This document shows, piece after piece, positions 1 to 64,000 of a DNA stretch of 64,000 nt. The DNA lies in the NCBI GenBank assembly GCA_963737155.1, contig CAVTRN010000001.1:128001-192000 (forward strand), given 5' to 3'. Source of the stretch: Nitrospirota bacterium (lineage in GTDB: Bacteria; Nitrospirota; UBA9217). The translations under genes and the position numbers were made by a program. The first letter of the stretch is position 1, and each line of letters begins with the position of its first letter. Below the pieces are notes generated by a model that was not told the DNA's origin, did not search any database, and saw nothing but the letters and a program-made list of their open reading frames with translations.

Positions 1-1131
1 GACGGACGGATAGAAGATAGCCGATTCCATGTCCGTTCCACTTGTGACCGTAAGCGCCCAATATCCCATTCCCGGACCGCTACCCATGAGGTAATAAATT
101 GTACAATCGTATACTCCCGGAGTAGTGTCTTCCGTGACGATATCCACAGGGGTGCTCATGAACCCACTTGTCCCCATGTTCATCACGGGCATCAAAGATA
201 CGGTCAATCCAGTTGAAGGAGAACCATCGCTTCTATTGGTGATGTGAATTTGGAAGGATGTCTTTCCTGTTGTTGCCGCCATCATGCCGGGAATATATTG
301 CACCACGTACGTATTGGTGAGTGCTACTTTTGAGAATGGCAGTTCTCCTCCTATGTCGGATCCTGTCAGGCCGGTGAGGTTTGAAGTCGTATTTGAGAGA
401 TAGCTGATCATAGCCTGCTCATATCTGTTTTGAATATCCTCGGGAAGGCTCACTGATCCGGCAAAAGCAGTCAAAATCCCATTATTGCCTGCGAGATCTT
501 TAGCGAGGGTATTAAGCAGCTCTCCCTGTTCGTCAGGACTGAATCCCAAGGATGCGTTAAGCTGGCTGAAAACGCCCGCATTGAAGGCAGCGAGCTGCGG
601 ACCATTGGAACCGTTCGATGGCGTATTTGATGGCGCTACAGATATATCAGGAGTATATCCGAAAGCGTTGCTGAAATAAGCCTGAGCCCCGATAAATGTC
701 AAGGTGCTATTCGTTGCGAGTTCATTATTAATGATTGTTGTGGCAGGGCTGATATTCACGTCGGCAGGTCCGGCCATGAGCGTTCCTCCCGGGACATAGG
801 CCGCAAAGACGCCCGCCGTGGTCGTCAACCCGGTGGCTTCATCGGTATACGTTCCTCCAATTGCCTCAACTCTTAAATCCGATGTAAGAGCAGTTGACGG
901 GATGTTCACATTGTAGGTACCGTTAGACGCTGTGTTCACAGGGCCAGCAATAGGATTCCCTGATGTGTTTAAAACTACTACGGAAGCACCTGCTACAGGA
1001 GCTGCATACAGCGATCCGGCTGTCGTCGTCATTGTTGCTGCGGGTGTACTACTGGAACTGCTGCAGGATGTGATAAATGTCGATACCGCTAAAAGAACCA
1101 TCATAAAAATAAAGTATGCCATTTTTTTCAT
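1..1131 (-). CDS. Lipoprotein with Met-rich YtkA/FixH-like domain, possibly metal(Cu)-binding; 3' end runs off the window
   Basis: Not in the ORF track. ATG at 1131 after a purine-rich RBS; MKKMAYFIFMMVLLAVSTFITSC lipobox; frame appears open to position 1; later segment MPVMNMGTSGFMSTP...GVYDCTIYYLM...GYWALTV resembles YtkA-like Ig folds. Confidence 0.7.
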   Translation of the reverse strand, partial: MKKMAYFIFMMVLLAVSTFITSCSSSSSTPAATMTTTAGSLYAAPVAGASVVVLNTSGNPIAGPVNTASNGTYNVNIPSTALTSDLRVEAIGGTYTDEATGLTTTAGVFAAYVPGGTLMAGPADVNISPATTIINNELATNSTLTFIGAQAYFSNAFGYTPDISVAPSNTPSNGSNGPQLAAFNAGVFSQLNASLGFSPDEQGELLNTLAKDLAGNNGILTAFAGSVSLPEDIQNRYEQAMISYLSNTTSNLTGLTGSDIGGELPFSKVALTNTYVVQYIPGMMAATTGKTSFQIHITNRSDGSPSTGLTVSLMPVMNMGTSGFMSTPVDIVTEDTTPGVYDCTIYYLMGSGPGMGYWALTVTSGTDMESAIFYPSV

Positions 1132-1164
1132 TTTCCACCCTCCCCCTTGCGAAGTAAATAACTT

Positions 1165-1656
1165 CTATCTTAGCATTTCCTCAATTTCTTTTTCGTACAT
1201 CGGCAGAAACTCCTTGCCGAAACCCCGGTGTACATGTTGTATGATGCCGTTTTTGCCTATAAGGAACCCGGTGGGCAGACCGGAAACACGATAGGCGTCA
1301 TTGACACTGCCTCGTTTATCGAGCAATACGGGAAAGTTTACGGGGAATTTGCGAAGAAAATTCTTTACATCCGATTCAGAAGCATCGACGCTGACGGCGA
1401 TGACTTCGAAGCCCTCATGGTTGAACTTTTTATAGAGACGGTCAAGTTCCGGCAGCTCTTCCCGGCAGGGTGCACACCACGCAGCCCAGAAGGCGAGAAA
1501 AACGATTTTTCCCCTAAAGTCGTCGAGACTCACGGTTTTACCGATTGAATCCGTGAGGGTGAAAGATGGCGCGGTTACGAGAAATTGACCGGCATGGACG
1601 GATGCAGGCATTATCATGAGTATAATCATAATCAACAGAAAAGAATATTTGATCAC
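1165..1656 (-). CDS. TlpA/ResA-like thiol-disulfide oxidoreductase
   Basis: Signal/TM segment, APSFTL, FWAAWCAPCREELP CxxC motif, GLPT cis-Pro motif. Confidence 0.9.
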   Translation of the reverse strand: MIKYSFLLIMIILMIMPASVHAGQFLVTAPSFTLTDSIGKTVSLDDFRGKIVFLAFWAAWCAPCREELPELDRLYKKFNHEGFEVIAVSVDASESDVKNFLRKFPVNFPVLLDKRGSVNDAYRVSGLPTGFLIGKNGIIQHVHRGFGKEFLPMYEKEIEEMLR

Positions 1657-1892
1657 AACAATCCTCGGTAAAAATAAGAGATAATTATGACAGCAGGATT
1701 AGCTCTCGCCCATATGTCCTACTGTCAGGAACAAGACTGTAATCGCGTGAATAGGGAGCCTGTCTATGTGCGTCACGGCCGTCGTCACTGTGTCGATTAC
1801 GGACGGAACAAAATTTCTCCAGCCTACGTTCATCTCTTTTTAAGGGATGTGATGCATTTACCCGAACATCCACCCTGTTAATTTTATAATTA

Positions 1893-2039
1893 GTCGTTCA
1901 GGTTTTATAACCATTGTCCCTGTTCTTCGCACATCGAACAAATAAATTATTCCACAGTGATGTCTTGAACTGACGCAATGGCATATGTGCATGCCTCTTA
2001 CGAAAAAACACGGCAACTTTGAACTTTGGTTTTAACGAC
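1893..2039 (-). ncRNA. Structured leader element, copy A (central terminator-like module missing)
   Basis: Aligns with both ends of copies B (4325-4565) and C (6763-7005); ends GUCGUU...AACCA and UGGUU...AACGAC can pair; starts right after the stop of ORF 2042-2326. Confidence 0.6.
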
Positions 2040-2041
2040 AA

Positions 2042-2326
2042 TTAAGATTTTGGAGGATGTTCGTCTTGAAAGGCAATTAAGAGAGGTTTAATATGTGGAT
2101 TTACGAATATAGCGCTTTTATCCTGAACAAGAGGCAGATGGCCATAGGGGCATTGATGTAAACAAGGCATGTTCCCGTTGGCAGACAGGGCTGGAGCGGC
2201 TTGATGGCAGACGTCGAGATTGCCGATCATAGCATGATTGCCGTGATCGCTGGGAACCGGGAAAGAGAGTTGAACGGCGATGCTGAGCCCTATTGCTATG
2301 AGCACTATGACAGCTTGCCATTTCAT
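2042..2326 (-). CDS. Small exported Cys/His-rich protein, candidate leader/arrest peptide (DUF2946-like), copy A
   Basis: Hydrophobic N-terminus, LDVCH, PCLHQC, C-terminal EHPPKS; clear paralog of 7008-7292. Confidence 0.75.
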   Translation of the reverse strand: MKWQAVIVLIAIGLSIAVQLSFPVPSDHGNHAMIGNLDVCHQAAPALSANGNMPCLHQCPYGHLPLVQDKSAIFVNPHIKPLLIAFQDEHPPKS

Positions 2327-2332
2327 AGGACC

Positions 2333-2361
2333 ACTATAGATGTTTTCCTGGATGGTGTCAA
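2333..2361 (-). promoter_or_regulatory. sigma70 promoter giving a leaderless mRNA for ORF 2042-2326
   Basis: TTGACA-N17-TATAGT with only 6 nt before the ATG; no RBS; same geometry at 7299-7327. Confidence 0.75.
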
Positions 2362-2615
2362 TGTAATACTAAAATTTAAATAATAGAAGGCTGAGCGTCG
2401 TTCGGTCGGAGAATTGCGATAACGTTACATATTGGCATATGTGCACGCTCATTAGTAGATAATGTTTTCGATGCGTAAAATTATATACGAAAAACTTTAA
2501 TTTTTATGCCATGTTTAAGATATTTCAGCCAAATGCAATTATGTAATTTTTTTGATATGGGCTATCAACAAATCAGGCCATAACCCACATTTACTACTGT
2601 GCACCGTCCTGCGCA

Positions 2616-3230
2616 TCATGTGCCAGTGCTGGTCGTCTCTCTGATAACCTTGACCATTTTTTCGGGACTGTCATCCTGATGGAACAAGTAACTCACTTTC
2701 CCCTCTTTGTCGATGAGATAGACGATATCGGTGCGGTTGATAATGTACCCCGCAGCTGATTTGATGGGTATCTTTTGATAAGAAGCATTATAGGCGTGAA
2801 CCACTTTATCGATTTCTGTTTTGTTTCCGGTCAGACCCACGGCGTTGATGTCGAAATATCTCAAATACTCCTTCAGCCTGGCAGAGGTATCGCGTTGTGG
2901 ATCGACCGTTACGAAAACGGTCATTACCTCTTGACTGGCCGCGCCGAGGAGGGTTCGGACCCTGGCCAACTTGTCCAGTGTCAATGGATAAACGCCCGGA
3001 CAAGAGGTATAACCGAAAAACAAAAGAACGACTTTGCCCCGGTGATCCCTGAGATGGAAAATCTGTCCGTTATCCTCTGTAAGGGTAAAATCCCCGCTAG
3101 GATTAAACGCCTGTTCAAGCCTGGTTGGAACTGGCTTTATGGTAGAATAAGCCCAATAGAGACCCAAAATGACCAATAGGATTGTGCCAGTAGCGAACAA
3201 AGATAATGTAAGTTTTTGTTTTGTCCGCAC
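2616..3230 (-). CDS. SCO1/SenC family protein with degenerate copper ligands
   Basis: GDFTLT, LLFFGYTSCPGVYP (CxxxC changed to CxxxY), VTVDPQRD, YIINRT (expected His is Arg); GTG start at 3230 after GGAGG. Confidence 0.8.
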   Translation of the reverse strand: MRTKQKLTLSLFATGTILLVILGLYWAYSTIKPVPTRLEQAFNPSGDFTLTEDNGQIFHLRDHRGKVVLLFFGYTSCPGVYPLTLDKLARVRTLLGAASQEVMTVFVTVDPQRDTSARLKEYLRYFDINAVGLTGNKTEIDKVVHAYNASYQKIPIKSAAGYIINRTDIVYLIDKEGKVSYLFHQDDSPEKMVKVIRETTSTGT

Positions 3231-3251
3231 GTTTCCTCCGTTTCCCAGCAA

Positions 3252-3656
3252 TCATTCTAGAAGATTATCCATCCTCATCCCATTTATGTACATCAGTTTT
3301 TTGGTCACACGACTCCAGCCCTCTAAATAGAGATCGGGATGGAGTCGCCTTCTTCCAGCGATCTCAGCAGATGTATCATCATGAGATGAAAACCGTTCTG
3401 TTTCAAAAGAAGGCGCCATCCCACGATCCGGAGGCTGTCGACCTTCTTTATTACGATTATGTCGCCGACCTTTTCCTTCCAGTATAGCTTCACGTTTGCT
3501 ACTTGTGTGTATCCGAGTGGAGGAACCAGTTCGAGGAAGAGCTGGAGACGGCCTCGATGCCATGTCATATGCAGATTTCACCTGCACATCTTTGATGGGT
3601 TCTTCATAGATTAATAACCTACGGCTTTTAAAATTAATCGTTGACAATAATATCAC
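3252..3656 (-). pseudogene. Frameshifted periplasmic copper chaperone PCu(A)C remnant
   Basis: Frame 3323-3568 gives KKVDSLRI...KQNGFHLMMIHLLRSLEEGDSIPI, the PCuAC GxHxM...LxxGDxVP signature; split over frames; adjacent to SCO. Confidence 0.65.
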
Positions 3657-3696
3657 TCTTTCCTGTTCATAGGTAAAGGGCGCATGGATATTTCCA

Positions 3697-4122
3697 CTAA
3701 AACGAAAATATTTCCCTTGCCCAGCCGGATTCGGTATTTCTGTAGGTTATTTCTCCATCTATGAGGAACATGTCTCCCTTTCGAATGACACGCGGATCAG
3801 GAGAAGCTTTGATCTCCCAGCGAAACTTCCCATGAAACAATTTATCAATACATACGTCTCCGCAACAGGTTGTCATACAGCCTTGTTCGTTTTGTAAAAA
3901 CCGAGCTTTTGCCCGATACCTGACGGTATACTTCCCGTCATCTCCTGCGACGCCTGTGTTTGCAAACTCCACGATCGCCAGTTCACCGGGCCATCGATTC
4001 TTGAGCCAATTTTGCAGATCCGCCCGGGCCCATTTTTCAGAAGGATGATTTGAACAGCCGATGAAAAGCGTTAAAAGGAGGAAGGAGCTTATTATAATAA
4101 TGAGAACTTTATAACGCGACAT
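3697..4122 (-). CDS. Hypothetical lipoprotein with Cys cluster (CMTTCCGDVC)
   Basis: Lipobox FIGC, GAGG RBS. Confidence 0.7.
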   Translation of the reverse strand: MSRYKVLIIIISSFLLLTLFIGCSNHPSEKWARADLQNWLKNRWPGELAIVEFANTGVAGDDGKYTVRYRAKARFLQNEQGCMTTCCGDVCIDKLFHGKFRWEIKASPDPRVIRKGDMFLIDGEITYRNTESGWAREIFSF

Positions 4123-4171
4123 TAAGCATACCTCAACATAATTTTCCTTTCCGACTGAGTGATCTGGTTTA

Positions 4172-4195
4172 TTCCCAGAATGCCCATTCTGGGAA
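4172..4195. promoter_or_regulatory. Perfect palindrome TTCCCAGAAT-GCCC-ATTCTGGGAA, putative operator
   Basis: 10-bp inverted repeat about 50 bp upstream of 3697-4122; related sites at 4596-4611 and 5425-5443. Confidence 0.5.
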
Positions 4196-4244
4196 ATGGT
4201 GTTTACACAGATTATAGAATAGTGAATCCAGTATCATGTATTAA

Positions 4245-4300
4245 TCGAATATTAATCATCATATCTCTTCTGGATTTTTTTTATCGTAAATAATGTTCAT
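4245..4300 (-). pseudogene. 5' remnant of a second split-Soret-like gene
   Basis: ATGAAC...GATAAAAAA...TCCAGAAGAGATATG matches the first codons of 5938-6735 (MN..DKK..SRRDM) but is frameshifted and truncated. Confidence 0.6.
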
Positions 4301-4324
4301 GGAGGGCCTCTTGGGCTTTATTTA

Positions 4325-4565
4325 ATCGTTAGGTTTTATAACCAACATGCCTGTTCTTCGCACTTGAAACAGTAAAAAAATGGCTCCACTTCAGTAATAT
4401 TCCGGTCTTTAATAGTGAGGTCCGGATATGCTCGAAGTGGAGCCAAGCTTAAAGGGGAGGACAGGCTATGAGTCCCGTCCTCGATGATGCCTTGAGTTGA
4501 TGCATGACCCGCACACATGTCTCTCATGGAGAATAACGTCGGTTCTGTCGTTTGGTTTTAACGAC
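4325..4565 (-). ncRNA. Structured leader element, copy B
   Basis: Aligns along its length with 6763-7005; hairpins GAGGACGGG/CCUGUCCUC and GGCUCCACUUC/GAAGUGGAGCC followed by AUUUUUUU. Confidence 0.65.
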
Positions 4566-4657
4566 GAGAGGAACCAGTATAATACCATGCAGTGACTGAA
4601 TGCCTGTTCAGAATCCCTTTTGGAATGATGATGATAAGTTTCAAAGCAGCGTTATGA

Positions 4658-5380
4658 TTACGGCTTTCCCAGGTTTTCCGCAGCAAAATTCCAGTTAAGG
4701 AGTTTGTCAATAACTGCGTTCACGTAATCAGCGCGCCGGTTCTGATAGTCGAGATAATAGGCATGCTCCCATACATCGATCGTGAGCAGCGGTTTCTTTC
4801 CCTGAGTGATGGGGGTGTCCGCATTGCCTGTCTTGATGACCTTGAGTTTGTCTTGATCCTTCACCAGCCAAGCCCATCCGCTGCCGAATTGGGTTATTGC
4901 CGCGGTCGCCAGCTCTTTCTTGAATGCATCCATACTGCCGAATGATTCCTCGATTATTTTCTTGAGCGCAGCAGGAGGCTCGCCACCGCCACTAGGTTGC
5001 ATGCTCTTCCAATAAAACGCATGGTTCCATGCCTGAGCCGCGTTGTTGAAAATCGCAACTCTGTCCGCTTTGCCGGCTACAGCGGCCACGATCTTCTCAA
5101 GAGGCATCTCAGCAAGATCGGTCCCCGCAATAAGTTTATTCAAGTTGTCGACATAGGCTTTGTGATGTTTTCCATAATGGAATGAAATCGTTTTCGCTGA
5201 AATCACTGGTTCCAGAGCATTCTCTGCATAGGGAAGCGGCGGCAACGCCAGTGGTGCAGATGCATTCGCAATGTGCGGAAATCCCGCAACTGCTGCGGTT
5301 ATAGTCACTCCTGCTGCACCGGCAAGAAAATCTCTTCGGGTGACGCCACTATTGTTCTCTCTATGATCTTGTTGTTCCAT
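4658..5380 (-). CDS. sodB: Fe/Mn superoxide dismutase with Tat signal (periplasmic)
   Basis: TRRDFL twin-arginine leader; [34 protein letters not shown]. Confidence 0.9.
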
Positions 5381-5601
5381 CGTGCCTCCTAGTGTTTACA
5401 CAGATGATTATCGTCATTTTTTCACCGGAATGCCCATTCAAGGAAATAGAACCTATTCAGCCTATGGATTGGTGCGTTCCGTGTCGTATATCAAACAGAA
5501 ATGCGCCAGAAAACCACTACGAATCAAAAGAAGTGCAGCAATAGTCAACATACGGTAAATCTGAACACAATTATTTTCGTTAAAAATTAGTGATAATTAT
5601 A

Positions 5602-5626
5602 ACGGGCGGGATAAGCTCCCGCCCGT
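5602..5626. terminator. Hairpin terminator downstream of tatA
   Basis: ACGGGCGGG-ATAAGCT-CCCGCCCGT. Confidence 0.65.
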
Positions 5627-5646
5627 CTTTTCTACAACTTAGGATA

Positions 5647-5874
5647 CTAATTGCCTGAAGGCGGTGCCGTCACGCGAGTGATCTGCTCATCGGTACTTTT
5701 TTGATCGAGGGTAAGTGCGGAATCCTCCTTACCTTCTTTCATAGCCTTTTTAAAGGATTTGATGCTTTTGCCCAAACCTTCACCTAGCTCAGGAAGCTTC
5801 CCGGGACCGAACACGATCAGAACGATCCCCAGGATGATAAGAAGGTGCAGGGGCTGAAATAAGCCTTCGAACAT
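5647..5874 (-). CDS. tatA: Twin-arginine translocase subunit TatA/E
   Basis: [35 protein letters not shown]. Confidence 0.95.
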
Positions 5875-5937
5875 GATATTCTCCTTCCCCGTCGATCAGG
5901 ATGCAGTCAAAAGACACGCGGATCGACCTCCGGGCTT

Positions 5938-6735
5938 TTATGTGCTAGGTATCGAATCGTAAGTCTGCATTGGCGACGGTGGATTCTGGCCGTGGCAGTC
6001 CGCGCAATTGTTCTGAGAGGTAATGCCGTTAGTGAGAACGTTGTAGAGCGGTTTGTGCTTCGGCTTGTACGTGCCGTCCACATAGGCATTCAGCATCGTC
6101 GTCGCTTCCGCGGCCACATTCGCGGCAAGGCGGGCGCACCGTTCCTGTCTTTCGTTGGAAAGGAATGCCGCACCTTCCGCACGCATCCATTTGCCTACGG
6201 AAATGTGGCATACGGGGGTACCCGCCAAGGTCATATGTTTGATTTGCGCTTTCAGCACCTTGGTCGGCGTGAAGCTCGGCAGCTCCGTATAGGAATAATA
6301 GAATGCAAGGTCGTTGACCATAGCTTCAGCAATGTCGGTGTCTTTGGTCACGAGGCCGATAACCACACCAGCTCCTGGCATGGTTCCGCACAGTGCGCCC
6401 CAGCCCGCCATGCCGCCGTGGGCCCAACGGTAGGCATCGATCGGGAAATTACTCCATCCGGCCGCGCCTTTTTTCTTAAGGTTCTCGGCAAAGCCCGCAA
6501 TGACTGATGAGGTGCACCATTTCGCGAAATAGTTTTCATAGGTTGTCTGTGCCACATCCTGCGGGTTGAGCTTTATATACTTATATGAGGCTGCCCCGGA
6601 ATTTTCATAGGCATCGGATTTTTTTACGGCTTGAAGAACACCCATGGTCGCGATTGCGGTCGCAGCGGCAATTTTGCCGCCATTGACCAACATATCTCTT
6701 CTGGACATTTCTTTTTTATCGTCTAAAGGGTTCAT
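5938..6735 (-). CDS. C-GCAxxG-C-C family / split-Soret cytochrome c-like Tat-exported protein
   Basis: Start at 6735 after GGAGG; SRRDML Tat motif; GGMAGWGALCG, PVCHISVGKW, ERCARL, C-terminal CADCH heme motif. Confidence 0.8.
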   Translation of the reverse strand: MNPLDDKKEMSRRDMLVNGGKIAAATAIATMGVLQAVKKSDAYENSGAASYKYIKLNPQDVAQTTYENYFAKWCTSSVIAGFAENLKKKGAAGWSNFPIDAYRWAHGGMAGWGALCGTMPGAGVVIGLVTKDTDIAEAMVNDLAFYYSYTELPSFTPTKVLKAQIKHMTLAGTPVCHISVGKWMRAEGAAFLSNERQERCARLAANVAAEATTMLNAYVDGTYKPKHKPLYNVLTNGITSQNNCADCHGQNPPSPMQTYDSIPST

Positions 6736-6762
6736 GAAGGCCTCCTGATAAATTTTTAATTT

Positions 6763-7005
6763 GTCGTTTAGGTTTAATGACCAATGTCTCTGTTCATCGC
6801 ACCTCGAGCTAAAAAATGACTCCACTCCAGAAATATTCTGGTCTTTGAATAGTGAAGGTCGGATATCCCCGAAGTGGAGTCGAGCTTTAAAGGGGAGGAC
6901 AGGCTATGAGTCCTGTCCTCAGTGATGCCTTGAACAGACGCATGAGTATGCGCACATGCTTCTTTTGAAGAAACACGTTAGCTCTGAACTTCGGTTTTTA
7001 AAGAT
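6763..7005 (-). ncRNA. Structured leader/attenuator element, copy C
   Basis: Lies between the stop of 7008-7292 and the RBS of 6735; several hairpins including GACUCCACUUC/GGAGUGGAGUC followed by AUUUUUU (6811-6881). Confidence 0.7.
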
Positions 7006-7007
7006 GA

Positions 7008-7292
7008 TTAGGACTTCGGAGGACGTTCGTCTTGAAAGGCAATTAAGAGAGGTTTAATACGTATATTTACGATTTCAGCGGTTTTATCTTGAACAACAGG
7101 CAGATGGCCGTAGAGGCATTGATGTAAACAAGGCATGTTCCCGTTGGCAGACAGGGCTGGAACTGCTTGATGGCAGACGTCGAGATTGCCGATCATAGCA
7201 TGCTTGCCGTGATCGCCGGGAACCGAGAAAGAGGGAGGAACGGCGATGCTGATCCCTATTGCCAAGAGCACAATGACAGCCTGCCATTTCAT
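7008..7292 (-). CDS. Small exported Cys/His-rich protein, candidate leader/arrest peptide (DUF2946-like), copy C
   Basis: Paralog of 2042-2326; LDVCH, PCLHQC, C-terminal ERPPKS. Confidence 0.75.
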   Translation of the reverse strand: MKWQAVIVLLAIGISIAVPPSFSVPGDHGKHAMIGNLDVCHQAVPALSANGNMPCLHQCLYGHLPVVQDKTAEIVNIRIKPLLIAFQDERPPKS

Positions 7293-7298
7293 GATAAA

Positions 7299-7327
7299 AC
7301 TATAAATACTTTCCTATCGGTTGTCAA
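7299..7327 (-). promoter_or_regulatory. sigma70 promoter, leaderless mRNA
   Basis: TTGACA-N17-TATAGT-N6-ATG. Confidence 0.75.
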
Positions 7328-7377
7328 CGTAAAGTTGTAATTTTAGAGGGTATTCGTAATTTGGTGTGGGTGGGAGG

Positions 7378-8688
7378 TCAAAAGGCTCCGGACTCAATCA
7401 GTTCTGTTAGTGTGGATATATCCACCCCGTAATTAATTTCCGGCTGATTGTCCAATGTGGATTCCGTCCGGAAACACATTAAGTTATCTGCTGGCCATTT
7501 TTTAAACGCAGATCTTTTAATCTTGTGCATAGATTCTGTGAAGAGAATTTTTGCTCTAAGGGCGTCAAAGGAATAACCACGGCCCAATCGATTCATGACC
7601 CTTATTAAATTGTTGAGAGACTCGGTATAAGCGTTCGTGATTTTATGATCAAAGTACGCAAAAATTTCCTCCTGCCAGTTTTCTGTTGCAGTAATTAATG
7701 GATGGTAGGCTTCGAGAAGATTTTGAGGTATGCTCTGCTGCCATCCGTTATATAAGCCAAGCGCTTCGTTTTTGTCTTTTGCATCCCATATATTGAAGAA
7801 TTGCTCTTTAACCTCGTAAACCTCTTTAATATCCTGATAATTGGCGAACCATGTCGCTAGTATAAGTATTTCTTTTGCAGACAAGTCTTTTTGTCTCTTC
7901 AACAAGACGAATCGATCGTGCATGAGTGTTCGACGTTGGGCTGGCGTGAGAGATTGCCGAATTGATTTACGCACTTTTTCAACCGCCTCGTTTGCCATTC
8001 TGACAACATGAAACTTGTCTATGACTATGGTAGCGTCTGGGAATACTGTATTGACAGCATCTCGATAGGGCTTCCACATATCCATTGCGACATATCGAAC
8101 ACGATCTTTACCATCAAGACCGTTTAGATATTTGATGACAGTCTTTTTATTCCGATCAGGTAAGATATTTACGATTGTGTTGTTCTCGATATTGCTGATG
8201 ACAGCTCTGGGTTTCTTAATAATATGAATCTCATCGATACCCATCCACTGTGGTATCTCGAATCGGACTGTTTTTTCAAGTTCGTTCACATAGTCACGAA
8301 AAATGTTCCGTATAGTACCTTCTGCGACTCCAATCTCATCTGCTATGCTTGTGAAAGTACGGCTAAGTGCCTGGCCGCCGACATATTGAACAAGTCGATC
8401 TGTCATTAGTCTTTTGCTATTTATATGAGGCAGTGCTTCAGTAAAGGTTTTACCGCAGCCCCGGCATTTATACCTACGTACGCCGATATACACGCCTACT
8501 CGCTTGCCATGTATCGTCATATCTTTTACAGTGATGTCATCGGACCCATGCCCTACGACATTATTTGATCCGCAGTGAGGGCATATGGTTGACGGTACCT
8601 TGGTCCTCGCATATATATGATAATCATGCTCTGTTTCTTTGAAATTTATGATCTCATAGGCGTTTAGATTGAGAATATTGATAGGCAT
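7378..8688 (-). CDS. ISL3 family transposase
   Basis: CPHCG and RRYKCRGC zinc finger, GIDE, AMDMWKPY, IDKFHVV, TNAYTESLNN; ATG at 8688 overlaps the HEPN stop codon (TAATG). Confidence 0.95.
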   Translation of the reverse strand: MPINILNLNAYEIINFKETEHDYHIYARTKVPSTICPHCGSNNVVGHGSDDITVKDMTIHGKRVGVYIGVRRYKCRGCGKTFTEALPHINSKRLMTDRLVQYVGGQALSRTFTSIADEIGVAEGTIRNIFRDYVNELEKTVRFEIPQWMGIDEIHIIKKPRAVISNIENNTIVNILPDRNKKTVIKYLNGLDGKDRVRYVAMDMWKPYRDAVNTVFPDATIVIDKFHVVRMANEAVEKVRKSIRQSLTPAQRRTLMHDRFVLLKRQKDLSAKEILILATWFANYQDIKEVYEVKEQFFNIWDAKDKNEALGLYNGWQQSIPQNLLEAYHPLITATENWQEEIFAYFDHKITNAYTESLNNLIRVMNRLGRGYSFDALRAKILFTESMHKIKRSAFKKWPADNLMCFRTESTLDNQPEINYGVDISTLTELIESGAF

Positions 8689-9050
8689 TAGGATTCGACC
8701 TCCGGCGGCGTGGGAGGTATCAACGGCGCAAGATTCTCTATCAGGTTTGGTACATGAAACGTCACCACACTCCACATTTCATCCACACCAATCTTATCGT
8801 ACTCGTGAACTAGCACGTTGCGCTGGGCAATTATCTTGCGCCAAGGAATTTCAGGATGATGCTTTTTAAACGCCTCCGTCACTTTGCGAGCGGCCTCTCC
8901 GATGATCTCGATATTGCGTTCGATGGCATCACGTAGCACCTCGTTTTCAGCAAACTCCTCCTGTTTTATCCCGTTAACAAAACGGCGGACCTTCTCTGCT
9001 GCCTGAAGCATGTCCAGGAGATATGCGGCATCCCGTTCATTAGGCCGCAT
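8688..9050 (-). CDS. hepT: HEPN/DUF86 ribonuclease toxin (HepT-like)
   Basis: YLLDML, IEIIGEAA, PEIPWRKI, RNVLVHEY (RX4H motif plus Tyr). Confidence 0.9.
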   Translation of the reverse strand: MRPNERDAAYLLDMLQAAEKVRRFVNGIKQEEFAENEVLRDAIERNIEIIGEAARKVTEAFKKHHPEIPWRKIIAQRNVLVHEYDKIGVDEMWSVVTFHVPNLIENLAPLIPPTPPEVES

Positions 9051-9345
9051 ACAGGACCTCCTTTGTCGTGAGGATCGAGTGCCTGCGGAAAGGATTGCTG
9101 ATGGCCTTTTTCTCGACAAGGTCAACTTCTCTTCCAAATATTGCCTTCAGCTCGTCCAGCATGTCCACGCGATTGTCAAACGTAATACTGCCACCCCGCT
9201 CGAACGTCACCAGCACATCCACGTCGCTGTCGGGACGAAAATCTTCCGTGAGTACCGAACCGAACAAAGAAAATTCCTTGATTTTCCATTTGAGGCAGAA
9301 CTCTTCGATTTTTATCATCGGGATTTGAATATTAGTTTTTAACAT
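9040..9345 (-). CDS. mntA: Minimal nucleotidyltransferase antitoxin (MntA-like)
   Basis: LFGSVLTEDFRPDSDVD (GSx10DxD), GREVDLV; ATG at 9345 after GGAGG. Confidence 0.9.
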   Translation of the reverse strand: MLKTNIQIPMIKIEEFCLKWKIKEFSLFGSVLTEDFRPDSDVDVLVTFERGGSITFDNRVDMLDELKAIFGREVDLVEKKAISNPFRRHSILTTKEVLYAA

Positions 9346-9521
9346 AAGTGCCTCCCACACTAGATTACGATTTGAGTATACATTGTCAATTTGTGAATTT
9401 CAACACTATTTTACGATTTTGCCACGATGTGCACAGGGCATTAAACCAGAGGGAATCCACACTACGTTACGAATACCCATTTTAGATAAGTCTGTTCAGA
9501 ATGACATCCGGTTGGAGAAAA

Positions 9522-9670
9522 TCAACTTGTATTCGTGGTTATTGAACTTCTTCTGAACTCGTTTGTTTGTAGATGTAGTCGAGTAAAATATAATATTAGC
9601 GAAGGTGCTGAATTCATTTTGTATCATTGTATTTTGTGACATGGTTTTTTGTCAACGACTCCATCCTGAG
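9522..9670. repeat. Dispersed degenerate repeat, copy R1
   Basis: Core TTAGCGAAGGTGCTGAATTCATTTTGTATCATTGTATTTTGTGACATGGTTTT; left part matches 20494-20560. Confidence 0.7.
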
Positions 9671-10041
9671 CTAGTACTCGGCATGAATGGGCCAAGAGTG
9701 TAACCTTCACTCTGATTTGTTGATATGCCAGTAACATACCGCCGCTCCATCTCTCGTTGACATCATCGTAAATCGGGCTCGTATTCGTGAAAACAAATAC
9801 AGATGGCTTAATTTCCGCTCCATTTTACTCCGTAATTTAATGCTAATTTCATACTCTTGTAATATTCATCGAATATACTATCGTATATTTACAGGGAAGC
9901 TGGTAGTAAGGTCAGTCCGATAACAGACAATCTGTTAAGATGGCAGGTATTAATGTACGTCCGTCCTCTAAAGATGTGACTAGTGCAGATGCCATTATAT
10001 AACAAACGGTGCCTTGTTATCAAAAAGTCAGGAGATGATAT

Positions 10042-10680
10042 TTGGTTGTGCCGCGGAGTCAAAAATTGTTTTTCAAAGGGTTAATCGTTGTGAGGACGTG
10101 GATTTATATCGTTTTTATTCTATGCTGCCTGCTATGGAGTCCAGCAATTGCAGAGGAAAAACCACTGGACTGGACTAAACTCTTTGCGCGCGATGTGGTC
10201 ACCGAGGTAATTAAAACTGTAGACGACGTTCCCGGCGTTAAAGCGAGTTTCTGCGTAAAATCTACGCCCGAGCGTATCTGGTCGGTGCTTACGGGCTATA
10301 GCCATTTCCCCAAAATCTACAAAGGCTTAAAAAAAGTGAATGTTCGTATAAGGAGTAACGTTGGAGCCGAGGTGGAATACGTATATTTAGTTAATTTCCT
10401 GGGTATCTTCAACAAAGAACTGGACTATGTAATAAGCGATCAATATGCCCCGTCTCACCGTCGAATAGTGTGGGAACGCGTATCAGGCGACCTGGACCGA
10501 ATTGAAGGAAGCTGGGAGATCATTGATACCCAGAGGGACGGCACCTATCTTCTTGAGTACTGCTCGTACGTCAAACCGCCTTGGTATATCCCTGAAAGTT
10601 TGGTACAGTCAAAGGCAATGAACAAGGTCAAAGAAATGGCTAATGCTGTTCGCACCTGGGCAGAAAGAAGCGGACAGTAA
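10042..10680 (+). CDS. SRPBCC / polyketide-cyclase-like protein, probably exported (true start likely near 10090)
   Basis: PERIWSVLTGY, RIVWERVSGDLDRIEGSWEI. Confidence 0.75.
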   Translation: MVVPRSQKLFFKGLIVVRTWIYIVFILCCLLWSPAIAEEKPLDWTKLFARDVVTEVIKTVDDVPGVKASFCVKSTPERIWSVLTGYSHFPKIYKGLKKVNVRIRSNVGAEVEYVYLVNFLGIFNKELDYVISDQYAPSHRRIVWERVSGDLDRIEGSWEIIDTQRDGTYLLEYCSYVKPPWYIPESLVQSKAMNKVKEMANAVRTWAERSGQ

Positions 10681-10811
10681 AATCATGCCGGTCTAGGCTC
10701 ATCTCAAACGCTAAAGAGACATAAGTTCTTCCTGTGGCTATGCTTCAACCGGAATCCATTAAAATTTCAATGCATCGAAGCTCCAACAGTTGTAAATGAA
10801 GTCATGCTTCA

Positions 10812-10890
10812 TATATTATTAGCGAAGGTGCAGAACTCATTTTGCATCATTGCATTTCGTGATATGGTTTTCTGTCAATGACTACATCCT
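10812..10890. repeat. Dispersed repeat, copy R2
   Basis: TTAGCGAAGGTGCAGAACTCATTTTGCATCATTGCATTTCGTGATATGGTTTTCTGTCAATGACTACATCCT. Confidence 0.75.
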
Positions 10891-11586
10891 ATACTCCTCC
10901 TGCCAGAATTAATTGATAAAATCATAAGGCATTCATTTCTTTAGAATTCGGACAATCTATTTTACTGCGCAAACCTCCCCTCTGCATTCATTGCGGATGT
11001 TCTCGCTTTGTTTGACGAAGCTCTCTTACAAGTAACGAAACTTGGCCTCTAAGAGTTATTGCTAATCCGGCGTGCAGTGCCGCCTTGCATCCCTTATCCA
11101 GAATATCAGGTTTCGTGCGGGGCCCTGATCTGCAGCGAGACGAGGTCATAGGCCTCAACCTTCCTGATATGGCTCTCTTCGTCAATGTCTTTCTTTGGGT
11201 TGCCTTTCAAAAATGATCGTGCAGAAAGCCCGCATATGAGATCTTTTGGACCAGCCTATACTTGAGGATCCCCCAGATTGAGATGATCCTGGTCAAAAAT
11301 CTCATCCTTCTTCTTCACCGTCCATACTTTGATCAAAAACTTTGCAGCGAGCTTCACCCCCAGTTTGGTACCAATCCCCTGCTCTTGCCGTCGGCGAAAG
11401 AAATTTCTACAGTAATACATAATGAAATAATAGCTCATGCCGGTAAATTATCGGTAGCCCGACAGGAACCAGGTTCGAATGAAAATAACGTAAAAAATTG
11501 AACTTGGATAAATCTACATGAATCCTCATATAAAACAATCATCTATCGATGAAGTAGAGACGCCCAATCTTTTTTTTCTGCACTAC

Positions 11587-11614
11587 TAAAGTTTTGATGA
11601 GTTTATGCCGACAA
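11587..11614 (+). promoter_or_regulatory. Possible sigma28-like promoter
   Basis: TAAAGTTT...GCCGACAA, spacer 1 nt longer than consensus. Confidence 0.4.
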
Positions 11615-11675
11615 GAAGTGTAAGTATGAATAGGTCTAATACAACTATTTGCATTTTATAAGGAGGAAACAAAAT

Positions 11676-12275
11676 ATGAAGAAGGTATTTGTGGTTTTGG
11701 CAGGTTCAGTCGGGCTGTTAATGGTTTCATTGTTATTTTACGGATGCGCGGCTAACCAGCAGGAGTATCAAAAAGCATTCGATAGCCAGCATTCGCTTAC
11801 CCAAAATCAGAGTGCGTTCACACAGTCGCCTGACAGTATTTTCAAGATCGCAAAACAAACCTTTATTCAGCAAGGCTTCACTATTGAAAGCGCAGACTTA
11901 AATTCAGGAATAATAAAAGCGGTACGGGACATGCAAGATAAAAAAGATTCTGAGATTTCTTACAATATTCATGTATCAACAGATATTTCAGAAGTGACAG
12001 GCTCCGAAACAAACGTCTCTGTGGCTGCAAGCCAGCAGACAATTCTCCACCGCGCCACTACTACCTGGTGGCACCTTCTTTGGATAGTACCGATTATTCC
12101 TACTGGGACCGAATATCAAACATTAGTTATCAAGGAAGGTGATGTTACAGACCCAGTTTTTTATTCCGATTTCTTTAATTCTTTGAGAATCGCAGTTACA
12201 AAGTACAATTTGGCTGCAAAGGCTGCCGCTGCAAAGGCCGTCGCTGCAAAGGCCGCCGAAACACCGCAAAAATAA
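11676..12275 (+). CDS. Lipoprotein (DUF2242-like)
   Basis: AGGAGG RBS, lipobox FYGC, QQGFTI; Ala/Lys-rich repeat tail. Confidence 0.65.
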   Translation: MKKVFVVLAGSVGLLMVSLLFYGCAANQQEYQKAFDSQHSLTQNQSAFTQSPDSIFKIAKQTFIQQGFTIESADLNSGIIKAVRDMQDKKDSEISYNIHVSTDISEVTGSETNVSVAASQQTILHRATTTWWHLLWIVPIIPTGTEYQTLVIKEGDVTDPVFYSDFFNSLRIAVTKYNLAAKAAAAKAVAAKAAETPQK

Positions 12276-12585
12276 AGGCGGACGCAATAGCTGCTAAAAA
12301 CATCTGGGCGGCGTAGTTGCATACGGTGCCAAGATAGATACACGCGGATTTATTGAGTTGGCCAACACAAAGGATTAGGAATGTAATGCACCATGCTTAT
12401 GGTTATCGGGATTGCCAATCCAGAAATCAAGTCCTGCAGAACTAAGGAGTGTTTATCGTATGGGTTTGAGGATGTGAACAGGCACGATGTTAACTCCAGA
12501 TAACATGCGGAAGACAGACAGCCTTTCCTCAAGAAATTATATCGCAGGCTCCTCATGGATTATATCTTACAATAAAGGAGATTTT

Positions 12586-13611
12586 ATGCTAAGGAAAAAC
12601 TGGTTGAGCATTTTGGGGCTACTGCTGTTTGTGATGGTCATTGCATCGGGTTGCGGGTCAATTAATAAGGACATAAATGAGTTAAAAAGCGACACAACTA
12701 CACCGTTAGCGCCCACGGGGGTTACCGCTACACCGGGGAATGGCGACGTAACAATTGCCTGGACGGCAGTTTCAGGTGCGATTTCTTATAACATTTACTG
12801 GTCAAATACTAGCGGCGTTAATCTGTCCAACGGCAACATGATACCCCTTGTGACTAGTCCTTATATCCAAACGGGGTTGACCAACTCAACACCATATTAC
12901 TACGTGGTAACCGCAGTAAATGGTTTTGGCGAATCTAATCCCTCGACTCAGGTGATGGCAACACCATCAGCGTCAGTTGCTCCATTTATCAATGCCACAG
13001 TATTAAGCGTGACCGGAGGGACGAATCCTCTCAGTCAGCTCCAACAGGTTTGGGTTTATACCGATATTTCACAATCAACTCCAGTAGAGAATGCCACCGT
13101 AACCGTAAATGGGACCACTCTCACCTACAATACTGCAAACTCTTCGTATCAGGGGACTGCGGCAATAGCCACGGGCGCTACCGTCAGCCTCAGTGTGGCC
13201 ATACCTGGAGGCTCAACCTACACCGCAACAGGCACTCAATATACCACATTCCCGGACGTCACTGCTCCTACGTCGGACGCTACATGGCAGCCTGGCAATG
13301 CCAATACCATCACGTGGAGTGCCGGTGCGCCGACCGCAGGTGCAACGTATTTTGTCGGAGTTACTGACATTAACGGAAATTTAGTCTATCCTGCAGGGAA
13401 TAATGGGTCTAGTAATGTCTCTACAAGCTCTACCTCGTATCCTATTCCTGCGAACAGTTTAACAGCGGGAAGTTACTTTGTTTATGTTGGAATCGGAACA
13501 ACGGGTATAGCAGATGAAATTTCGGGAGGAATACCAATAGCCAACGCAGCTACCGGTTCGGATTTATGGATTGGCGGGATTGCATCCTTTGTTCCCATCA
13601 CTGTTCAGTAG
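12586..13611 (+). CDS. Fibronectin type III-domain lipoprotein
   Basis: Lipobox ASGC; APTGVTATPGNGDVTIAW...YNIYW...YYYVVTAVNGFGES. Confidence 0.85.
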   Translation: MLRKNWLSILGLLLFVMVIASGCGSINKDINELKSDTTTPLAPTGVTATPGNGDVTIAWTAVSGAISYNIYWSNTSGVNLSNGNMIPLVTSPYIQTGLTNSTPYYYVVTAVNGFGESNPSTQVMATPSASVAPFINATVLSVTGGTNPLSQLQQVWVYTDISQSTPVENATVTVNGTTLTYNTANSSYQGTAAIATGATVSLSVAIPGGSTYTATGTQYTTFPDVTAPTSDATWQPGNANTITWSAGAPTAGATYFVGVTDINGNLVYPAGNNGSSNVSTSSTSYPIPANSLTAGSYFVYVGIGTTGIADEISGGIPIANAATGSDLWIGGIASFVPITVQ

Positions 13612-13687
13612 GATCACCTCTAAAAAAAGGCGGAGACGTTTCCTAACGCTCCTGTTTTTAACACAGTGAAATATTTCTCTTGTATAC

Positions 13688-13717
13688 ATCCCCAGCCGCA
13701 AGGTTGGGGATTTTTTT
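13688..13717 (+). terminator. Intrinsic terminator
   Basis: ATCCCCAGCC-GCAA-GGTTGGGGAT followed by a T-run. Confidence 0.8.
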
Positions 13718-14365
13718 ATCCGAAAACGCGGAAACGAAGAACACGGCACTCAATTGCTGTGTAAAAGACAGACAGCTCAGTGCTGATGTAGTAAAGAAAG
13801 ATGCTCTTGCCAGTGCCCACTTTTGTCTAGTTTGAGGGCCAGGAAAGGCTCGAACTGCGTTTACGAATTGTATAATTCCATCAGCTCTTACGCCATCGTC
13901 ATAATATTGGCGTTCCAGCTTTGTAGGTGGAACCCGGAACAACAAAGAAGAAAAATAATTCCGCTTGAAGATTTTAGTCAATGATCCTTTTTGAATCCGT
14001 TGAAGCTGTCAATTGCCGCGCTTTATCAACTTTCGACTCGAAATTCGCAACGTCTAACTGCTCAAAATATCCATTCGGCGACATTGACATAAATTTAAAT
14101 CAGGCATATATTCATAATCAGGTTGATGACGTGGTATGTCCTTTGTGGGATGACATTGGCTTCAGGATTCCCTCATTAACATTCTGTCTGGAATCAGATA
14201 GAAATTGCTATGAAAAACATTGATGAATACGTTAAAAAATGGCGTTTCGGGTATTGGCGGGCAGCATGGCAAAGAACATTGTTGAAATAACTGCGGAATA
14301 TGACTATACAACAAATAGCTCACTCGATAGGCAGGTTAGCTCATCGATACCCTTAGAGGTGAAGC

Positions 14366-14824
14366 ATGCGTCGCATATCCTCTCGCATGACGTTTGTAAA
14401 TAAACGCCTGTTCCCTTTAGTTTGGTTCGGGTTCCTATCATTCTTTGTCGTGATTTCGGCTTATGCCATGATTAAGAGGGGACGTTTTCAAATAGTATTT
14501 TTTATCATTCCCGTCTTCATGTCAGTCTTCGGATATGTGATAATGAAAAAGCTTGTCCTTGATCTTGTAGACGAGGCTTGGGACGCTGGTGATGCCCTGA
14601 TTGTCAAAAATAAAAATCAAGAAGTGCGTATCCCGTTATCGGACATTATGAATATAAGCTATTCTTATATTACTAATCCACCGAGAGTTACCCTAATGCT
14701 TCGAAACCAGTCCCCTTTTGGCACAGAAATTACGTTTATGCCACCGACAAGCTTTATACCATTCAAGAAGAGCCCAATCGTGACTGAATTAATCGAGCGA
14801 GTTGATGCGTTGCGAAAAAGATAG
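14366..14824 (+). CDS. Hypothetical membrane protein (2 TM)
   Basis: GAGG RBS, two hydrophobic helices. Confidence 0.7.
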   Translation: MRRISSRMTFVNKRLFPLVWFGFLSFFVVISAYAMIKRGRFQIVFFIIPVFMSVFGYVIMKKLVLDLVDEAWDAGDALIVKNKNQEVRIPLSDIMNISYSYITNPPRVTLMLRNQSPFGTEITFMPPTSFIPFKKSPIVTELIERVDALRKR

Positions 14825-14874
14825 CCACTCGACTCGATCGATTAAACTGCTCACCCGGACCGTTCATACGCAAG

Positions 14875-15366
14875 TTGCAATCCGCATATTCTGAAAATGG
14901 AGAAATGATCATGGAGCCGATTGGTATCATCTATACACCCTTTGAGGCGAAGGATAAATGTCCTATCCAGCCTCTATACGCATCTGACGCGGTAGGCCGT
15001 GTGGAGATAATCAATAAATTCGCTGAGGGATTACAAGATATAGAGACCTTTTCTCACATATATCTGATTTATCAATTTGATAGAGCGGGAAAACTGGAGT
15101 TAATCAGAAAAGCTTTTTTGGATGATGAGCCCCATGGAATATTTGCGACGAGGCACCCATGCAGGCCAAACGGTATTGGGATGTCTATTGTAAGATTAAA
15201 GCAAAGGTCGAATAATATTCTTATGGTGGAAGGTATTGACGTATTAAACATGACCCCATTGCTCGACATAAAGCCATACATACCCAGGTTCGACCGCATT
15301 GAAACGGCAACGGAAGGATGGATGGCTAACAAACAATGGCGGCCAAAGCCAGAGGGAAGAGAGTAA
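14875..15366 (+). CDS. tsaA: TrmO/TsaA-like tRNA m6t6A37 methyltransferase domain (start likely 14905)
   Basis: PIGIIYTPF, GIFATRHPCRPNGIG, TPLLDIKPY. Confidence 0.85.
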   Translation: MQSAYSENGEMIMEPIGIIYTPFEAKDKCPIQPLYASDAVGRVEIINKFAEGLQDIETFSHIYLIYQFDRAGKLELIRKAFLDDEPHGIFATRHPCRPNGIGMSIVRLKQRSNNILMVEGIDVLNMTPLLDIKPYIPRFDRIETATEGWMANKQWRPKPEGRE

Positions 15367-15421
15367 AGAAGTGCAAACAGGTAGAGATAATCGCAAGAAA
15401 TTACTGCAAGTTGAGTTCGAA

Positions 15422-16390
15422 ATGAATACGACATCGGCATCAACACTATTATCTGCCTCGAATACACGCCTCAATGAAGGCTGCGAGTACCGCGAGCGAC
15501 TCGGCCCTGATGCTGACGGACTGACGTTGCTGGCGTATCTCAGCCGACGCTATGCCCACTCCTCCGTGGAGGAGTGGGCGGAGCGCATTGCGTTCGGTCA
15601 TGTGCTCATTGATTCCAAGCCCGGGCATTCCGAAACCGTATTGCAGGGGGGACGCGAACTTGTCTGGCAGCGGCCCCCATGGATCGAACCCGAAGCGCCC
15701 ACGTCGTTTTCCGTTCTTTACGAAGATGAAGATTTGCTTGCAGTGGCCAAGCCTGCCGGATTGCCAACGCTTCCTGGCGCTAACTTCCTGCAGACAACGC
15801 TCCTGTATCAGGTACGCGCTTATGCGCCTGACGCCGCCCCGCTTCATCGGTTGGGAAGATGGACATCCGGCCTGGTATTGTGCTCCCGAAACCGTCAAAG
15901 CAGAACGGTATTGATGCAGCAGTGGTCAGCGAACAAAGTGGGGAAACGCTACCGCGCACTTGCCTGTGGACTTCCCGATCGGGATGAGATGACGATCTCC
16001 ACGCCCATAGGCCCTGTGCCGCACACCCTTCTCGGTTCGCTTCATGCCGCAAGTCCGAAAGGCAAGCCCTCCCTGTCTCAGGTGACTGTCCTCGAACGCC
16101 GGACGGATTCGTTCCTTTGTGACGTGCGCATTGCGACAGGACGGCCTCATCAGATCCGAATTCATCTGGCTGCACTAGGATACCCTCTGGTAGGCGATCC
16201 GCTTTATGGTGAGGGCGGTCTCCCCGCGCCTGATACGCGTGCTTTGCCCGGCGACCCGGGCTACCATCTTCATTCCGCAGAAGTGAGTTTTCGCCATCCG
16301 ACCATTGGGCGCGAGTTGATCATCGAATGCGGGCCGCCGCAGCTCTTACGTCTTTCAACTGATGCGCACCGAGATCTCGTTTTTCCTTAA
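15422..16390 (+). CDS. RluA-family pseudouridine synthase-like protein (HRLG variant)
   Basis: KPAGLPT, HRLGRWTSG, TGRPHQIRIH, GYPLVGDPLY, LHSAEVSF. Confidence 0.85.
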   Translation: MNTTSASTLLSASNTRLNEGCEYRERLGPDADGLTLLAYLSRRYAHSSVEEWAERIAFGHVLIDSKPGHSETVLQGGRELVWQRPPWIEPEAPTSFSVLYEDEDLLAVAKPAGLPTLPGANFLQTTLLYQVRAYAPDAAPLHRLGRWTSGLVLCSRNRQSRTVLMQQWSANKVGKRYRALACGLPDRDEMTISTPIGPVPHTLLGSLHAASPKGKPSLSQVTVLERRTDSFLCDVRIATGRPHQIRIHLAALGYPLVGDPLYGEGGLPAPDTRALPGDPGYHLHSAEVSFRHPTIGRELIIECGPPQLLRLSTDAHRDLVFP

Positions 16391-16435
16391 ATAGTTTAAC
16401 AGCTGAACTGTGATAAATCTGAAAGAGAGGGTCAC

Positions 16436-17005
16436 ATGAAAAAGAAGATCGGGAACCAGAATGTGCTCTATCCCACGCCGGTAACTATCGTGGGAGCGCT
16501 TGTGAACGGCAAGGTAAACTTCCTGAATGTCGCCCACGTCGGGATCCTGAACGCAGGCGCGCCTCACCTGATTTCGCTCGGCATGGGAAAACCACACTAT
16601 ACCAATATCGGCATCCGGGCTAACAAGACCTTCAGCGTGAACATCCTATCGCACGATCGGATCATCGAGGCCGATTATGTGGGACTCGTCACCGGCAGTA
16701 AAGTGGATAAGTCCGAGGTGTTCGATACCTTTTTTGGAGAATTAGAGACCGCTCCGCTCATACGGAATTGCCCGCTGTCCATGGAATGCAGGCTTTACGA
16801 TACGTATGAACTTAAAACGCACGATGTGTTTATCGGAGAGATCGCTGCCACCTATGCCGACGAGTCCGTACTCACGGACGGCAAGGTCGACATCGCAAAG
16901 GTCAAACCATTGCTTTTCGACATGAGCAGCATGAAATACTGGTCACTGGGGCAGCCTGTGGGTAACTGCTGGAATGCGGGTAAGCAGTATGGAAAACCAC
17001 GGTAG
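16436..17005 (+). CDS. Flavin reductase-like FMN-binding protein (flavoredoxin)
   Basis: LYPTPVTIV, FSVNI, APLIRNCPLSMEC, HDVFIGEI. Confidence 0.9.
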   Translation: MKKKIGNQNVLYPTPVTIVGALVNGKVNFLNVAHVGILNAGAPHLISLGMGKPHYTNIGIRANKTFSVNILSHDRIIEADYVGLVTGSKVDKSEVFDTFFGELETAPLIRNCPLSMECRLYDTYELKTHDVFIGEIAATYADESVLTDGKVDIAKVKPLLFDMSSMKYWSLGQPVGNCWNAGKQYGKPR

Positions 17006-17745
17006 TGTTGAGATCTGTCTTCCACTTTTACAAAATATCCCGTTTTTGACACATCAATTGCAACCATTCGTAACGCACCAGTCTCAAAGGGACAGGCAAT
17101 AGCAGTATCGAGAGGCTGCTGCAGCATTTCCGCACTCTGGACAGCATATCAGGTTCAACAAACTTGGGCATTAACGAATGCGCAACCTGGGTACGATTCG
17201 AAAAGAAAGGCAATATGGACTCGGAAGCCGGGACCCTTGGCGCATCGGCGTAATTCTACACAACTATGCACCCATGTTGCGTTGCCCAGTATGGGGTCTA
17301 CTCAAACATGGTTATCTTGACATATCTTACGCCAACCACAAACTCCAGACGGTCAAGCCGCTGCGCAGCTTACAGTCAAAAGAAAGGAGCATCGCCCATT
17401 TGAGGATTGCGAATAAGAGGTTTTTATGGGCTATTTCCCAATATACAGATAATTATTGTGGCTCTATCTAGCCAGTTCAATCACTACCGTTGAAAGTCTC
17501 TATGATTGTGCCTTCCGCATTATGGCGCTGGATGGATATACTTTCAAAACAAGGCCGTGCTCGCAAAAGCGGGAAGTATAGAATAGATTCTAAACTAGTT
17601 ACTCAAGCTGAGTTATACACCGTGATCTCGATCGGCCCGCGTTACTAAAATAATATTTACAAGCGTTTTATATTTTGCTATTCTTTAAACTTCTGCGCCG
17701 ATTGCGGCGGGGAAGTCAACCCGGAGTTACAATTAAGGAGGATTC

Positions 17746-18057
17746 ATGAAGACGTTATTTAATACTCTCATTGTTTTTACAGTTATAGTATTTGCGACCA
17801 ATGTTTATGCTGCAAAATTGTCATGCGAAGGAACCGCCTGTGGTGTGGTGCGTCTTATTTTTCTGGGGGCGGGGAAGGGTTACATGGTTAAGAATTTTAG
17901 TAAAAAAAGGTCGGTAGTTGTCGGCATTAACTGGAGGACTGACCTCCAATGTACTGGCGTGGAGAATTTTCAGATTGCACCGCTTAATTATGCTAAACGA
18001 AATAGCAGGGGTATTTGCGGCCCATTATGGACGGCAAATTATAAAAAAATAAAATAG
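17746..18057 (+). CDS. Small secreted protein with four Cys
   Basis: AAGGAGG RBS, signal peptide ending VYA. Confidence 0.7.
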   Translation: MKTLFNTLIVFTVIVFATNVYAAKLSCEGTACGVVRLIFLGAGKGYMVKNFSKKRSVVVGINWRTDLQCTGVENFQIAPLNYAKRNSRGICGPLWTANYKKIK

Positions 18058-18256
18058 CGCTGGCCCATTTTCTTCCACAGACAAGCCTGCGATATTACAA
18101 CATGATAGAGCACCCGTCCTAGAATTTTATATTATTTGCTGTGTTTTATCGCTAATAGTCGTATTATTTCAGGTAGTGGATTCAAGGTATTCCAGGAGAA
18201 GGAAGAGGACTGTTGACTGCATGCGTGTAAATGGTCTCACCAAGGGATGCGCAGAT

Positions 18257-18378
18257 TCAACCTGTATTTTCACGCATATTTCTAGCGCACGTGAGTGCAG
18301 GATTTCAGGTGAAGTTTGAGTTTCATGTAATATTAGCGAATGTACAAAATTCATTTTGTATCATTGCATTTTGTAGCG
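18257..18378. repeat. Dispersed repeat, copy R3
   Basis: TTAGCGAATGTACAAAATTCATTTTGTATCATTGCATTTTGT. Confidence 0.7.
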
Positions 18379-18594
18379 TGGCCAAGCCCAAGGACGGTGA
18401 TGCATGGGCATGTGTTGCAGTAGTCGACATAACATTGAAGGAGGTTGATACAAAGTTTATTTGTGTATCATACGACTTGGGAAAAGTGGCATGCGCCATA
18501 ATCAATAGTGGCTTGCCTGCTTATTTCGTCGACAAGCTGAGGCATAGGCATGATGGCATTAGCGGATGAAACGGTGCGGTAATAGGGGCAGCTT

Positions 18595-19023
18595 ATGGGA
18601 AAGACAAAAGTGTTATTTGTCGATGTTCACAACAGCGCTCGAAGTCAGATGGCAGAGACGTTTCTCAACGCCTTGGAAGAAGAGAAATACGTCGCAGAAA
18701 GCGCGGGATTGCAGCCTGAAGAGTTGAATCTGATTGTCGTTGAGGTCATGAAGGAAGTCGGGTTTGATATCTCCGGGAAGAAAACGCAAAGCGCCTTTGA
18801 CTGCTTCAAGGCGGGCAAGCGATATAACTACGTGATTACGGTCTGTGATGAAACAAATGCCGAACAATGCCCCATATTTCCGGGATTTACGAAGAGGCTT
18901 CACTGGAGCTTTTCTGATCCCTCACGGTTGCAAGGAAGCCATGAAGAAAAGATCAAGGGGACAAGAATAATCAGAGATCAAATAAGGGCCAGAATAGAGG
19001 AATGGCTCTCGCAGGAACAATAA
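18595..19023 (+). CDS. arsC: LMW-PTP-fold arsenate reductase-like protein with the nucleophile Cys replaced by Asp
   Basis: VLFVDVHNSARSQMAE, SAG, VITVCD...CPIFPG, HWSFSDP, RIIRDQI. Confidence 0.8.
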   Translation: MGKTKVLFVDVHNSARSQMAETFLNALEEEKYVAESAGLQPEELNLIVVEVMKEVGFDISGKKTQSAFDCFKAGKRYNYVITVCDETNAEQCPIFPGFTKRLHWSFSDPSRLQGSHEEKIKGTRIIRDQIRARIEEWLSQEQ

Positions 19024-19231
19024 AAAAAGGGAAAAGTGGTAGATTGATTATGGGCACCACTATGACCACACGGCTTTCCTTCAAGACGACACATGTTCGC
19101 ACGGATCTTGAACAGAAAAAAGGTTGCTGAGAATCGCGCTCCTCATGCACTTGTTACAATTATCATCCACTATTGTGAATAGATATTTCGTCAACACGGT
19201 TGCAGACCGGTAGGTGTATGTGATTTTTGTA

Positions 19232-19365
19232 TAATATTTGCGAAAATGCAAATGCCATATTGTATCATTGCATTTTGTGATAAGGTTTTCTCTCATAGCA
19301 GCTTCCTGAAGCAAACGAATTTCCACTCTTTGCATTAATGTAAGTACAACTTGAAATTCTCATAC
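19232..19365. repeat. Dispersed repeat, copy R4
   Basis: Core TTGCGAAAATGCAAATGCCATATTGTATCATTGCATTTTGTGATAAGGTTTTC; right arm matches 26582-26675. Confidence 0.7.
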
Positions 19366-19591
19366 TTCCGTCCTTAAAATGCCACCTGAACTAACCCTCT
19401 GGAATCATTGCAATGATTGCGCATAAGGTATATATTCGTAAATAAGCATAGCTATTAATGTGCCATATTCATTGCTAAATTGAATAACATCGGATTTATA
19501 ATATAATCGAATCCGTTCAATCAACCGAGTTGGTAATCTATGCGCTGATGTTCAAGTAAAATGGACAATTATATCAAAGGAGAGATTTGCC

Positions 19592-20437
19592 ATGACTGAC
19601 CAATTAGGGGAAAATATCATTACACCAACTTGACCGCCATCAGGCGGCACTGGTAGTTGCCGACTAGATAACGTCAAGAAACTGTCTCTGGAATCATCCG
19701 CAGATTTGCAGGAGATCAGGAAAGCAGTACGCTATAAATACGCCGAAGTATCTATTTCGGCAGAGGGGAAGTTCCAATATCTCACAGGTAAGGACGGAGC
19801 AAAGGCCTTGGGATATGATCCCGCCATGATTGAAAGCGCCCACGCTCGGTTCTTTGAATCATCGTGCGGCGTCGGCAATCCATTCTCTTTAGGCAATATC
19901 AGACTGGGAGACGTCATTATGGATTTTGGGTGCGGCGCGGGTTTTGACCTCTTTGTTGCGAGAAAGCTGGTTGGTGAAAGCGGTCGGGTCTACGGAATAG
20001 ATTTAACGGAAAACATGGTATTGAGGGCACGAGAGAATCTCACCCTCGCGGGCATTACGAACTTTGAGATCAAGAAAGTTGATTCAGAAACCATACCCTA
20101 TGATGATAATTCCTTCGATGTCGTGATATCAAACGGTGTCATCAACCTTTCACCGAATAAAGAAACTACTTTCGCGGAGATATATCGAGTTCTTAAGCCA
20201 GGCGGAAAACTTCAGTTTGCCGATGTTGTCCTGGACAAAGAGCTGCCTGCGTCTTTCGCAGGAAGTGCTGATGCGTGGTCGCAGTGAATCGGCGGCGCGG
20301 TCCCGGTCCGGGATCAAATTAGATTACTGGAAGGAGCAGGTTTCAAAGAAATTGAATGGATGGGAATGACAGGCTTCCGTACATCACAATATACAGTCGG
20401 AGCATTGTTTAGGGCAAACAAGACACGTATAGTATAG
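19592..20437 (+). CDS. ArsM-like SAM methyltransferase, predicted selenoprotein with two Sec (281 aa)
   Basis: AAAGGAG RBS and ATG at 19592; in-frame TGA at 19631 and 20285, each followed 11 nt later by a SECIS-like hairpin; CGVGNP, DFGCGAG, VISNGVINL, WSQ-U-IGGA aligning with the ArsM C-terminal catalytic Cys; TAG at 20435. Confidence 0.85.
19645..19662 (+). promoter_or_regulatory. Bacterial SECIS element 1
   Basis: CGGCACU-GGU-AGUUGCCG, 11 nt after UGA 19631. Confidence 0.7.
20299..20315 (+). promoter_or_regulatory. Bacterial SECIS element 2
   Basis: GGUCCCG-GUC-CGGGAUC, 11 nt after UGA 20285. Confidence 0.8.
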
Positions 20438-20493
20438 CTGTCGTGATTATAAGATATATTATGACTCTCCGCTCGCTGTATCAAGTGCATATT

Positions 20494-20620
20494 CCAACTT
20501 GTGTTCGTTGTTATTGCACTTCGCCGAAACTCGTTTGCTTGTAGGTGCAACTCGGAGAAACGTGGTTTGTAAAAGCGATGAATGCATTTAAAGTATGTGA
20601 TCAAACGTCCTTCCTGAGCT
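20494..20620. repeat. Dispersed repeat, copy R5 (left arm)
   Basis: CAACTTGTGTTCGTTGTTATTGCACTTCGCCGAAACTCGTTTGCTTGTAGGTG matches 9524-9577; also shares TCCTGAGCT. Confidence 0.6.
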
Positions 20621-20764
20621 CAACGATATCCGTATTGGTTTTCAGAGAACATTTTGAATTCGTTAGCCTCTACCATAAATGTGTGTTCATTAATAGTTAC
20701 GTAGGTTTATACTCCGGGTAAACACTTATTTCACTCTTCTTCAAGTATAAGGGAGGCATATCAC

Positions 20765-23596
20765 ATGACTTGGCAACAGATGACTTCACGGATATGGAAA
20801 AGGTATTTAATTGCCATACTTATCGTTGCTGCGGCCAGTGCAATACGTGAAATGCTTTTCGAAAGTTTTGGGAGAGGAACTGCCTACCTGACATATTATC
20901 CGGCCATTCTGATCGCTTCTGTCTTCGGAGGCTTGATTGCTGGTTTACTTGCAACAGCCCTTTCAGCGGTGTTTTCTTATTTTTGGATCCTAAAGGGATT
21001 TCAGTCTCTCACTGAAGAGCTAGGAATGGGGTTCTTCATAATCAACTGTCTGATGATCTGCAGTATTGCCGAGTTCATGCGGCGTTCGAATGTCCGGGCA
21101 AAGGAGTTACAGTTGAAAGCCGAAGCTTCGGAAAAAGCCAAAAGCTCGTTCCTCCTGGAATTAGAGAGACTTAATATAGAGCTCAAGAAAAAGACGATGG
21201 ATATGGAGGATGCACAACGCCTGTCGGGCATCGGAAGTTGGATGTATGATCCAGTTATCAAGCAGCTTGAATGGTCAGACGAAATGTTTGACATTTGGAG
21301 ATTGGATCCCGCACTTGGCCCACCCGACTTTCGTGATCTCCAGAAATATATTCATTCTGAGGATTTCCCAAGGTTTGATGAAGCGGTAAAAGAAGCCGTC
21401 GAGCACGGTAAACCATATAATATAGAACTTGGTATCAGTCGTCCCGATGGTGTCGAAAAGATGATTAGCGCTATCTGTGAACCGCAGTATGACGCGGCCG
21501 GTAAATTAATGGGGCTAAGGGGCACCAATCAGGACATTACAGAGCGCAAGCAGGCTGAAGAGGAAATTAACCGAAACTATAATACGCAAGTAGTTATAAA
21601 TTCATTACTGCGCCTCTCCCTAGAAAGGATCCCGCTTGAGGATATTCTTAGCCGCGCCCTGGAACTTATCCTCTCGATCCCCTGGCTTGTCTCTCAATCG
21701 AGAGGTAGTATATTTCTTATTGAAAATGACCCTGAATTATTGATTTTAAAAGCCCAGAGGAATCTTGACGAGAGAATTCAAAAAGTGTGTGCACTTCTCC
21801 CCATAGGCAAATGTCTTTGCGGACGGGCTGCCTTAACACAAAACATAGTATTTGCCGATAGCATTGATGAGCGCCATGAAATCAGTTACGACGGCATCTA
21901 TCCACATGGCCATTACTGTGTCCCTATTATCTTCGCCAAGAAGGTACTCGGGGTGATAAATGTCTATGTGAACAGTGGGCATAAACGTAATGAACGAGAA
22001 GAAGAATTGCTCATAACAATCGCGAACACATTGGCAGGGATCATCGTACGCAGGCAGGCGGAAGATTCGCTCGTAGAAAGCGAACAAAAATTACAGGCCA
22101 TCACCGATACGGCCTCCGATGCCATTATCTTGATCGATCATGACGAAAAGATCATCTATTGGAATACGTCTGCAACCAGAATGCTCGGTTATGAGCCAGA
22201 GGAGATCATGGGGAAAAACATCATGATCATCATGCCTCTCCGGTACAGAGAAACGCATGCGCGGGCGTTTAAGAAATTCATAGAAACCGGCCAGGGTACC
22301 TTGTTTGGGAAGACGTATGAAGTTTTTACAGTCAAGAAAGACGGCACCGAAATTCCGGTCGAGCTGGCCGTTTCGGGCATCAGCCTCAATGGTGAGTGGC
22401 ATGCGGCAGGGATCATCCGTGATATCTCGGAGCGGAAAATACTTGAGGGCCAGCTAATGCAAGCTCAGAAAATGGAGGCGGTTGGCCAGCTTTCAGGAGG
22501 AATCGCCCACGATTTCAACAATATTCTTACGGTCATTATAGGCTATGGAAACATCCTCCAGATCAAGATGAAAGAAGATGATCAGCTTCGTTCCCATGTC
22601 GGGCATATACTCGAAGCAGCCGGCCGTGCGGCCAGCTTGACCCAAAGCCTTCTGGCGTTTAGCAGACAACAGATTTTAAACCCTCGCCCACATGATCTGA
22701 ATGAGATTATTCGACGTGTGGAAAATCTTTTACGGAGAGTCATCGGAGAGGACATTGATCTCCATACTACCCTCAAACATGTAACCTTGACGGTTAACGC
22801 GGACAGCGGTCAAATCGAACAGGCTTTGATGAACCTCGCAACCAATGCAAGGGATGCAATGCCACATGGAGGCTCCTTAGCTGTAGAGACCGATGTAACA
22901 GAGCTGGACAATGCCTTTATCCGGGGATATGGTTATGGTGAGGTGGGAACGTATGCTGTTGTATCGGTAAAAGATACAGGGACAGGAATGGACAGCGTTA
23001 CTCAGAAGCGGATTTTTGAACCTTTCTTTACAACCAAAGAGTTGGGGAAAGGAACCGGCCTCGGGCTTGCGATGGTATACGGAATCGTAAAGCAGCATCA
23101 CGGGTTCATCAATGTTTACAGTGAACCTGGTAAAGGAACCACATTTAAAATATATTTGCCCCTCATTGATACAAAGCTTGAAGAACTGAAGCTTCCGACT
23201 AATATTCCCGAGGATAAACTGCCACATGGCTCGGAAACCGTACTTATCGCAGAGGATGATGAAACACTCCGGCTGCTTTTTAGATCTGTGCTTACCGAGT
23301 CTGGTTACCATGTGATCGAGGCAGAGAATGGTATTGAGGCTGTAATAAAATTTATGAATAACAAGAACATGATTAAGATCGTCCTCCTGGATATTATTAT
23401 GCCTAAGAAAGGCGGAAAAGAAGCGTATGAAGAGATAATAAAAGTTCGGCCTGACGTTAAATTTCTCTTAATGAGCGGCTATACCGCTGACATTAAGATT
23501 GCCGAGGAACTCCGTCGGAAAGGTGTCGAATTCATGTTAAAACCCATTTCACCAAGGGACCTCCTTAAACGCGTCAGAGCATGTCTTGATTCATAG
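20765..23596 (+). CDS. Membrane hybrid sensor kinase (DUF4118-PAS-GAF-PAS-HisKA-HATPase-REC)
   Basis: GGIAHDFNN, NARDAM, DTGTGM, FFTTKELGKGTGLGL, receiver LLDIIMP. Confidence 0.93.
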   Translation: MTWQQMTSRIWKRYLIAILIVAAASAIREMLFESFGRGTAYLTYYPAILIASVFGGLIAGLLATALSAVFSYFWILKGFQSLTEELGMGFFIINCLMICSIAEFMRRSNVRAKELQLKAEASEKAKSSFLLELERLNIELKKKTMDMEDAQRLSGIGSWMYDPVIKQLEWSDEMFDIWRLDPALGPPDFRDLQKYIHSEDFPRFDEAVKEAVEHGKPYNIELGISRPDGVEKMISAICEPQYDAAGKLMGLRGTNQDITERKQAEEEINRNYNTQVVINSLLRLSLERIPLEDILSRALELILSIPWLVSQSRGSIFLIENDPELLILKAQRNLDERIQKVCALLPIGKCLCGRAALTQNIVFADSIDERHEISYDGIYPHGHYCVPIIFAKKVLGVINVYVNSGHKRNEREEELLITIANTLAGIIVRRQAEDSLVESEQKLQAITDTASDAIILIDHDEKIIYWNTSATRMLGYEPEEIMGKNIMIIMPLRYRETHARAFKKFIETGQGTLFGKTYEVFTVKKDGTEIPVELAVSGISLNGEWHAAGIIRDISERKILEGQLMQAQKMEAVGQLSGGIAHDFNNILTVIIGYGNILQIKMKEDDQLRSHVGHILEAAGRAASLTQSLLAFSRQQILNPRPHDLNEIIRRVENLLRRVIGEDIDLHTTLKHVTLTVNADSGQIEQALMNLATNARDAMPHGGSLAVETDVTELDNAFIRGYGYGEVGTYAVVSVKDTGTGMDSVTQKRIFEPFFTTKELGKGTGLGLAMVYGIVKQHHGFINVYSEPGKGTTFKIYLPLIDTKLEELKLPTNIPEDKLPHGSETVLIAEDDETLRLLFRSVLTESGYHVIEAENGIEAVIKFMNNKNMIKIVLLDIIMPKKGGKEAYEEIIKVRPDVKFLLMSGYTADIKIAEELRRKGVEFMLKPISPRDLLKRVRACLDS

Positions 23597-23839
23597 TATC
23601 CGCAGAATAACCTGTTCAAGAAGTTTGGTTAATAGTGAAATTAGGAAAACAATATCCTGTTAGCAGCACGGGTTGCCAACGCGTTGATGGTGATAAATCC
23701 AACTATCACTCATGGCTATTTCAGCATTGATAAGATTATGCCATCTACCCCGTCTTTCCCTTGCAGGGTACTACTGGTGGTTTTTGCCCTCATCAAGATG
23801 TTGGCAGTGCAAGCCAGTAGGTGGAATAGAGTTTCGTAT

Positions 23840-23965
23840 CAAATTAGCGGGGGTGCAGAATTATTTTTATGTTAGTGCATTTTGTGATAAAGTTTTCTAT
23901 CATCAACTTCCTGGAGTCTATGGCAGTTGCACTTTTTGGAAATTGAGGACTTCACGTTGAAATGG
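23840..23965. repeat. Dispersed repeat, copy R6
   Basis: TTAGCGGGGGTGCAGAATTATTTTTATGTTAGTGCATTTTGTGATAAAGTTTTCTATCATCAACTTCCTGG. Confidence 0.65.
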
Positions 23966-24385
23966 TCAGCATAGGGTTAAACTCGAACCCATCCGATCGT
24001 AACCTTCCCCGCGGAGTACATCCCCTTGGCGAACAGATTTCTTTTATCGCATCTTATCTAATATTCGCACAAGATATTAGTATTGCTCATCGTGCTGGAT
24101 TTTGAGTTTCAACAATAACTGTGTAGGGGAGTTTCAGGTAAAGCAATACTCCAGAAAATCGGCGTATCAAGGACGTGTGGCTGCCGAAACGTCGCATTGA
24201 TGTATATTAACTAAAGTGTGTGGGACTAGAGATCGAGGCGTATTTGCAATAGTGACACTGCTACAACGACCGGGCATTGCGGGTGGCAATAAGAAGTTCC
24301 ATAATTAAAAAGAGGCAATGGTCGGAGCCTAGAAAATACATAAGTAGCCTGATCATGAAGTATACCTTATTACAATTGTGAAACC

Positions 24386-25033
24386 ATGCAGATAATCGAG
24401 TGTGAATCCGGAATTCAGGCTACGATCATGCCGGGTGAATATTATGCCACCGACAGGAACGTGATGATACGTACATTGCTCGGATCGTGCGTGGCAGCCT
24501 GTCTGTTTGATCCGGAGAGCGGAGTCATCGGGATGAATCATTTTCTCCTGAGCAACCGCCGGTATGCCAAGAACCTGCCGGTTTGCCTGAGTGAAGCGGG
24601 GAAATACGGCATCCATGCCATGGAACTGCTTATTAACGAGATGCTGCAAAAAGGTGCGAAGCGGCGAAACTTACGCGCCAAGGCTTTTGGTGGCAGCACG
24701 ATGTACCGGGTGTCGGCGACGCGAGATAATTTTTTCTGTGTCGGCGAAGTCAACGTCCGCTTTATCCGCGAGTTTCTAAAAAACGAGGATATACCGCTGA
24801 TTGCGGAGGACCTTGGCGGTGAGATCACGCGGGTCATCCATTTTATGCCCGAAGATTATTCGGTCCATGTGAGAATAACCCGCAAAGCATCTGCGTCCAC
24901 CATCAACCAGGAAGAATGGCAGTTCTGGAAAAAAGAGCATAAATGCCCAGGAAAGCTCCAAACCGCAAGTCGACCTCTGGGAGTAGTTTTCAACAGGCCT
25001 TTAAAAAAGACTCCATATATCCTGCGTTATTGA
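24386..25033 (+). CDS. cheD: Chemoreceptor glutamine deamidase CheD (C-terminus possibly frameshifted)
   Basis: PGEYYA, TLLGSCVAACL, GMNHFLL, AKAFGG, EDLGG. Confidence 0.9.
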   Translation: MQIIECESGIQATIMPGEYYATDRNVMIRTLLGSCVAACLFDPESGVIGMNHFLLSNRRYAKNLPVCLSEAGKYGIHAMELLINEMLQKGAKRRNLRAKAFGGSTMYRVSATRDNFFCVGEVNVRFIREFLKNEDIPLIAEDLGGEITRVIHFMPEDYSVHVRITRKASASTINQEEWQFWKKEHKCPGKLQTASRPLGVVFNRPLKKTPYILRY

Positions 25034-25516
25034 ATGGCAAGCTCATATGCATTCGGAGAAATGGTTGTTTATTGTAGGCAGTGTGATAATTCTCGTTCCA
25101 TCTCGCATTATAGATAGCAAAACCATAAAATCCTTGACTGGCAGATATTTTTTCGTGATAATGTACTGCTACCCTGCGACTCCCTTACCTGCGATTTAAA
25201 ATCCAAGCCTGGACATTGCAGGCGTGCGAATATGTTACTGAACGTTAGCAGGGTGATCAAGGTTTTACACTACACGTGGTTTGGCAAGACCTGATGCTTA
25301 TGCACGACAGTCTGCAACATTCGACAGTTGCTTGATTACCCAATGCTTTTGCCTGCATGCTATACTCTCGCTTGCTTCTTTCCTGCTCTTGATCCGAGGG
25401 AATATGAAAGTTGCTTGATAAAATAATCAGCATGCCTGAAATGGCGGGTACAAGAGCATGATAAAACTCTGAGAAGCATATGACCTTGCACCAATCTAGG
25501 CGATTTTTCCTGGACC

Positions 25517-26383
25517 TTGTTCATGAGAAGAGGAATCGGAATTAACATGCCACTCGTGCTCAATACAAACATCGATGCGCTGGTGAATAAGAAAATAAAG
25601 GGGAAAATTGCGCGGATCGGCGGCACCGTAAATCAACTCCTGCAATATGAAGGATGCACTGTGGAAGATATTAATCTTCTAGACGGAGGGTATGGCATCA
25701 TAGCGGAAATACAGAATGCCGGTAATCTTTACCAGATGTACAGATCGATTAAAAAAATTATGAAACAGGAGGTCAGATTTTTTAAGAAAGGGCATCGTAT
25801 GCCGCGAGACAGGAAGACGCTTATTTTAGATCTGCATAAAGCGTATCTGCAAAGCGGTCTTTCAGCCAAATATGACTGCTCCATTTCGAGTAATTTAATT
25901 GAACATTCGCCGAATCCCATTCTTCTCCTATTGAATTTTTATTACATAACGAAAGAGGGCGGATATCAGTATCATGCGATTCCCCATTATAAATATACAT
26001 TCGACATGTACAGAAATCCGACAACTATTGAGCATTTAATCGCGGATTTTGAAAGCATGACGACTGACGCGGATTCATCGCATCGGGAAGACTATAGACA
26101 GTCGGCTGTGGTCAAACACGGATGGCAAAGAGATTTTCACAAAAAATATCCAATGTCCTATCCTTATATGCATTATCATGTCTTTGATGAAGTGAATGTA
26201 AGGCAACTGGCTGACTTCATGTTTGAAGATGTTTGCAATGATATCCTTACGGATGACGAATTTTCCGATAATGTCGTGATCTTTCGTAACACATTAAACG
26301 ATAACTTTTGCAGACGATTTGCAAAACTTATTGACTTTTATCTGGGCAAACAACGAGTCTCGCATGATGCACCAAACGCCTAG
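25517..26383 (+). CDS. Putative SAM-dependent methyltransferase-like protein
   Basis: SSNLIEHSPNP, HYHVFD; long ORF. Confidence 0.55.
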   Translation: MFMRRGIGINMPLVLNTNIDALVNKKIKGKIARIGGTVNQLLQYEGCTVEDINLLDGGYGIIAEIQNAGNLYQMYRSIKKIMKQEVRFFKKGHRMPRDRKTLILDLHKAYLQSGLSAKYDCSISSNLIEHSPNPILLLLNFYYITKEGGYQYHAIPHYKYTFDMYRNPTTIEHLIADFESMTTDADSSHREDYRQSAVVKHGWQRDFHKKYPMSYPYMHYHVFDEVNVRQLADFMFEDVCNDILTDDEFSDNVVIFRNTLNDNFCRRFAKLIDFYLGKQRVSHDAPNA

Positions 26384-26581
26384 ATTTACAAAAGACGCGT
26401 TTTAAAGTAACCCTATTCTCATCGACGTCGATAAGCTACCTAGTGCACATGCTCTGGTCCGCACGGATGTAAATATTTTCTCGCATCCATCATTGACCTT
26501 ATTCCACTTAGTGAGCAAAGTGAATAATTCGGCTCAAGGAATCCCGCGGTTTCACTAAAATTGATCCGGCCAAAGTGGAAT

Positions 26582-26675
26582 TTATGACAAGGTTTTCTAT
26601 TAATTTCTCCTTCCTGGTAGCAAACGAGTTTACATTCCTTGCAAGAGTGTGATTTACAACTTGAAATTTTCATAG
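26582..26675. repeat. Dispersed repeat, copy R7 (right arm; overlaps minus-strand Cys-rich ORF 26440-26673)
   Basis: CTTCCTGGTAGCAAACGAGTTTACATTCCTTGCA...TACAACTTGAAATTTTCAT aligns with 19302-19363. Confidence 0.65.
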
Positions 26676-26739
26676 CTCCCCCCGGAAAGAAGTGACGAGA
26701 ATCACATCCTATAGAAGTTGACTCTGATACACTTCCAAT

Positions 26740-28080
26740 ATGAAACGGATGCTAACAGATCAATTCTATGAAGAGACTACATCTACCTCACCGCATGGCG
26801 AAGATATGGTCAGGTGTTCAGAGATCTTCTATTCCTTAATACTCGTACTTCTCGTTTTAGCTCCATCCGCCTGCAAGGGTAGCGGTTCCAACGGGACCAT
26901 GCCAGCCACCGCGACCATGACGGTGCCTGTAATCTCTGCCTTTACTGCCTCTCCCTCGGTCATTGCATCAGGACAGTCCACCCAATTGGCTTGGAACGTG
27001 AACAATGCCGATAGTCTCCTGTTGAATGGTATTGCAATTACAGGCGTGGTCACGAACATCAGTCCAGCGACAACCACCACCTATACCCTCGTAGCCTCAA
27101 ACAGCGCTGGCAGTACTTCCGCCTCAGCAACGGTCACAGTTGGCACTCTAACGTTGACCTATGGAAACATGAGTGCTGCGGACCTCGGCGCTGGGGCCAA
27201 CTTGAATGGCACCATTCCCTTTCCTGCAAACAATGCTTGGAATACAGACATATCAACAGCCCCCGTGGACACTAATTCAGGAACTCTTATCAGCAGTATC
27301 GGCCTTGGGACTGGGCTCCATCCTGATTTCGGATCGGGGTTGTACTCTGGTGCGCCAATTGGGATCCCCTACGTTGTTGTTTCAGATAGCCAACCTCTGG
27401 TTACCGTGCTATTCGTCTCCTATGCGGACGAAAGCGATCCTGGTCCATATCCCGTGCCGATGGACGCACCGATCGAAGGCCAGCAGGCTGACGGCTCAGC
27501 CTTCGGTGGCGACCGTCATGTGCTGGTAATTGATCGCGATGCAAATCTCCTGTATGAGTTGGCTAATGCCTACCCGCAGAGCAACGGGACCTGGCAGGCC
27601 AGCTGCGGAGCGGTGTTTCACATGGATTCAAACAATGTCCGTCCCAACGCACAGCCGGGTTGGACAAGCGCCGATGCAGCTGGCCTGCCCATCTTCCCGG
27701 GCCTTGTCCGTTATGAAGAAGCATCAAGCGGTGCGATAAGCCATGCCCTTCGTTTCACAGTTGACACTACCCGGCAAGCTTACGTGCCTCCTGCCACGCA
27801 CTGGGCTTCCAGCAACACGAGTCCTGATTTGCCTCCCATGGGGATGCGCGTGCGTCTGAAATCCGACTTTGTTATCCCTAATGGATTCAGCACGGAATCT
27901 AAAGCAATTCTCCAAGCGCTAAAGACCTATGGCATGTTTGTAGCCGACAATGGCTCCAATTGGTATATTAGCGGCGCTCCAGATTCCCGATGGAACAATG
28001 ATACCCTGGTTAACGAACTTGGCAGTGTGGAAGGGTCCAATTTCGAGGTCGTTCGCATGGATGGGTTGGTGACTCCTTAA
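26740..28080 (+). CDS. Exported lipoprotein, Ig-like N-domain plus conserved domain of unknown function
   Basis: Lipobox-like PSAC; ADAAGLPIFPGLVRY, HALRF, GMRVRLK, ALKTYGMFVADNG. Confidence 0.75.
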   Translation: MKRMLTDQFYEETTSTSPHGEDMVRCSEIFYSLILVLLVLAPSACKGSGSNGTMPATATMTVPVISAFTASPSVIASGQSTQLAWNVNNADSLLLNGIAITGVVTNISPATTTTYTLVASNSAGSTSASATVTVGTLTLTYGNMSAADLGAGANLNGTIPFPANNAWNTDISTAPVDTNSGTLISSIGLGTGLHPDFGSGLYSGAPIGIPYVVVSDSQPLVTVLFVSYADESDPGPYPVPMDAPIEGQQADGSAFGGDRHVLVIDRDANLLYELANAYPQSNGTWQASCGAVFHMDSNNVRPNAQPGWTSADAAGLPIFPGLVRYEEASSGAISHALRFTVDTTRQAYVPPATHWASSNTSPDLPPMGMRVRLKSDFVIPNGFSTESKAILQALKTYGMFVADNGSNWYISGAPDSRWNNDTLVNELGSVEGSNFEVVRMDGLVTP

Positions 28081-28340
28081 TTTATGTTGAATTTGGATTT
28101 CTAAACATAACAGATTCATCCCGAAGCGTCGAAGCTTCTATTCTCTGCAGGACATAAAATTACAACCCGTATCCATTAACATTATACTCAGAAAATACCC
28201 TACCATAATCAGCACAAAATCCCCAAAAACCCTTGACTGAAAATGTTCATTCTGAGATACTCTTCCCACCCACGTCGTTAATAAATTGCTTTATGCTGAA
28301 TAAAGGCTATTCGAAATAAAGAATACCAAAATGCATTAAT

Positions 28341-29081
28341 ATGAGTGACCCTAATCAATTAAAATGGAGAGCAGCTAAAAAATTCCTTCAGAGTAATTAT
28401 CGTTGTTGCTTTAGATGGATGGTTGGGCTATGTATAGCACTATTTGCACTCTTACCGCACCTAGGCCACGCGTTTGACTGGCAATCTGTTGACAACACGA
28501 CTGACGGGATCCAGATTTTCAGGAAGGAAGCAAAAGGCAGCGGGCTGATTGCGATTCGGGGTATCGGCGTCGTCGACGCGCCATTACCCTTAGTAGCGAC
28601 GGTCATCTTCGATACCGACAGGCGGCGAAAGTGGGTAGCGGGCCTCGTCGACTCTAGGATCATCCGTTGGGGCAACAAGGACAATTTCATTGAGTACGAC
28701 CATATTCGAATGCCACCATTCCTCAAGGATCGTGATTTTGTATCGACAGGCAAAATGAGCTTCGATCTGTCCAAGAAGGAGATGGTCTTCCATTATCAGC
28801 CGTCAGACGATCCCTCTGCTCCGCGTACCGACTACATTCGTGGCGAAATTCTCGACACGACCTTTATCCTGAGTTCTATAGATAACGATAAGAAGACCAG
28901 AGTCGATGCGGAGTTCCTTTGCGATCCGAAAGGGTGGATTCCGAAATGGGCCGTTAATTTTTACCTTAAGGCCTGGCCGAAGACGACTTTTAGAAATTTG
29001 CGGAAGGAGGTCCTGCAAGACCTCTCGGTCGACACACGGTTCTCCCGGCTGCTTAAAGGCGGGAGTATCCGCCAGAAATAA
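28341..29081 (+). CDS. START-domain lipid-binding protein, copy 1
   Basis: DGIQIFRK, KDRDFV, DPKGWIPKW. Confidence 0.85.
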   Translation: MSDPNQLKWRAAKKFLQSNYRCCFRWMVGLCIALFALLPHLGHAFDWQSVDNTTDGIQIFRKEAKGSGLIAIRGIGVVDAPLPLVATVIFDTDRRRKWVAGLVDSRIIRWGNKDNFIEYDHIRMPPFLKDRDFVSTGKMSFDLSKKEMVFHYQPSDDPSAPRTDYIRGEILDTTFILSSIDNDKKTRVDAEFLCDPKGWIPKWAVNFYLKAWPKTTFRNLRKEVLQDLSVDTRFSRLLKGGSIRQK

Positions 29082-29350
29082 CCTATGTGATTAAAATCGG
29101 TTACATCCTGCAGCCAGCGATAGTTGTATCACATTGAACTTTCAACATTCTTCCTGTAGCCACACTTGTTGCGTAATATCAAAATTGCGCAAAAATTAAA
29201 AATCTTCACGCAAAAAAGCGGCATCCCTGAAAATACGTCCTTTTGAAACGGGTTATCTTTGCTTTACAAATTAGATTTTTGTTTATATACTTCATATTAT
29301 TTTCTCGTCAACAGAAGAGGCGTTCTGTAAGTGGATAGCAAAGATGGCCA

Positions 29351-30076
29351 GTGGACACGCTAGCAGTAGCAAACATCCATTCGATCGGGGGAACTATGAA
29401 AATCAACTCTTTCTTTAACCGAATCTGCCATTCTCCAATTCCTCGCCGCGCCGTCATGATGGTTGCGCTGATTACGCTGGCTTGGAGTAGCCTCGCCTTC
29501 TGCGGCGAGGTTCATGACGCGGCTCGGGGTGGTGACTTGGGAAAGGTCAAAGCGCTCCTCAAAAACAGTCCTGATCTGGTTTTCAGCAAAGACAACAACG
29601 GGGCGACGCCTTTGGACTATGCAGCCCAATATGGCCAGAAGGACGTGGCGGAATTACTGCTGGCCGACAAAGCCGATGTCAATGCCAAGGACAACTTCGG
29701 CAAGATGCCTTTGCACTATGCGGCGCAATATGGCCGGAAGGACGTGGCGGAATTACTGCTGGCCAACAAAGCCGATGTCAATGCCAAGGACAACGTCGGC
29801 CAGACGCCTTTGCACTATGCGGCGCAATATGGCCAGAAGGACGTGGCGGAATTACTACTGGCCAACAAAGCCGATGTCAATGCCAAGACCAAACAACGTG
29901 TGACACCTCTGCACTTGGCAGCGCAACAGGGTTACCAGGAGATGGTGGAATTGCTGCTGGCGAATAAGGCCGACGTCAATGCCAAGACCAGCTTCGGATG
30001 GACACCTTTGTACGTGGCGGCCCAAAACGGCCACAAGGAGGTGGCAACATTGCTGAGTCAGCATGGTGGCCATTAA
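29351..30076 (+). CDS. Secreted ankyrin-repeat protein
   Basis: Signal peptide; repeated TPLHYAAQYGQKDVAELLLANKADVNAKD. Confidence 0.95.
   Translation: MDTLAVANIHSIGGTMKINSFFNRICHSPIPRRAVMMVALITLAWSSLAFCGEVHDAARGGDLGKVKALLKNSPDLVFSKDNNGATPLDYAAQYGQKDVAELLLADKADVNAKDNFGKMPLHYAAQYGRKDVAELLLANKADVNAKDNVGQTPLHYAAQYGQKDVAELLLANKADVNAKTKQRVTPLHLAAQQGYQEMVELLLANKADVNAKTSFGWTPLYVAAQNGHKEVATLLSQHGGH
29611..29907 (+). repeat. Three near-identical 99-bp ankyrin-coding tandem repeats
   Basis: GGACGTGGCGGAATTACT recurs at a 99-bp period. Confidence 0.9.
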
Positions 30077-30524
30077 TAAACTGTAGCGAAACATAAAAGC
30101 AAGCTAACATTTTCAAGCTGGATTTCAAGAAATCTGATCTCCGCCGAGATGCATGCTGCAACTAGGAATCCTTATAAGTTTCAGTTTTATTCAATTGCGG
30201 GCTTGTATGTGAAGCCCGGAAATCCAGGACCACAAGAAAAATGAATAAATTCGTTTGACGTTTTAAGTCAATGATCCTACTTGTGGCTGGTTTAGTTTTT
30301 TCTGTTCGAAGACTAAGGATTTTGAGAATGGATGTCCACTCGCATGCTGTCGTTCGCCTTATACTTCTTATGAATGTGTTAATGGTACCTCGGATGCCGA
30401 GAGTCGAACAGGACGGATCCAAAGGTAAATGAGATGCCAAACCACCAGTTACACACGGACGGTTTGTGCCCGTCGCCGCCCCATCGTAACCGTGGCAGGA
30501 ACCGAATCTTAGTTTGAAACCGAT

Positions 30525-30561
30525 AAAAAAAACGCGGACAGCGTGACCTGTTTCCGCGTTT
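30525..30561 (-). terminator. Intrinsic terminator
   Basis: AAACGCGGA...TCCGCGTTT stem with a U-run on the minus strand. Confidence 0.7.
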
Positions 30562-30614
30562 GGTGTTCTCATCATACCGGCTGCTTAAACTTCCGTTTAT
30601 CCTTAGAGATATCT

Positions 30615-31421
30615 TTACCGTCTTTCACCACGAAATGCGGGCCGATGGAGTCGTCCACCATAGTGCGCTCTATCGCGATTATATCGGCCGAACTCTACGT
30701 CACGAAAATGCCGGATTTGTCCAATTCGGTACATGAGTAAAGCTGGTGGTAAATATCTCCTGCCGGCAAACGACCACGGGCCGTTGTAATATGGCCCCCG
30801 AAACCAATGCCCACCATAGAAGTATAAATATTCACTCCCCGTGAAAAAAAGGTCATAAGGAATTCCGACTGCAACATACAAACCGAGTTCAGGCGAATAA
30901 ACGAACTGCGGTGCTTCGTCAAGATAAAACCCTGGCGGAGGCGTGACAACATCGGGTTGGGGAGACGCGGCTGCTACGGGGCCATATCCAGGCACCTGAT
31001 TCCCGTAGGCATACATGCATTGGACATACGCATTGTCATATCTGCGCTGGGCCGCCCTGCCAGAGACCTGGCCGGCGTTTGAACCGGCTGCCGTCCCAAC
31101 GAGAAGCCCCCCTACGGCACCAATGAGGGCGCCTTGTCCAGCATGGCCGGAGGCTGAACCTAAGGCTGCACCCACCCCTGCTCCTACTGCTGTTCCGGCA
31201 ACTGCTCCTGTGGCAACGTCACTTTCATAGGTCTGTCCAGGTGACATATTAAGATGTTGCTGCGCCCACTGTCTACACGTCGCATCTTCGGTTCGGAATA
31301 CGTCAAAAGGCTTTCCTGGGGCCGGCAAGACCGTGACGCTCGGCCCCGTGGGGACAGTGGCACATCCACCCACGACCAGAAGAGCAAAAGATATCAAGAT
31401 GCCTTGTTTGAATGTTAACAT
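30615..31421 (-). CDS. Glycine-zipper (YMGG-like) lipoprotein
   Basis: Lipobox VGGC, GAVAGTAVGAGVGAALG, AQRRYDNAYVQCM. Confidence 0.85.
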   Translation of the reverse strand: MLTFKQGILISFALLVVGGCATVPTGPSVTVLPAPGKPFDVFRTEDATCRQWAQQHLNMSPGQTYESDVATGAVAGTAVGAGVGAALGSASGHAGQGALIGAVGGLLVGTAAGSNAGQVSGRAAQRRYDNAYVQCMYAYGNQVPGYGPVAAASPQPDVVTPPPGFYLDEAPQFVYSPELGLYVAVGIPYDLFFTGSEYLYFYGGHWFRGPYYNGPWSFAGRRYLPPALLMYRIGQIRHFRDVEFGRYNRDRAHYGGRLHRPAFRGERR

Positions 31422-31427
31422 TAGACT

Positions 31428-31781
31428 TCACTCCTTTCCCTTTGGCGGACCCGGGGTTGGAACAACCTTAATCCATCCGCTGGGACATTGTTTCACATAT
31501 GGGTAATAGGCCTTGGATTCCTGACAGTAATACCAGTAATACTGCTGTTCCTTCACCTGAGGAGCCTGTTGTTCATATATGGGGGATTGTTGCTGTATAA
31601 CAATGGGCGGCTCCGAGTAATAGTAAGGGGAGTAATAATAAGGATAGTAAGGCGCCCCCCACCACGGCCATACCGGTCCTATCCCAATGCCTACCCTCAC
31701 ACCTCCATATGTAGAACCAGGTAAGACACTTGCAAGGAGGAGTATACTGAAGGCCACAAATATATAAATTTTTGCTTTCAT
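31428..31781 (-). CDS. Exported Pro/Tyr-rich protein
   Basis: Signal peptide; YWYYCQESKAYYPYVKQCPSGW. Confidence 0.8.
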   Translation of the reverse strand: MKAKIYIFVAFSILLLASVLPGSTYGGVRVGIGIGPVWPWWGAPYYPYYYSPYYYSEPPIVIQQQSPIYEQQAPQVKEQQYYWYYCQESKAYYPYVKQCPSGWIKVVPTPGPPKGKE

Positions 31782-31818
31782 GCCTTATCCCCCCTTCTTT
31801 CTTGACTCCTATAAATCA

Positions 31819-31845
31819 AGACACCGGTTCTGATAAAAGGTTTAA
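31819..31845 (-). promoter_or_regulatory. Putative ECF-sigma promoter
   Basis: TTAAAC-N15-GTGTCT, same spacing as 32811-32837. Confidence 0.55.
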
Positions 31846-32069
31846 CGAAATGATACGTTAAACCGGAAATCCGAATGCTACGTGATAGATTTCAGGCTTT
31901 CCGGCCGGGTTGCAAAACTTCAGACAGAAATACACGAACCAAGCGTGAATCAAATATGCAGGTGTTTGGTAACCTTAGACGTTCGTATGGCAAAATATTC
32001 GCACTGGCAGATATGCATCATTATTCCACGGCTATTTTGCGGTCTTAAAATTTAGGGCACTCGAATTAA

Positions 32070-32103
32070 CGCAGTGTTTCACATACCATCGTGAAACACT
32101 GCG
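32070..32103. terminator. Hairpin downstream of the Spy/CpxP-like gene
   Basis: CGCAGTGTTTCAC...GTGAAACACTGCG, 13-bp perfect stem. Confidence 0.6.
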
Positions 32104-32176
32104 AAATGTTAAACACTTTGCGAATCTCTTGATACGTAAAATGCCAGGGTAACCAGGCTCCCGCAAATTCAAATAT

Positions 32177-32791
32177 TTATTCAGCCTGATTCATATGATC
32201 CTTCTGCATACCATGATGATCTCGATGTGATTTTTGCATGAGCTCAATTAGTTTCGTCCGCTGTTCCGGTGTTAACTGCGATTTAATTTCTTCGCGCGCT
32301 TTAATCGCACTGAGTATCATGTTGGTTTTCAAGCCTTCCATCTTTTTCACTTGCGCTTCGACAGCGCCCATGTCAACTTTGTCTTTGTGGAGCTGCTCGC
32401 GAAGCTCAATCCTTGCGATCTTTATGTCGGCTCGCTTCCGGATCATATCCTTCACCATGGCACTCCGGATCCCGTGTATGGCGGTTTTTTGTTCGGCAGT
32501 AAGATCAAGCTGCTTAAAGGCTTTCTCTAGACGATAGCGCCTGCCGTGGTACATCCATGACTTTTCTTTTTCAAACCGGTGGACTTGCGCTGGTTTGCTG
32601 CAGTGTGTCACGGGAGGGCCACCATACTCCTGACCTTCATCAGCATACGCCTTATTCGCTAGTGAACTCTGCGTTGCAATCAATAACCCCAAAGACAATA
32701 CACCCCCAGCCACAAAATATCCAAACTTCCGTACTTCATGCGTGCCAAACATTGCGTTATTCCTCCTTCTTAAAATTATCTTAATTTGCAT
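32177..32791 (-). CDS. Spy/CpxP-family (LTxxQ) periplasmic chaperone or metal sensor
   Basis: LDLTAEQK and LTPEQR motifs; His-rich tail. Confidence 0.85.
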   Translation of the reverse strand: MQIKIILRRRNNAMFGTHEVRKFGYFVAGGVLSLGLLIATQSSLANKAYADEGQEYGGPPVTHCSKPAQVHRFEKEKSWMYHGRRYRLEKAFKQLDLTAEQKTAIHGIRSAMVKDMIRKRADIKIARIELREQLHKDKVDMGAVEAQVKKMEGLKTNMILSAIKAREEIKSQLTPEQRTKLIELMQKSHRDHHGMQKDHMNQAE

Positions 32792-32810
32792 TGCTCACAG
32801 TCAATAATAT

Positions 32811-32837
32811 AGACACATCTTATGGGAAAAAGTTTAA
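32811..32837 (-). promoter_or_regulatory. Putative ECF-sigma promoter
   Basis: TTAAAC-N15-GTGTCT. Confidence 0.55.
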
Positions 32838-33246
32838 TTCAAACATCAAGTGAACGAGTTTGATATGCGGAGGAGGAAAAAGCCAAGGCAAAAATATCTA
32901 ACAAAGAAGCAGAAGAACTGTTAAACACTCAATCGTTCATATGCAGGATACAGCAGTCATTTTCTGCCTTTGTCACCGTATTGCCAGTGCAGAGTTGCGG
33001 GTGAATCTCACAAAATTCTTTTTTTCACCGATTGCTTTCTTTCAATATGGGTATTCGTTTTATCCAATAATTAGATTATATGTCCGTTGACTATAGAAAC
33101 CCATCGTAATCGTTGACAACTCGTGACATCAAGCATATCATATATTCGTAAGAGACTAATCACGACATAAACATCCACAGATATTAATCAGCATTCGAAA
33201 TGCCCTGGTGAAGGTAAAGCTTGTTTGCGGATAAGATCTAAGCGCC

Positions 33247-33945
33247 ATGTCCTTATTAACCATCTATAATAATCTCCACCACTTTGCTGCGATCGTCCTT
33301 TTAGCGGTTGGCGCGCTGCTGCCCATCGTCGGGCCACTAAGCGGAGCACCGATTTTTCTCTCCATGACAGCCGACCTTGCGCCGGAAGAGCGACGCCGGA
33401 TGGCGAAAGCGGTTGCAGTAAACAGTTTCCTGCTGCTTATCGCTTCGGCTCTGATTGGTGCCTATGTGCTCGATTTTTTCGGGCTTTCTATCCCTCCTGT
33501 CCAGGTCGCCGGCGGACTCGTCGTATGCGCCATCGCTTGGTCGCTGCTGAACAGCCCCAATTCGTCGCCCACTCTCGTCGGTAACGAGCCGTCAGCCGTA
33601 ACACCGGTCGAGTTCAGTCAGCGCGCCTTCTACCCTCTGACAATGCCGCTCACCGTAGGCCCCGGTTCGATCGCGGTTGCCCTCACGCTCGGAGCAAACC
33701 CCACGCGGGGCCTTCGTCCATTGGTCGTGACCGCGCTGGCACACGCGCTTGGCATCTTTATCGTCGCTGCAAGTGTCTACCTTTGCTATCGCTATGCCGA
33801 TCGCATCCTCAAGAAGTTGGGACCGACTGGAACCAGCGTGGCAATGCGTCTCTCCGCATTCATCCTAATGTGTATCGGCGTCAAGATTTTTTGGGATGGG
33901 CTGCACGCGCTGCTCGTCAGTACGTTTCCGAATGCTGCCTTATGA
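33247..33945 (+). CDS. MarC family membrane protein
   Basis: PIFLSMT, FFGLSIP...AGG, YPLTMPLTVGPGSI, RLSAFILMCIGV. Confidence 0.9.
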   Translation: MSLLTIYNNLHHFAAIVLLAVGALLPIVGPLSGAPIFLSMTADLAPEERRRMAKAVAVNSFLLLIASALIGAYVLDFFGLSIPPVQVAGGLVVCAIAWSLLNSPNSSPTLVGNEPSAVTPVEFSQRAFYPLTMPLTVGPGSIAVALTLGANPTRGLRPLVVTALAHALGIFIVAASVYLCYRYADRILKKLGPTGTSVAMRLSAFILMCIGVKIFWDGLHALLVSTFPNAAL

Positions 33946-34349
33946 AGCACCGATACAATCGGCCCGCCTGTGACCCTGCTTCCGAAGGGCTATTCTCCGC
34001 ACTCTGTTCAACCTCGGTTTCGACCGACGATCTCTGCGCTCATGCTTCAACCCGAATTTTGTCAGGGTTTAATCAGTGGAAATCCATGTAGAGCAGGTGT
34101 TCCTCCGAGAGGCCCTGATTTGATGGAAGTGAAAAATATCGATTGAAACTTGGCTTCGTTTTTTTTCTGTGCTGCGATAGACGCATGTCATGGTAACGGT
34201 GAAGTTACAATCCGAAATCATCATCCAGCAACCGGCCTCCTCCATGCAAGCCATAATTTTCTCTTTATATTTTCAGATTATTCTACTATATTATCTATGC
34301 CCTATTTCTGGGTTTTATTTACGCGTAATTTATTCTTAAGGAAGGGAGG

Positions 34350-34530
34350 TAAGAACGGCCTAAAGTCATAATCAGTAAACTTAAAAAAGATGTCAGGGAA
34401 GAGGAGTGAAATTCTCCCGCTGCCCCGCAGCCGTGAAGGGAACGAAAACCCAAAAGCAAGCCACTGTCATGAGTAATATCATGATGGGAAGGCGGGTTAG
34501 TAGGATTAAGCCCTAAGCCGGAAGACCTTC
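34350..34530 (+). ncRNA. Cobalamin riboswitch (boundaries approximate)
   Basis: AGGGAA, GTGAAATTC, GCTGCCCCGCAGCCGT, GCCACTG...GGGAAGGC, B12-box AGCCGGAAGACC. Confidence 0.9.
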
Positions 34531-34562
34531 AAAAATTAAATTCCCGCGGGAGGAGTTAAAAG

Positions 34563-34835
34563 ATGAACTATAAGTATTTTATTCACCATGAGTGCAGTTA
34601 TTTCCCTTGCCATGATCTTCAGGAATGGAAATCATGTTTGTTTTGTTGGTGCCCGCTTTATTTGCTCGATTGTGACGGAAGTTTTACCATGAAGAATGAC
34701 ATCAAAGATTGTTCGAGTTGTGTTATTCCCCACATTGAAAATGGATATGATTACATCCTGGAAGTAATTAGAACCACGATTTATCAAAAAAGCACATCAC
34801 CTTTACTAAAGCCTAACCGCCTAATATTTAAATGA
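34563..34835 (+). CDS. Cysteine-rich small domain (zf-like) protein, B12-regulated
   Basis: CSYFPCH, CLFCWCPLY, KDCSSCVIPH. Confidence 0.85.
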   Translation: MNYKYFIHHECSYFPCHDLQEWKSCLFCWCPLYLLDCDGSFTMKNDIKDCSSCVIPHIENGYDYILEVIRTTIYQKSTSPLLKPNRLIFK

Positions 34836-34839
34836 GGAG

Positions 34840-35154
34840 ATGGCCATGATCAGCGTAATTGCCTCGATTCGTGTAAAGACAGGAAAACTTCACGATTATC
34901 TCGCGATTCTTAAAGCCAATGTGCCTGCTGTTAGAAAAGAGAAGGGATGTATCGAGTATGTCCCCACAGTCGATCTTGACGTAAAACTGCCTCCGCAGGT
35001 TCTCGATAATAATGTTGTCACCCTTCTTGAAAAGTGGGAGAGCCTGGAAGCGCTCCATGCTCATCTCGGATCGCCACATATGCTGGATTACAGGGAAAAG
35101 GTAAGGACCTTCGTCGAGAGTGTGTCTTTCAAAGTACTACAAGAAGTAAATTAA
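34840..35154 (+). CDS. ABM-domain putative quinol monooxygenase
   Basis: EKGCIEY, EKWESLEALHAHLGSPHM. Confidence 0.9.
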   Translation: MAMISVIASIRVKTGKLHDYLAILKANVPAVRKEKGCIEYVPTVDLDVKLPPQVLDNNVVTLLEKWESLEALHAHLGSPHMLDYREKVRTFVESVSFKVLQEVN

Positions 35155-35228
35155 AACGGCAAAAACAAAATAACAGGGAATTAGATCGAGTGGGCCAAAA
35201 AACCGGCGCTGATGGTCCGCAAGCCGCT

Positions 35229-36173
35229 ATGAAAGCAGTCGTTATTAGAAAATACGGCAGGAATGATGTCGTGGAGATCGTGAGCATGCCGCAGCTGCGG
35301 TGCGCGTCAGGCATGGTGCTGATCAAGGTGCATGCAGCGAGTGTTAACCCCCTAGACTGGAAGGTTCGCTCCGGAATGGTGCGGCTTATCACGGGAAGCA
35401 GGTTCCCGAAGGTCCTCGGCTCCGAGTGCGCGGGCGAGGTCGTCGAGACCAGTGGCGGGTTCTCAAAGTTCAAGCCGGGCGACCAGTTGGTCGGTCTAAC
35501 GGGTGTACGCGGCCTTGGCGCCTTCGCGGAATACACATGTTTGCCGGAAACCACAGCGTTTACGAAGTCCGCTGTCATCTCATTCGAAGAAGCAGCCTGT
35601 ATTCCCATCGCCGGGCTTACCGCCCTTCAGGCCTTACGGGACCGCGGCAGGATCGCATCCGGCAAAAAGGTTTTGATCAACGGTGCTTCAGGCGGCGTAG
35701 GAACGTTCGCCATCCAGATATCAACAATCTTCGGCGCGGAAACCACCGGGGTATGCAGTGCAGCGAACCTCGACCTCGTGAAAGACCTGGGCGCGAGCCG
35801 CGTCATCGACTACGGGGCTGAAGATTTCACGAAAGGGCTAGATCGGTACGACATTATCTTCGATGCAGTCGCCAAACGATCCTTTCTCGAATGCAAGAAA
35901 GCCCTCAATCCGCACGGCATCTACATCAGCACTCTCCCATCCTTTTCCGGCTTCCTCAACCAGTACCTCATGGGCTTTTTATCAAGCAGAAAGGCCAAAT
36001 CTATCTGGGTCAAGCCGAATTCCGCTGACATGACTTGGATCACATCGCACATTGAGTCCGGCAGGATTAAAGTCGTCATCGACAAAGTCTTTTCCCTTGA
36101 CGAGGCCAAAGAGGCCCTTGCTTATAGCGAGTCCGGGAGGGCCAAGGGAAAGATCGTGATTAAAACGAATTGA
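35229..36173 (+). CDS. NAD(P)-dependent medium-chain dehydrogenase / quinone oxidoreductase
   Basis: AASVNPLDWK, GLTALQAL, INGASGGVG, GRAKGKIV; start at 35229. Confidence 0.9.
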   Translation: MKAVVIRKYGRNDVVEIVSMPQLRCASGMVLIKVHAASVNPLDWKVRSGMVRLITGSRFPKVLGSECAGEVVETSGGFSKFKPGDQLVGLTGVRGLGAFAEYTCLPETTAFTKSAVISFEEAACIPIAGLTALQALRDRGRIASGKKVLINGASGGVGTFAIQISTIFGAETTGVCSAANLDLVKDLGASRVIDYGAEDFTKGLDRYDIIFDAVAKRSFLECKKALNPHGIYISTLPSFSGFLNQYLMGFLSSRKAKSIWVKPNSADMTWITSHIESGRIKVVIDKVFSLDEAKEALAYSESGRAKGKIVIKTN

Positions 36174-36729
36174 CGCGTTATTTTAAACTGAGACTTGCTA
36201 TGCCTCAATCGCAACAATGGAAAGCAGTATTGGTTTCTTCTTAAGATTTGCATTTGCTAGAAGAACATAGGGGCTTATCACAAGTGCCAGGATCGATCAG
36301 AAGTGATGAATTGCGGTTGAATCATACAGCGAGCATGAGGCGCCGTTTTCTTTCTGAAGTTGTTGAAGATTCCATTTCTCATAAATTTACAACCTGAATT
36401 CCGCACCGCATACCCGTAATATATCCACTGGACAGCGTTAACACTCATATAATCGGCCACATATTCGAAGCGAATTAAAACAATCAAAAAATATAGATGC
36501 TGTCATATTTTAACATGGGGCAATAAGATATCAAGAATTATGGGTTCGATAAATATTTTATTGACCAGACATAGAGCCCATGATAACCTTGATCTCAGGC
36601 GTTGCGATTATAGCTGATTCGGCAATAGATAATGATCGGGCCACCGTATTGATCGTGCATTTGAAGAAGCGCAGAAAATTTACATCTGTTCCTTCATTCG
36701 CCTTTTTCATCTCCTGGAGATAGTTCGGC

Positions 36730-38127
36730 ATGAAATACACCAAGAACTTCAAAGGACGAAGCTACAGCTTCGAGAATCTTAAAACCTTGCTGGCCAAAGC
36801 GTCGCCGCTGCGGTCGGCGGATGAACTGGCTGGGATTGCAGCAACTTCGCAAGAAGAGCGGGCCGTCGCCCAATGGCTGTTAGCCGATCTGCCGTTGACG
36901 ACGTTTCTCGTGGAACCCTTGATCACACCGGAGGAAGACGAGGTCAGCCGGCTCATTGAAGAGTCCCACGACCGAACAGCATTCGCGCCGATCTCGTCTT
37001 TCACTGTAGGTGAATTTCGCGAATGGCTGCTGACTAATACTACCTCCGACAATGATATAGCTGCGGTTCGCTTGGGGATTACGCCGGAGATGGCAGCGGC
37101 GGTTTCAAAGATCATGCGCAACCAGGATTTGGTCGCGGTGGCCAGACGCTGTTCGGTGATCACCCGGTTCCGCAACACTATTGGACTGCCGGGCCGACTC
37201 TCCACGCGGCTGCAACCCAATCATCCTACCGATGATCCACGCGGCATCGCCGCCAGCGTGCTGGACGGGCTGCTCTACGGTAATGGCGACGCGGTCATCG
37301 GCATTAACCCGGCGATGGACGGCCCGAAGAACGTGGAACGTCTGCTTCACCTTCTGGACGACATCATCCGCCGGCATGAAATCCCCACCCAGTCTTGTGT
37401 GCTGGCCCACGTCACCACCACTCTGGATCTAATGCGTCGCGGCGCTCCGGTGGATTTGGTGTTTCAGTCCATCGCCGGGACCGAAGCGGCCAACAAAAGC
37501 TTCGGAATAAATCTGAAGCTGCTAGCCGAAGCTCGCGAGACGGCACTTGCCATGGGGCGTGGAACTTTGGGCGACAACCTGATGTATTTCGAAACCGGGC
37601 AGGGCAGTGCGCTGTCGGCCAACGCCCATCACGGAATCGATGCGCAGACCTGCGAGGCACGGGCCTATGCCGTCGCCCGCGCGTTCTCGCCTCTACTGGT
37701 TAATTCTGTGGTCGGCTTTATCGGGCCGGAATATCTGTACGACGGCAAACAGATTATCCGCGCCGGGCTAGAGGACCATTTCTGCGGCAAACTGATGGGC
37801 CTGCCAATGGGCTGCGATGTGTGCTACACCAACCACGCCGAGGCCGACCAGAACGACATGGACAACCTGATGACACTGCTGGCCGTGGCCGGCTGCACCT
37901 ACATCATGGGCGTTCCCGGCGCCGACGACGTGATGCTGGCGTACCAGAGCACTTCGTTCCATGACGCGCTGTATCTCCGCCGCGTGCTGGGACTCAGACC
38001 TGCGCCTGAATTCGAGGATTGGCTGAACCGCATGGGGATATTCGACGGACACAACGTCTTGTGCCAGAGCGTCAAATCACCACGCCTGCTCGGCGCTATT
38101 ACCGAACTGACGAAGGAGGAACTGTGA
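36730..38127 (+). CDS. eutB: Ethanolamine ammonia-lyase large subunit
   Basis: RLQPNHPTDD, GDAVIGINP, MYFETGQG, EDHFCGKL, CYTNH. Confidence 0.97.
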   Translation: MKYTKNFKGRSYSFENLKTLLAKASPLRSADELAGIAATSQEERAVAQWLLADLPLTTFLVEPLITPEEDEVSRLIEESHDRTAFAPISSFTVGEFREWLLTNTTSDNDIAAVRLGITPEMAAAVSKIMRNQDLVAVARRCSVITRFRNTIGLPGRLSTRLQPNHPTDDPRGIAASVLDGLLYGNGDAVIGINPAMDGPKNVERLLHLLDDIIRRHEIPTQSCVLAHVTTTLDLMRRGAPVDLVFQSIAGTEAANKSFGINLKLLAEARETALAMGRGTLGDNLMYFETGQGSALSANAHHGIDAQTCEARAYAVARAFSPLLVNSVVGFIGPEYLYDGKQIIRAGLEDHFCGKLMGLPMGCDVCYTNHAEADQNDMDNLMTLLAVAGCTYIMGVPGADDVMLAYQSTSFHDALYLRRVLGLRPAPEFEDWLNRMGIFDGHNVLCQSVKSPRLLGAITELTKEEL

Positions 38128-38879
38128 CCGACTCGTGGGTTGCATTACGCCGGTTTACCCAGGCGCGTATCGCCCTGGGACGGGCTGGACATGCCGTTCC
38201 GACCAAAGCGCTGCTAGATTTTCAACTAGCCCACGCGGAAGCGCGGGACGCAGTGCACTTTTCTTGGAACATCGAGGCTTTTGCCGAGTTGGTGCGGGGT
38301 CTCGGTGAGGAGGTTCTGATCCTGGATACGCCTATCGGAAGCCGCGACGAATATCTCCGTAGGCCTGACCTTGGTCGAGTTCTCACCGTGGAATCGCGAA
38401 CCCGGCTGAAGGATTCCAGTGCCGGTGAAGCGGACGTGGCCCTGATAATCACTAACGGACTGTCCTCGACCGCCGTCGAGCGTCATGGGATTCCGTTGCT
38501 ACAAACGATAATGGACAGCTATCGGAAGCGGCAATTCCATGTCGCGCTGATTTCCCTAGTCGCCAACGGCCGCGTCGCTTTATCGGACGATATCGGCAGC
38601 GTTGTTGCCGCGAAAGTGGCGGTAATTATCGTTGGCGAGCGTCCTGGCCTCAGCGCGGCCGACAGTCTCGGCATTTACCTGACCTATGCGCCTCAACCGG
38701 GCAACACTGACGCAGAGAGGAACTGCATCTCCAACATCCGACCGCCAGAAGGTTTGAGCTATGAAGCCGCCGCTGCAAAATTACTCTATCTAACGGAGGA
38801 AGCCATGAGGCGCGGCATTTCCGGTGTCAGGCTAAAGGACGGGATGGTGGATCTACTGAGCGAACGGGAGAAATCGTAA
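38124..38879 (+). CDS. eutC: Ethanolamine ammonia-lyase small subunit
   Basis: TQARIALGRAG, YLRRPDLGR, GERPGLS, RNCISNI; GTG overlaps the eutB stop. Confidence 0.96.
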   Translation: MTDSWVALRRFTQARIALGRAGHAVPTKALLDFQLAHAEARDAVHFSWNIEAFAELVRGLGEEVLILDTPIGSRDEYLRRPDLGRVLTVESRTRLKDSSAGEADVALIITNGLSSTAVERHGIPLLQTIMDSYRKRQFHVALISLVANGRVALSDDIGSVVAAKVAVIIVGERPGLSAADSLGIYLTYAPQPGNTDAERNCISNIRPPEGLSYEAAAAKLLYLTEEAMRRGISGVRLKDGMVDLLSEREKS

Positions 38880-39255
38880 TACATCACCCGACCCCAAAAA
38901 TGATATAGAGGAATTTGTGGCATTATGAGATCGCGAAACACACGTGCTGGAGGTCTTCGGGAAACCAGAGGAGACAATGAAAATGGTTTACAGCAGCAAA
39001 TATCTCCCTGGTGAGTATACTGGAAGTACGATCTCAATCAATAAAGTACTGCTCTTCATGCTCAACGTGGTCCCCTCCATGATCATGGCCCCACCAATAA
39101 CATCTTGAACTTGTGGCAAATGGTTATAATAATAAACCTCATTTAAAATTGATTGGAGCTCTGGAGTCTCGTAGTAGGTACCACAGTACTATGCACATAG
39201 ATCTAGACCGTGCGGTATTTGGATGATTAGCAAGCGTAGGCTGAAAGTATCAATG

Positions 39256-39382
39256 AACCTCCTCGCAGTAAGCTGGGGGTATCTATAAAAAGGGAGACTA
39301 TTATCTTTTGAGAAAACTGCAGTTTCTCAAACTGATACCTCTATGCGGTGACACGGTAGCAAGCTACAGGGAATTGCAAGTT
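39256..39382. repeat. REP/MITE-like palindromic element
   Basis: CCTCGCAGTAAGCTGGGGG and CGGTAGCAAGCTACAGG flank a central TTTGAGAAAACTGCAGTTTCTCAAA palindrome. Confidence 0.5.
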
Positions 39383-39897
39383 AACAGAAGTAATGACAAT
39401 CCAAATAATCGCAAGATAAGCTAACAGATGCGTCATTTCAATAATAAGGATGCGCTACAATTACAATTTGACCTTGACAGACTTCAATTGCCAAGTATAT
39501 AACGTAACAGACTCATGATCCGTGAAAAAATCTTGAGATTGAAAGCATAGTCGGCGTTGGCACAACATTCACTATTTATTTACCAGTTACGGATTTATGC
39601 AAGGAACTTGGTAGACACGGCAGAGTCAAACGTACTCGAAACACAGATCTCTAACAGCAAAAAAAACTATTTTGGTTATTGATTAATAAAAAACCATTTA
39701 GGTGTTTATTTCAGACATATTGGAACTCCATCGCCACAAAGTGATAAAAACTAATCGTCCGTTGTTGCAGGAAGTACATCGTATAATTTAGCAGAAGTGC
39801 TCGCTGTTGATTATCGGTCAATCTCTTACTTCCTCCCTGAATACATCATTGTTCCTCATATCGAGAAATATAGTTTGAAGAGGAGGCTACACCTCTA

Positions 39898-41439
39898 ATG
39901 ATCAAGCAAGACAACTTATTAAAAACTGAGGAAGATATCAAGAAAGAACGTGATTTCATGTCAGCGGTCCTTGACACCGTAGGGTCAATGGTGCTCGTGC
40001 TCGATCGGTATGGGGAAATTGTCCACTTCAACCACGCCTGCGAAGAGGTGACTGGTTACCCTGTTGAGATTCTGTCTCACATGAATGTCCTCGATCTTTT
40101 CAGGGATGACCGTGTGCTGGTCGAGGACAAAGTAAGGGAAGTATTCGAAAAAGGAAAGGCGTCTACCGAGGCTAGAATCGTTACGAAGAGCGGGGAAACC
40201 ATCCCTTTCTTGCTCACTGGATACCAAATGGTGTTGGACGGAGAGCAATATTTTGTGGGAGTATGTATCGACCTCTCGGAGCGCAAGCACCTGGAAGAAC
40301 AGCTTCGGCAGTCCCAAAAAATTGAATGCATTGGCGCGCTATCTAGCGGCATTGCCCACGATTTTAATAATATTCTAACGGCAATTATCGGGTATGGAAA
40401 CGTGCTCCTCAAGAAAATGAAGCAGGACGAACCGATGAAGCACATCGTCGAGCAAATACTTGCATCGTCAGATCGGGCTGCCAATCTTACGCAGGGACTG
40501 CTGGCCTATGGCAGAAAAAAGGTCCAGAATCCGCAACTGGTGGATCTTAATCGCATTATACGGAAACTCGAATATCTTCTCACCAGCCTCATAGGCGAAG
40601 ATGTGGAACTCAAAACCATTCTGTCAGCGAATGATACAACGATAATGGCCGATTCCGGCCAGATCGAACAAATGCTCATGAACCTAGCAACCAATGCCCG
40701 TGCCGCTATGCCAAACGGAGGCTTTTTGTACATCGAGACAGAGCGTGTAAACATAGATGAATCATCAGCTAAATCGTACGATTTCCAGAAACCTGGAGAG
40801 TATGTCCTGATCGCTGTAACCGATTCCAGTATGGGGATAGACGCCCAGAGGAGAAATCAACTCTTCGAATCCTCCCTTGCCATCAAGGATACAAACACGG
40901 AAATTAGCCTGGGTCTTGTTACAGCTTACAATATAATTAAGCAGCATAATGGATCAATCAACGTTTACAGTGAAGAGGGTCGCGGAACAACATTCAAAAT
41001 ATATCTGCCAATTGCAGCTCCGATAAAGGGGACCTCTATTCCAGCTATTATTCCTCCTCCAATTAAGGGTGGCACAGAATCCGTTTTGGTTGCCGAGGAT
41101 GATGAATTGGTGCGGGGTATTATCTGCGATATGCTTGAACAATTTGGCTATCAGGTGATCCAGGCAGTCGACGGCGAGGATGCAGTTACAAAGTTTATGG
41201 ATAACCAAAACAGCGTGCAGCTGTTGGTCATGGATGTTATCATGCCTAAGAAAAGCGGTCAGAAAGCCTACGAAAAAATCAGGATATTCAAACCTGGCAT
41301 CAAGGTGCTGTTCTCCAGCGGATATACCGCCGATATTCTGTGCCAGAAAGGATTGCTCGACAGAAATATGAATTTCATCCTCAAGCCCGCTCCTATGAAC
41401 GATCTGCTCAGAAAAGTGCGGTCGATCCTTGACCAGTAA
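39898..41439 (+). CDS. PAS hybrid histidine kinase-receiver with degenerate ATP-binding boxes
   Basis: GIAHDFNN intact; G1/F/G2 region reads DSSMG...LFESSLAIK...EISLGL. Confidence 0.85.
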   Translation: MIKQDNLLKTEEDIKKERDFMSAVLDTVGSMVLVLDRYGEIVHFNHACEEVTGYPVEILSHMNVLDLFRDDRVLVEDKVREVFEKGKASTEARIVTKSGETIPFLLTGYQMVLDGEQYFVGVCIDLSERKHLEEQLRQSQKIECIGALSSGIAHDFNNILTAIIGYGNVLLKKMKQDEPMKHIVEQILASSDRAANLTQGLLAYGRKKVQNPQLVDLNRIIRKLEYLLTSLIGEDVELKTILSANDTTIMADSGQIEQMLMNLATNARAAMPNGGFLYIETERVNIDESSAKSYDFQKPGEYVLIAVTDSSMGIDAQRRNQLFESSLAIKDTNTEISLGLVTAYNIIKQHNGSINVYSEEGRGTTFKIYLPIAAPIKGTSIPAIIPPPIKGGTESVLVAEDDELVRGIICDMLEQFGYQVIQAVDGEDAVTKFMDNQNSVQLLVMDVIMPKKSGQKAYEKIRIFKPGIKVLFSSGYTADILCQKGLLDRNMNFILKPAPMNDLLRKVRSILDQ

Positions 41440-41850
41440 CCGCTCGGTGATGTCAAGAGGTTCAGCTTAAGCGGGCCGTAGTGATCCGAAAGGGATCTGC
41501 CCGTATTTAGCCTATCTGTACCATTAGAGAATTGGAATTTTTTTTCGTCCAATATATCTCTTACTATCGCAAGCAAATCATGGGGAGACGTAGTTTTAAA
41601 TCCAAACGGCGTCCCCTCTTATATGAATATCGGCCAGGTCCTCGGAGCACACTTTGACTTGGCTCTCATGTATTTGTTTTTGTGTATCATATTATCGGAG
41701 GCAGTGGTAAATAGGAACCAGATTAAAAAATGACATTACGTTCTTATTAAACTACCATTACGCATACACAAGGCCTGAATAACACAAGCAAGGAAAGGGG
41801 CGATTCATCTCCCCTTTCTAGTTTATGGTATGCTTAGTTCCTCGTTTGCT

Positions 41851-42006
41851 CTATTTCTTCTTGAGCTCCATGGGCTTTTTATGACACGTTGCCTCAATAT
41901 CGCACTCGACCCCGCAGCTTTTACTGTGGCATGCGTGCATGACTTTTAGCTCCACAGAACAATCCTTGCTCGTACAAATGAGCACGTCCCCTTCCTTGAC
42001 TTTCAT
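41851..42006 (-). CDS. Small Cys-rich metal-binding protein (51 aa)
   Basis: GGAGG RBS; MKVKEGDVLICTSKDC...CHSKSCGVEC...CHKKPM. Confidence 0.7.
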   Translation of the reverse strand: MKVKEGDVLICTSKDCSVELKVMHACHSKSCGVECDIEATCHKKPMELKKK

Positions 42007-42374
42007 ACGTTGGCCTCCTTTGAATTGGAATATCAGATATCCTTTTTTAATATATACCTTAAAAAAGCGGTCATGGCAAGGAGACCAAAATATTTTTGGA
42101 CACTCTTTCCGACATCTCACTCGATAAGCAGTTGAGTCTTTTGGAAAGTGCAGGTTTCGAGTTGCTTTATCAGATAAGCCCGCGCAAACGTTTCTTTCTG
42201 TAACTGACGTGTCTTCCTGATTCTGAAACGTATAAAGCGATTTTTTACTCTTGGCCAATAAGTATCCGATTCTGCGCATACTTTAACAAAAAGGGATATG
42301 GTTAATTAGGAGTGAGCTTCTATTATGAAAGACCCTGCGATAAGAGGATTTGGCATCAACCGGGAAAGTCGGGA

Positions 42375-43430
42375 CTACTCTCCGGATTGATCCTTGAACT
42401 CTTCGGGAATCACGAATTGGACTACCTTTTCCGTGCCACGGATGATCGCGATCGGGAAGCTGATGCCGACTTTTTCATGGGTCAGCAACTTGTGCAGATC
42501 GTCTATGCTGGAAACGGGCGTACCGCCAAAACCAATAATAATGTCACCCATTCGAAGCCCTGCGCGGATAGCCGGACTACCGGGCTGGATCGATACAATC
42601 ATGACGCCGCTTCCCACAGGCAGATCAAAGAAGCGTACAATCCTTCTGTGGATCTGGACATTCTGTCCACCTACACCGATCGAGCTTCGCCGCACCTTCC
42701 CATCCTTGATAAGGCTTGCTACCACGAACTTGGCTGTATTGATGCCAATGGCAAAGCATATACCCTGTGCCGGTAGAATCGCCGCGGTGTTCACGCCCAT
42801 AACTTCACCACGAGACGTAACCAGAGGGCCTCCCGAATTGCCAGGGTTAAGTGCCGCGTCAGTCTGAATCACACTATCGATGAGCCTGCCCGAATAGGAT
42901 CGGAGGGTGCGACCAAGAGCACTCACCACGCCGGCGGTTACAGTGCACTGAAAACCATAGGGATTTCCTACAGCAATAGCCAACTGACCCACCCTGATTG
43001 GCTGCGAATCGCCGAGAAGTGCGGGCTGCAGATTCGGTGCATTAATTCGTATTACCGCCAGATCGGTGTCCGGATCGTCTCCTACGAGCTGGGCTTGAAA
43101 CCGGCGTCCATCAGGGATCCCGACCATGATGTTCTCCGCGTTATGAACCACATGGCTGTTGGTAAGGATGAACCCGTCAGGTGTGAACACGAAACCCGAC
43201 CCACCGGCATTCATCTCGGGAAACTTGCGCGGACTTGAGGTCCTTCCCTTACGAGCGTACTGGACTTCGATGTTAACGACGGAGGGGTTTACTTTATCAG
43301 ATGCTGAGACAACTGCCTGCGAATAGGCATCTAGCAGTGCTTCATCGCGATCCGGGACCATCTTTGCAGTCTGCTGGCCGACGGTTCGTACTGCATCGGT
43401 CGAAATAACTTCAAGCGAGCATTCCATCAT
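42375..43430 (-). CDS. HtrA/DegP-like trypsin serine protease with PDZ domain
   Basis: GSGF, LTNSHVV, DLAVI, QTDAALNPGNSGGPL, PDZ. Confidence 0.93.
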   Translation of the reverse strand: MMECSLEVISTDAVRTVGQQTAKMVPDRDEALLDAYSQAVVSASDKVNPSVVNIEVQYARKGRTSSPRKFPEMNAGGSGFVFTPDGFILTNSHVVHNAENIMVGIPDGRRFQAQLVGDDPDTDLAVIRINAPNLQPALLGDSQPIRVGQLAIAVGNPYGFQCTVTAGVVSALGRTLRSYSGRLIDSVIQTDAALNPGNSGGPLVTSRGEVMGVNTAAILPAQGICFAIGINTAKFVVASLIKDGKVRRSSIGVGGQNVQIHRRIVRFFDLPVGSGVMIVSIQPGSPAIRAGLRMGDIIIGFGGTPVSSIDDLHKLLTHEKVGISFPIAIIRGTEKVVQFVIPEEFKDQSGE

Positions 43431-43939
43431 TCGGCACCTCCTAAGTTCACACTATTCATACTACCACTCCTGTCAATAGGCGCAGCTAGCATTAGCTCTC
43501 AAACATATCAGGTAGTTAGGGGATAATTGCAGCCTAAATCGCCCTAGGTAAGCTGACTGGATGATCGGAGGCTACCGGTGGTCTCATCAGCGCTTTTTCC
43601 CCAGGACAAGCAAATCCTTGAACGAATGATGTCACCGCCGCACTTATCTAGCGTGCTGTACCGACCCGCTCAACAATATGGCCCTGTTACATTATTGTAA
43701 AAAATGAGTGAAACCGACTGGATTGATTTCTCGATCACTACAACTAAGAAGAAGGAAACTACGTTTAAAAACCTTGTATTACGGTCAGATTGAATATTTC
43801 AATCACATGGCCGGTGAGCTCGTCGACATCGATTAACAAATAAAGTAGTGGGCCTTTATCCGAGCAATAAGACTTTATGTTATACTGTTTGAAAATGGAT
43901 ATATTGTCCGTTTATTCTAACGTAGAAGGAGGTAGGGGT

Positions 43940-44119
43940 ATGAAGATTCAGGACATCAGGAACATTGCAAAGAAGAACGGGGTTAATGCTGGGAAAATGA
44001 ATAAGGCAGATATTATCAGGGCTATTCAGACGGCAGAAAATAACAATGCTTGTTTTGCTACATCCTCTGTTCAGACATGCGGCCAAATGGAATGCCTGTG
44101 GCGCGCAGACTGCAAATAA
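43940..44119 (+). CDS. SAP-domain-like small Cys-rich protein
   Basis: GGAGG RBS; KADIIRAIQ..ENN..CF...CGQMECLWRADC. Confidence 0.8.
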   Translation: MKIQDIRNIAKKNGVNAGKMNKADIIRAIQTAENNNACFATSSVQTCGQMECLWRADCK

Positions 44120-45046
44120 TAATCTTAATTTTCCGTCTATTTTATGCGCGATATCGAGTAAAAAAGGATGCCGAAGTGACAGCACTTCCGCCTGTATTGG
44201 TGAACCAAGGAGTGAAAGAGCAGTTTCAGCAATAAGTGAAATCCAATCATCATTGCTGGCAATCGTATTTTTTGTTGCAGGCAAATTATTGACTCTTTAC
44301 ACGTCTGCGCAATTTCAGGAGGAGTGCTATCTCTATATATCTTGAGCAATTCTTGAGATACGTTTAAAATTGTTCAATGCGGCGTGCCGTCTGTCGTGAC
44401 CGATGGGCATGCAAAGACATACATTGCTAACTCTACTTGATGTGGGTCATGAGAACTTCGCTGGGCGGTCCCTCCGAAAAGATTGGCTTTAGATTGGAGA
44501 TGTGCTGCTCCGTATCAATACGTGGAAGCTTGACAACCCCGCATAACTCTTCAGCCTTTGCCAGGAGAAAAAGTACAGAAAGCGTATTTCTATACTCCTG
44601 TACCAGAACGGAGAGAATCAAACCTTCTATTACGATATTCGTTGAATTCCTGAAGAAGCTGCGTTTTTGAAAATGACGTTTTGTTCCAGAATCCCGGTTT
44701 TACATCGAAGTTTTCTTTGTGATTCTGTTGAAGTTTCCGTTCTCTGAAACACTTAATTTTGGAACCCGGATCCGTTAACATCACCTTTAAAATTCCAATC
44801 GGTACCTGTTCGACATTACCCATTCAAAATCGCCGTGGCAGAGCGATTCAACCAATCTTATTAAGGACAAATAATCGAGGCGCTATATATTTGACTATAT
44901 GATATTTCGCGCAACCTTTGAACTTTAGGTTTACCACCATCGCCTATCCGGCGGCGATATCCATGGTCGGGTCATGAATACAGGTCCAGAATGGAACAAA
45001 ATCAGTACGCGTGAATTGAACTTTCTCAAATCCCAGGGAGGCTCTT

Positions 45047-45352
45047 ATGGCAATATACCAAATTGCTCAGTATCAAGTTAATTCGCTGGCAGTAGATAAG
45101 GTCAAGCGGGCAATTGAAGAATTTGTCCGTTATGTCAAGGCATACGAACCCGGAACCCGGTTGTATGTGGCGTGGCAGCAAAAAGATGATCCCACACGTT
45201 TCGTACACTTCTTCATTTTTGCTGATGAAGCTGCACATACTATCCATGGTGAATCAGAGGCAGTAAAACGTTTTGAGTCAATGTACTCTCCCGAGTTGGT
45301 TGGTGGAGATGTTGTCTTCACCGATTATGACTTGGTGGCTACGAATAGTTAG
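45047..45352 (+). CDS. ABM-like dimeric alpha/beta barrel protein
   Basis: GGAGG RBS; EPGTRLY, FADEAAH. Confidence 0.75.
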   Translation: MAIYQIAQYQVNSLAVDKVKRAIEEFVRYVKAYEPGTRLYVAWQQKDDPTRFVHFFIFADEAAHTIHGESEAVKRFESMYSPELVGGDVVFTDYDLVATNS

Positions 45353-45941
45353 TGACCCGACGGGCTCAACATAAGACTGGATGGAACGACCAAGCAGCGT
45401 GATCATGCGAAGGACGGAAAATACTTAAAAAGTTTTACGACGCAGTCGTAAAAAGGACATTTATTAGCCTCGAGACTGCACCGGCTCATCATTCATGCTC
45501 CTGGACGACTGCTCATATATAATAGATATAGAACGTGAACAGACAAATTCAGTATATTTCCCTGATGCATGATACGATCATAATTCCTTGCCCGTGTCAT
45601 AAAATTTGACTATACAGACTTGTAGACGGTAAAGATAGACATAATTAAGCGGATATGTAGGATAGCCGTAGTTAAATCGTGCAGCGCATAAGACTTCCTT
45701 GTAGCCCGTATGGTTGCCCTGCCTTGAATGATAAAGATTCATTCCGGATTTGTTGGCGACTACCCCTGTGCTTTTAGTGCGGTCAAATAGATCAAACAGT
45801 GCATTCTTTTATGGTAGCATATTTCTCCTCAACAGGTATAAGTAGAACATCTATAGCCAGAAATAGACTTTGACAGGAAGTTGATTGGGAGGTTTGATTA
45901 CCCTATAGTTAAAAACTTGAAGTTGCTAAAAAAGGCCACGA

Positions 45942-47915
45942 ATGAATTCAATTATTAAGTTTTTCATAAAGACCAAGGACCTGATACTGCGATTGCTTAC
46001 CAGGATACCGTTCTTACAACCTACCCTCCGTATGCAGTATAGGCTGAGGTCTTTTATTTGCGTATCGACTTTTATCGTTTCGCTTATTAGCTTTAGCCTC
46101 GCTATAATCATAGCATTTACCGTTTACCAGGGGGTCATCGAACAGAGGGCCCGGGAGGTTTCGCACTCCCTTTCCCGGCAGGCATTTAATACTCTCTATT
46201 TACTTATGCAAAAAGGCTGGACAAGCAAGGAACTGGATGAACTCCTTGACTCCACAGCGGGAATAAAGGGGGAAACTGCATACCAGGTGGCGCTTTACAA
46301 AAATGATGGAACGCAGACAGATAATGACGTATTAAAAGTTTTGCAACGGGGCGTTGTTGTTAATAATAGCAAAGGCTTCCTGTTAATCGATATCTATCCG
46401 GTAGAGGCAAAAAAGGTTTGTTTGAAGTGTCACCGCAATGAGAGGCAGGGCAACATCTTAGCCGCAGTAAGAGTCCAGCAGGACATAGGACCAACAATTA
46501 AAGGTATTAAAAAGAAGTTTATTTTCTTGTTCTTTCTCTTGTCTCCAATCCCTTTCCTTTTGACAAGCTTCATCGCTAATTTTTTAAATTCACGGATTAT
46601 TAAAGCCACCGAGCTGTTTCATCAGAAAATTCAGGATGTCAGCAGCATTGGGGATCTTGTTAAACTCGAAACGAATAGCATTAATTTCGGTTTTGTTGAA
46701 TTCAACAATATGCTGCTTGAAATGAATAACTTTGTTGAAAGGATCAAAAATGTCGCTGTGGATAAGAATCTCCTTGAACGTGAACTTCACGAACGAAAAG
46801 CGGCAGAAAATGCACTTAAGAAAAGTGAAAACATGCTGCAGGCGATTATCGACGCTGAGCCGGCATGTGTAAAGCTCCTGGATGCAGATGCAAATCTGCT
46901 CATGATGAACAAGGGATGTTTATCAATGATCCAGGTGGATTCACTGAATCAGGTCAAGGGCAAAAGTTTCCTCCCCTTGGTCACTGAAGAACATAGGAAT
47001 GCCTTCAAAAAATTGGTAGAACAGGTATTAAACGGCGAGTCCGAAACGCTGATATTTAAGATAGTCGGGATAAAAGGCAGGCATCTGTGGCTGGAAACCC
47101 ATGCCGTCCCTTTTCAAAATGAGAATGACGAAATAGTCGCTTTGCTTGGCGTTACACGGGATATTACCGAGAGAAAGGAGGCGGAGGCGGACATCCTGAG
47201 ATTGAGCGAAGACTTGACAACGCGCAACATGGAACTGGAATTCGCAAACAAGGAGATGGAGTCCTTCGTCTACTCGGTATCCCATGATCTGCGAGCCCCG
47301 CTCCGCATCATGTCCAGTTTTTCCAAAATCCTCATCGAGGACTACGTCAACAAGCCGGAAAACCAGCAGAAAGACTACTTAACACGCATAACCAAAGCCG
47401 CGGAGAAAATGACCGAACTCATTGAAGACCTGCTGCGCCTTTCGCGGATTTCAAAGCAGGACATGGACCGGATGGACTCTGATCTCAGCATGATGGCTTC
47501 CATGATCCTCACTGATCTTCGCGAGGCGGAGCCCGGCAGAAACGTCGAAGTCGCTATCGCCGAAGGCTTGCGCGCATCCGTGGATCCGAGCCTGATCAGG
47601 GTCGCGCTTACGAACCTGATTGAAAACTCCTGGAAATTTACCTCGAAAACGACGAATGCCCGCATTGAATTCAGCGCCTTCGAAAAGGATGGGAAGACCG
47701 TCTACTATGTCAGGGACAACGGCGCCGGATTCGATCCTTCCCATGTCGGGAGGATGTTTCTGCCATTCCAGCGGCTCCATTCCGAAATGGAGTTTGAGGG
47801 TACGGGAATCGGTCTTGCCATCGTTGAACGCATCATCCACCGCCACGGCGGCCAAGTCTGGGCAGAGGGGGAAGTCGGGAAAGGGACAACCGTGTATTTC
47901 ACGCTGGAAGTATAA
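45942..47915 (+). CDS. Sensor histidine kinase with periplasmic c-type heme motif and PAS domain
   Basis: Two TMs flanking CLKCH; SVSHDLRAPL, NSWKF, DNGAGF, GTGIGL. Confidence 0.9.
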   Translation: MNSIIKFFIKTKDLILRLLTRIPFLQPTLRMQYRLRSFICVSTFIVSLISFSLAIIIAFTVYQGVIEQRAREVSHSLSRQAFNTLYLLMQKGWTSKELDELLDSTAGIKGETAYQVALYKNDGTQTDNDVLKVLQRGVVVNNSKGFLLIDIYPVEAKKVCLKCHRNERQGNILAAVRVQQDIGPTIKGIKKKFIFLFFLLSPIPFLLTSFIANFLNSRIIKATELFHQKIQDVSSIGDLVKLETNSINFGFVEFNNMLLEMNNFVERIKNVAVDKNLLERELHERKAAENALKKSENMLQAIIDAEPACVKLLDADANLLMMNKGCLSMIQVDSLNQVKGKSFLPLVTEEHRNAFKKLVEQVLNGESETLIFKIVGIKGRHLWLETHAVPFQNENDEIVALLGVTRDITERKEAEADILRLSEDLTTRNMELEFANKEMESFVYSVSHDLRAPLRIMSSFSKILIEDYVNKPENQQKDYLTRITKAAEKMTELIEDLLRLSRISKQDMDRMDSDLSMMASMILTDLREAEPGRNVEVAIAEGLRASVDPSLIRVALTNLIENSWKFTSKTTNARIEFSAFEKDGKTVYYVRDNGAGFDPSHVGRMFLPFQRLHSEMEFEGTGIGLAIVERIIHRHGGQVWAEGEVGKGTTVYFTLEV

Positions 47916-48033
47916 TACAAGAACTGAATGATAAATGAAGTGCATGATGCCAATATTTTCACTACCCGCCGACAGTCCTCGCCAAGTCAAAGATACATAG
48001 GGAACTTGCCATACATATGGTATATAACTAAGA

Positions 48034-48064
48034 GTAGGCCTTCCGGAATTACCGGAAGGCCTAC
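48034..48064. terminator. Hairpin between convergent genes
   Basis: GTAGGCCTTCCGG-AATTA-CCGGAAGGCCTAC. Confidence 0.75.
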
Positions 48065-48072
48065 GGAATCCG

Positions 48073-49746
48073 CTACCACAAGGGCAGCATCTGTATGTTC
48101 ACAGTATCATCACCAGTTTGCAAATCAGCGATCTGAGGTATTGCTATCGCTCTATAAGTGCCGCTGGGATCCGTTGATAACCAACCATCTGCATCGATAC
48201 CGTAGAACGCACCGGGGAGCGGCGTCCCTGCCGAACCGCCTGGAAGGTTGAATATCGTATAAGTTCCGCCACTGACCATTTGAGAATCTACTCTGATAGC
48301 ATCTATAATCATGCCTCCATTAACCGCATAAAGAAGTCCGCTATCCATCTTCCCGGTCATCTTGGTGTTCATTGCCGTGGTAGTGCCCAAAGTAATAAGG
48401 CCACTGACACTGTTACCAGAATAGTTCGATATGACAGTAAGTGGTGTAGTAAACGCGACTGTCGTCGTTGCCGAAGTGACCATGTCAGGGGCGCTCCGGT
48501 CGAAGAGGGTGGCTCCGGCAATAGCCTGATAGCCGCCAACTTCTTCCACAGGCGTCGTGGCAGTGAGGGTAGACACGACGCCGCTGCTCAGGTAGTTGCC
48601 GATCTGAAGTTGATCATCGTTAAGCATAAAGGTTTGATGGAATCCACCCCACAAGGGGTTGAAATGCCTGAACCGAATCTCGTAAGGATACTCCCCGGGA
48701 GCCTGCAGCGTCTGATAGAATTGCACCCATGCGCCGGTCGGTGAAGCAATGGTTCCCGCGACTGCGTAGTCCGGGCTTGAGGACGGAGACATCTCGATGG
48801 TCCCGAGGTCCGTGGCGTTGCCGTTCATCGGGGTCGCTCCCTTCGTGATTGGGACTCCCTTGATGATTACTGTCTGCTTGTTCAGGCCACGAACAACCAC
48901 ATCCCAAGTGGTCGTTACCAGTGTCGATACAGGATACAGGATGAACGAGCCGTCAGTGTTGGGAACGGTCCAGCGTCTTATCACGTGATAGGTGCTCGTG
49001 CTGCCAGAAACAAGCATTTCCTGGGCAGTGGCGAGACGCTCCGCCTTGATCACGTAGTTGGACGTTGTGGTGAACGTACCGGTGGTTGAGAGCGAACCAA
49101 CTATGGCGCCTGCATTATCGAGATCGTAGTAGTTAAGAATTGGCTTCAAAACATAATCCGTCGGTACATGATTTTTATTTTCATGGAACTCTACAACATC
49201 GTGTCCGGCGTCAAAATCAATGGCAAGTTTGAGCGTGCCTCCCGCCGTCACACCAAACGCACCGAGCAGCTGTATGCCATGGTCTGCGTCCGGAATACAA
49301 AGCGGATAGGTCGTTGAACCTATGACCACTTCATTATAATAGTTATGACCCGTTGGTGGATCTGCGGTAAAGGTCGGCACAAGGAGCATCCTGATCTGCT
49401 CATAGTTCCCGACGGGAAGCTGGATATTGTTCCAAATGGACTGCATGTTTCCATTCGCGAGGGTCAAAAGATCGATGGTCACCGGTGCCGCAAGCGTGAA
49501 CTTGTGCCAGCCAGCAGCACGAGGGTCGGCTCCAGCGTTAGTATTGAACCATACGGCTGCTACGGTGATATACACGTGATCAAAATCTCCAGGTGCATCC
49601 GTTACAGCAACATTCATCGCACCCTGTTGCTGCTGGGTCACAACACCGCCGGAATCAGTGCTTCCGGTGCTACCACACGCAGACAGAAATAGCGAAAGTC
49701 CAAAAACTACTACCACAACCAATGCATGCAATCTTAACCGTTTCAT
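48073..49746 (-). CDS. DUF4382-domain lipoprotein
   Basis: Lipobox LSAC; VAVTDAP, IDLLTLANG, GNYEQIR, IDFDA, YVLKP. Confidence 0.85.
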   Translation of the reverse strand: MKRLRLHALVVVVVFGLSLFLSACGSTGSTDSGGVVTQQQQGAMNVAVTDAPGDFDHVYITVAAVWFNTNAGADPRAAGWHKFTLAAPVTIDLLTLANGNMQSIWNNIQLPVGNYEQIRMLLVPTFTADPPTGHNYYNEVVIGSTTYPLCIPDADHGIQLLGAFGVTAGGTLKLAIDFDAGHDVVEFHENKNHVPTDYVLKPILNYYDLDNAGAIVGSLSTTGTFTTTSNYVIKAERLATAQEMLVSGSTSTYHVIRRWTVPNTDGSFILYPVSTLVTTTWDVVVRGLNKQTVIIKGVPITKGATPMNGNATDLGTIEMSPSSSPDYAVAGTIASPTGAWVQFYQTLQAPGEYPYEIRFRHFNPLWGGFHQTFMLNDDQLQIGNYLSSGVVSTLTATTPVEEVGGYQAIAGATLFDRSAPDMVTSATTTVAFTTPLTVISNYSGNSVSGLITLGTTTAMNTKMTGKMDSGLLYAVNGGMIIDAIRVDSQMVSGGTYTIFNLPGGSAGTPLPGAFYGIDADGWLSTDPSGTYRAIAIPQIADLQTGDDTVNIQMLPLW

Positions 49747-50650
49747 TTAAACCCTCCTGAGTTAATGTTCTGAAACTAGATAGAGCTGCGGAGTCGCTCT
49801 GACACAAACATCCTTTATATACGCCGCCATTTAAAAACCAATATACGTGTTTTCATTTATTTCTCCGACATTCTAGATAAAGAGACCATCCAGATGTCCG
49901 GCTTGACCCCTGTGCGGACTTCGACCTTTTATCCAAAGTCATATGGCAAACTGTAATGGTTCAGTAAAACGCTCAAAAGAGCATTCATCCACCCGTAAAC
50001 GCCGCTTTCTCCTGGCGACGCTGGGAGAATTGTGGCAGAGTACATCGCGAGCATTACAATACTATTCGGCTTCACATCGCCATTGGCTACATCACGTCGC
50101 CAGACAACCTGAACGACACGGACAAAGAAATTATCAAAGAACGGGATCAAGAAAGCTTGAAGCTGCCCGGGAACAACGGAGAATCAGGAGACAGCAGGCA
50201 CACCAGAAAAACGCCATACCCTGAGCGTTCGCATATTCCATAAATCAAACGCCTGCCTAGTCCATTTCCGACTAAGGCAAAACATAAGCTTACTTAAAGT
50301 GCGTTGTATGGGTTCATCATTTAGCCAATATACTTATCGGTATTATAGGCGATGGACTTTAATGACCAACAGAAAACGGACATGAGTAATCATTGACCCA
50401 AATGTGCCAAGACATCGTTGATGCTGTACAAATTTCGCAAAATCAATGCCACTACACATCATTAATATTATCAATATGTTATCGATTACTTATGGGCTGA
50501 TTCGATCTGGACAAAATTGAGCTTATCCGAGCCATTCAAACGACTGAAGGAATCGTGATTGGCTTTAGAACCCCATGTTTAAAAATGCAGTCAACCCTAA
50601 TGCATGTGGCTTGAGGAGCAAAAACCCATGCACAAAGCCCATGCACGTCG

Positions 50651-50826
50651 TTGACATCGCGCTGAATCAGGCATATATTTGTGTCAGGATATGTATTACC
50701 ATGAGGCTACAATTTGTTAACCATCCCGCAGAAATAAGATTCGTCTTTCTCTTTCCACCTGGGTATCTGCCTGAGGAAAATAAAAGCGGCCGAGGCGGAA
50801 ACCGCATGCGGGGATCATCTTTTTTT
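50651..50826 (+). ncRNA. Candidate structured sRNA or leader with its own promoter
   Basis: TTGACA-N17-TATATT; ATCCCGCA/TGCGGGGAT closes three hairpins; T7 run follows. Confidence 0.4.
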
Positions 50827-50990
50827 AACAGTGGGGAAGTGCATCGAAGAGGCATAGATCAGTTACTCTGTCTTGAGGACTCCTTGATGACTTTGAAGGG
50901 CCAAATTAAAGTTACTATAGGTGGATTAAACATTCAAAAACAGCCCCGGAGGGGGCGTTTCAAACCGCATTTCAGCGGGAGGTTCCAAGC

Positions 50991-51743
50991 ATGATGAGAA
51001 CATCAAACCCTGCATTGAACAACGCAAGCTTTTCTGGATTCAGGAGTACATCCCCCACTACAGAATCCATGACTATCCAGGGCACGGTGAACAAGTCCCT
51101 GGTCCTTCTAGTGCTGCTTTCTCTTTCCGCAGCCTGGATGTGGCGGGCCTATTTGATCAGCCATGACCTGGGAGCGGTCACCCCATGGCTTTTTGTTGGC
51201 GGCATAGGCGGGTTTATCGTTGCCTTAATCACGGTTTTCAAAAAGACCTGGTCGCCGGTCACGGCGCCGATCTATGCCGTGCTTGAAGGCCTAGTGCTTG
51301 GCGGTATCTCGTCAATCTTCGAAGCCAGATACCCAGGCATCGTAATCCAAGCAGTGGGGCTCACCTTTGGCACGCTTTTCGGCTTGCTCCTAGCCTATAA
51401 GTCAGGCCTCATCCGCGCCACGGAGAAATTCAAGCTCGGCGTGGTCGCGGCAACGGGCGGAATCGCGCTGTTTTATATCATCACCATGGTTCTCGGGTTC
51501 TTCAATATCCATATCCCTTATATTTACGAAAACGGCTTGATCGGTATCGGCTTCAGCCTCTTTGTTGTGGTCATTGCGGCGCTGAACCTAGTGCTCGATT
51601 TCGACTTCATCGAGCAGGGTGCGGCCCATGGCGCGCCTAGGTATATGGAGTGGTACGGCGCCTTCGGCCTTATGGTCACGCTCATATGGCTCTATCTGGA
51701 AATCCTGCGGCTGCTCTCGAAGATGAGAAGCAGGAGGGATTGA
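50991..51743 (+). CDS. Bax inhibitor-1/YccA family membrane protein
   Basis: SNPAL, YAVLEGL, LVLDFDFIE, TLIWLYLEILRLL. Confidence 0.92.
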   Translation: MMRTSNPALNNASFSGFRSTSPTTESMTIQGTVNKSLVLLVLLSLSAAWMWRAYLISHDLGAVTPWLFVGGIGGFIVALITVFKKTWSPVTAPIYAVLEGLVLGGISSIFEARYPGIVIQAVGLTFGTLFGLLLAYKSGLIRATEKFKLGVVAATGGIALFYIITMVLGFFNIHIPYIYENGLIGIGFSLFVVVIAALNLVLDFDFIEQGAAHGAPRYMEWYGAFGLMVTLIWLYLEILRLLSKMRSRRD

Positions 51744-51977
51744 GAGAAATGATATGGTAACGAATCCTTCCCTGAAGTTTATTGCAGTTTCCATTCTTTG
51801 CATCGCATAAAGTTCCAGCCCAAGTTCGTCGACATTATACGGTGCTCATAAAATATCCGGATATTTCCAAAATCCCTTGACTGAAAATAACCATTCTGGG
51901 ATACATTTCCCATCCACTTTGTTAAATCGTTTTACACAGAATAAAGCTATCGGAAGAAAAAACCAAAATACATTAAA

Positions 51978-52715
51978 ATGAGTGACCGTAATCATTTAAA
52001 TTGGAGCGTGCCTATAGAATTCTCAGGGAGCGATTATCGAAGTCGCTTTGCACAGATGGTAGGGCTATGTATTGCACTGTTTGCACTCTTACCTCAGCTA
52101 AGCTATTCGTCTTCATGGTACTCTGTTGAGAACACGACAGATGGGATTCAGATTTTTAGGAAAGAAGTAAACGGAACCGGGCTGATTGCGTTTCGGGGAA
52201 TCGGAGTCGTCGACACGCCATTGCCCATAGTAGCGACGGTCATATTTGATACCGACAAGCGGCGGGAGTGGATTGAAGGCCTCGTCGCTTCAAGAATCAT
52301 CCATTGGGAAAACAAGGACAACTTCATTGAATACGACCATATTGGAATGCCATTCTTTATGAAGGACCGTGATTTTGTATCGAAAGTTACAATGAGCTTC
52401 GATCAGTCTAAGAAGGTGCTGGTTTTCCATTATCGGCCATCGGACGATCCCTCTGTTCCGCATACCAACTACATTCGTGGCGAACTGATCGACGCAACCT
52501 TTATCCTGAGTTCTATCGATAATGATAAACAGACTAAGGTCGATGCAGAGTTTCTTTGTGACCCGAAAGGATGGATTCCGAAATGGCTCGTTAACTTTTT
52601 CCTTAAAGACTGGCCGAAATCAACTTTCAGAAATTTGCGAAAGGAGGTTCTGAAAGACCTCTCAGTTGACACGCATTTCTCCAAGTTGCTTAAGCATGGG
52701 ACAATCGACCCGTAA
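51978..52715 (+). CDS. START-domain protein, copy 2 (paralog of 28341-29081)
   Basis: High similarity in the CDS and about 150 bp upstream. Confidence 0.85.
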   Translation: MSDRNHLNWSVPIEFSGSDYRSRFAQMVGLCIALFALLPQLSYSSSWYSVENTTDGIQIFRKEVNGTGLIAFRGIGVVDTPLPIVATVIFDTDKRREWIEGLVASRIIHWENKDNFIEYDHIGMPFFMKDRDFVSKVTMSFDQSKKVLVFHYRPSDDPSVPHTNYIRGELIDATFILSSIDNDKQTKVDAEFLCDPKGWIPKWLVNFFLKDWPKSTFRNLRKEVLKDLSVDTHFSKLLKHGTIDP

Positions 52716-53074
52716 AAAATCTATATGATTATCAACTATCTCGCAGTTTACGATCGGCGCAGACGGTTCATGATGCCCATGACGATGGCCATGATCTGGC
52801 GAGGACGGATCCCACCTTCGTCATCACCGTAGGCGGCTATCAAGTAGCTGAAATTTGTTTTTATTCAATTTTTAAAGTAAATTATTTCCAATAAACTAAA
52901 ACTGTGATAGGCTTTTAATATATTTTCAGATTGCCGTGTTACATTATCGATGGTCATTAGCTACCACTCTTACTGGATTTCTGAGTTCGCGGGACGGTTT
53001 CCATCTCCATCATAACTGTTCAGAAGCATTGGAAGACAGGAGACATAAGTCGAATCCTTAATTCAAAAGAAGAG

Positions 53075-53581
53075 GTGCTTCTCCTTATGTGGGTCAGACA
53101 ATTTTCGGAATGTGGTTCCATGATGCGATTGCGCAAGGTGATGAACTTATCGAGTACTTTCCTAATGGTTTTACTCGTAACCTACTTCTATTTACTTCAA
53201 AGCGCGGCAGTGTACGGTCAAGAGTGGATGTCACGGGAGTCTATAGCACTTACACCCTTAATGCCTGCTCCCTACCCGACGCCACCCTCACCCTACCCAG
53301 CACCTACTCCCTACCCGGCGATACCCGCGCCCTCCTACCCGACACCTGCACCTTACCCCACTATGCCCGAGCCCAACCCGCCAACACCCGCGCCCTCCCC
53401 GGCACCTGCACCCTACCCGCCTGCGCCCGAACCAAACCCGACTACACCCGCGCCCTATCCAGCGCCTGCTCCCTACCCGACGACGCCCGAACCAAATCCG
53501 ACTACACCCGCGCCCTACCCGACACCTACTCCCTACCCGATACCTGCTCCTGCCCCAGAACCTGGCTTGGATGGCTCTTAG
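53075..53581 (+). CDS. Exported low-complexity Pro-rich repeat protein
   Basis: Hydrophobic segment followed by PAPYP / PEPNP repeats. Confidence 0.55.
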   Translation: MLLLMWVRQFSECGSMMRLRKVMNLSSTFLMVLLVTYFYLLQSAAVYGQEWMSRESIALTPLMPAPYPTPPSPYPAPTPYPAIPAPSYPTPAPYPTMPEPNPPTPAPSPAPAPYPPAPEPNPTTPAPYPAPAPYPTTPEPNPTTPAPYPTPTPYPIPAPAPEPGLDGS

Positions 53582-53819
53582 TATGGAACAGCGAGTTGAG
53601 ACGCGCTATAACTTCTTCAAGTAACCATTGCGAGCGACGCGAAACAAGGTTATTTCGATACCCTGATCTTTGTTTGATGAAGGACCAATGGCACAGGAAC
53701 CTATGACCCCTACTATGTGCTAACCCAACAGGCCGGGGAATTACTGCTAGCGCGGATGCACGACACGCCTGGACTTGTCGCCACCGAACCGGAAAACGTA
53801 CGAAATTACTATATGGCCT

Positions 53820-54500
53820 CTACTTGCTTAGGTACTCCTTGAGCTTGTCTGCCGTTCGCTGCAGGGCGTCAGAATAGGACCGGGAATTGTAGTGATAGCC
53901 ACCCTTGACGAAGTCGTGATCCGTCTTCGGGTAGGTAACCAGCTCAAATGGCAGGCCGCTGCTGGTGGCCGCTGCCGCCAAAGTGCGCGCCTTAGTGACT
54001 AGGCAGCAGTCACGATAGGTGTCATCTTCACCGGCAAACATGAGCACTGGCACCTTTAACCTGCTCACGAAGCCGGGTACATCGCGAATGAAGGTGGTAG
54101 CAGGGTACCATACCACGGCACCGGCCACCAGATCTGGCCATTGCGTTCCGTAAAAAAGCGACATGCCCCCGCCCAGGGAGAAGCCGACTAAGGCGACTTT
54201 ACCGGGAAGCGCATGCGGCATTTGCTGCGCTTGTTGAATGGCTGTTTTCACGCCAGCCCCGTGGGTTCCTTCCATGGTTTTGCCGTCAAACAAGACGACG
54301 TCATAGCCGAATTTAGCGATCTCTCGGGCTACGGCGGTGTAGTGCGATGGGCCCGAAAGGCCGGAGGCCAAGACGACCACGCGTCCTTTACCTTGAGGTG
54401 GCGGAAACTCCTGTTGCGCATATGCGACCGTAGTCGCGGTGAAGCATGCGAGTATGCCAATTACAGCCGCATTCAGGGTAATCAATTTTAGTGTCTTCAT
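53820..54500 (-). CDS. Dienelactone hydrolase family alpha/beta hydrolase, exported
   Basis: GFSLGG, PVLMFAGEDD, YPKTDHDF. Confidence 0.88.
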   Translation of the reverse strand: MKTLKLITLNAAVIGILACFTATTVAYAQQEFPPPQGKGRVVVLASGLSGPSHYTAVAREIAKFGYDVVLFDGKTMEGTHGAGVKTAIQQAQQMPHALPGKVALVGFSLGGGMSLFYGTQWPDLVAGAVVWYPATTFIRDVPGFVSRLKVPVLMFAGEDDTYRDCCLVTKARTLAAAATSSGLPFELVTYPKTDHDFVKGGYHYNSRSYSDALQRTADKLKEYLSK

Positions 54501-54738
54501 GTTTATTTCTCCCTCATGGTTGGAATGACTTATTATTATAAATATATCACATATATTCGTTCGCTAGTGTTGAAAGCGCAAAAAATGGCAATGCATTGAT
54601 ACTGGCATATTTTAAAATATCTGTTTATGATGCATACCATGTGCGGCATTGTATGAAAAATAAATTAGCTCTTCCTAGTCTGAGATTGCATTTGTAATAT
54701 CGTGAAAAGTTTTGGAATAGCGGTGGTGAAATTAAACT

Positions 54739-55575
54739 ATGAAAATCCGAACGTGCTCGAAGACCCGTGAAAAGCTGGCAGATATTCTTGAAGAATCGAA
54801 AAATGATGAGATAGTAATTCGTAATCGGCTGCGATGGACCTCTTGCCTAACGGCACCTCTTGCAACGCTCGCGTTCTGGGGTGGCATGTTCATGGCGGCG
54901 CGGCGGTATCCTTCGGAATATGACTGGCGATACATGCCGGTATCCATTCTGCTCTCTCCCGAGCGCAATGCCGCCGGCCATATATGGGCGTCGGGAGGCA
55001 TTGTGTTATGTAGCCTTTGCGGATTGTGCTGGGCGGCGGCATTGGCCAAGTTTTGGAATCATAAGAGTGCGGGAGACCCGCCAGGAGGAATCAGGGTTCT
55101 GCGGCTTGGATACTTCTTTATGATGTGTTCCGCGGTGCTGCCGGATTGGGTGCTCCGGATACATAAAGGGCACGAAATCCTTGCGTCGTTGGCATTTGCC
55201 GGCTTGTGCATCGGGATGATCCCTCTGATGTTCCAGACTAGTAAGCGGACCTTTCTGCAACGGATCCGCAGACCTATTGGCCGTGCGAGGTTGTATGCAG
55301 CCATCTTGGCCAGCTCTGCAGTGCTCCCGATCTTGCTGGCGGGCTTAGCCCAGGCGTATGTCCATTACGTGCTCCCGGAACTCCCTTGGGTAAGTATCTC
55401 ATGGCGTGCCCGCGGAGTGCCCGTGTATTTAAGTTTTGCCTTTTGGGAATGGATTACATGCGTCGTGCTTTCCGCATACATGACTATCCTCTCCCTGGCA
55501 ACACATGAGGTCTATCCCATACGTCAAGCCGGAGGGAACTTCGACAATGCCCAACATGATCGAATCGATAGTTGA
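54739..55575 (+). CDS. Hypothetical multi-pass membrane protein
   Basis: About 6 hydrophobic segments. Confidence 0.6.
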   Translation: MKIRTCSKTREKLADILEESKNDEIVIRNRLRWTSCLTAPLATLAFWGGMFMAARRYPSEYDWRYMPVSILLSPERNAAGHIWASGGIVLCSLCGLCWAAALAKFWNHKSAGDPPGGIRVLRLGYFFMMCSAVLPDWVLRIHKGHEILASLAFAGLCIGMIPLMFQTSKRTFLQRIRRPIGRARLYAAILASSAVLPILLAGLAQAYVHYVLPELPWVSISWRARGVPVYLSFAFWEWITCVVLSAYMTILSLATHEVYPIRQAGGNFDNAQHDRIDS

Positions 55576-56151
55576 TGCGCGGCAAATCTTCGCGCCGTAC
55601 CTTTTCTGATGGCGGTCATTGTTTGCGAATCAGACTCCTTAGGAGGCTCAGCCAAATTCCGCAAGCATATCATAAATGGACATTTGTCAGCCTAATGCTA
55701 AAAGGTCCTTATCTGGCTGCGTCGCAACCAGCGCCTTGTATCCTCGCTCTGCAGTGACAGGAAGTTACGGCGCGGATGATAAATATGGCTTGACTTTTTT
55801 GCCGTTTGGTATTTAATTTAAATAGTTTCAAGTTTACCGGAAGATTCCTACGCGAGATAGCGATTTCCAAACGGGTTGATGGAGCCATCGGGTTCCATCA
55901 TCGCTTCAGGGGTTTTGCGGAGGTTCTCACGAGCAATGTTCGGCGCCGGAAATTTCGTAAGATCATTTGAACGGAAATGAGGCAAAAACAAAATCAATAA
56001 AAACACCACGCTGTGGCATGACTCGCGCAGTATCGCACGCGTATCGTCCTCCGGCGACAGCAGCTTCGTCCGCTCATCGCCGCTCTTCCACAGCCGGTTG
56101 TGTCCGGGTACATTACTCGGTCGCAAACCGCATTCCTGATGAGGAGAAATA

Positions 56152-57150
56152 ATGGACTACGTCAATCTCGGTAAAACCGGCCTCAAAGTTTCCCGCATAT
56201 GTCTCGGCTGCATGACTTATGGAGCGCCTGCCACAGGCGAACTTAAACCCGGCAGCCACGCCTGGGCCCTTAGCGAAGAGGAAAGCCAGCCTTTCCTACG
56301 CCAAGCCCTCGAACTTGGGATCAATTTTTTTGACACGGCCAATGTTTACTCGCGCGGCGAAAGCGAGAAAGTTCTCGGGCGATTCCTGAAAGCAAACACC
56401 CGCCGCGAAGACGTCGTCATCGCCACCAAGGTCAACGGCATCATGCGCGACGGACCCAATGGCCGCGGCCTGTCCCGGAAGTCCATCTTATTCGAACTCG
56501 ACGAGAGCCTCCGTCGTCTACAGACCGACTACGTAGACCTCTACCAAATTCATCGCTGGGATTACGAAACGCCGATCGAGGAAACTCTCGAGACGTTGAG
56601 CGACGTGGTGAAATCGGGCAAGGTCCGCTATGTCGGAGCCTCTTCCATGTACGCTTGGCAATTTACCAAGGCACTCTATCTCGCTCAACTGCACGGCTGG
56701 ACCCGTTTTGTTTCCATGCAGAATCACTACAACCTGCTTTATCGTGAAGAAGAACGCGAGATGATTCCCCTTTGCCAGTCTGAAGGCATCGCCATCATTC
56801 CCTGGAGTCCCCTCGCACGTGGCCGTCTAGCCCGCCCTTGGCAAACCGAAAGCACTAAGCGCTATGAAACCGACCAGTTCGGGAAAAGCCTGTACTCGCA
56901 GACTGAAAAAATTGACCACGCAGTCGTCGATCGCTTGGGACATATCTCAGAGCAGCGTCTCGCTTCTCGCGCTCAGGTAGCGCTTGCCTGGATGCTCAGC
57001 AAACCGGCGATTACGGCGCCAATTGTCGGAGCTACGAAGCCGCACCATCTATCGGACGCCGCCGGAGCTCTCTCGCTACGTCTGACGTCCGAAGAAATTG
57101 CCTCTCTCGAAGAGCCCTATACTCCGCATCCTGTGTCAGGCTTCAAGTAG
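56152..57150 (+). CDS. Aldo/keto reductase
   Basis: GINFFDTANVY, LQTDYVDLYQIH, PWSPLARG. Confidence 0.95.
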   Translation: MDYVNLGKTGLKVSRICLGCMTYGAPATGELKPGSHAWALSEEESQPFLRQALELGINFFDTANVYSRGESEKVLGRFLKANTRREDVVIATKVNGIMRDGPNGRGLSRKSILFELDESLRRLQTDYVDLYQIHRWDYETPIEETLETLSDVVKSGKVRYVGASSMYAWQFTKALYLAQLHGWTRFVSMQNHYNLLYREEEREMIPLCQSEGIAIIPWSPLARGRLARPWQTESTKRYETDQFGKSLYSQTEKIDHAVVDRLGHISEQRLASRAQVALAWMLSKPAITAPIVGATKPHHLSDAAGALSLRLTSEEIASLEEPYTPHPVSGFK

Positions 57151-57460
57151 CCTGCATTGGAAGGCTCTGCTCCAGCCGTTATGCTGTCGAAGTCCAATAA
57201 CCGTCAGCGACAAATTGATCCAGTGAACTACAGGAACTCGGTTAATCTCGCGGTGCAGGTCACCATATCACCGCTCCAAGAATATATTCATCAATAAGAT
57301 AGGTGGTTGATAAGTCATATTTATTTTAAAACTGATGAAATTAAATTGGCGATGTTGATCTAGCGGGTCTGCCAGTGCTCTCTATTTATGTTTAATGTCG
57401 CGTAACTCTCAATATTCCTAATGCTCGAGAATTAGCCCATTTTAACGAGGAGATAAGAAG

Positions 57461-57625
57461 ATGGAGTGTCATTTATTTGATGAAATTGCAAAAGTTTCTT
57501 TTGATCTCCACAAAAAGAAAGAATAGGCACACGGATACGACCTGCAAGATTGGCTTAAGGCAGGGAAAATAGTATTATCTCGGCATGAGAGGGAAGCTGA
57601 AACTGAAAAATCAAAAAAACCTTAA
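57461..57625 (+). pseudogene. DUF2934-like small protein with an internal TAG
   Basis: MECHLFDEIAKVSFDLHKKKE*AHGYDLQDWLKAGKIV; GAGGAG RBS; TAG at 57524. Confidence 0.65.
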
Positions 57626-58292
57626 AAGACGATGACTAAGCAAGAGAAATGGAAAAGACAATTTCATGTAACAGTCGGAGGTTAGTAATCAGTTGTGAAC
57701 AATCAATGATGTGCGATAAAGTCTGCATCTGGCAAGACATCGGAACCGCATGCAGTTACTCTTAAAGTTGCTGTAGTTGCTGTTCTTTATAAAATTCAGT
57801 GTTTTTGACAGCTACTTGATAATGTAAAAATAAACGGAGCCTTCTCTGCAGTTCAGACGGCAGCTAAAAGCATTCGATATCCCCTCGCCAGTAACGAGTT
57901 CCGAAAACATCAAAACTCAATTTATTTCGAAGCCCTAACTTTTTTGGAATTAACTAAAACTGCAAGTTAGGTCGCTTCATGATATGGTATAGTCAGGATT
58001 TGTGTGTACAGGTTCTGTCAACGCCATTAAAGAATCAAATATTCTTTGACGACTGTGACTTCGAGGGCGCGTTAGGCATAGCTGCTAGGTAATGCGTCGA
58101 AAGCCTTTGGATTCTTCCATAACAGCAGACCTGGCTTTTCACTGTAAATTAAATTCAAGACTAGGGCATGGTTAAGTATGCCATTTACGGACGTCGTAAA
58201 CACTAAATTCATGCCGCAACACATGATACTTGCAGACTGTCAATATGGCCGAGGCCGATCAGTAAATGGCATAGCGTTTTAACATATGATCC

Positions 58293-59918
58293 TTACACTC
58301 TAAACCAGGCGGTATTCTCTTTGAGATCCAATGCAAGTCTGGCTAAACTGCCAGCAGAAGACTTGATTTGCTCGGTCGAAGTAGCAGTTCTACGGCTGAA
58401 ATCAGCGATATTCTCCATGCTTCGGGACACCTGGTCTGTGGCAGCAGACTGTTGTTCCGTTGCGGCAGCGATTCGCTGCACCATGTCCGTTGACTTGCCC
58501 GACACAATCACTATGGACGAAAGCGCGTCCTTCGCGGAGTTCACCAACCCTTTTCCCTTATCAACCTCCGTGGCGCCTTTCTTCACGGCCGCAACAGACT
58601 TCTTTGTATCGTCCTGGATGGTCTCGATCCGCTTCGATATGTCGCGTGTTGCCTGACCTGTTCGCTCAGCCAGCTTACGAACTTCGTCCGCAACCACGGC
58701 GAAACCTCTGCCTTGATCGCCAGCCCGGGCGGCCTCGATTGCCGCATTAAGAGCAAGGAGATTGGTCTGTTCGGCAATTGCGTTGATTACTGTGACTATT
58801 TCCCCGATTTGCACCGAGTTTTTACCAAGCATCTCAATCATTTCCGCAGATTTACTGACTGTTGCAGCAATAGTGACCATTCCCTCGGTGGCTAAGTCAA
58901 TATTTTCTTTGCCTGCGTCGGCCGTTTCCACCGAACGAGTGGCAGCATCAGCGGCATCCGCGGCATTTTTTGCCATATCCACGATAGTCTGGGACACCTC
59001 TGTCATCGCTGTAACCACCTGGTCGGTCTGCACAGAAAGATCGGATACCCCTTTACTCAGTTCTTCAGACGTGGCAGAAAGTTCTTCGGAACTTGAGGCA
59101 AGGGTGGCTGTTGAATTATTAATTGACCCTACCACGCGCTTTACGTTACGGATCATGATATTGAAGCTCTCCGCAACATCTCCGATTTCATCTTTTGAGA
59201 TCACAGGCACATCTCGTGTTAAATCGCCCTTGGCTGCCGCTTCGGTCACCTCTTTTACTGCGTTCAGCGACCGTGAAATACCGCTGATAATCCCCCAAGC
59301 CACGGCAAAACCTATTACGAGACCCCCGAGCATCAACACGGTGAAAATGATTTTTGTTAGCTTGTAGTCGGCCGCAAAAGTGTCATATTTACTCTTCGCT
59401 TGCTCGATCTGCATACTGCTAAGTTTTTTCATATCCGAAGTAACGACGGAGTACATACCGATGAAATTGGTCATGTAGAATGTCTTTGCGTCTTCAATTT
59501 TACCACTTCTGATCAGACTCTCAAGCGGGAGGATGCCTTCACTATTATACGTGTCAATGTCACGAGCCGTGGCATGAGCAATCTCTTGCTCTTCCGGCGT
59601 CATGGGGATCTCGCTATATTGTTTTAATTCCTTGGTAATAATGCTGACGTGGTCACCGTTCTTGCTCAGAATATCGTCGATGATCTCCCTTGTTGGCTTC
59701 AGCAGAAGCGTTGCGAGATTTAACCTGATCCGCAGGTTTTCCGACTCAACGGTTGAAAGGTGGCTAAGCGCAACGGTATTGTCTTCATAAACCGACCTGA
59801 GGGCATCATGGGCCTGACTCAGTTCCCGGATGCCGTACAAACCTACCAGGAGCATAAATAGTGAGAGTGTTCCTACCAGTAAATACAATCGCGACTTGAT
59901 TTTGAATCTGTTAAACAT
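58293..59918 (-). CDS. Methyl-accepting chemotaxis protein (4HB-HAMP-MCP signal)
   Basis: [40 protein letters not shown]. Confidence 0.96.
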
Positions 59919-59970
59919 GTTTTAGTCTCCTTGCTTTTGCAGCCGTGCGAATTAAAATAACTGTATATTT

Positions 59971-59997
59971 ATATCGGTCAAAAAATTAGAAACTTTA
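59971..59997 (-). promoter_or_regulatory. sigma28 (FliA) promoter of the MCP
   Basis: TAAAGTTT-N11-ACCGATAT. Confidence 0.75.
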
Positions 59998-60588
59998 GTT
60001 ATTTCCTTATCAGCCCAAAGTTAGCTTCAATAAACCCAAAATATGGAAAAATTCACTGCTGTTCAGTATCGCTGCCGGTGTCCCAACGTCGCATGATGAA
60101 AATTGCATGACTCAGAGAATATAATAAGCATTTTACTCAAATGCAACTTTTCGATATGAAATAATTTATGGCGGCTAGACGTGGTACCGCATCCCTGTGG
60201 AAAAACAAGCCCGTTGCGCGTCGGAAAAACCGCTTGCTCCTGATTATCAGAAGCGAAGCAGATGACCGCGGGCATGAGCCCATGGATGAATACGTCCCTC
60301 TTGTTTCACTCCCCCTTCAGGGGAGTTAGGAGGGAGTGATTTTGTGGTTTCACTTATTATTCATTTCGTAGCACATTTATTTAGAAAATCAAGAAACGTC
60401 TTCAACGTTTCCTTGCCCCGAGTTGCTATATCCCGAAAATTCCGTGCCTATAAAATATGCATTTTGCCGTTTATCCAATTTTTTCAAACTGCAGATGAAT
60501 CGGGCCTCTTGATCCATGAGCTTGCATGTTACAATAACACGGATATATCCAAGGTCGTCAAATGTAAAGAAACATTAGATGCACTGCA

Positions 60589-63153
60589 TTAAACACAGAG
60601 CTGCTTATTAATCACTTCTCGCAGTTCATCCACATTATAGGGCTTCTTGAGAACTGCCTTAAAACCCTGTTTGCGGTAGTGCGATATCATAGCATTATCG
60701 GAGTAACCGCTCGATACGACCGCTTTTACGTTGTCGTCTATTTTGAGCAGTTTCTGAATCGTCTCTGCACCTCCCATCCCGCCCCGTATCGTGAGATCCA
60801 GAATCACGATATCAAATGCGTTGTCTGCTTGTCTCGCCAATTTGTACTTCTCCACTGCCTCCTCGCCATGTACCGCAAACTCCACGGTATGGCCAAGGGC
60901 TTTTATCAATTCCCCGGCAACATCCCGGATGACCGGCTCGTCGTCCATCATAAGGATCCTTCCCGTACGCATTGTGGCTGCTACTGCCATTGGTTTATCC
61001 GTCACCTCTTTTTGAATCGATGCCGTAGCGGGAAGGTATATGAAGAAAGTCGTCCCTTTGCCCGCGTCGGATTTGGCCTCAATCATGCCATCATGATTTT
61101 TTATGATGGAATAGGATGTCGCGAGGCCTAAACCGCTTCCCCGCTCTTTGGTTGTGAAATAAGGATCAAAGATCCTGTCCAGGTATTGTTTAGGAATCCC
61201 TATACCGCTGTCTTTGATGGCAACCTCAATGTATTTATCCTTTCGCAAACCCTGTGGCAAACCCCTGACAGAAAAATCGATGTTCCTCGCCGTGATCTCC
61301 ACATGGCCGCCTTGCGGCATGGCCTGATCAGCATTCATCACAATATTTTGAATCACCTGACCGATCTGGCCCTCGTCCGCCTCCGTTAGCCAGAGACTGT
61401 CGTTCGTTGCTATGCGGTAATCGGAGCGTGACCCGCTCAGTGCAAATTTCGCTGCATTCTCAATCACCAACCTGAGGTCGAGAGGTTTCTTTAACGGCTT
61501 GCCGCCTTTAGAGAAAGTCAAAAGCTGGTTTGTCAGTCTGACCGACATGTGCAGCGCCTTTTCGGCTTGTTCAAGTGCTGATAAACTTTTTTCCCTGTCA
61601 TCCCTCACCATCTTCGCGAGGGAAATGTAGCCGAATACTCCCTGCAATAAGTTGTTGAAATCATGAGCGATACCTCCTGCTAGCACCCCCAATGATTCGA
61701 TTTTTTCAGACTTGATCACTCGGTCCTCAAGCTTCTTTTTCTCGGTTACATCCCGAAACACCACGACCGTTCCAATGATGCTGTTGTCTTTGTCAAGGAT
61801 GGGAGCGACGCTATTTGCGATGAGACGTTTCGTGCCATTCCGTGAAAGGAGAACAGCATCGCTTTCTAGGTCGCAGGCCATTTGGGTTTCAAGAATCCGT
61901 TCGACGGGGCAGATGAGCCGTTCACCCGTTTTCTCATCCGCAAAATTGAATACCTCCTTTATCGGCGCGCCGCAGGCTGCATCCTGCTTCCATCCGGTCA
62001 GTTGTTCGGCCACTTTGTTGATCAGCACGACATTCCCATGAATATCGGTGGTAATAACGCCGTCACCGATGCTTCGTAGAGTCACCGCAAGTTGTTCCCG
62101 TTCGGCGGCCATAAGCGTCTCAACCCGCTTTCGTTCCGTAATATCGCGGAAAATCCCCCGCGTGCCGGCGAACTTGCCATCCTCAAAGACCGCACTGACA
62201 TTGCCTTCAACGCTGATCTTTTCTCCGCCTTTGGTGATGAACATAGTCTCGAACCTGCCGTCTTTATGCCCGCAGACAACACTCTTGAATTCCGGGCCAC
62301 AGTCTACGCATTCAGGATGGACGACATCGAATATCGAGAGTCTGGATATTTCATCTTCACCATAGCCGAGTGTTTCCTGCCATGCCCGGTTGACGTACCG
62401 TATCGAGCTGTCCTCTCCCAAGACCTGAATGAGGTCGGTGGAATTCTCGAAAAGGTCCCGATAGCGCTCTTCACTTTTTCGGAGGTTCTCCTGAGCAAGA
62501 ATGTGTTCAGTCATATCCATGTATACGAGAACGATCCTTGATATCGCGCCTTCCTTACCACTGATCGGCGTCGCTACGACATCAAAGTGATGGCTATCCA
62601 ATACGATGTCCATTCTACAGCTCTTGCCCGTTGCTATTGCTTCCCTGGAAGGGCATTCTGCAGGCTTGTCCTTCCGGCACAACAGCTGGTTGCAGGCCAT
62701 TCCGCAGATGGCGTCCCGATCGATCCCGAACATGTCCTCGATTTTTTTATTGCAGGTGAGGATGTGCAGATCCCTGTCAAGAACGAGGATTCCCATACCT
62801 GCCGAGTCGAAGATGGCAGTAATCTCGTTGTGGGCTTCCTTCAGCTGCTCGTTAGTTTTCTTCAGGTGCTTCAATACTTGCACAAAAGACTCGCTGACAA
62901 TACCGATGGGGTCGAGCTCGATCAATGTCTCATCGTCGAGTTCCTCCGCCCGTAGCGGCGATGTGCCCATAACAGTCAGGAGCTGATTGACTTTTTGGCG
63001 TATATATAGCTTCGCCGTTGCGTACTCTCGCCGCAACTCCTGGATCTCTCGAAGGAGTATCGCGTTAGCGTTGTTTTTTTCTAACAGCGTTCGCCTTTTC
63101 TTTAATGGTTTTTTGCGGGTAATCAATTCAGTCCCTTTTACCGGAGACCACAA
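60589..63153 (-). CDS. Cytoplasmic hybrid sensor kinase (3 PAS-HisKA-HATPase-REC); exact start uncertain
   Basis: GGIAHDFNN, NADQAM, DSGIG, YFTTKERGSGLGL, ILDLTI. Confidence 0.92.
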   Translation of the reverse strand: MWSPVKGTELITRKKPLKKRRTLLEKNNANAILLREIQELRREYATAKLYIRQKVNQLLTVMGTSPLRAEELDDETLIELDPIGIVSESFVQVLKHLKKTNEQLKEAHNEITAIFDSAGMGILVLDRDLHILTCNKKIEDMFGIDRDAICGMACNQLLCRKDKPAECPSREAIATGKSCRMDIVLDSHHFDVVATPISGKEGAISRIVLVYMDMTEHILAQENLRKSEERYRDLFENSTDLIQVLGEDSSIRYVNRAWQETLGYGEDEISRLSIFDVVHPECVDCGPEFKSVVCGHKDGRFETMFITKGGEKISVEGNVSAVFEDGKFAGTRGIFRDITERKRVETLMAAEREQLAVTLRSIGDGVITTDIHGNVVLINKVAEQLTGWKQDAACGAPIKEVFNFADEKTGERLICPVERILETQMACDLESDAVLLSRNGTKRLIANSVAPILDKDNSIIGTVVVFRDVTEKKKLEDRVIKSEKIESLGVLAGGIAHDFNNLLQGVFGYISLAKMVRDDREKSLSALEQAEKALHMSVRLTNQLLTFSKGGKPLKKPLDLRLVIENAAKFALSGSRSDYRIATNDSLWLTEADEGQIGQVIQNIVMNADQAMPQGGHVEITARNIDFSVRGLPQGLRKDKYIEVAIKDSGIGIPKQYLDRIFDPYFTTKERGSGLGLATSYSIIKNHDGMIEAKSDAGKGTTFFIYLPATASIQKEVTDKPMAVAATMRTGRILMMDDEPVIRDVAGELIKALGHTVEFAVHGEEAVEKYKLARQADNAFDIVILDLTIRGGMGGAETIQKLLKIDDNVKAVVSSGYSDNAMISHYRKQGFKAVLKKPYNVDELREVINKQLCV

Positions 63154-63370
63154 TATTATACTGTCGGTCCTTCTTTTCCACCGTCACAGCGTATCCCATG
63201 TTGGAAGCTGATTCAGGTATGGTTATAGTTGCATCCCGGTTGTCGATGATGAAACAGAGCTTCACGCCGCCTTGCCGCAAAATGTCGGCGTGAGCATTTA
63301 TCTCTTTGAGCGCGACTAGGAACGTTGACGGGCATATTTGCCCTCTGATGTCGAATTCAACCGTGTCCAT
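63128..63370 (-). CDS. TusA/YeeD-family sulfur carrier
   Basis: FDIRGQICP motif; AAGGAGG RBS. Confidence 0.85.
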   Translation of the reverse strand: MDTVEFDIRGQICPSTFLVALKEINAHADILRQGGVKLCFIIDNRDATITIPESASNMGYAVTVEKKDRQYNIVVSGKRD

Positions 63371-63381
63371 ATAATCCTCCT

Positions 63382-63999
63382 TTAGGTGCTTCTGACGCCT
63401 TGCTTAGCGAGGACCTTTACCAGGAGCAGGCCTCCGAGCCATGCACCCGGAAGCATGCCGAGGAGAAAGAGAATACTCGATGCTGACAATATCGGCAGCC
63501 CTCCCAGAAGGTGCCATATATTGCATGTCGGGGCCATACGGGACGCAAGCCCCATAATAGTCCCGCCGCACGCAGCAAGGACATACTGGCGAAATGGCAC
63601 CCGATGATGGATGTTCAGTTCCTTGAGCAAGGCGGCAGAGAGAGCGCTCCCGGCTATGATTCCGGCGATAAGAGGAATCTGTATCGCGGCGAGTGCATCG
63701 TAGTTGGGACCGGGGCCGCCCGTCAGAACGCTTCCGGTTAGCGCATTACAATAATTTAGCGGCATGGTTTTATAAAAAGCAAGGCTGTCAAAATGACCTG
63801 GGAACAAGGCACTTTCTATATACCCCGCGATTTTTGTGAATGCAGTAGTGACCCCCATCGGCATGCCTATCAGTATAGAGGAAACAGTGCCAATCAGAGC
63901 GAGCATCAGGGCCGCCTTGTAGGGCTGCAGATATCCGGTGGCAAAGGCTGGCCGGAGCAACTCTTTCCGTCTGTGCCAAAAGAACAGAAGGAGCGCTCC
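63382..63999 (-). CDS. YeeE/YedE thiosulfate transporter family (5' end off the window)
   Basis: PMGVTT, GIIAGS, GGTIMGLASRMAPTCNIWH; frame stays open to the window end. Confidence 0.88.
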   Translation of the reverse strand, partial: GALLLFFWHRRKELLRPAFATGYLQPYKAALMLALIGTVSSILIGMPMGVTTAFTKIAGYIESALFPGHFDSLAFYKTMPLNYCNALTGSVLTGGPGPNYDALAAIQIPLIAGIIAGSALSAALLKELNIHHRVPFRQYVLAACGGTIMGLASRMAPTCNIWHLLGGLPILSASSILFLLGMLPGAWLGGLLLVKVLAKQGVRST

Positions 64000-64000
64000 A

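Follow-up and report, generated by a model that had tools for sequence, protein, structure and literature searches.

Classical transcription attenuators, such as those of trp, his and pyrBI and the antibiotic-sensing leaders, combine a leader ORF, an intrinsic terminator and a strand that competes for the 5′ arm of that terminator. Their leaders are 14-30 codons long, encode cytoplasmic peptides and sense charged tRNA, nucleotide supply or drugs, and an anti-antiterminator lies under the ribosome. The nascent exported peptide as a sensor of extracytoplasmic events is a more recent principle, described for CruR in 2022 (PMC9426467) and for CutF in 2023 (PMC9973294), and the parts of the two reports considered here account for the two read-outs shown so far. 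CutF of Rhodobacter capsulatus frees a ribosome-binding site that a short stem-loop keeps masked (PMC9973294); CruR of Bordetella pertussis (Bp2923, DUF2946) carries an R-A-P-P motif and works through Rho-dependent termination (PMC9426467). The proven arrest motifs, as set out in the relevant portions of two further reports, take the form R-[AG]-P-P (PMC12992588, PMC10987492).

Here we describe a structured RNA element at 6763-7005, on the minus strand of a 64,000-nt stretch of DNA from a Nitrospirota bacterium (GCA_963737155.1 CAVTRN010000001.1:128001-192000; the window, with positions counted from its first letter). The element forms the 3′ portion of a conserved module, neither a free-standing motif nor a mobile repeat, in which a strong promoter, a 94-codon gene, a structured RNA starting from the stop codon of that gene and a TlpA-like, split-Soret-like, NosL or outer-membrane gene follow one another in this order. 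The feature is most likely a conditional terminator serving a sensor-like leader gene, and it probably determines whether transcription ends there or continues into redox and copper genes of the cell envelope. To the reading of the whole module as a translation-coupled transcription attenuator that follows this sensor-like leader gene we give an even chance.

Copies and fold of the element

The initial annotation of this DNA had placed three copies of a multi-stem RNA motif on the minus strand, and the same places emerge from a repeat search and alignment of the window: copy C (6763-7005), copy B (4325-4565) and copy A (1893-2039), with a mean column identity of 74%. Two repeat families have a member in each copy (1990-2039/4516-4565/6955-7004 and 1900-1940/4331-4371/6770-6810) and another is confined to copies B and C (4449-4507/6887-6945). 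A central block of about 86 columns, corresponding to hairpin P3 and most of the long hairpin, is absent from copy A in the three-copy alignment, in line with its earlier description as a terminator-less variant; P1, P2 and the 3′ extension are retained. Having lost its terminator and P3 by deletion, copy A would read through into the gene that follows it, a TlpA-like thiol:disulfide oxidoreductase by protein family match (1165-1656, minus strand). Copy B keeps the terminator hairpin (4382-4444) and the U-tract (4374-4380), and both this U-tract and that of copy C (6811-6816) end where the initial annotation had put them, at 4374 and 6811.

Folding separates the three copies. The minimum free energy (MFE) fold of copy C on the minus strand reaches -84.6 kcal/mol (z -6.67) and that of copy B -77.5 kcal/mol (z -3.99), with 0/200 shuffles as good in either case. 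Copy A reaches -37.3 kcal/mol (z -1.90) and, with 10/200 shuffles as good, is not clearly structured alone. All of the stems named earlier occur in the copy C fold, that is, CGUGUUUCUU/AAGAAGCAUG, GCGCAU/AUGCGU, UCUGUUCA/UGAACAGA, GAGGACAGG/CCUGUCCUC and the long hairpin with UUUUUU directly behind it. From the 5′ side the fold runs through hairpin P1 (6955-6977), hairpin P2 (6938-6953, GCGCAU/AUGCGU), hairpin P3 (6895-6920) and the long terminator hairpin (6818-6881), all on the minus strand. The 3′ arm of P3 continues into a C-rich motif, CCUCCCC (6892-6898), that is found family-wide. A 3′ extension (6763-6810), seen in the MFE fold and the window-type alignment, is specific to the type of element found in the window and is confined to the read-through RNA. 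Within the family we distinguish a short type, composed of P0, P1, P2 and the terminator, from at least three long types with the extra hairpin P3; the window element belongs to one of these long types and additionally carries the 3′ extension.

Covariation in homologues, named beforehand as a test of the motif, is present in the hairpins and in the long terminator. Across the 62 distinct family members 92.9% of the cells are paired, with 23 both-sides changes and 0/500 shuffles as high. The short type (22 sequences) gives 95.4% paired cells and nine pairs changed on both sides, again with 0/500 shuffles as high, and six of these nine belong to the main P2 helix, of whose nine pairs they make up two-thirds (6/9). 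For the window type, nine close relatives were scored on copy C's own MFE structure, which yielded 85.4% paired cells, eight both-sides changes and 2/500 shuffles as high. Its best-supported helices are P2 (92.5% paired, two compensatory pairs), P3 (96.3% paired) and the terminator; P1 is 84.8% paired with one compensatory pair. The long-range and outer helices are weaker: the former, in which 6789-6796 of the 3′ extension pairs with 6931-6938, is 70% paired, and the outer stem of the extension, whose partner is the region right after the stop codon, is 80% paired. In the terminator, pair 256:345 of the 62-member alignment is GC in 43 members and AU in 15. The compensatory difference that had been claimed between copies B and C, GGCUCC/GGAGCC against GACUCC/GGAGUC, is real, but it is not a clean double switch: this second pair of the long hairpin is GU in 22 members, GC in 17, AU in 11 and something else in 10, a mix that indicates a helix-compatible change passing through G-U.

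The copies are not of equal standing. Scored with a covariance model built from the 22 short-type elements (R1), copy C reaches 56.6 bits and copy B 28.5 bits, and copy A is undetected. A fourth copy in the genome lies on another contig (G000:C2:2911928-2912151) and scores weakly (21.6 bits). Copies C, A and the fourth each start where a 94-codon ORF has its stop codon (7008-7292, 2042-2326 and, for the fourth, locus L003); copy B has no upstream small ORF and is placed after an Fe/Mn SOD gene. The complementarity between a short sequence after the stop codon (box a) and the 5′ arm of the terminator (box b), which is central to the argument below, is kept in full by copy C only; box a of copy B is degenerate (4549-4555), with 3/7 pairs to its own box b, and the fourth copy forms 4/7. 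Downstream of copy B the repeats also reveal 13 codons left over from the 5′ end of what had been a split-Soret-like gene (4259-4300, minus strand). Copy B is a displaced fragment, which may now be a terminator and nothing more. Among the three window copies C alone combines a promoter and small ORF with an intact box and arm, a terminator and a complete downstream gene. In this genome, copy C is the only one that looks intact.

The presence of three copies inside 5.2 kb, adjoining an ISL3 transposase, is what a functionless mobile or duplicated repeat would leave behind, be it a MITE-like element or a segmental duplication, and the damaged state of copies A and B, together with the short terminal complementarity GUCGUU/AACGAC in both, fits such an origin. 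However, the whole 4.8-Mb genome holds only four copies, an informal inspection by eye saw no target-site duplications around copies A-C, the helices show compensatory changes, and relatives in several genera and families hold the element at a constant place, immediately 3′ of the small ORF. The low copy number and this constant position also lead us to reject an identity as a MITE, the match to which the initial annotation had set against its own proposal. We consider a functionless repeat to be scarcely credible.

The small leader gene and its neighbours

The small ORF that precedes copy C (7008-7292, minus strand, 94 codons) is supported by ORF calls, a protein family and a coding signature. 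Its paralogue, ORF A (2042-2326, minus strand), lies in a repeat that is 89% identical and shares 83% protein identity with it. The two best promoter-like matches of the window (11/12 each) are the promoters of these two ORFs, at 2333-2361 for ORF A and at 7299-7327 for module C, the latter being a sigma-70-type promoter (TTGACA, 17 nt, TATAGT; minus strand) whose -10 hexamer is separated from the ATG by 6 nt. In relatives, TTGACN is found in 80/80 distinct loci and is followed by a -10 hexamer at 16-18 nt in 77/80, and the gap from the -10 hexamer to the ATG is 6 nt in 53/77 and 5-7 nt in 65/77. The position of the -10 hexamer immediately before the ATG predicts a leaderless mRNA, and transcription would be expected, judging from this arrangement, to start at the ATG of the small gene or within a base or two of it. 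Just upstream of the -35 hexamer lies a conserved A/T box (7330-7343, minus strand; positions -52 to -39, column conservation 0.6-0.8), which is either a putative UP element or a putative operator. The terminator scan returned no terminator-like site within the small ORF, and we infer that leader ORF and terminator share one transcript.

The protein family comprises 44 clusters, all labelled hypothetical, of which 35 are exactly 94 aa in length. M1, D38, C40, H41, P54, P91 and P92 are invariant, giving a D-x-C-H and an M-P motif, and ORF C ends in ERPPK-S-stop. The termini are nearly invariant across the family, with MKWQAVIVLLAIAL at the N-terminus and FQDERPPK, one residue and the stop codon at the C-terminus; the whole protein is conserved and not its tail alone (47-85% identity). 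Entropy per codon position amounts to 0.78/0.62/1.33 over 75 distinct ORFs, a pattern which argues that the frame is translated. AlphaFold2 (AF2) places a helix at residues 2-17, with pLDDT below 50 beyond it and a mean pLDDT of 52, and the product is predicted to be a membrane-targeted Cys/His peptide whose body past the first helix is disordered. Neither Pfam nor NCBIfam has a match to the small ORF. Synonymous sites at codons 86-90 and 93 are nearly fixed in the 75 ORFs, which hints at an RNA role for the last 30 nt of the ORF. The codons at which we propose stalling below read CCUCC in 41/75 ORFs, like the family-wide C-rich motif.

Linkage between gene and RNA was assessed on loci gathered via the small protein alone, 120 in total (40 genomic and 80 metagenomic), and all 40 genomic loci come from Nitrospirota, Nitrospirae, Nitrospiria or Thermodesulfovibrionales MAGs. 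R1 matches 86/120 loci on the ORF strand (79/98 and 7/22; counted by hand from the tables), and the matches begin nearly always at the stop codon of the small ORF. In a sample of the phylum, 16/151 Nitrospirota genomes hold an R1 match at E <= 0.001; with the window's own genome excluded, these are 12/27 in the window's family and one in each of three other families. Outside its own genome 16/17 of the matches lie directly 3′ of a homologue of the small ORF on the same strand, and these 16 take in two other families. Divergent homologues of the ORF (27-44% identity) mostly lack the element and lie 60-130 nt before a TlpA-like gene. The initial proposal of an attenuator or riboswitch-like leader therefore stands in so far as a structured, covarying RNA with a terminator-like hairpin lies between the transcription start and the downstream genes; what falls is the element as a stand-alone 5′ leader, since its start coincides with the stop codon of a conserved, apparently leaderless gene of 94 codons. 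The likeliest sensor is this small gene rather than a small-molecule aptamer.

The gene downstream of copy C (5938-6735, minus strand) encodes a Tat-signal C_GCAxxG_C_C protein that resembles split-Soret cytochrome c (PF09719, 32.7 bits; NF047622, 119 bits where the cut-off is 400). Between the U-tract and the ATG of this gene there are 75 nt, a spacer in which the promoter scan showed no promoter-like site. A 295-aa ORF at 5938-6825 was rejected as a sign of coding within the element: it prolongs upstream the true gene, whose start, with its ribosome-binding site, is at 6735. Other genes nearby in the window encode SCO1/SenC and a Tat-signal SOD. Among 92 first downstream ORFs, 31 are TlpA-like (AhpC-TSA/Redoxin/Thioredoxin), 16 are C_GCAxxG_C_C (split-Soret-like), NosL, outer-membrane barrel and FtsX/MacB proteins account for two each and TonB plug and FG-GAP for one each, and 37 belong to no Pfam family, spurious short ORFs among them. 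In two distant members, L156 and L153, direct reading of the sequence puts the next start codon 18 and 30 nt after the U-tract; these gaps leave no room for a promoter, and at least in these two loci and behind copy C the downstream genes would depend on read-through. Spacers in many loci span 60-125 nt, as judged by a noisy start-codon heuristic, and could hold undetected promoters.

The terminator and its proposed competing strand

The long hairpin of copy C has the sequence features of an intrinsic terminator, a stable G+C-containing stem directly followed by a U-tract, and was missed by a simple terminator scan because of the 8-nt loop limit of that scan. At least five U are found in the 9 nt after the stem in 54/62 distinct family members. 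Box b (ACUUCGG, 6869-6875, minus strand) lies in the 5′ arm of this terminator and is complementary to box a (CCGAAGU, 6988-6994, minus strand), the candidate antiterminator strand, which is located 14 nt after the stop codon. Across the family, box a lies 11-28 nt past the first base of the stop codon, mostly 14-19, and its partner in the 5′ arm is RCUUCGG. Seven of seven pairs can form in 47/58 rows, and the box a:b cells are 96.3% paired, whereas sliding the partner brings this down to 20-44%. Among the 62 sequences there are no both-sides changes in box a:b, as both strands are almost invariant; the argument for the pairing is thus one of conservation, and the box could be conserved for a reason other than pairing.

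When the nascent RNA is folded only as far as the terminator loop, box a:b is present in the MFE structure of 42/55 elements, with a mean pair probability of 0.76 (0.99 in copy C). When the 3′ arm is included and the element is complete, the terminator is formed in 42/55 and replaces box a:b. Because P0 and the inner hairpins lie inside the box/arm helix, the read-through conformation would form a single closed domain, with the terminator arm as its 3′ strand. The whole 5′ region is an imperfect copy of the terminator 3′ arm, and pairing of this region along the full length of the arm is possible in L153 and L156 (z -5.7 and -3.7). In four other distant members, L150, L152, L154 and L155, the best duplex between 5′ region and arm is no better than in shuffles (32-75/300), and L159 has no such duplex. 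Taken together, the folds and the complementarity suggest an antiterminator/terminator layout.

We looked for an anti-antiterminator under the putative stall codons by helix scans within each type and by folds with the ORF end free or masked, and found none common to all types. The scans and folds gave type-specific or weak results, and in copy C the effect comes from a second copy of the 7-nt box within the ORF (codons 92-94; 7012-7018, minus strand). This in-ORF box, present in some members only, copy C included, pairs with the terminator 5′ arm in folds that leave the ORF end free. Masking the ORF end raises the mean probability of box a:b pairing from 0.63 to 0.80.

Two families of explanation do without a ribosome as the deciding agent. 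The plainer one holds that there is no switch, and that the element is an ordinary, possibly leaky terminator, joined to a structured 3′ UTR that belongs to the gene of a genuine small envelope protein. Such an element would set a fixed ratio between the small protein and the downstream products, stabilise the mRNA or give rise to a 3′-UTR-derived small RNA whose C-rich motif would pair with ribosome-binding sites. Regulatory small RNAs are usually built in this way, from an exposed C-rich motif and a terminator. The conservation of the entire small protein, the canonical features of the terminator and the lack of covariation in box a:b all agree with this explanation, and copy B, behind its unrelated SOD gene, could be a simple terminator. 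Yet the terminator-stem sequence and the box are kept across families in which peptide identity is about 30%, which is not expected of a plain terminator; box a remains complementary to the arm in the large majority of rows given above; the short U-tract-to-start gaps of L156 and L153 call for read-through; and the peptide is predicted to be disordered past its first helix. On balance we judge the absence of any switch to be rather unlikely.

The second explanation keeps the switch and takes away the dependence on translation. In an ON-type riboswitch or protein-binding switch, a ligand or protein would stabilise the box a:b closing helix and prevent the terminator; this helix would close an aptamer-like domain of P0, P1, P2 and, where present, P3, and the ligand would be a metal ion, a small molecule or an RNA-binding protein recognising the C-rich motif. 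A closing helix whose 3′ strand doubles as the terminator 5′ arm is the classic ON-switch layout, two unpaired motifs, CCUCCCC and AAGCUCG, are conserved, the stems covary, and box a lies beyond the footprint of a ribosome at the ORF end. Against this stand the short type, which lacks P3, and the shift of the C-rich motif from the P1 loop to the P3 arm, such variable inner architecture being unusual for a ligand pocket, as well as the tie of the element to the small ORF, seen in 16 of the 17 matches counted above, and to no single downstream family. The initial annotation did not recognise the motif as a known riboswitch, and comparison with Rfam bears this out: at gathering scores the sole Rfam 15 match in the whole window is a cobalamin riboswitch at 34361-34545, away from the element, and at E <= 1 there were 0 matches on eight loci, copy C's among them. 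A literature search combining 'Nitrospirota' and 'riboswitch' returned nothing relevant by title or abstract. We hold a translation-independent switch of this kind to be improbable.

The translation-coupled attenuator would operate as follows. Transcription would begin at the ATG of the small gene, and the N-terminal helix of the peptide would target it to the membrane. As the RNA emerges, box a, being complementary to the terminator 5′ arm, can hold that arm during RNA synthesis and would close the inner hairpins into one domain, in which state the polymerase would continue past the terminator and transcribe the redox and copper genes of the envelope. Should the terminator 3′ arm win, transcription would stop at the U-tract. 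The choice would be set by the ribosome that is finishing the small gene, through stalling or release at the Pro-Pro codons, and the state of this ribosome would in turn reflect whatever the Cys/His part encounters once exported from the cytoplasm. The logic would be that of CutF and CruR, as far as the parts of those reports considered here describe it, with an intrinsic terminator in place of the masked ribosome-binding site or Rho (PMC9973294, PMC9426467). The leaderless start, regulated read-through, its coupling to translation and the signal are the steps that we infer. Several observations weigh against the attenuator. The location of box a 11-28 nt past the stop codon puts it outside a ribosome positioned on the Pro-Pro codons, which counts against coupling, the weak point of the model, and the inner architecture differs between types, with two or three hairpins. 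On the same side stand the lack of both-sides changes in box a:b, the five distant members with no convincing duplex, the failure to find an anti-antiterminator common to all types, the longer spacers that could hold promoters, and a peptide that lacks both the Ala/Gly of proven arrest motifs and homology to DUF2946. We put forward more tentatively, at somewhat less than even confidence, the fullest version of the attenuator, in which a leaderless, co-translationally exported Cys/His peptide stalls at ERPPK and thereby gates an intrinsic terminator via a competing-strand antiterminator, at the head of a Nitrospirota-wide regulon that would consist of periplasmic thiol-redox, cytochrome, copper-chaperone and outer-membrane genes.

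Relation to known leader peptides and nascent-chain sensors

The module shares with the classical attenuators a translated leader ORF and an intrinsic terminator, and it has a candidate for the competing upstream strand. It differs from them in its leader, which has 94 codons, is membrane-targeted and is conserved as a protein, and in that an anti-antiterminator was not found. SecM, MifM and ApdA/ApdP provide another comparison, from which the module departs in that its downstream genes are not Sec or YidC components. In keeping with the search criteria for arrest peptides, as outlined in the portion of PMC10987492 considered here, the leader is a small unannotated upstream ORF whose product carries a signal or transmembrane segment at its N-terminus, ends in a conserved sequence and has a spacer longer than 30 residues. 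Its C-terminus, however, lacks a RAPP-like core of the form R-[AG]-P-P (or RAGP/RAPG): the motif is R-P-P (ERPPK), with Ala/Gly absent, which sets it apart from the RAPP-like arrest peptides in the reports to the extent considered here (PMC12992588, PMC10987492). If our model is true, ERPPK would be a non-RAPP arrest motif.

The layout is comparable to that of CruR, where, according to the sections of PMC9426467 used here, regulation acts through termination of transcription in the interval from the leader to the following gene, and a leader ORF carries a Cys motif at constant spacing to a C-terminal Pro-Pro. The fixed length of the small peptide is reminiscent of this spacing. The module differs in having a hairpin-plus-U-tract terminator and an E-R-P-P-K motif. 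The small peptide was rejected as a member of the DUF2946/CruR family, as its motifs are D-x-C-H and E-R-P-P-K instead of CXXC and RAPP. A search with PF11162 (DUF2946) matched 0/32 members at E <= 10 and nothing in the window's own genome, and hhalign of the peptide profile against a true DUF2946 member gave a probability of 0.2%. The language-model neighbours that bear a family name are DUF2946, DUF6769, DUF6660 and CzcI, and these are leads only.

By rule, the small peptide resembles CutF. The criteria given in the part of PMC9973294 considered here ask for a protein of fewer than 150 aa with a putative signal peptide at its N-terminus, a Cys/His motif and a PP among its final 15 residues, and for a gene on the same strand that follows within 1000 nt. 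The small peptide has all of these features, the signal peptide being judged from the hydrophobic helix at 2-17 and not by a dedicated predictor. Like CutF, as described in the same source, it is encoded first in an operon of envelope metal/redox genes and is separated from the next gene by a structured RNA, and action in cis while being made, a feature of CutF, is proposed for the module by analogy. The differences, within what that text covers, are that there is no sequence homology, that the mRNA of the module looks leaderless, that its RNA spans some 190-240 nt and includes an intrinsic terminator and a candidate competing strand upstream of it, and that it heads TlpA-like or split-Soret-like genes where CutF heads a multicopper oxidase (PMC9973294).

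Were the element a plain terminator, what would be left is a new family of small proteins and a terminator whose sequence is conserved to an unusual degree, and the interest would be modest. As an RNA family of 62 distinct sequences with covarying helices, paired with a peptide family unrelated in sequence, the module makes the generality of the nascent-chain principle directly testable. It would also offer a handle on the control of TlpA-like, split-Soret-like, NosL and outer-membrane genes in uncultured soil and sediment Nitrospirota, genes that bear on copper supply and on periplasmic and extracellular electron transfer. The main texts of the CutF and CruR reports, as considered here, do not describe a read-out by an intrinsic terminator (PMC9973294, PMC9426467), and if our model is true the intrinsic terminator/antiterminator would be a third read-out mode for nascent-chain metal/redox sensors, alongside ribosome-binding-site unmasking and Rho termination.

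Conservation at the end of the small ORF and upstream of it

The end of the small ORF, the 94-codon leader gene that lies 5′ of the RNA element and encodes a Cys/His peptide ending in ERPPK, is conserved at the nucleotide level. Across 75 distinct ORFs the synonymous sites of codons 86-90 (7023-7037, minus strand, in small ORF C at 7008-7292) are almost fixed, with TTT used in 70, CAA in 73 and GAA in 74, and at codon 93 AAA is found in 69. This near-fixation suggests that the last 30 nt are under constraint at the RNA level; a pairing partner for these 30 nt was sought and none was found. Upstream of the gene, column conservation identified an A/T box, AAAATTnnAACTTT (7330-7343, minus strand), that abuts the -35 hexamer on its 5′ side in the promoters of the small ORFs and is present at the equivalent position in most related loci; this box could be an UP element or a transcription-factor operator.

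Genomic surroundings of the RNA copies

Copies A, B and C of the structured RNA (1893-2039, 4325-4565 and 6763-7005, minus strand) are interleaved with minus-strand genes assigned by family match to a TlpA-like oxidoreductase (1165-1656), SCO1/SenC (2616-3251) and a Tat-signal Fe/Mn superoxide dismutase (4658-5380), placing them, on predicted gene function, among envelope copper and redox genes. An ISL3-family transposase gene (7378-8775, minus strand; gene call and family match) ends, at its 3′ side, about 50 nt upstream of the small ORF C promoter, and the transposase may have contributed to local duplications. A repeat search of the window also returned a 101-nt direct repeat of 82% identity (9567-9667 and 10790-10890), and a cobalamin riboswitch lies at 34361-34545 on the plus strand, scoring 74 bits where the family's gathering score is 31.5.

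The module, defined by promoter, small ORF, terminator-bearing RNA and downstream gene, is also repeated in tandem outside this genome, with copies spaced a few kb apart or less, as in the window; examples are the related loci L019 (ORF ends 558 and 2785), L027 (2785 and 4655) and L042 (184-313 and 2784).

Leader variants and known copper-sensing leaders

Divergent small-ORF homologues of 27-44% identity (L127-L134, L047 and L049) are without the terminator element and are followed 60-130 nt 3′ by a TlpA-like gene, a layout that may represent the same leader in a simpler form resembling that of CutF. The classical CruR-type leader is present in this phylum too: one Nitrospirota genome (G031; L162, 1486-1884, minus strand) encodes a true DUF2946 protein, 132 aa long and with the C-terminus SRGPPSALS, adjoined by a His-rich HMA-like protein.

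Follow-up and report, generated by a model that had tools for sequence, protein, structure and literature searches.

In a Nitrospirota bacterium, a gene of 281 codons specifies a SAM methyltransferase of the ArsM fold in which two in-frame UGA codons are almost certainly both read as selenocysteine (Sec), judging from sequence comparisons. The second of these residues, U232, aligns with the catalytic cysteine Cys224 of CmArsM, and the first, U14, is carried by an N-terminal arm. A first-pass annotation of the same DNA had proposed two Sec sites with SECIS elements, the second at the catalytic-cysteine position of ArsM, and this proposal is supported by the presence of the decoding machinery, the in-frame conservation of both UGAs, the invariance of the hairpin loops and the covariation of the second hairpin. 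The gene lies in a stretch of 64,000 nucleotides (contig CAVTRN010000001.1, positions 128,001 to 192,000), hereafter the window, to which coordinates refer unless another contig or locus is named.

Reading frame and SECIS hairpins

When TGA is translated as U, the gene occupies 19592–20437 on the plus strand, ending with the TAG at 20435–20437, and its Sec codons lie at 19631–19633 (U14) and 20285–20287 (U232). A standard ORF call (19706–20287, 193 aa) recovers only the middle part of this frame. The hidden 281-aa frame had been suggested to start at the ATG at 19592 behind a ribosome binding site, and we indeed find a Shine-Dalgarno-like AAGGAG (19577–19582, plus strand) 9 nt 5′ of this codon. 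A candidate sigma-70-like promoter (19480–19507, plus strand; 10 of 12 positions matched) is weak, the region holding 11 such promoter matches against 6.7 ± 2.4 in shuffled sequences. Both TGAs are unchanged in near-identical DNA of other public runs, where one contig of run X2 spans UGA14 and one of run X1 spans UGA232, although one of the runs may be the source sample itself.

The hairpins of 17–18 nt announced by the first-pass annotation were found exactly 11 nt past each UGA, and both are rich in GC. SECIS1 (19645–19662, plus strand) is 18 nt long, with a 5-bp stem and an 8-nt loop containing GG; SECIS2 (20299–20315, plus strand) is 17 nt long, with a stem of 6–7 bp and a loop containing GU. 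The loop G falls 19 nt past the UGA codon in SECIS1 and SECIS2 alike. Both hairpins agree with the constraints on bacterial SECIS elements in the legend to Fig. 2 of PMC13188914, SECIS1 only if one extra C–G pair closes its loop. In the alignments, the loop GG of SECIS1 is invariant (26 of 26 rows), as is the loop GU of SECIS2 (28 of 28). For SECIS2, 98% of the cells are paired, compensatory changes occur at four of the six pairs, and the score was reached by 0 of 500 shuffles. For SECIS1, 82% of the cells are paired and the covariation is weak (4 of 500 shuffles) and explicable by relatedness.

A geometric hairpin filter, derived post hoc from SECIS1 and SECIS2 themselves, passed 199 of the 176,518 TGA triplets of the genome (0.11%). 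Applied to the 1,351 TGA codons that end frames of at least 200 codons, it retained two, namely U232 and, as a positive control, the UGA of a gene (G000:C1 near 340365, minus strand) that we take from its motif to be of the formate-dehydrogenase-alpha type. The UGA of selD fails the filter, which is thus not fully sensitive.

Sec decoding and conservation of both UGA codons

The first-pass annotation had named two observations that would speak against Sec: a genome without the Sec machinery, and homologs that end at the second UGA with no conservation downstream. Neither is what we observed. The source genome (100% complete) contains selB (374 bits), selA (604 bits) and selD, which itself contains a TGA, each over its cut-off, as well as a tRNA-Sec, which is the sole tRNA with a TCA anticodon. 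Conservation over residues 233–277, beyond the second UGA, is 65.1%, compared with 65.2% in the core.

A search of the phylum gave a match in 107 of 401 genomes, and the best 29 other loci were examined. UGA232 is present at all 29 and UGA14 at 27 of them, always in frame, with 209–233 codons between the two across the loci, and both UGAs and their hairpins are maintained over 56 to 80% identity. We found selB (E ≤ 1e-65) in 27 of the 30 gene-carrying genomes, the source genome included, the other three being 68–86% complete; the background is 52 of 63 genomes in the family and 191 of 401 in the phylum. In 105 of the best 120 protein homologs the sequence stops at the residue preceding U232, and the remaining 15 show W at both 232 and 14, from which we infer gene callers translating UGA as Trp. 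GenBank proteins of close homologs are annotated as fragments of 189–193 aa, and four of the five named close relatives are Nitrospirota MAGs.

At position 232, Sec aligns with Cys both in CmArsM (Cys224) and in Cys forms of the wider clade described below; within the arm-bearing clade no Cys form of U232 was seen. No aligned Cys form of position 14 was found among the best 120 protein homologs and the 29 other phylum loci. Two relatives (L029 in G087, L087 in G188) are broken copies with frameshifts or early ends, in which UGA and hairpin are still recognisable. Two TGAs in G177, which lacks selB, were considered as Sec codons and discarded, both lying 5′ of the real start. A homolog with UGA at 232 and Gly182 (L173) occurs in a genome, G034, that is 77% complete and in which selB was not found.

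The core compared with ArsM

The AlphaFold model (pLDDT 91, 73 rows) is confident in the core, whereas residues 1–30 of the arm have a pLDDT of 40–53, and it shows no docking of the arm onto the core. The closest structures are those of CmArsM, CrArsM and AS3MT (PDB 4fr0, 6cx6, 5evj, 8xt7), with TM values of 0.56–0.69 and ∼30% identity. With CmArsM, CrArsM and human AS3MT the protein has in common the fold, U232 at the position of Cys224, and Cys92 (19865–19867, plus strand; 25 of 25 rows) at that of Cys72. SAM-binding motif I, DxGxGxG (residues 111–117, 19922–19942, plus strand), forms invariant alignment columns and belongs to Pfam PF13847. The arsenic-binding Cys174 of CmArsM is replaced by Gly182 (20135–20137, plus strand) in all 25 arm-bearing rows. 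Moreover, a Cys-rich loop after helix 1 that is present in canonical bacterial ArsM rows is missing here; we take this insertion to be the Cys44 loop.

These replacements affect the residues on which arsenic chemistry depends in the known enzymes. According to PMC6138428, the metalloid site is formed by Cys174 and Cys224, As(III) methylation requires all four cysteines, and these act in a disulfide cascade, whereas our protein has a thiol or selenol only at the Cys72 and Cys224 positions. PMC5552862 describes Cys72, Cys174 and Cys224 as conserved throughout the ArsMs that it retrieved. With Cys174 changed to Gly and no Cys44-type loop, the protein is therefore not a canonical ArsM, and arsenic methylation should not be assumed. 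The initial label 'ArsM-like' holds for the fold, for U232 at Cys224 and for Cys92 at Cys72, but not for the Cys174 and Cys44 positions.

In a tree of core sequences obtained by a quick method with SH-aLRT support only, most arm-bearing proteins fall in a 40-row clade (SH-aLRT 96), with L051 just outside. This clade is nested in a larger Gly182 group that is separate from the Cys174-type ArsMs. The same phylum also has canonical ArsMs that combine Cys174 with Sec at 232 (8 of the 12 weaker matches examined). These eight (L175–L182) come from other families of the phylum and combine a UGA at the Cys224 site with Cys174 and, mostly, the CC loop. A query with our protein found no canonical ArsM in the source genome.

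The N-terminal arm

The arm (residues 1–38, 19592–19705, plus strand) lies outside the ORF call, is predicted to be disordered and carries the motif U14-x-P16. Pairwise identity is 23% in the leader of the arm and 16% in the linker, conservation being limited to U14 and the ten positions that follow it, the codons of which mostly belong to SECIS1. Pro16 lies outside the SECIS stem and is kept in 24 of 25 rows through the use of all four proline codons, which points to selection at the protein level on U-x-P and suggests that it is a protein motif of the arm. Cys23, in a GSC motif, was rejected as a catalytic residue of the arm, its codon being part of the SECIS1 3′ stem and the residue being lost in 3 of 25 rows.

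A DNA pattern combining UGA14 and SECIS1 matched in 18 of 64 family genomes, and its reversed control in none. Sixteen matches are known loci of this gene, and the two new ones are a broken copy and a locus with the same arm running off its contig. The pattern thus matches only this gene type, and no other kind of protein in the 64 family genomes was seen to bear the arm. Beyond the family, three more distant metagenome loci have arms among the matches listed, and an N-terminal C-P motif that parallels the arm occurs at 7 of the 65 more distant Gly182-type loci among those matches, in one subclade. Two close relatives with Gly182 (L049, L050) are arm-less.

Relation to known Sec-containing families

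Both a Sec at the Cys224 site and double-Sec ArsM-like proteins are already known, so that, provisionally, only the N-terminal U14 site appears to be new. The Sec-containing arsenite methyltransferase (ArsM, PRK11873/NF008823; one Sec) has the same fold, SAM motif and Cys72 equivalent, and its Sec, part of a UxxG motif, occupies the Cys224 site, as here. However, our protein reaches 208.2 bits against a cut-off of 263, and it has a second Sec on the N-terminal arm.

The best HMM match is the multi-Sec family ArsM_AhpD_UU (NF041537; 280.6 bits over residues 35–278, below the cut-off of 510), and ArsM_DUF2284_UU (NF041536), likewise multi-Sec, gave 267 bits over the same residues, below its cut-off of 575. 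The AhpD and DUF2284 domains are absent from our protein, and both profiles begin at the core. NF047649 (UXPK-star) shares the core (268.8 bits, residues 36–277 on positions 7–249 of a profile of 283), but the cut-off of 460 is not reached and the profile does not contain the N-terminus of our protein. This family has two Sec and, according to its name, a U-x-P on a short appendage; the unmatched profile end and the naming lead us to assume that the UXPK tail is C-terminal. In our protein, on the contrary, U-x-P lies at the N-terminus, 218 residues before U232, and there is no C-terminal tail, TAG following residue 281. These NCBIfam relatives thus bear their additional Sec in modules appended to the shared core. 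The methyltransferase double selenoprotein MduS has a CxxU motif that is absent here, and no MduS model is among the 25 of 48 NCBIfam matches listed.

The double-Sec families reportedly originate from Haft and Tolstoy 2025 (mSystems). In the literature searched, a body that did not include that study, we found no ArsM-like protein described as having a Sec arm at its N-terminus, and a term search of the main text of the BSepDB paper found no mention of the arm. Table 1 of PMC13188914 contains the Sec ArsM with one Sec in UxxG, for which it cites Fomenko et al. 2007, and three multi-Sec ArsM-like families. The first-pass annotation was hence right about the two Sec residues, but double-Sec enzymes of this kind had already been catalogued in that table.

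Genomic context

An arsC-like gene (18595–19023, plus strand) lies upstream, as had been noted. Its product has Asp where five of five close homologs carry the catalytic Cys, and, on sequence grounds, the gene is probably an inactive relic. Before it lies the C-terminal remnant of a metallophosphoesterase of the ars-operon type (18375–18542, plus strand; 50% identity to residues 180–235 of a full copy), and the two together look like a decayed ars operon. The intact arsR-phosphoesterase-acr3 operon sits on the other contig of the source genome. ArsC as a functional partner was rejected, both for its lost cysteine and because it adjoins the gene at 0 of the 29 other loci searched; the neighbour is real, but the adjacency is not conserved.

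A conserved operon was also rejected, there being no shared neighbourhood across the 30 loci, with 96 of 149 neighbouring ORFs scanned at the other loci. An ArsR with a C-terminal CC motif is encoded just upstream at 3 of 29 loci (G005, G057, G161), and acr3 is nearby at two (G005, G397). At one of the 29 (G151, L052:4886–5971), the homolog has directly downstream of it a gene of the DF family with an in-frame UGA as well as a MerB/SaoL-like lyase. Within the window, a minus-strand gene pair (8688–9360), by eye presumably a module like the minimal nucleotidyltransferase/HEPN-type toxin-antitoxin systems, has a similar pair upstream of the gene in L033.

In G005 and G057, a TsoC-like Sec domain precedes the arm in frame, giving a three-Sec fusion in which arm and SECIS1 are kept. 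These TsoC-arm-methyltransferase genes (L061:8384–9475 in G005; L033 in G057) lie behind ArsR, the TsoC-like domain of G005 scoring 45.4 bits against a cut-off of 45. Downstream of the G005 fusion come selD, tauE and another, incomplete copy of the methyltransferase gene. A tsoC-like gene of G161 lies 1.3 kb 5′ of the methyltransferase gene, and the source genome encodes a free TsoC-like selenoprotein with an in-frame UGA (G000:C2:706192–706425, L170). The latter is preceded by a gene that from its motif we presume to be SelW-like and followed by another methyltransferase. A second TsoC-like copy (C2:77708–77947) is broken by a TAA and lies 5′ of a GrdB-like frame containing UGA. TsoC as an obligate partner is not supported: TsoC-like genes occur in 12 of the 23 gene-bearing family genomes and in 16 of the 40 others. 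A search of the source genome for TsoX gave no match, and its control was likewise silent. Elsewhere, in protein P0188, a TsoX domain scoring above its cut-off (60 bits) is joined to a methyltransferase of the Gly182 type, whose end coincides with the UGA position.

A possible mechanism for the two Sec residues

Our preferred reading, which we hold only tentatively and would not put at an even chance, is that the protein is a soluble class I SAM methyltransferase of the ArsM fold that acts on arsenic or antimony bound to U232, with the U14 arm as second ligand or reductant. SelB bound to each hairpin almost certainly delivers Sec-tRNA to UGA14 and UGA232. The U232 selenolate would bind a trivalent thiophilic metalloid beside SAM, As(III), MAs(III) or Sb(III) being the likeliest. 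Since Gly replaces Cys174 and there is no Cys44 loop, a second ligand or reducing partner would have to come from the mobile N-terminal arm. U14 could then swing into the opened site, where the methylated intermediate would be held or reduced together with Cys92 and U232, and leave as a selenosulfide or diselenide to be re-reduced by a thioredoxin-fold selenoprotein such as a TsoC-like protein. The net outcome would be that metalloids are methylated in a bacterium that uses Sec and for which our query found no canonical ArsM. In favour of this reading are the ArsM fold, the protein-level conservation of Pro16, the persistence of the arm in the three-Sec fusions, the parallel C-P motif, the appended Sec modules of the NCBIfam relatives, and the ArsR, acr3 and MerB/SaoL-like neighbours at a few loci.

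Our confidence of less than one half is for this mechanism as a whole. Several observations count against it. Two of the four ArsM cysteines are missing, Gly182 predates the arm (see below), the arm is undocked in the model and the neighbourhood is not conserved. In addition, the local arsC is probably dead, the co-occurrence with TsoC is unremarkable, and selB is common in the family anyway.

The wider Gly182-type clade and the question of substrate

To place the core in a wider setting, we consider the best 80 of at least 182 metagenome matches, from a search biased towards Gly182; 65 of 79 loci could be classified. Among these matches, Gly stands at the Cys174 position at 59 of 65 loci, most of them arm-less and with Ala at the Cys72 site. 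Position 232, the only conserved thiol or selenol, is UGA at 31 and Cys at 23 of 54 loci among the matches listed. The occurrence of Gly182 in mostly arm-less loci, and in the arm-less L049 and L050, indicates that Gly182 is older than the arm and that the lack of Cys174 does not require an arm to compensate for it. In 22 distant Gly182 proteins scanned, we found fusions to TusA (two), to a cysteine-desulfurase-type aminotransferase (one) and to DsbA/Trx (one). Neighbours of 34 distant loci, with 81 of 124 ORFs scanned, include DsrE (three loci), OsmC (two) and rhodanese-ArsR (two), and neither Acr3 nor ArsC is present among these 81. DinB and ECF sigma/anti-sigma pairs also occur next to loci of this set (L090–L154).

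These partners raise the possibility, in our view a doubtful one, that U232 takes a sulfur or selenium substrate (a persulfide, selenide or small thiol or selenol) from carrier proteins for methylation by SAM, the U14 arm releasing the product. The single conserved Cys or Sec of the wider clade and the sulfur-related fusions and neighbours fit this reading, as do selD and tauE directly after the gene in G005 and the fusion of an arsM-like protein with SelD in Naegleria mentioned in PMC5552862 and PMC4561486. However, the sulfur-carrier neighbours are confined to distant subclades with Ala at 92, whereas the arm clade keeps Cys92 in 25 of 25 rows, and those of its neighbours that are informative tend towards ArsR, Acr3 and MerB; the two neighbour scans covered 96 of 149 and 81 of 124 ORFs.

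A broader form of the idea, to which we likewise give only a minor share of belief, is that the Gly182-type proteins are a large family to which the name 'ArsM' is widely misapplied, roughly one in two being an unrecognised selenoprotein, and that they use a single Cys or Sec to methylate reactive sulfur, selenium or non-arsenic metalloid species and have repeatedly recruited a mobile second selenol or thiol. The recruits, with the same reserve, would be the N-terminal U-x-P arm here and the C-terminal UXPK tail, AhpD, TsoC/TsoX and TusA elsewhere.

Alternative roles for the arm

Turning from the substrate to the arm itself, the protein might work as ordinary Sec-ArsMs do, needing no more than U232 and Cys92, with the arm serving only as a tail for metal binding or solubility. 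In line with this, there are relatives that share the core but lack the arm, one of them (L050/L069) lying divergently next to arsR-acr3, and the core is often named 'arsenite methyltransferase' in databases. We nevertheless consider it improbable, given that a costly second UGA with its SECIS is retained in 27 of 29 genomes and that in the phylum the canonical Sec-ArsMs, which retain Cys174 together with the CC loop (8 of 12 loci), group in a clade of their own.

Quite improbable, too, is a barely catalytic arm whose UGA14 serves chiefly as a translational selenium checkpoint, aborting synthesis after 13 residues when Sec-tRNA is scarce, so that no product cut short at UGA232 is made. In 16 of 28 arm loci, U is codon 14, with an ATG exactly 13 codons 5′ of it, despite the 23% identity of the leader and a linker between U14 and core that ranges from ∼27 to 51 residues, and two of the distant arms (L090, L137) also have U at codon 14; moreover, SECIS1 accounts for most of the conservation past U14, and a Cys form of this position was not seen. 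Yet the leader length is explicable by shared descent, the missing Cys14 form does not discriminate because the Cys form of U232 is likewise absent from the clade, and Pro16 is conserved at the protein level. No conserved RNA structure was found in the leader and ribosome binding site across the arm loci, and the two fusions keep the arm behind another UGA, where a checkpoint would be redundant.

Finally, that the UGAs are true stops (in a broken gene or one for a 193-aa protein) or Trp codons is exceedingly improbable, as the annotated lengths of 189–193 aa and the two broken relatives are outweighed by UGAs and hairpins conserved over 56 to 80% identity and by the undiminished conservation after U232, while tRNA-Sec is the only tRNA with a TCA anticodon and TGA terminates 1,351 long frames.

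Implications

The second Sec site is unannotated in this family, most of whose database entries lack both ends of the protein; 105 of the best 120 homologs stop at UGA232. If the substrate were a chalcogen, the name 'ArsM' would be a misannotation of the large Gly182-type family. Were the broader view of that family true, the gene described here would represent a minimal swinging-selenol-arm design, and surveys based on arsM would overcount arsenic methylation. The protein is a small enzyme with which to ask whether a mobile selenol arm can stand in for the lost cysteines of ArsM. The arsenite methyltransferase labels given to such proteins despite the lack of Cys174 also bear on whether Nitrospirota-type bacteria of soils and sediments depend on selenium to methylate arsenic or employ these genes otherwise.
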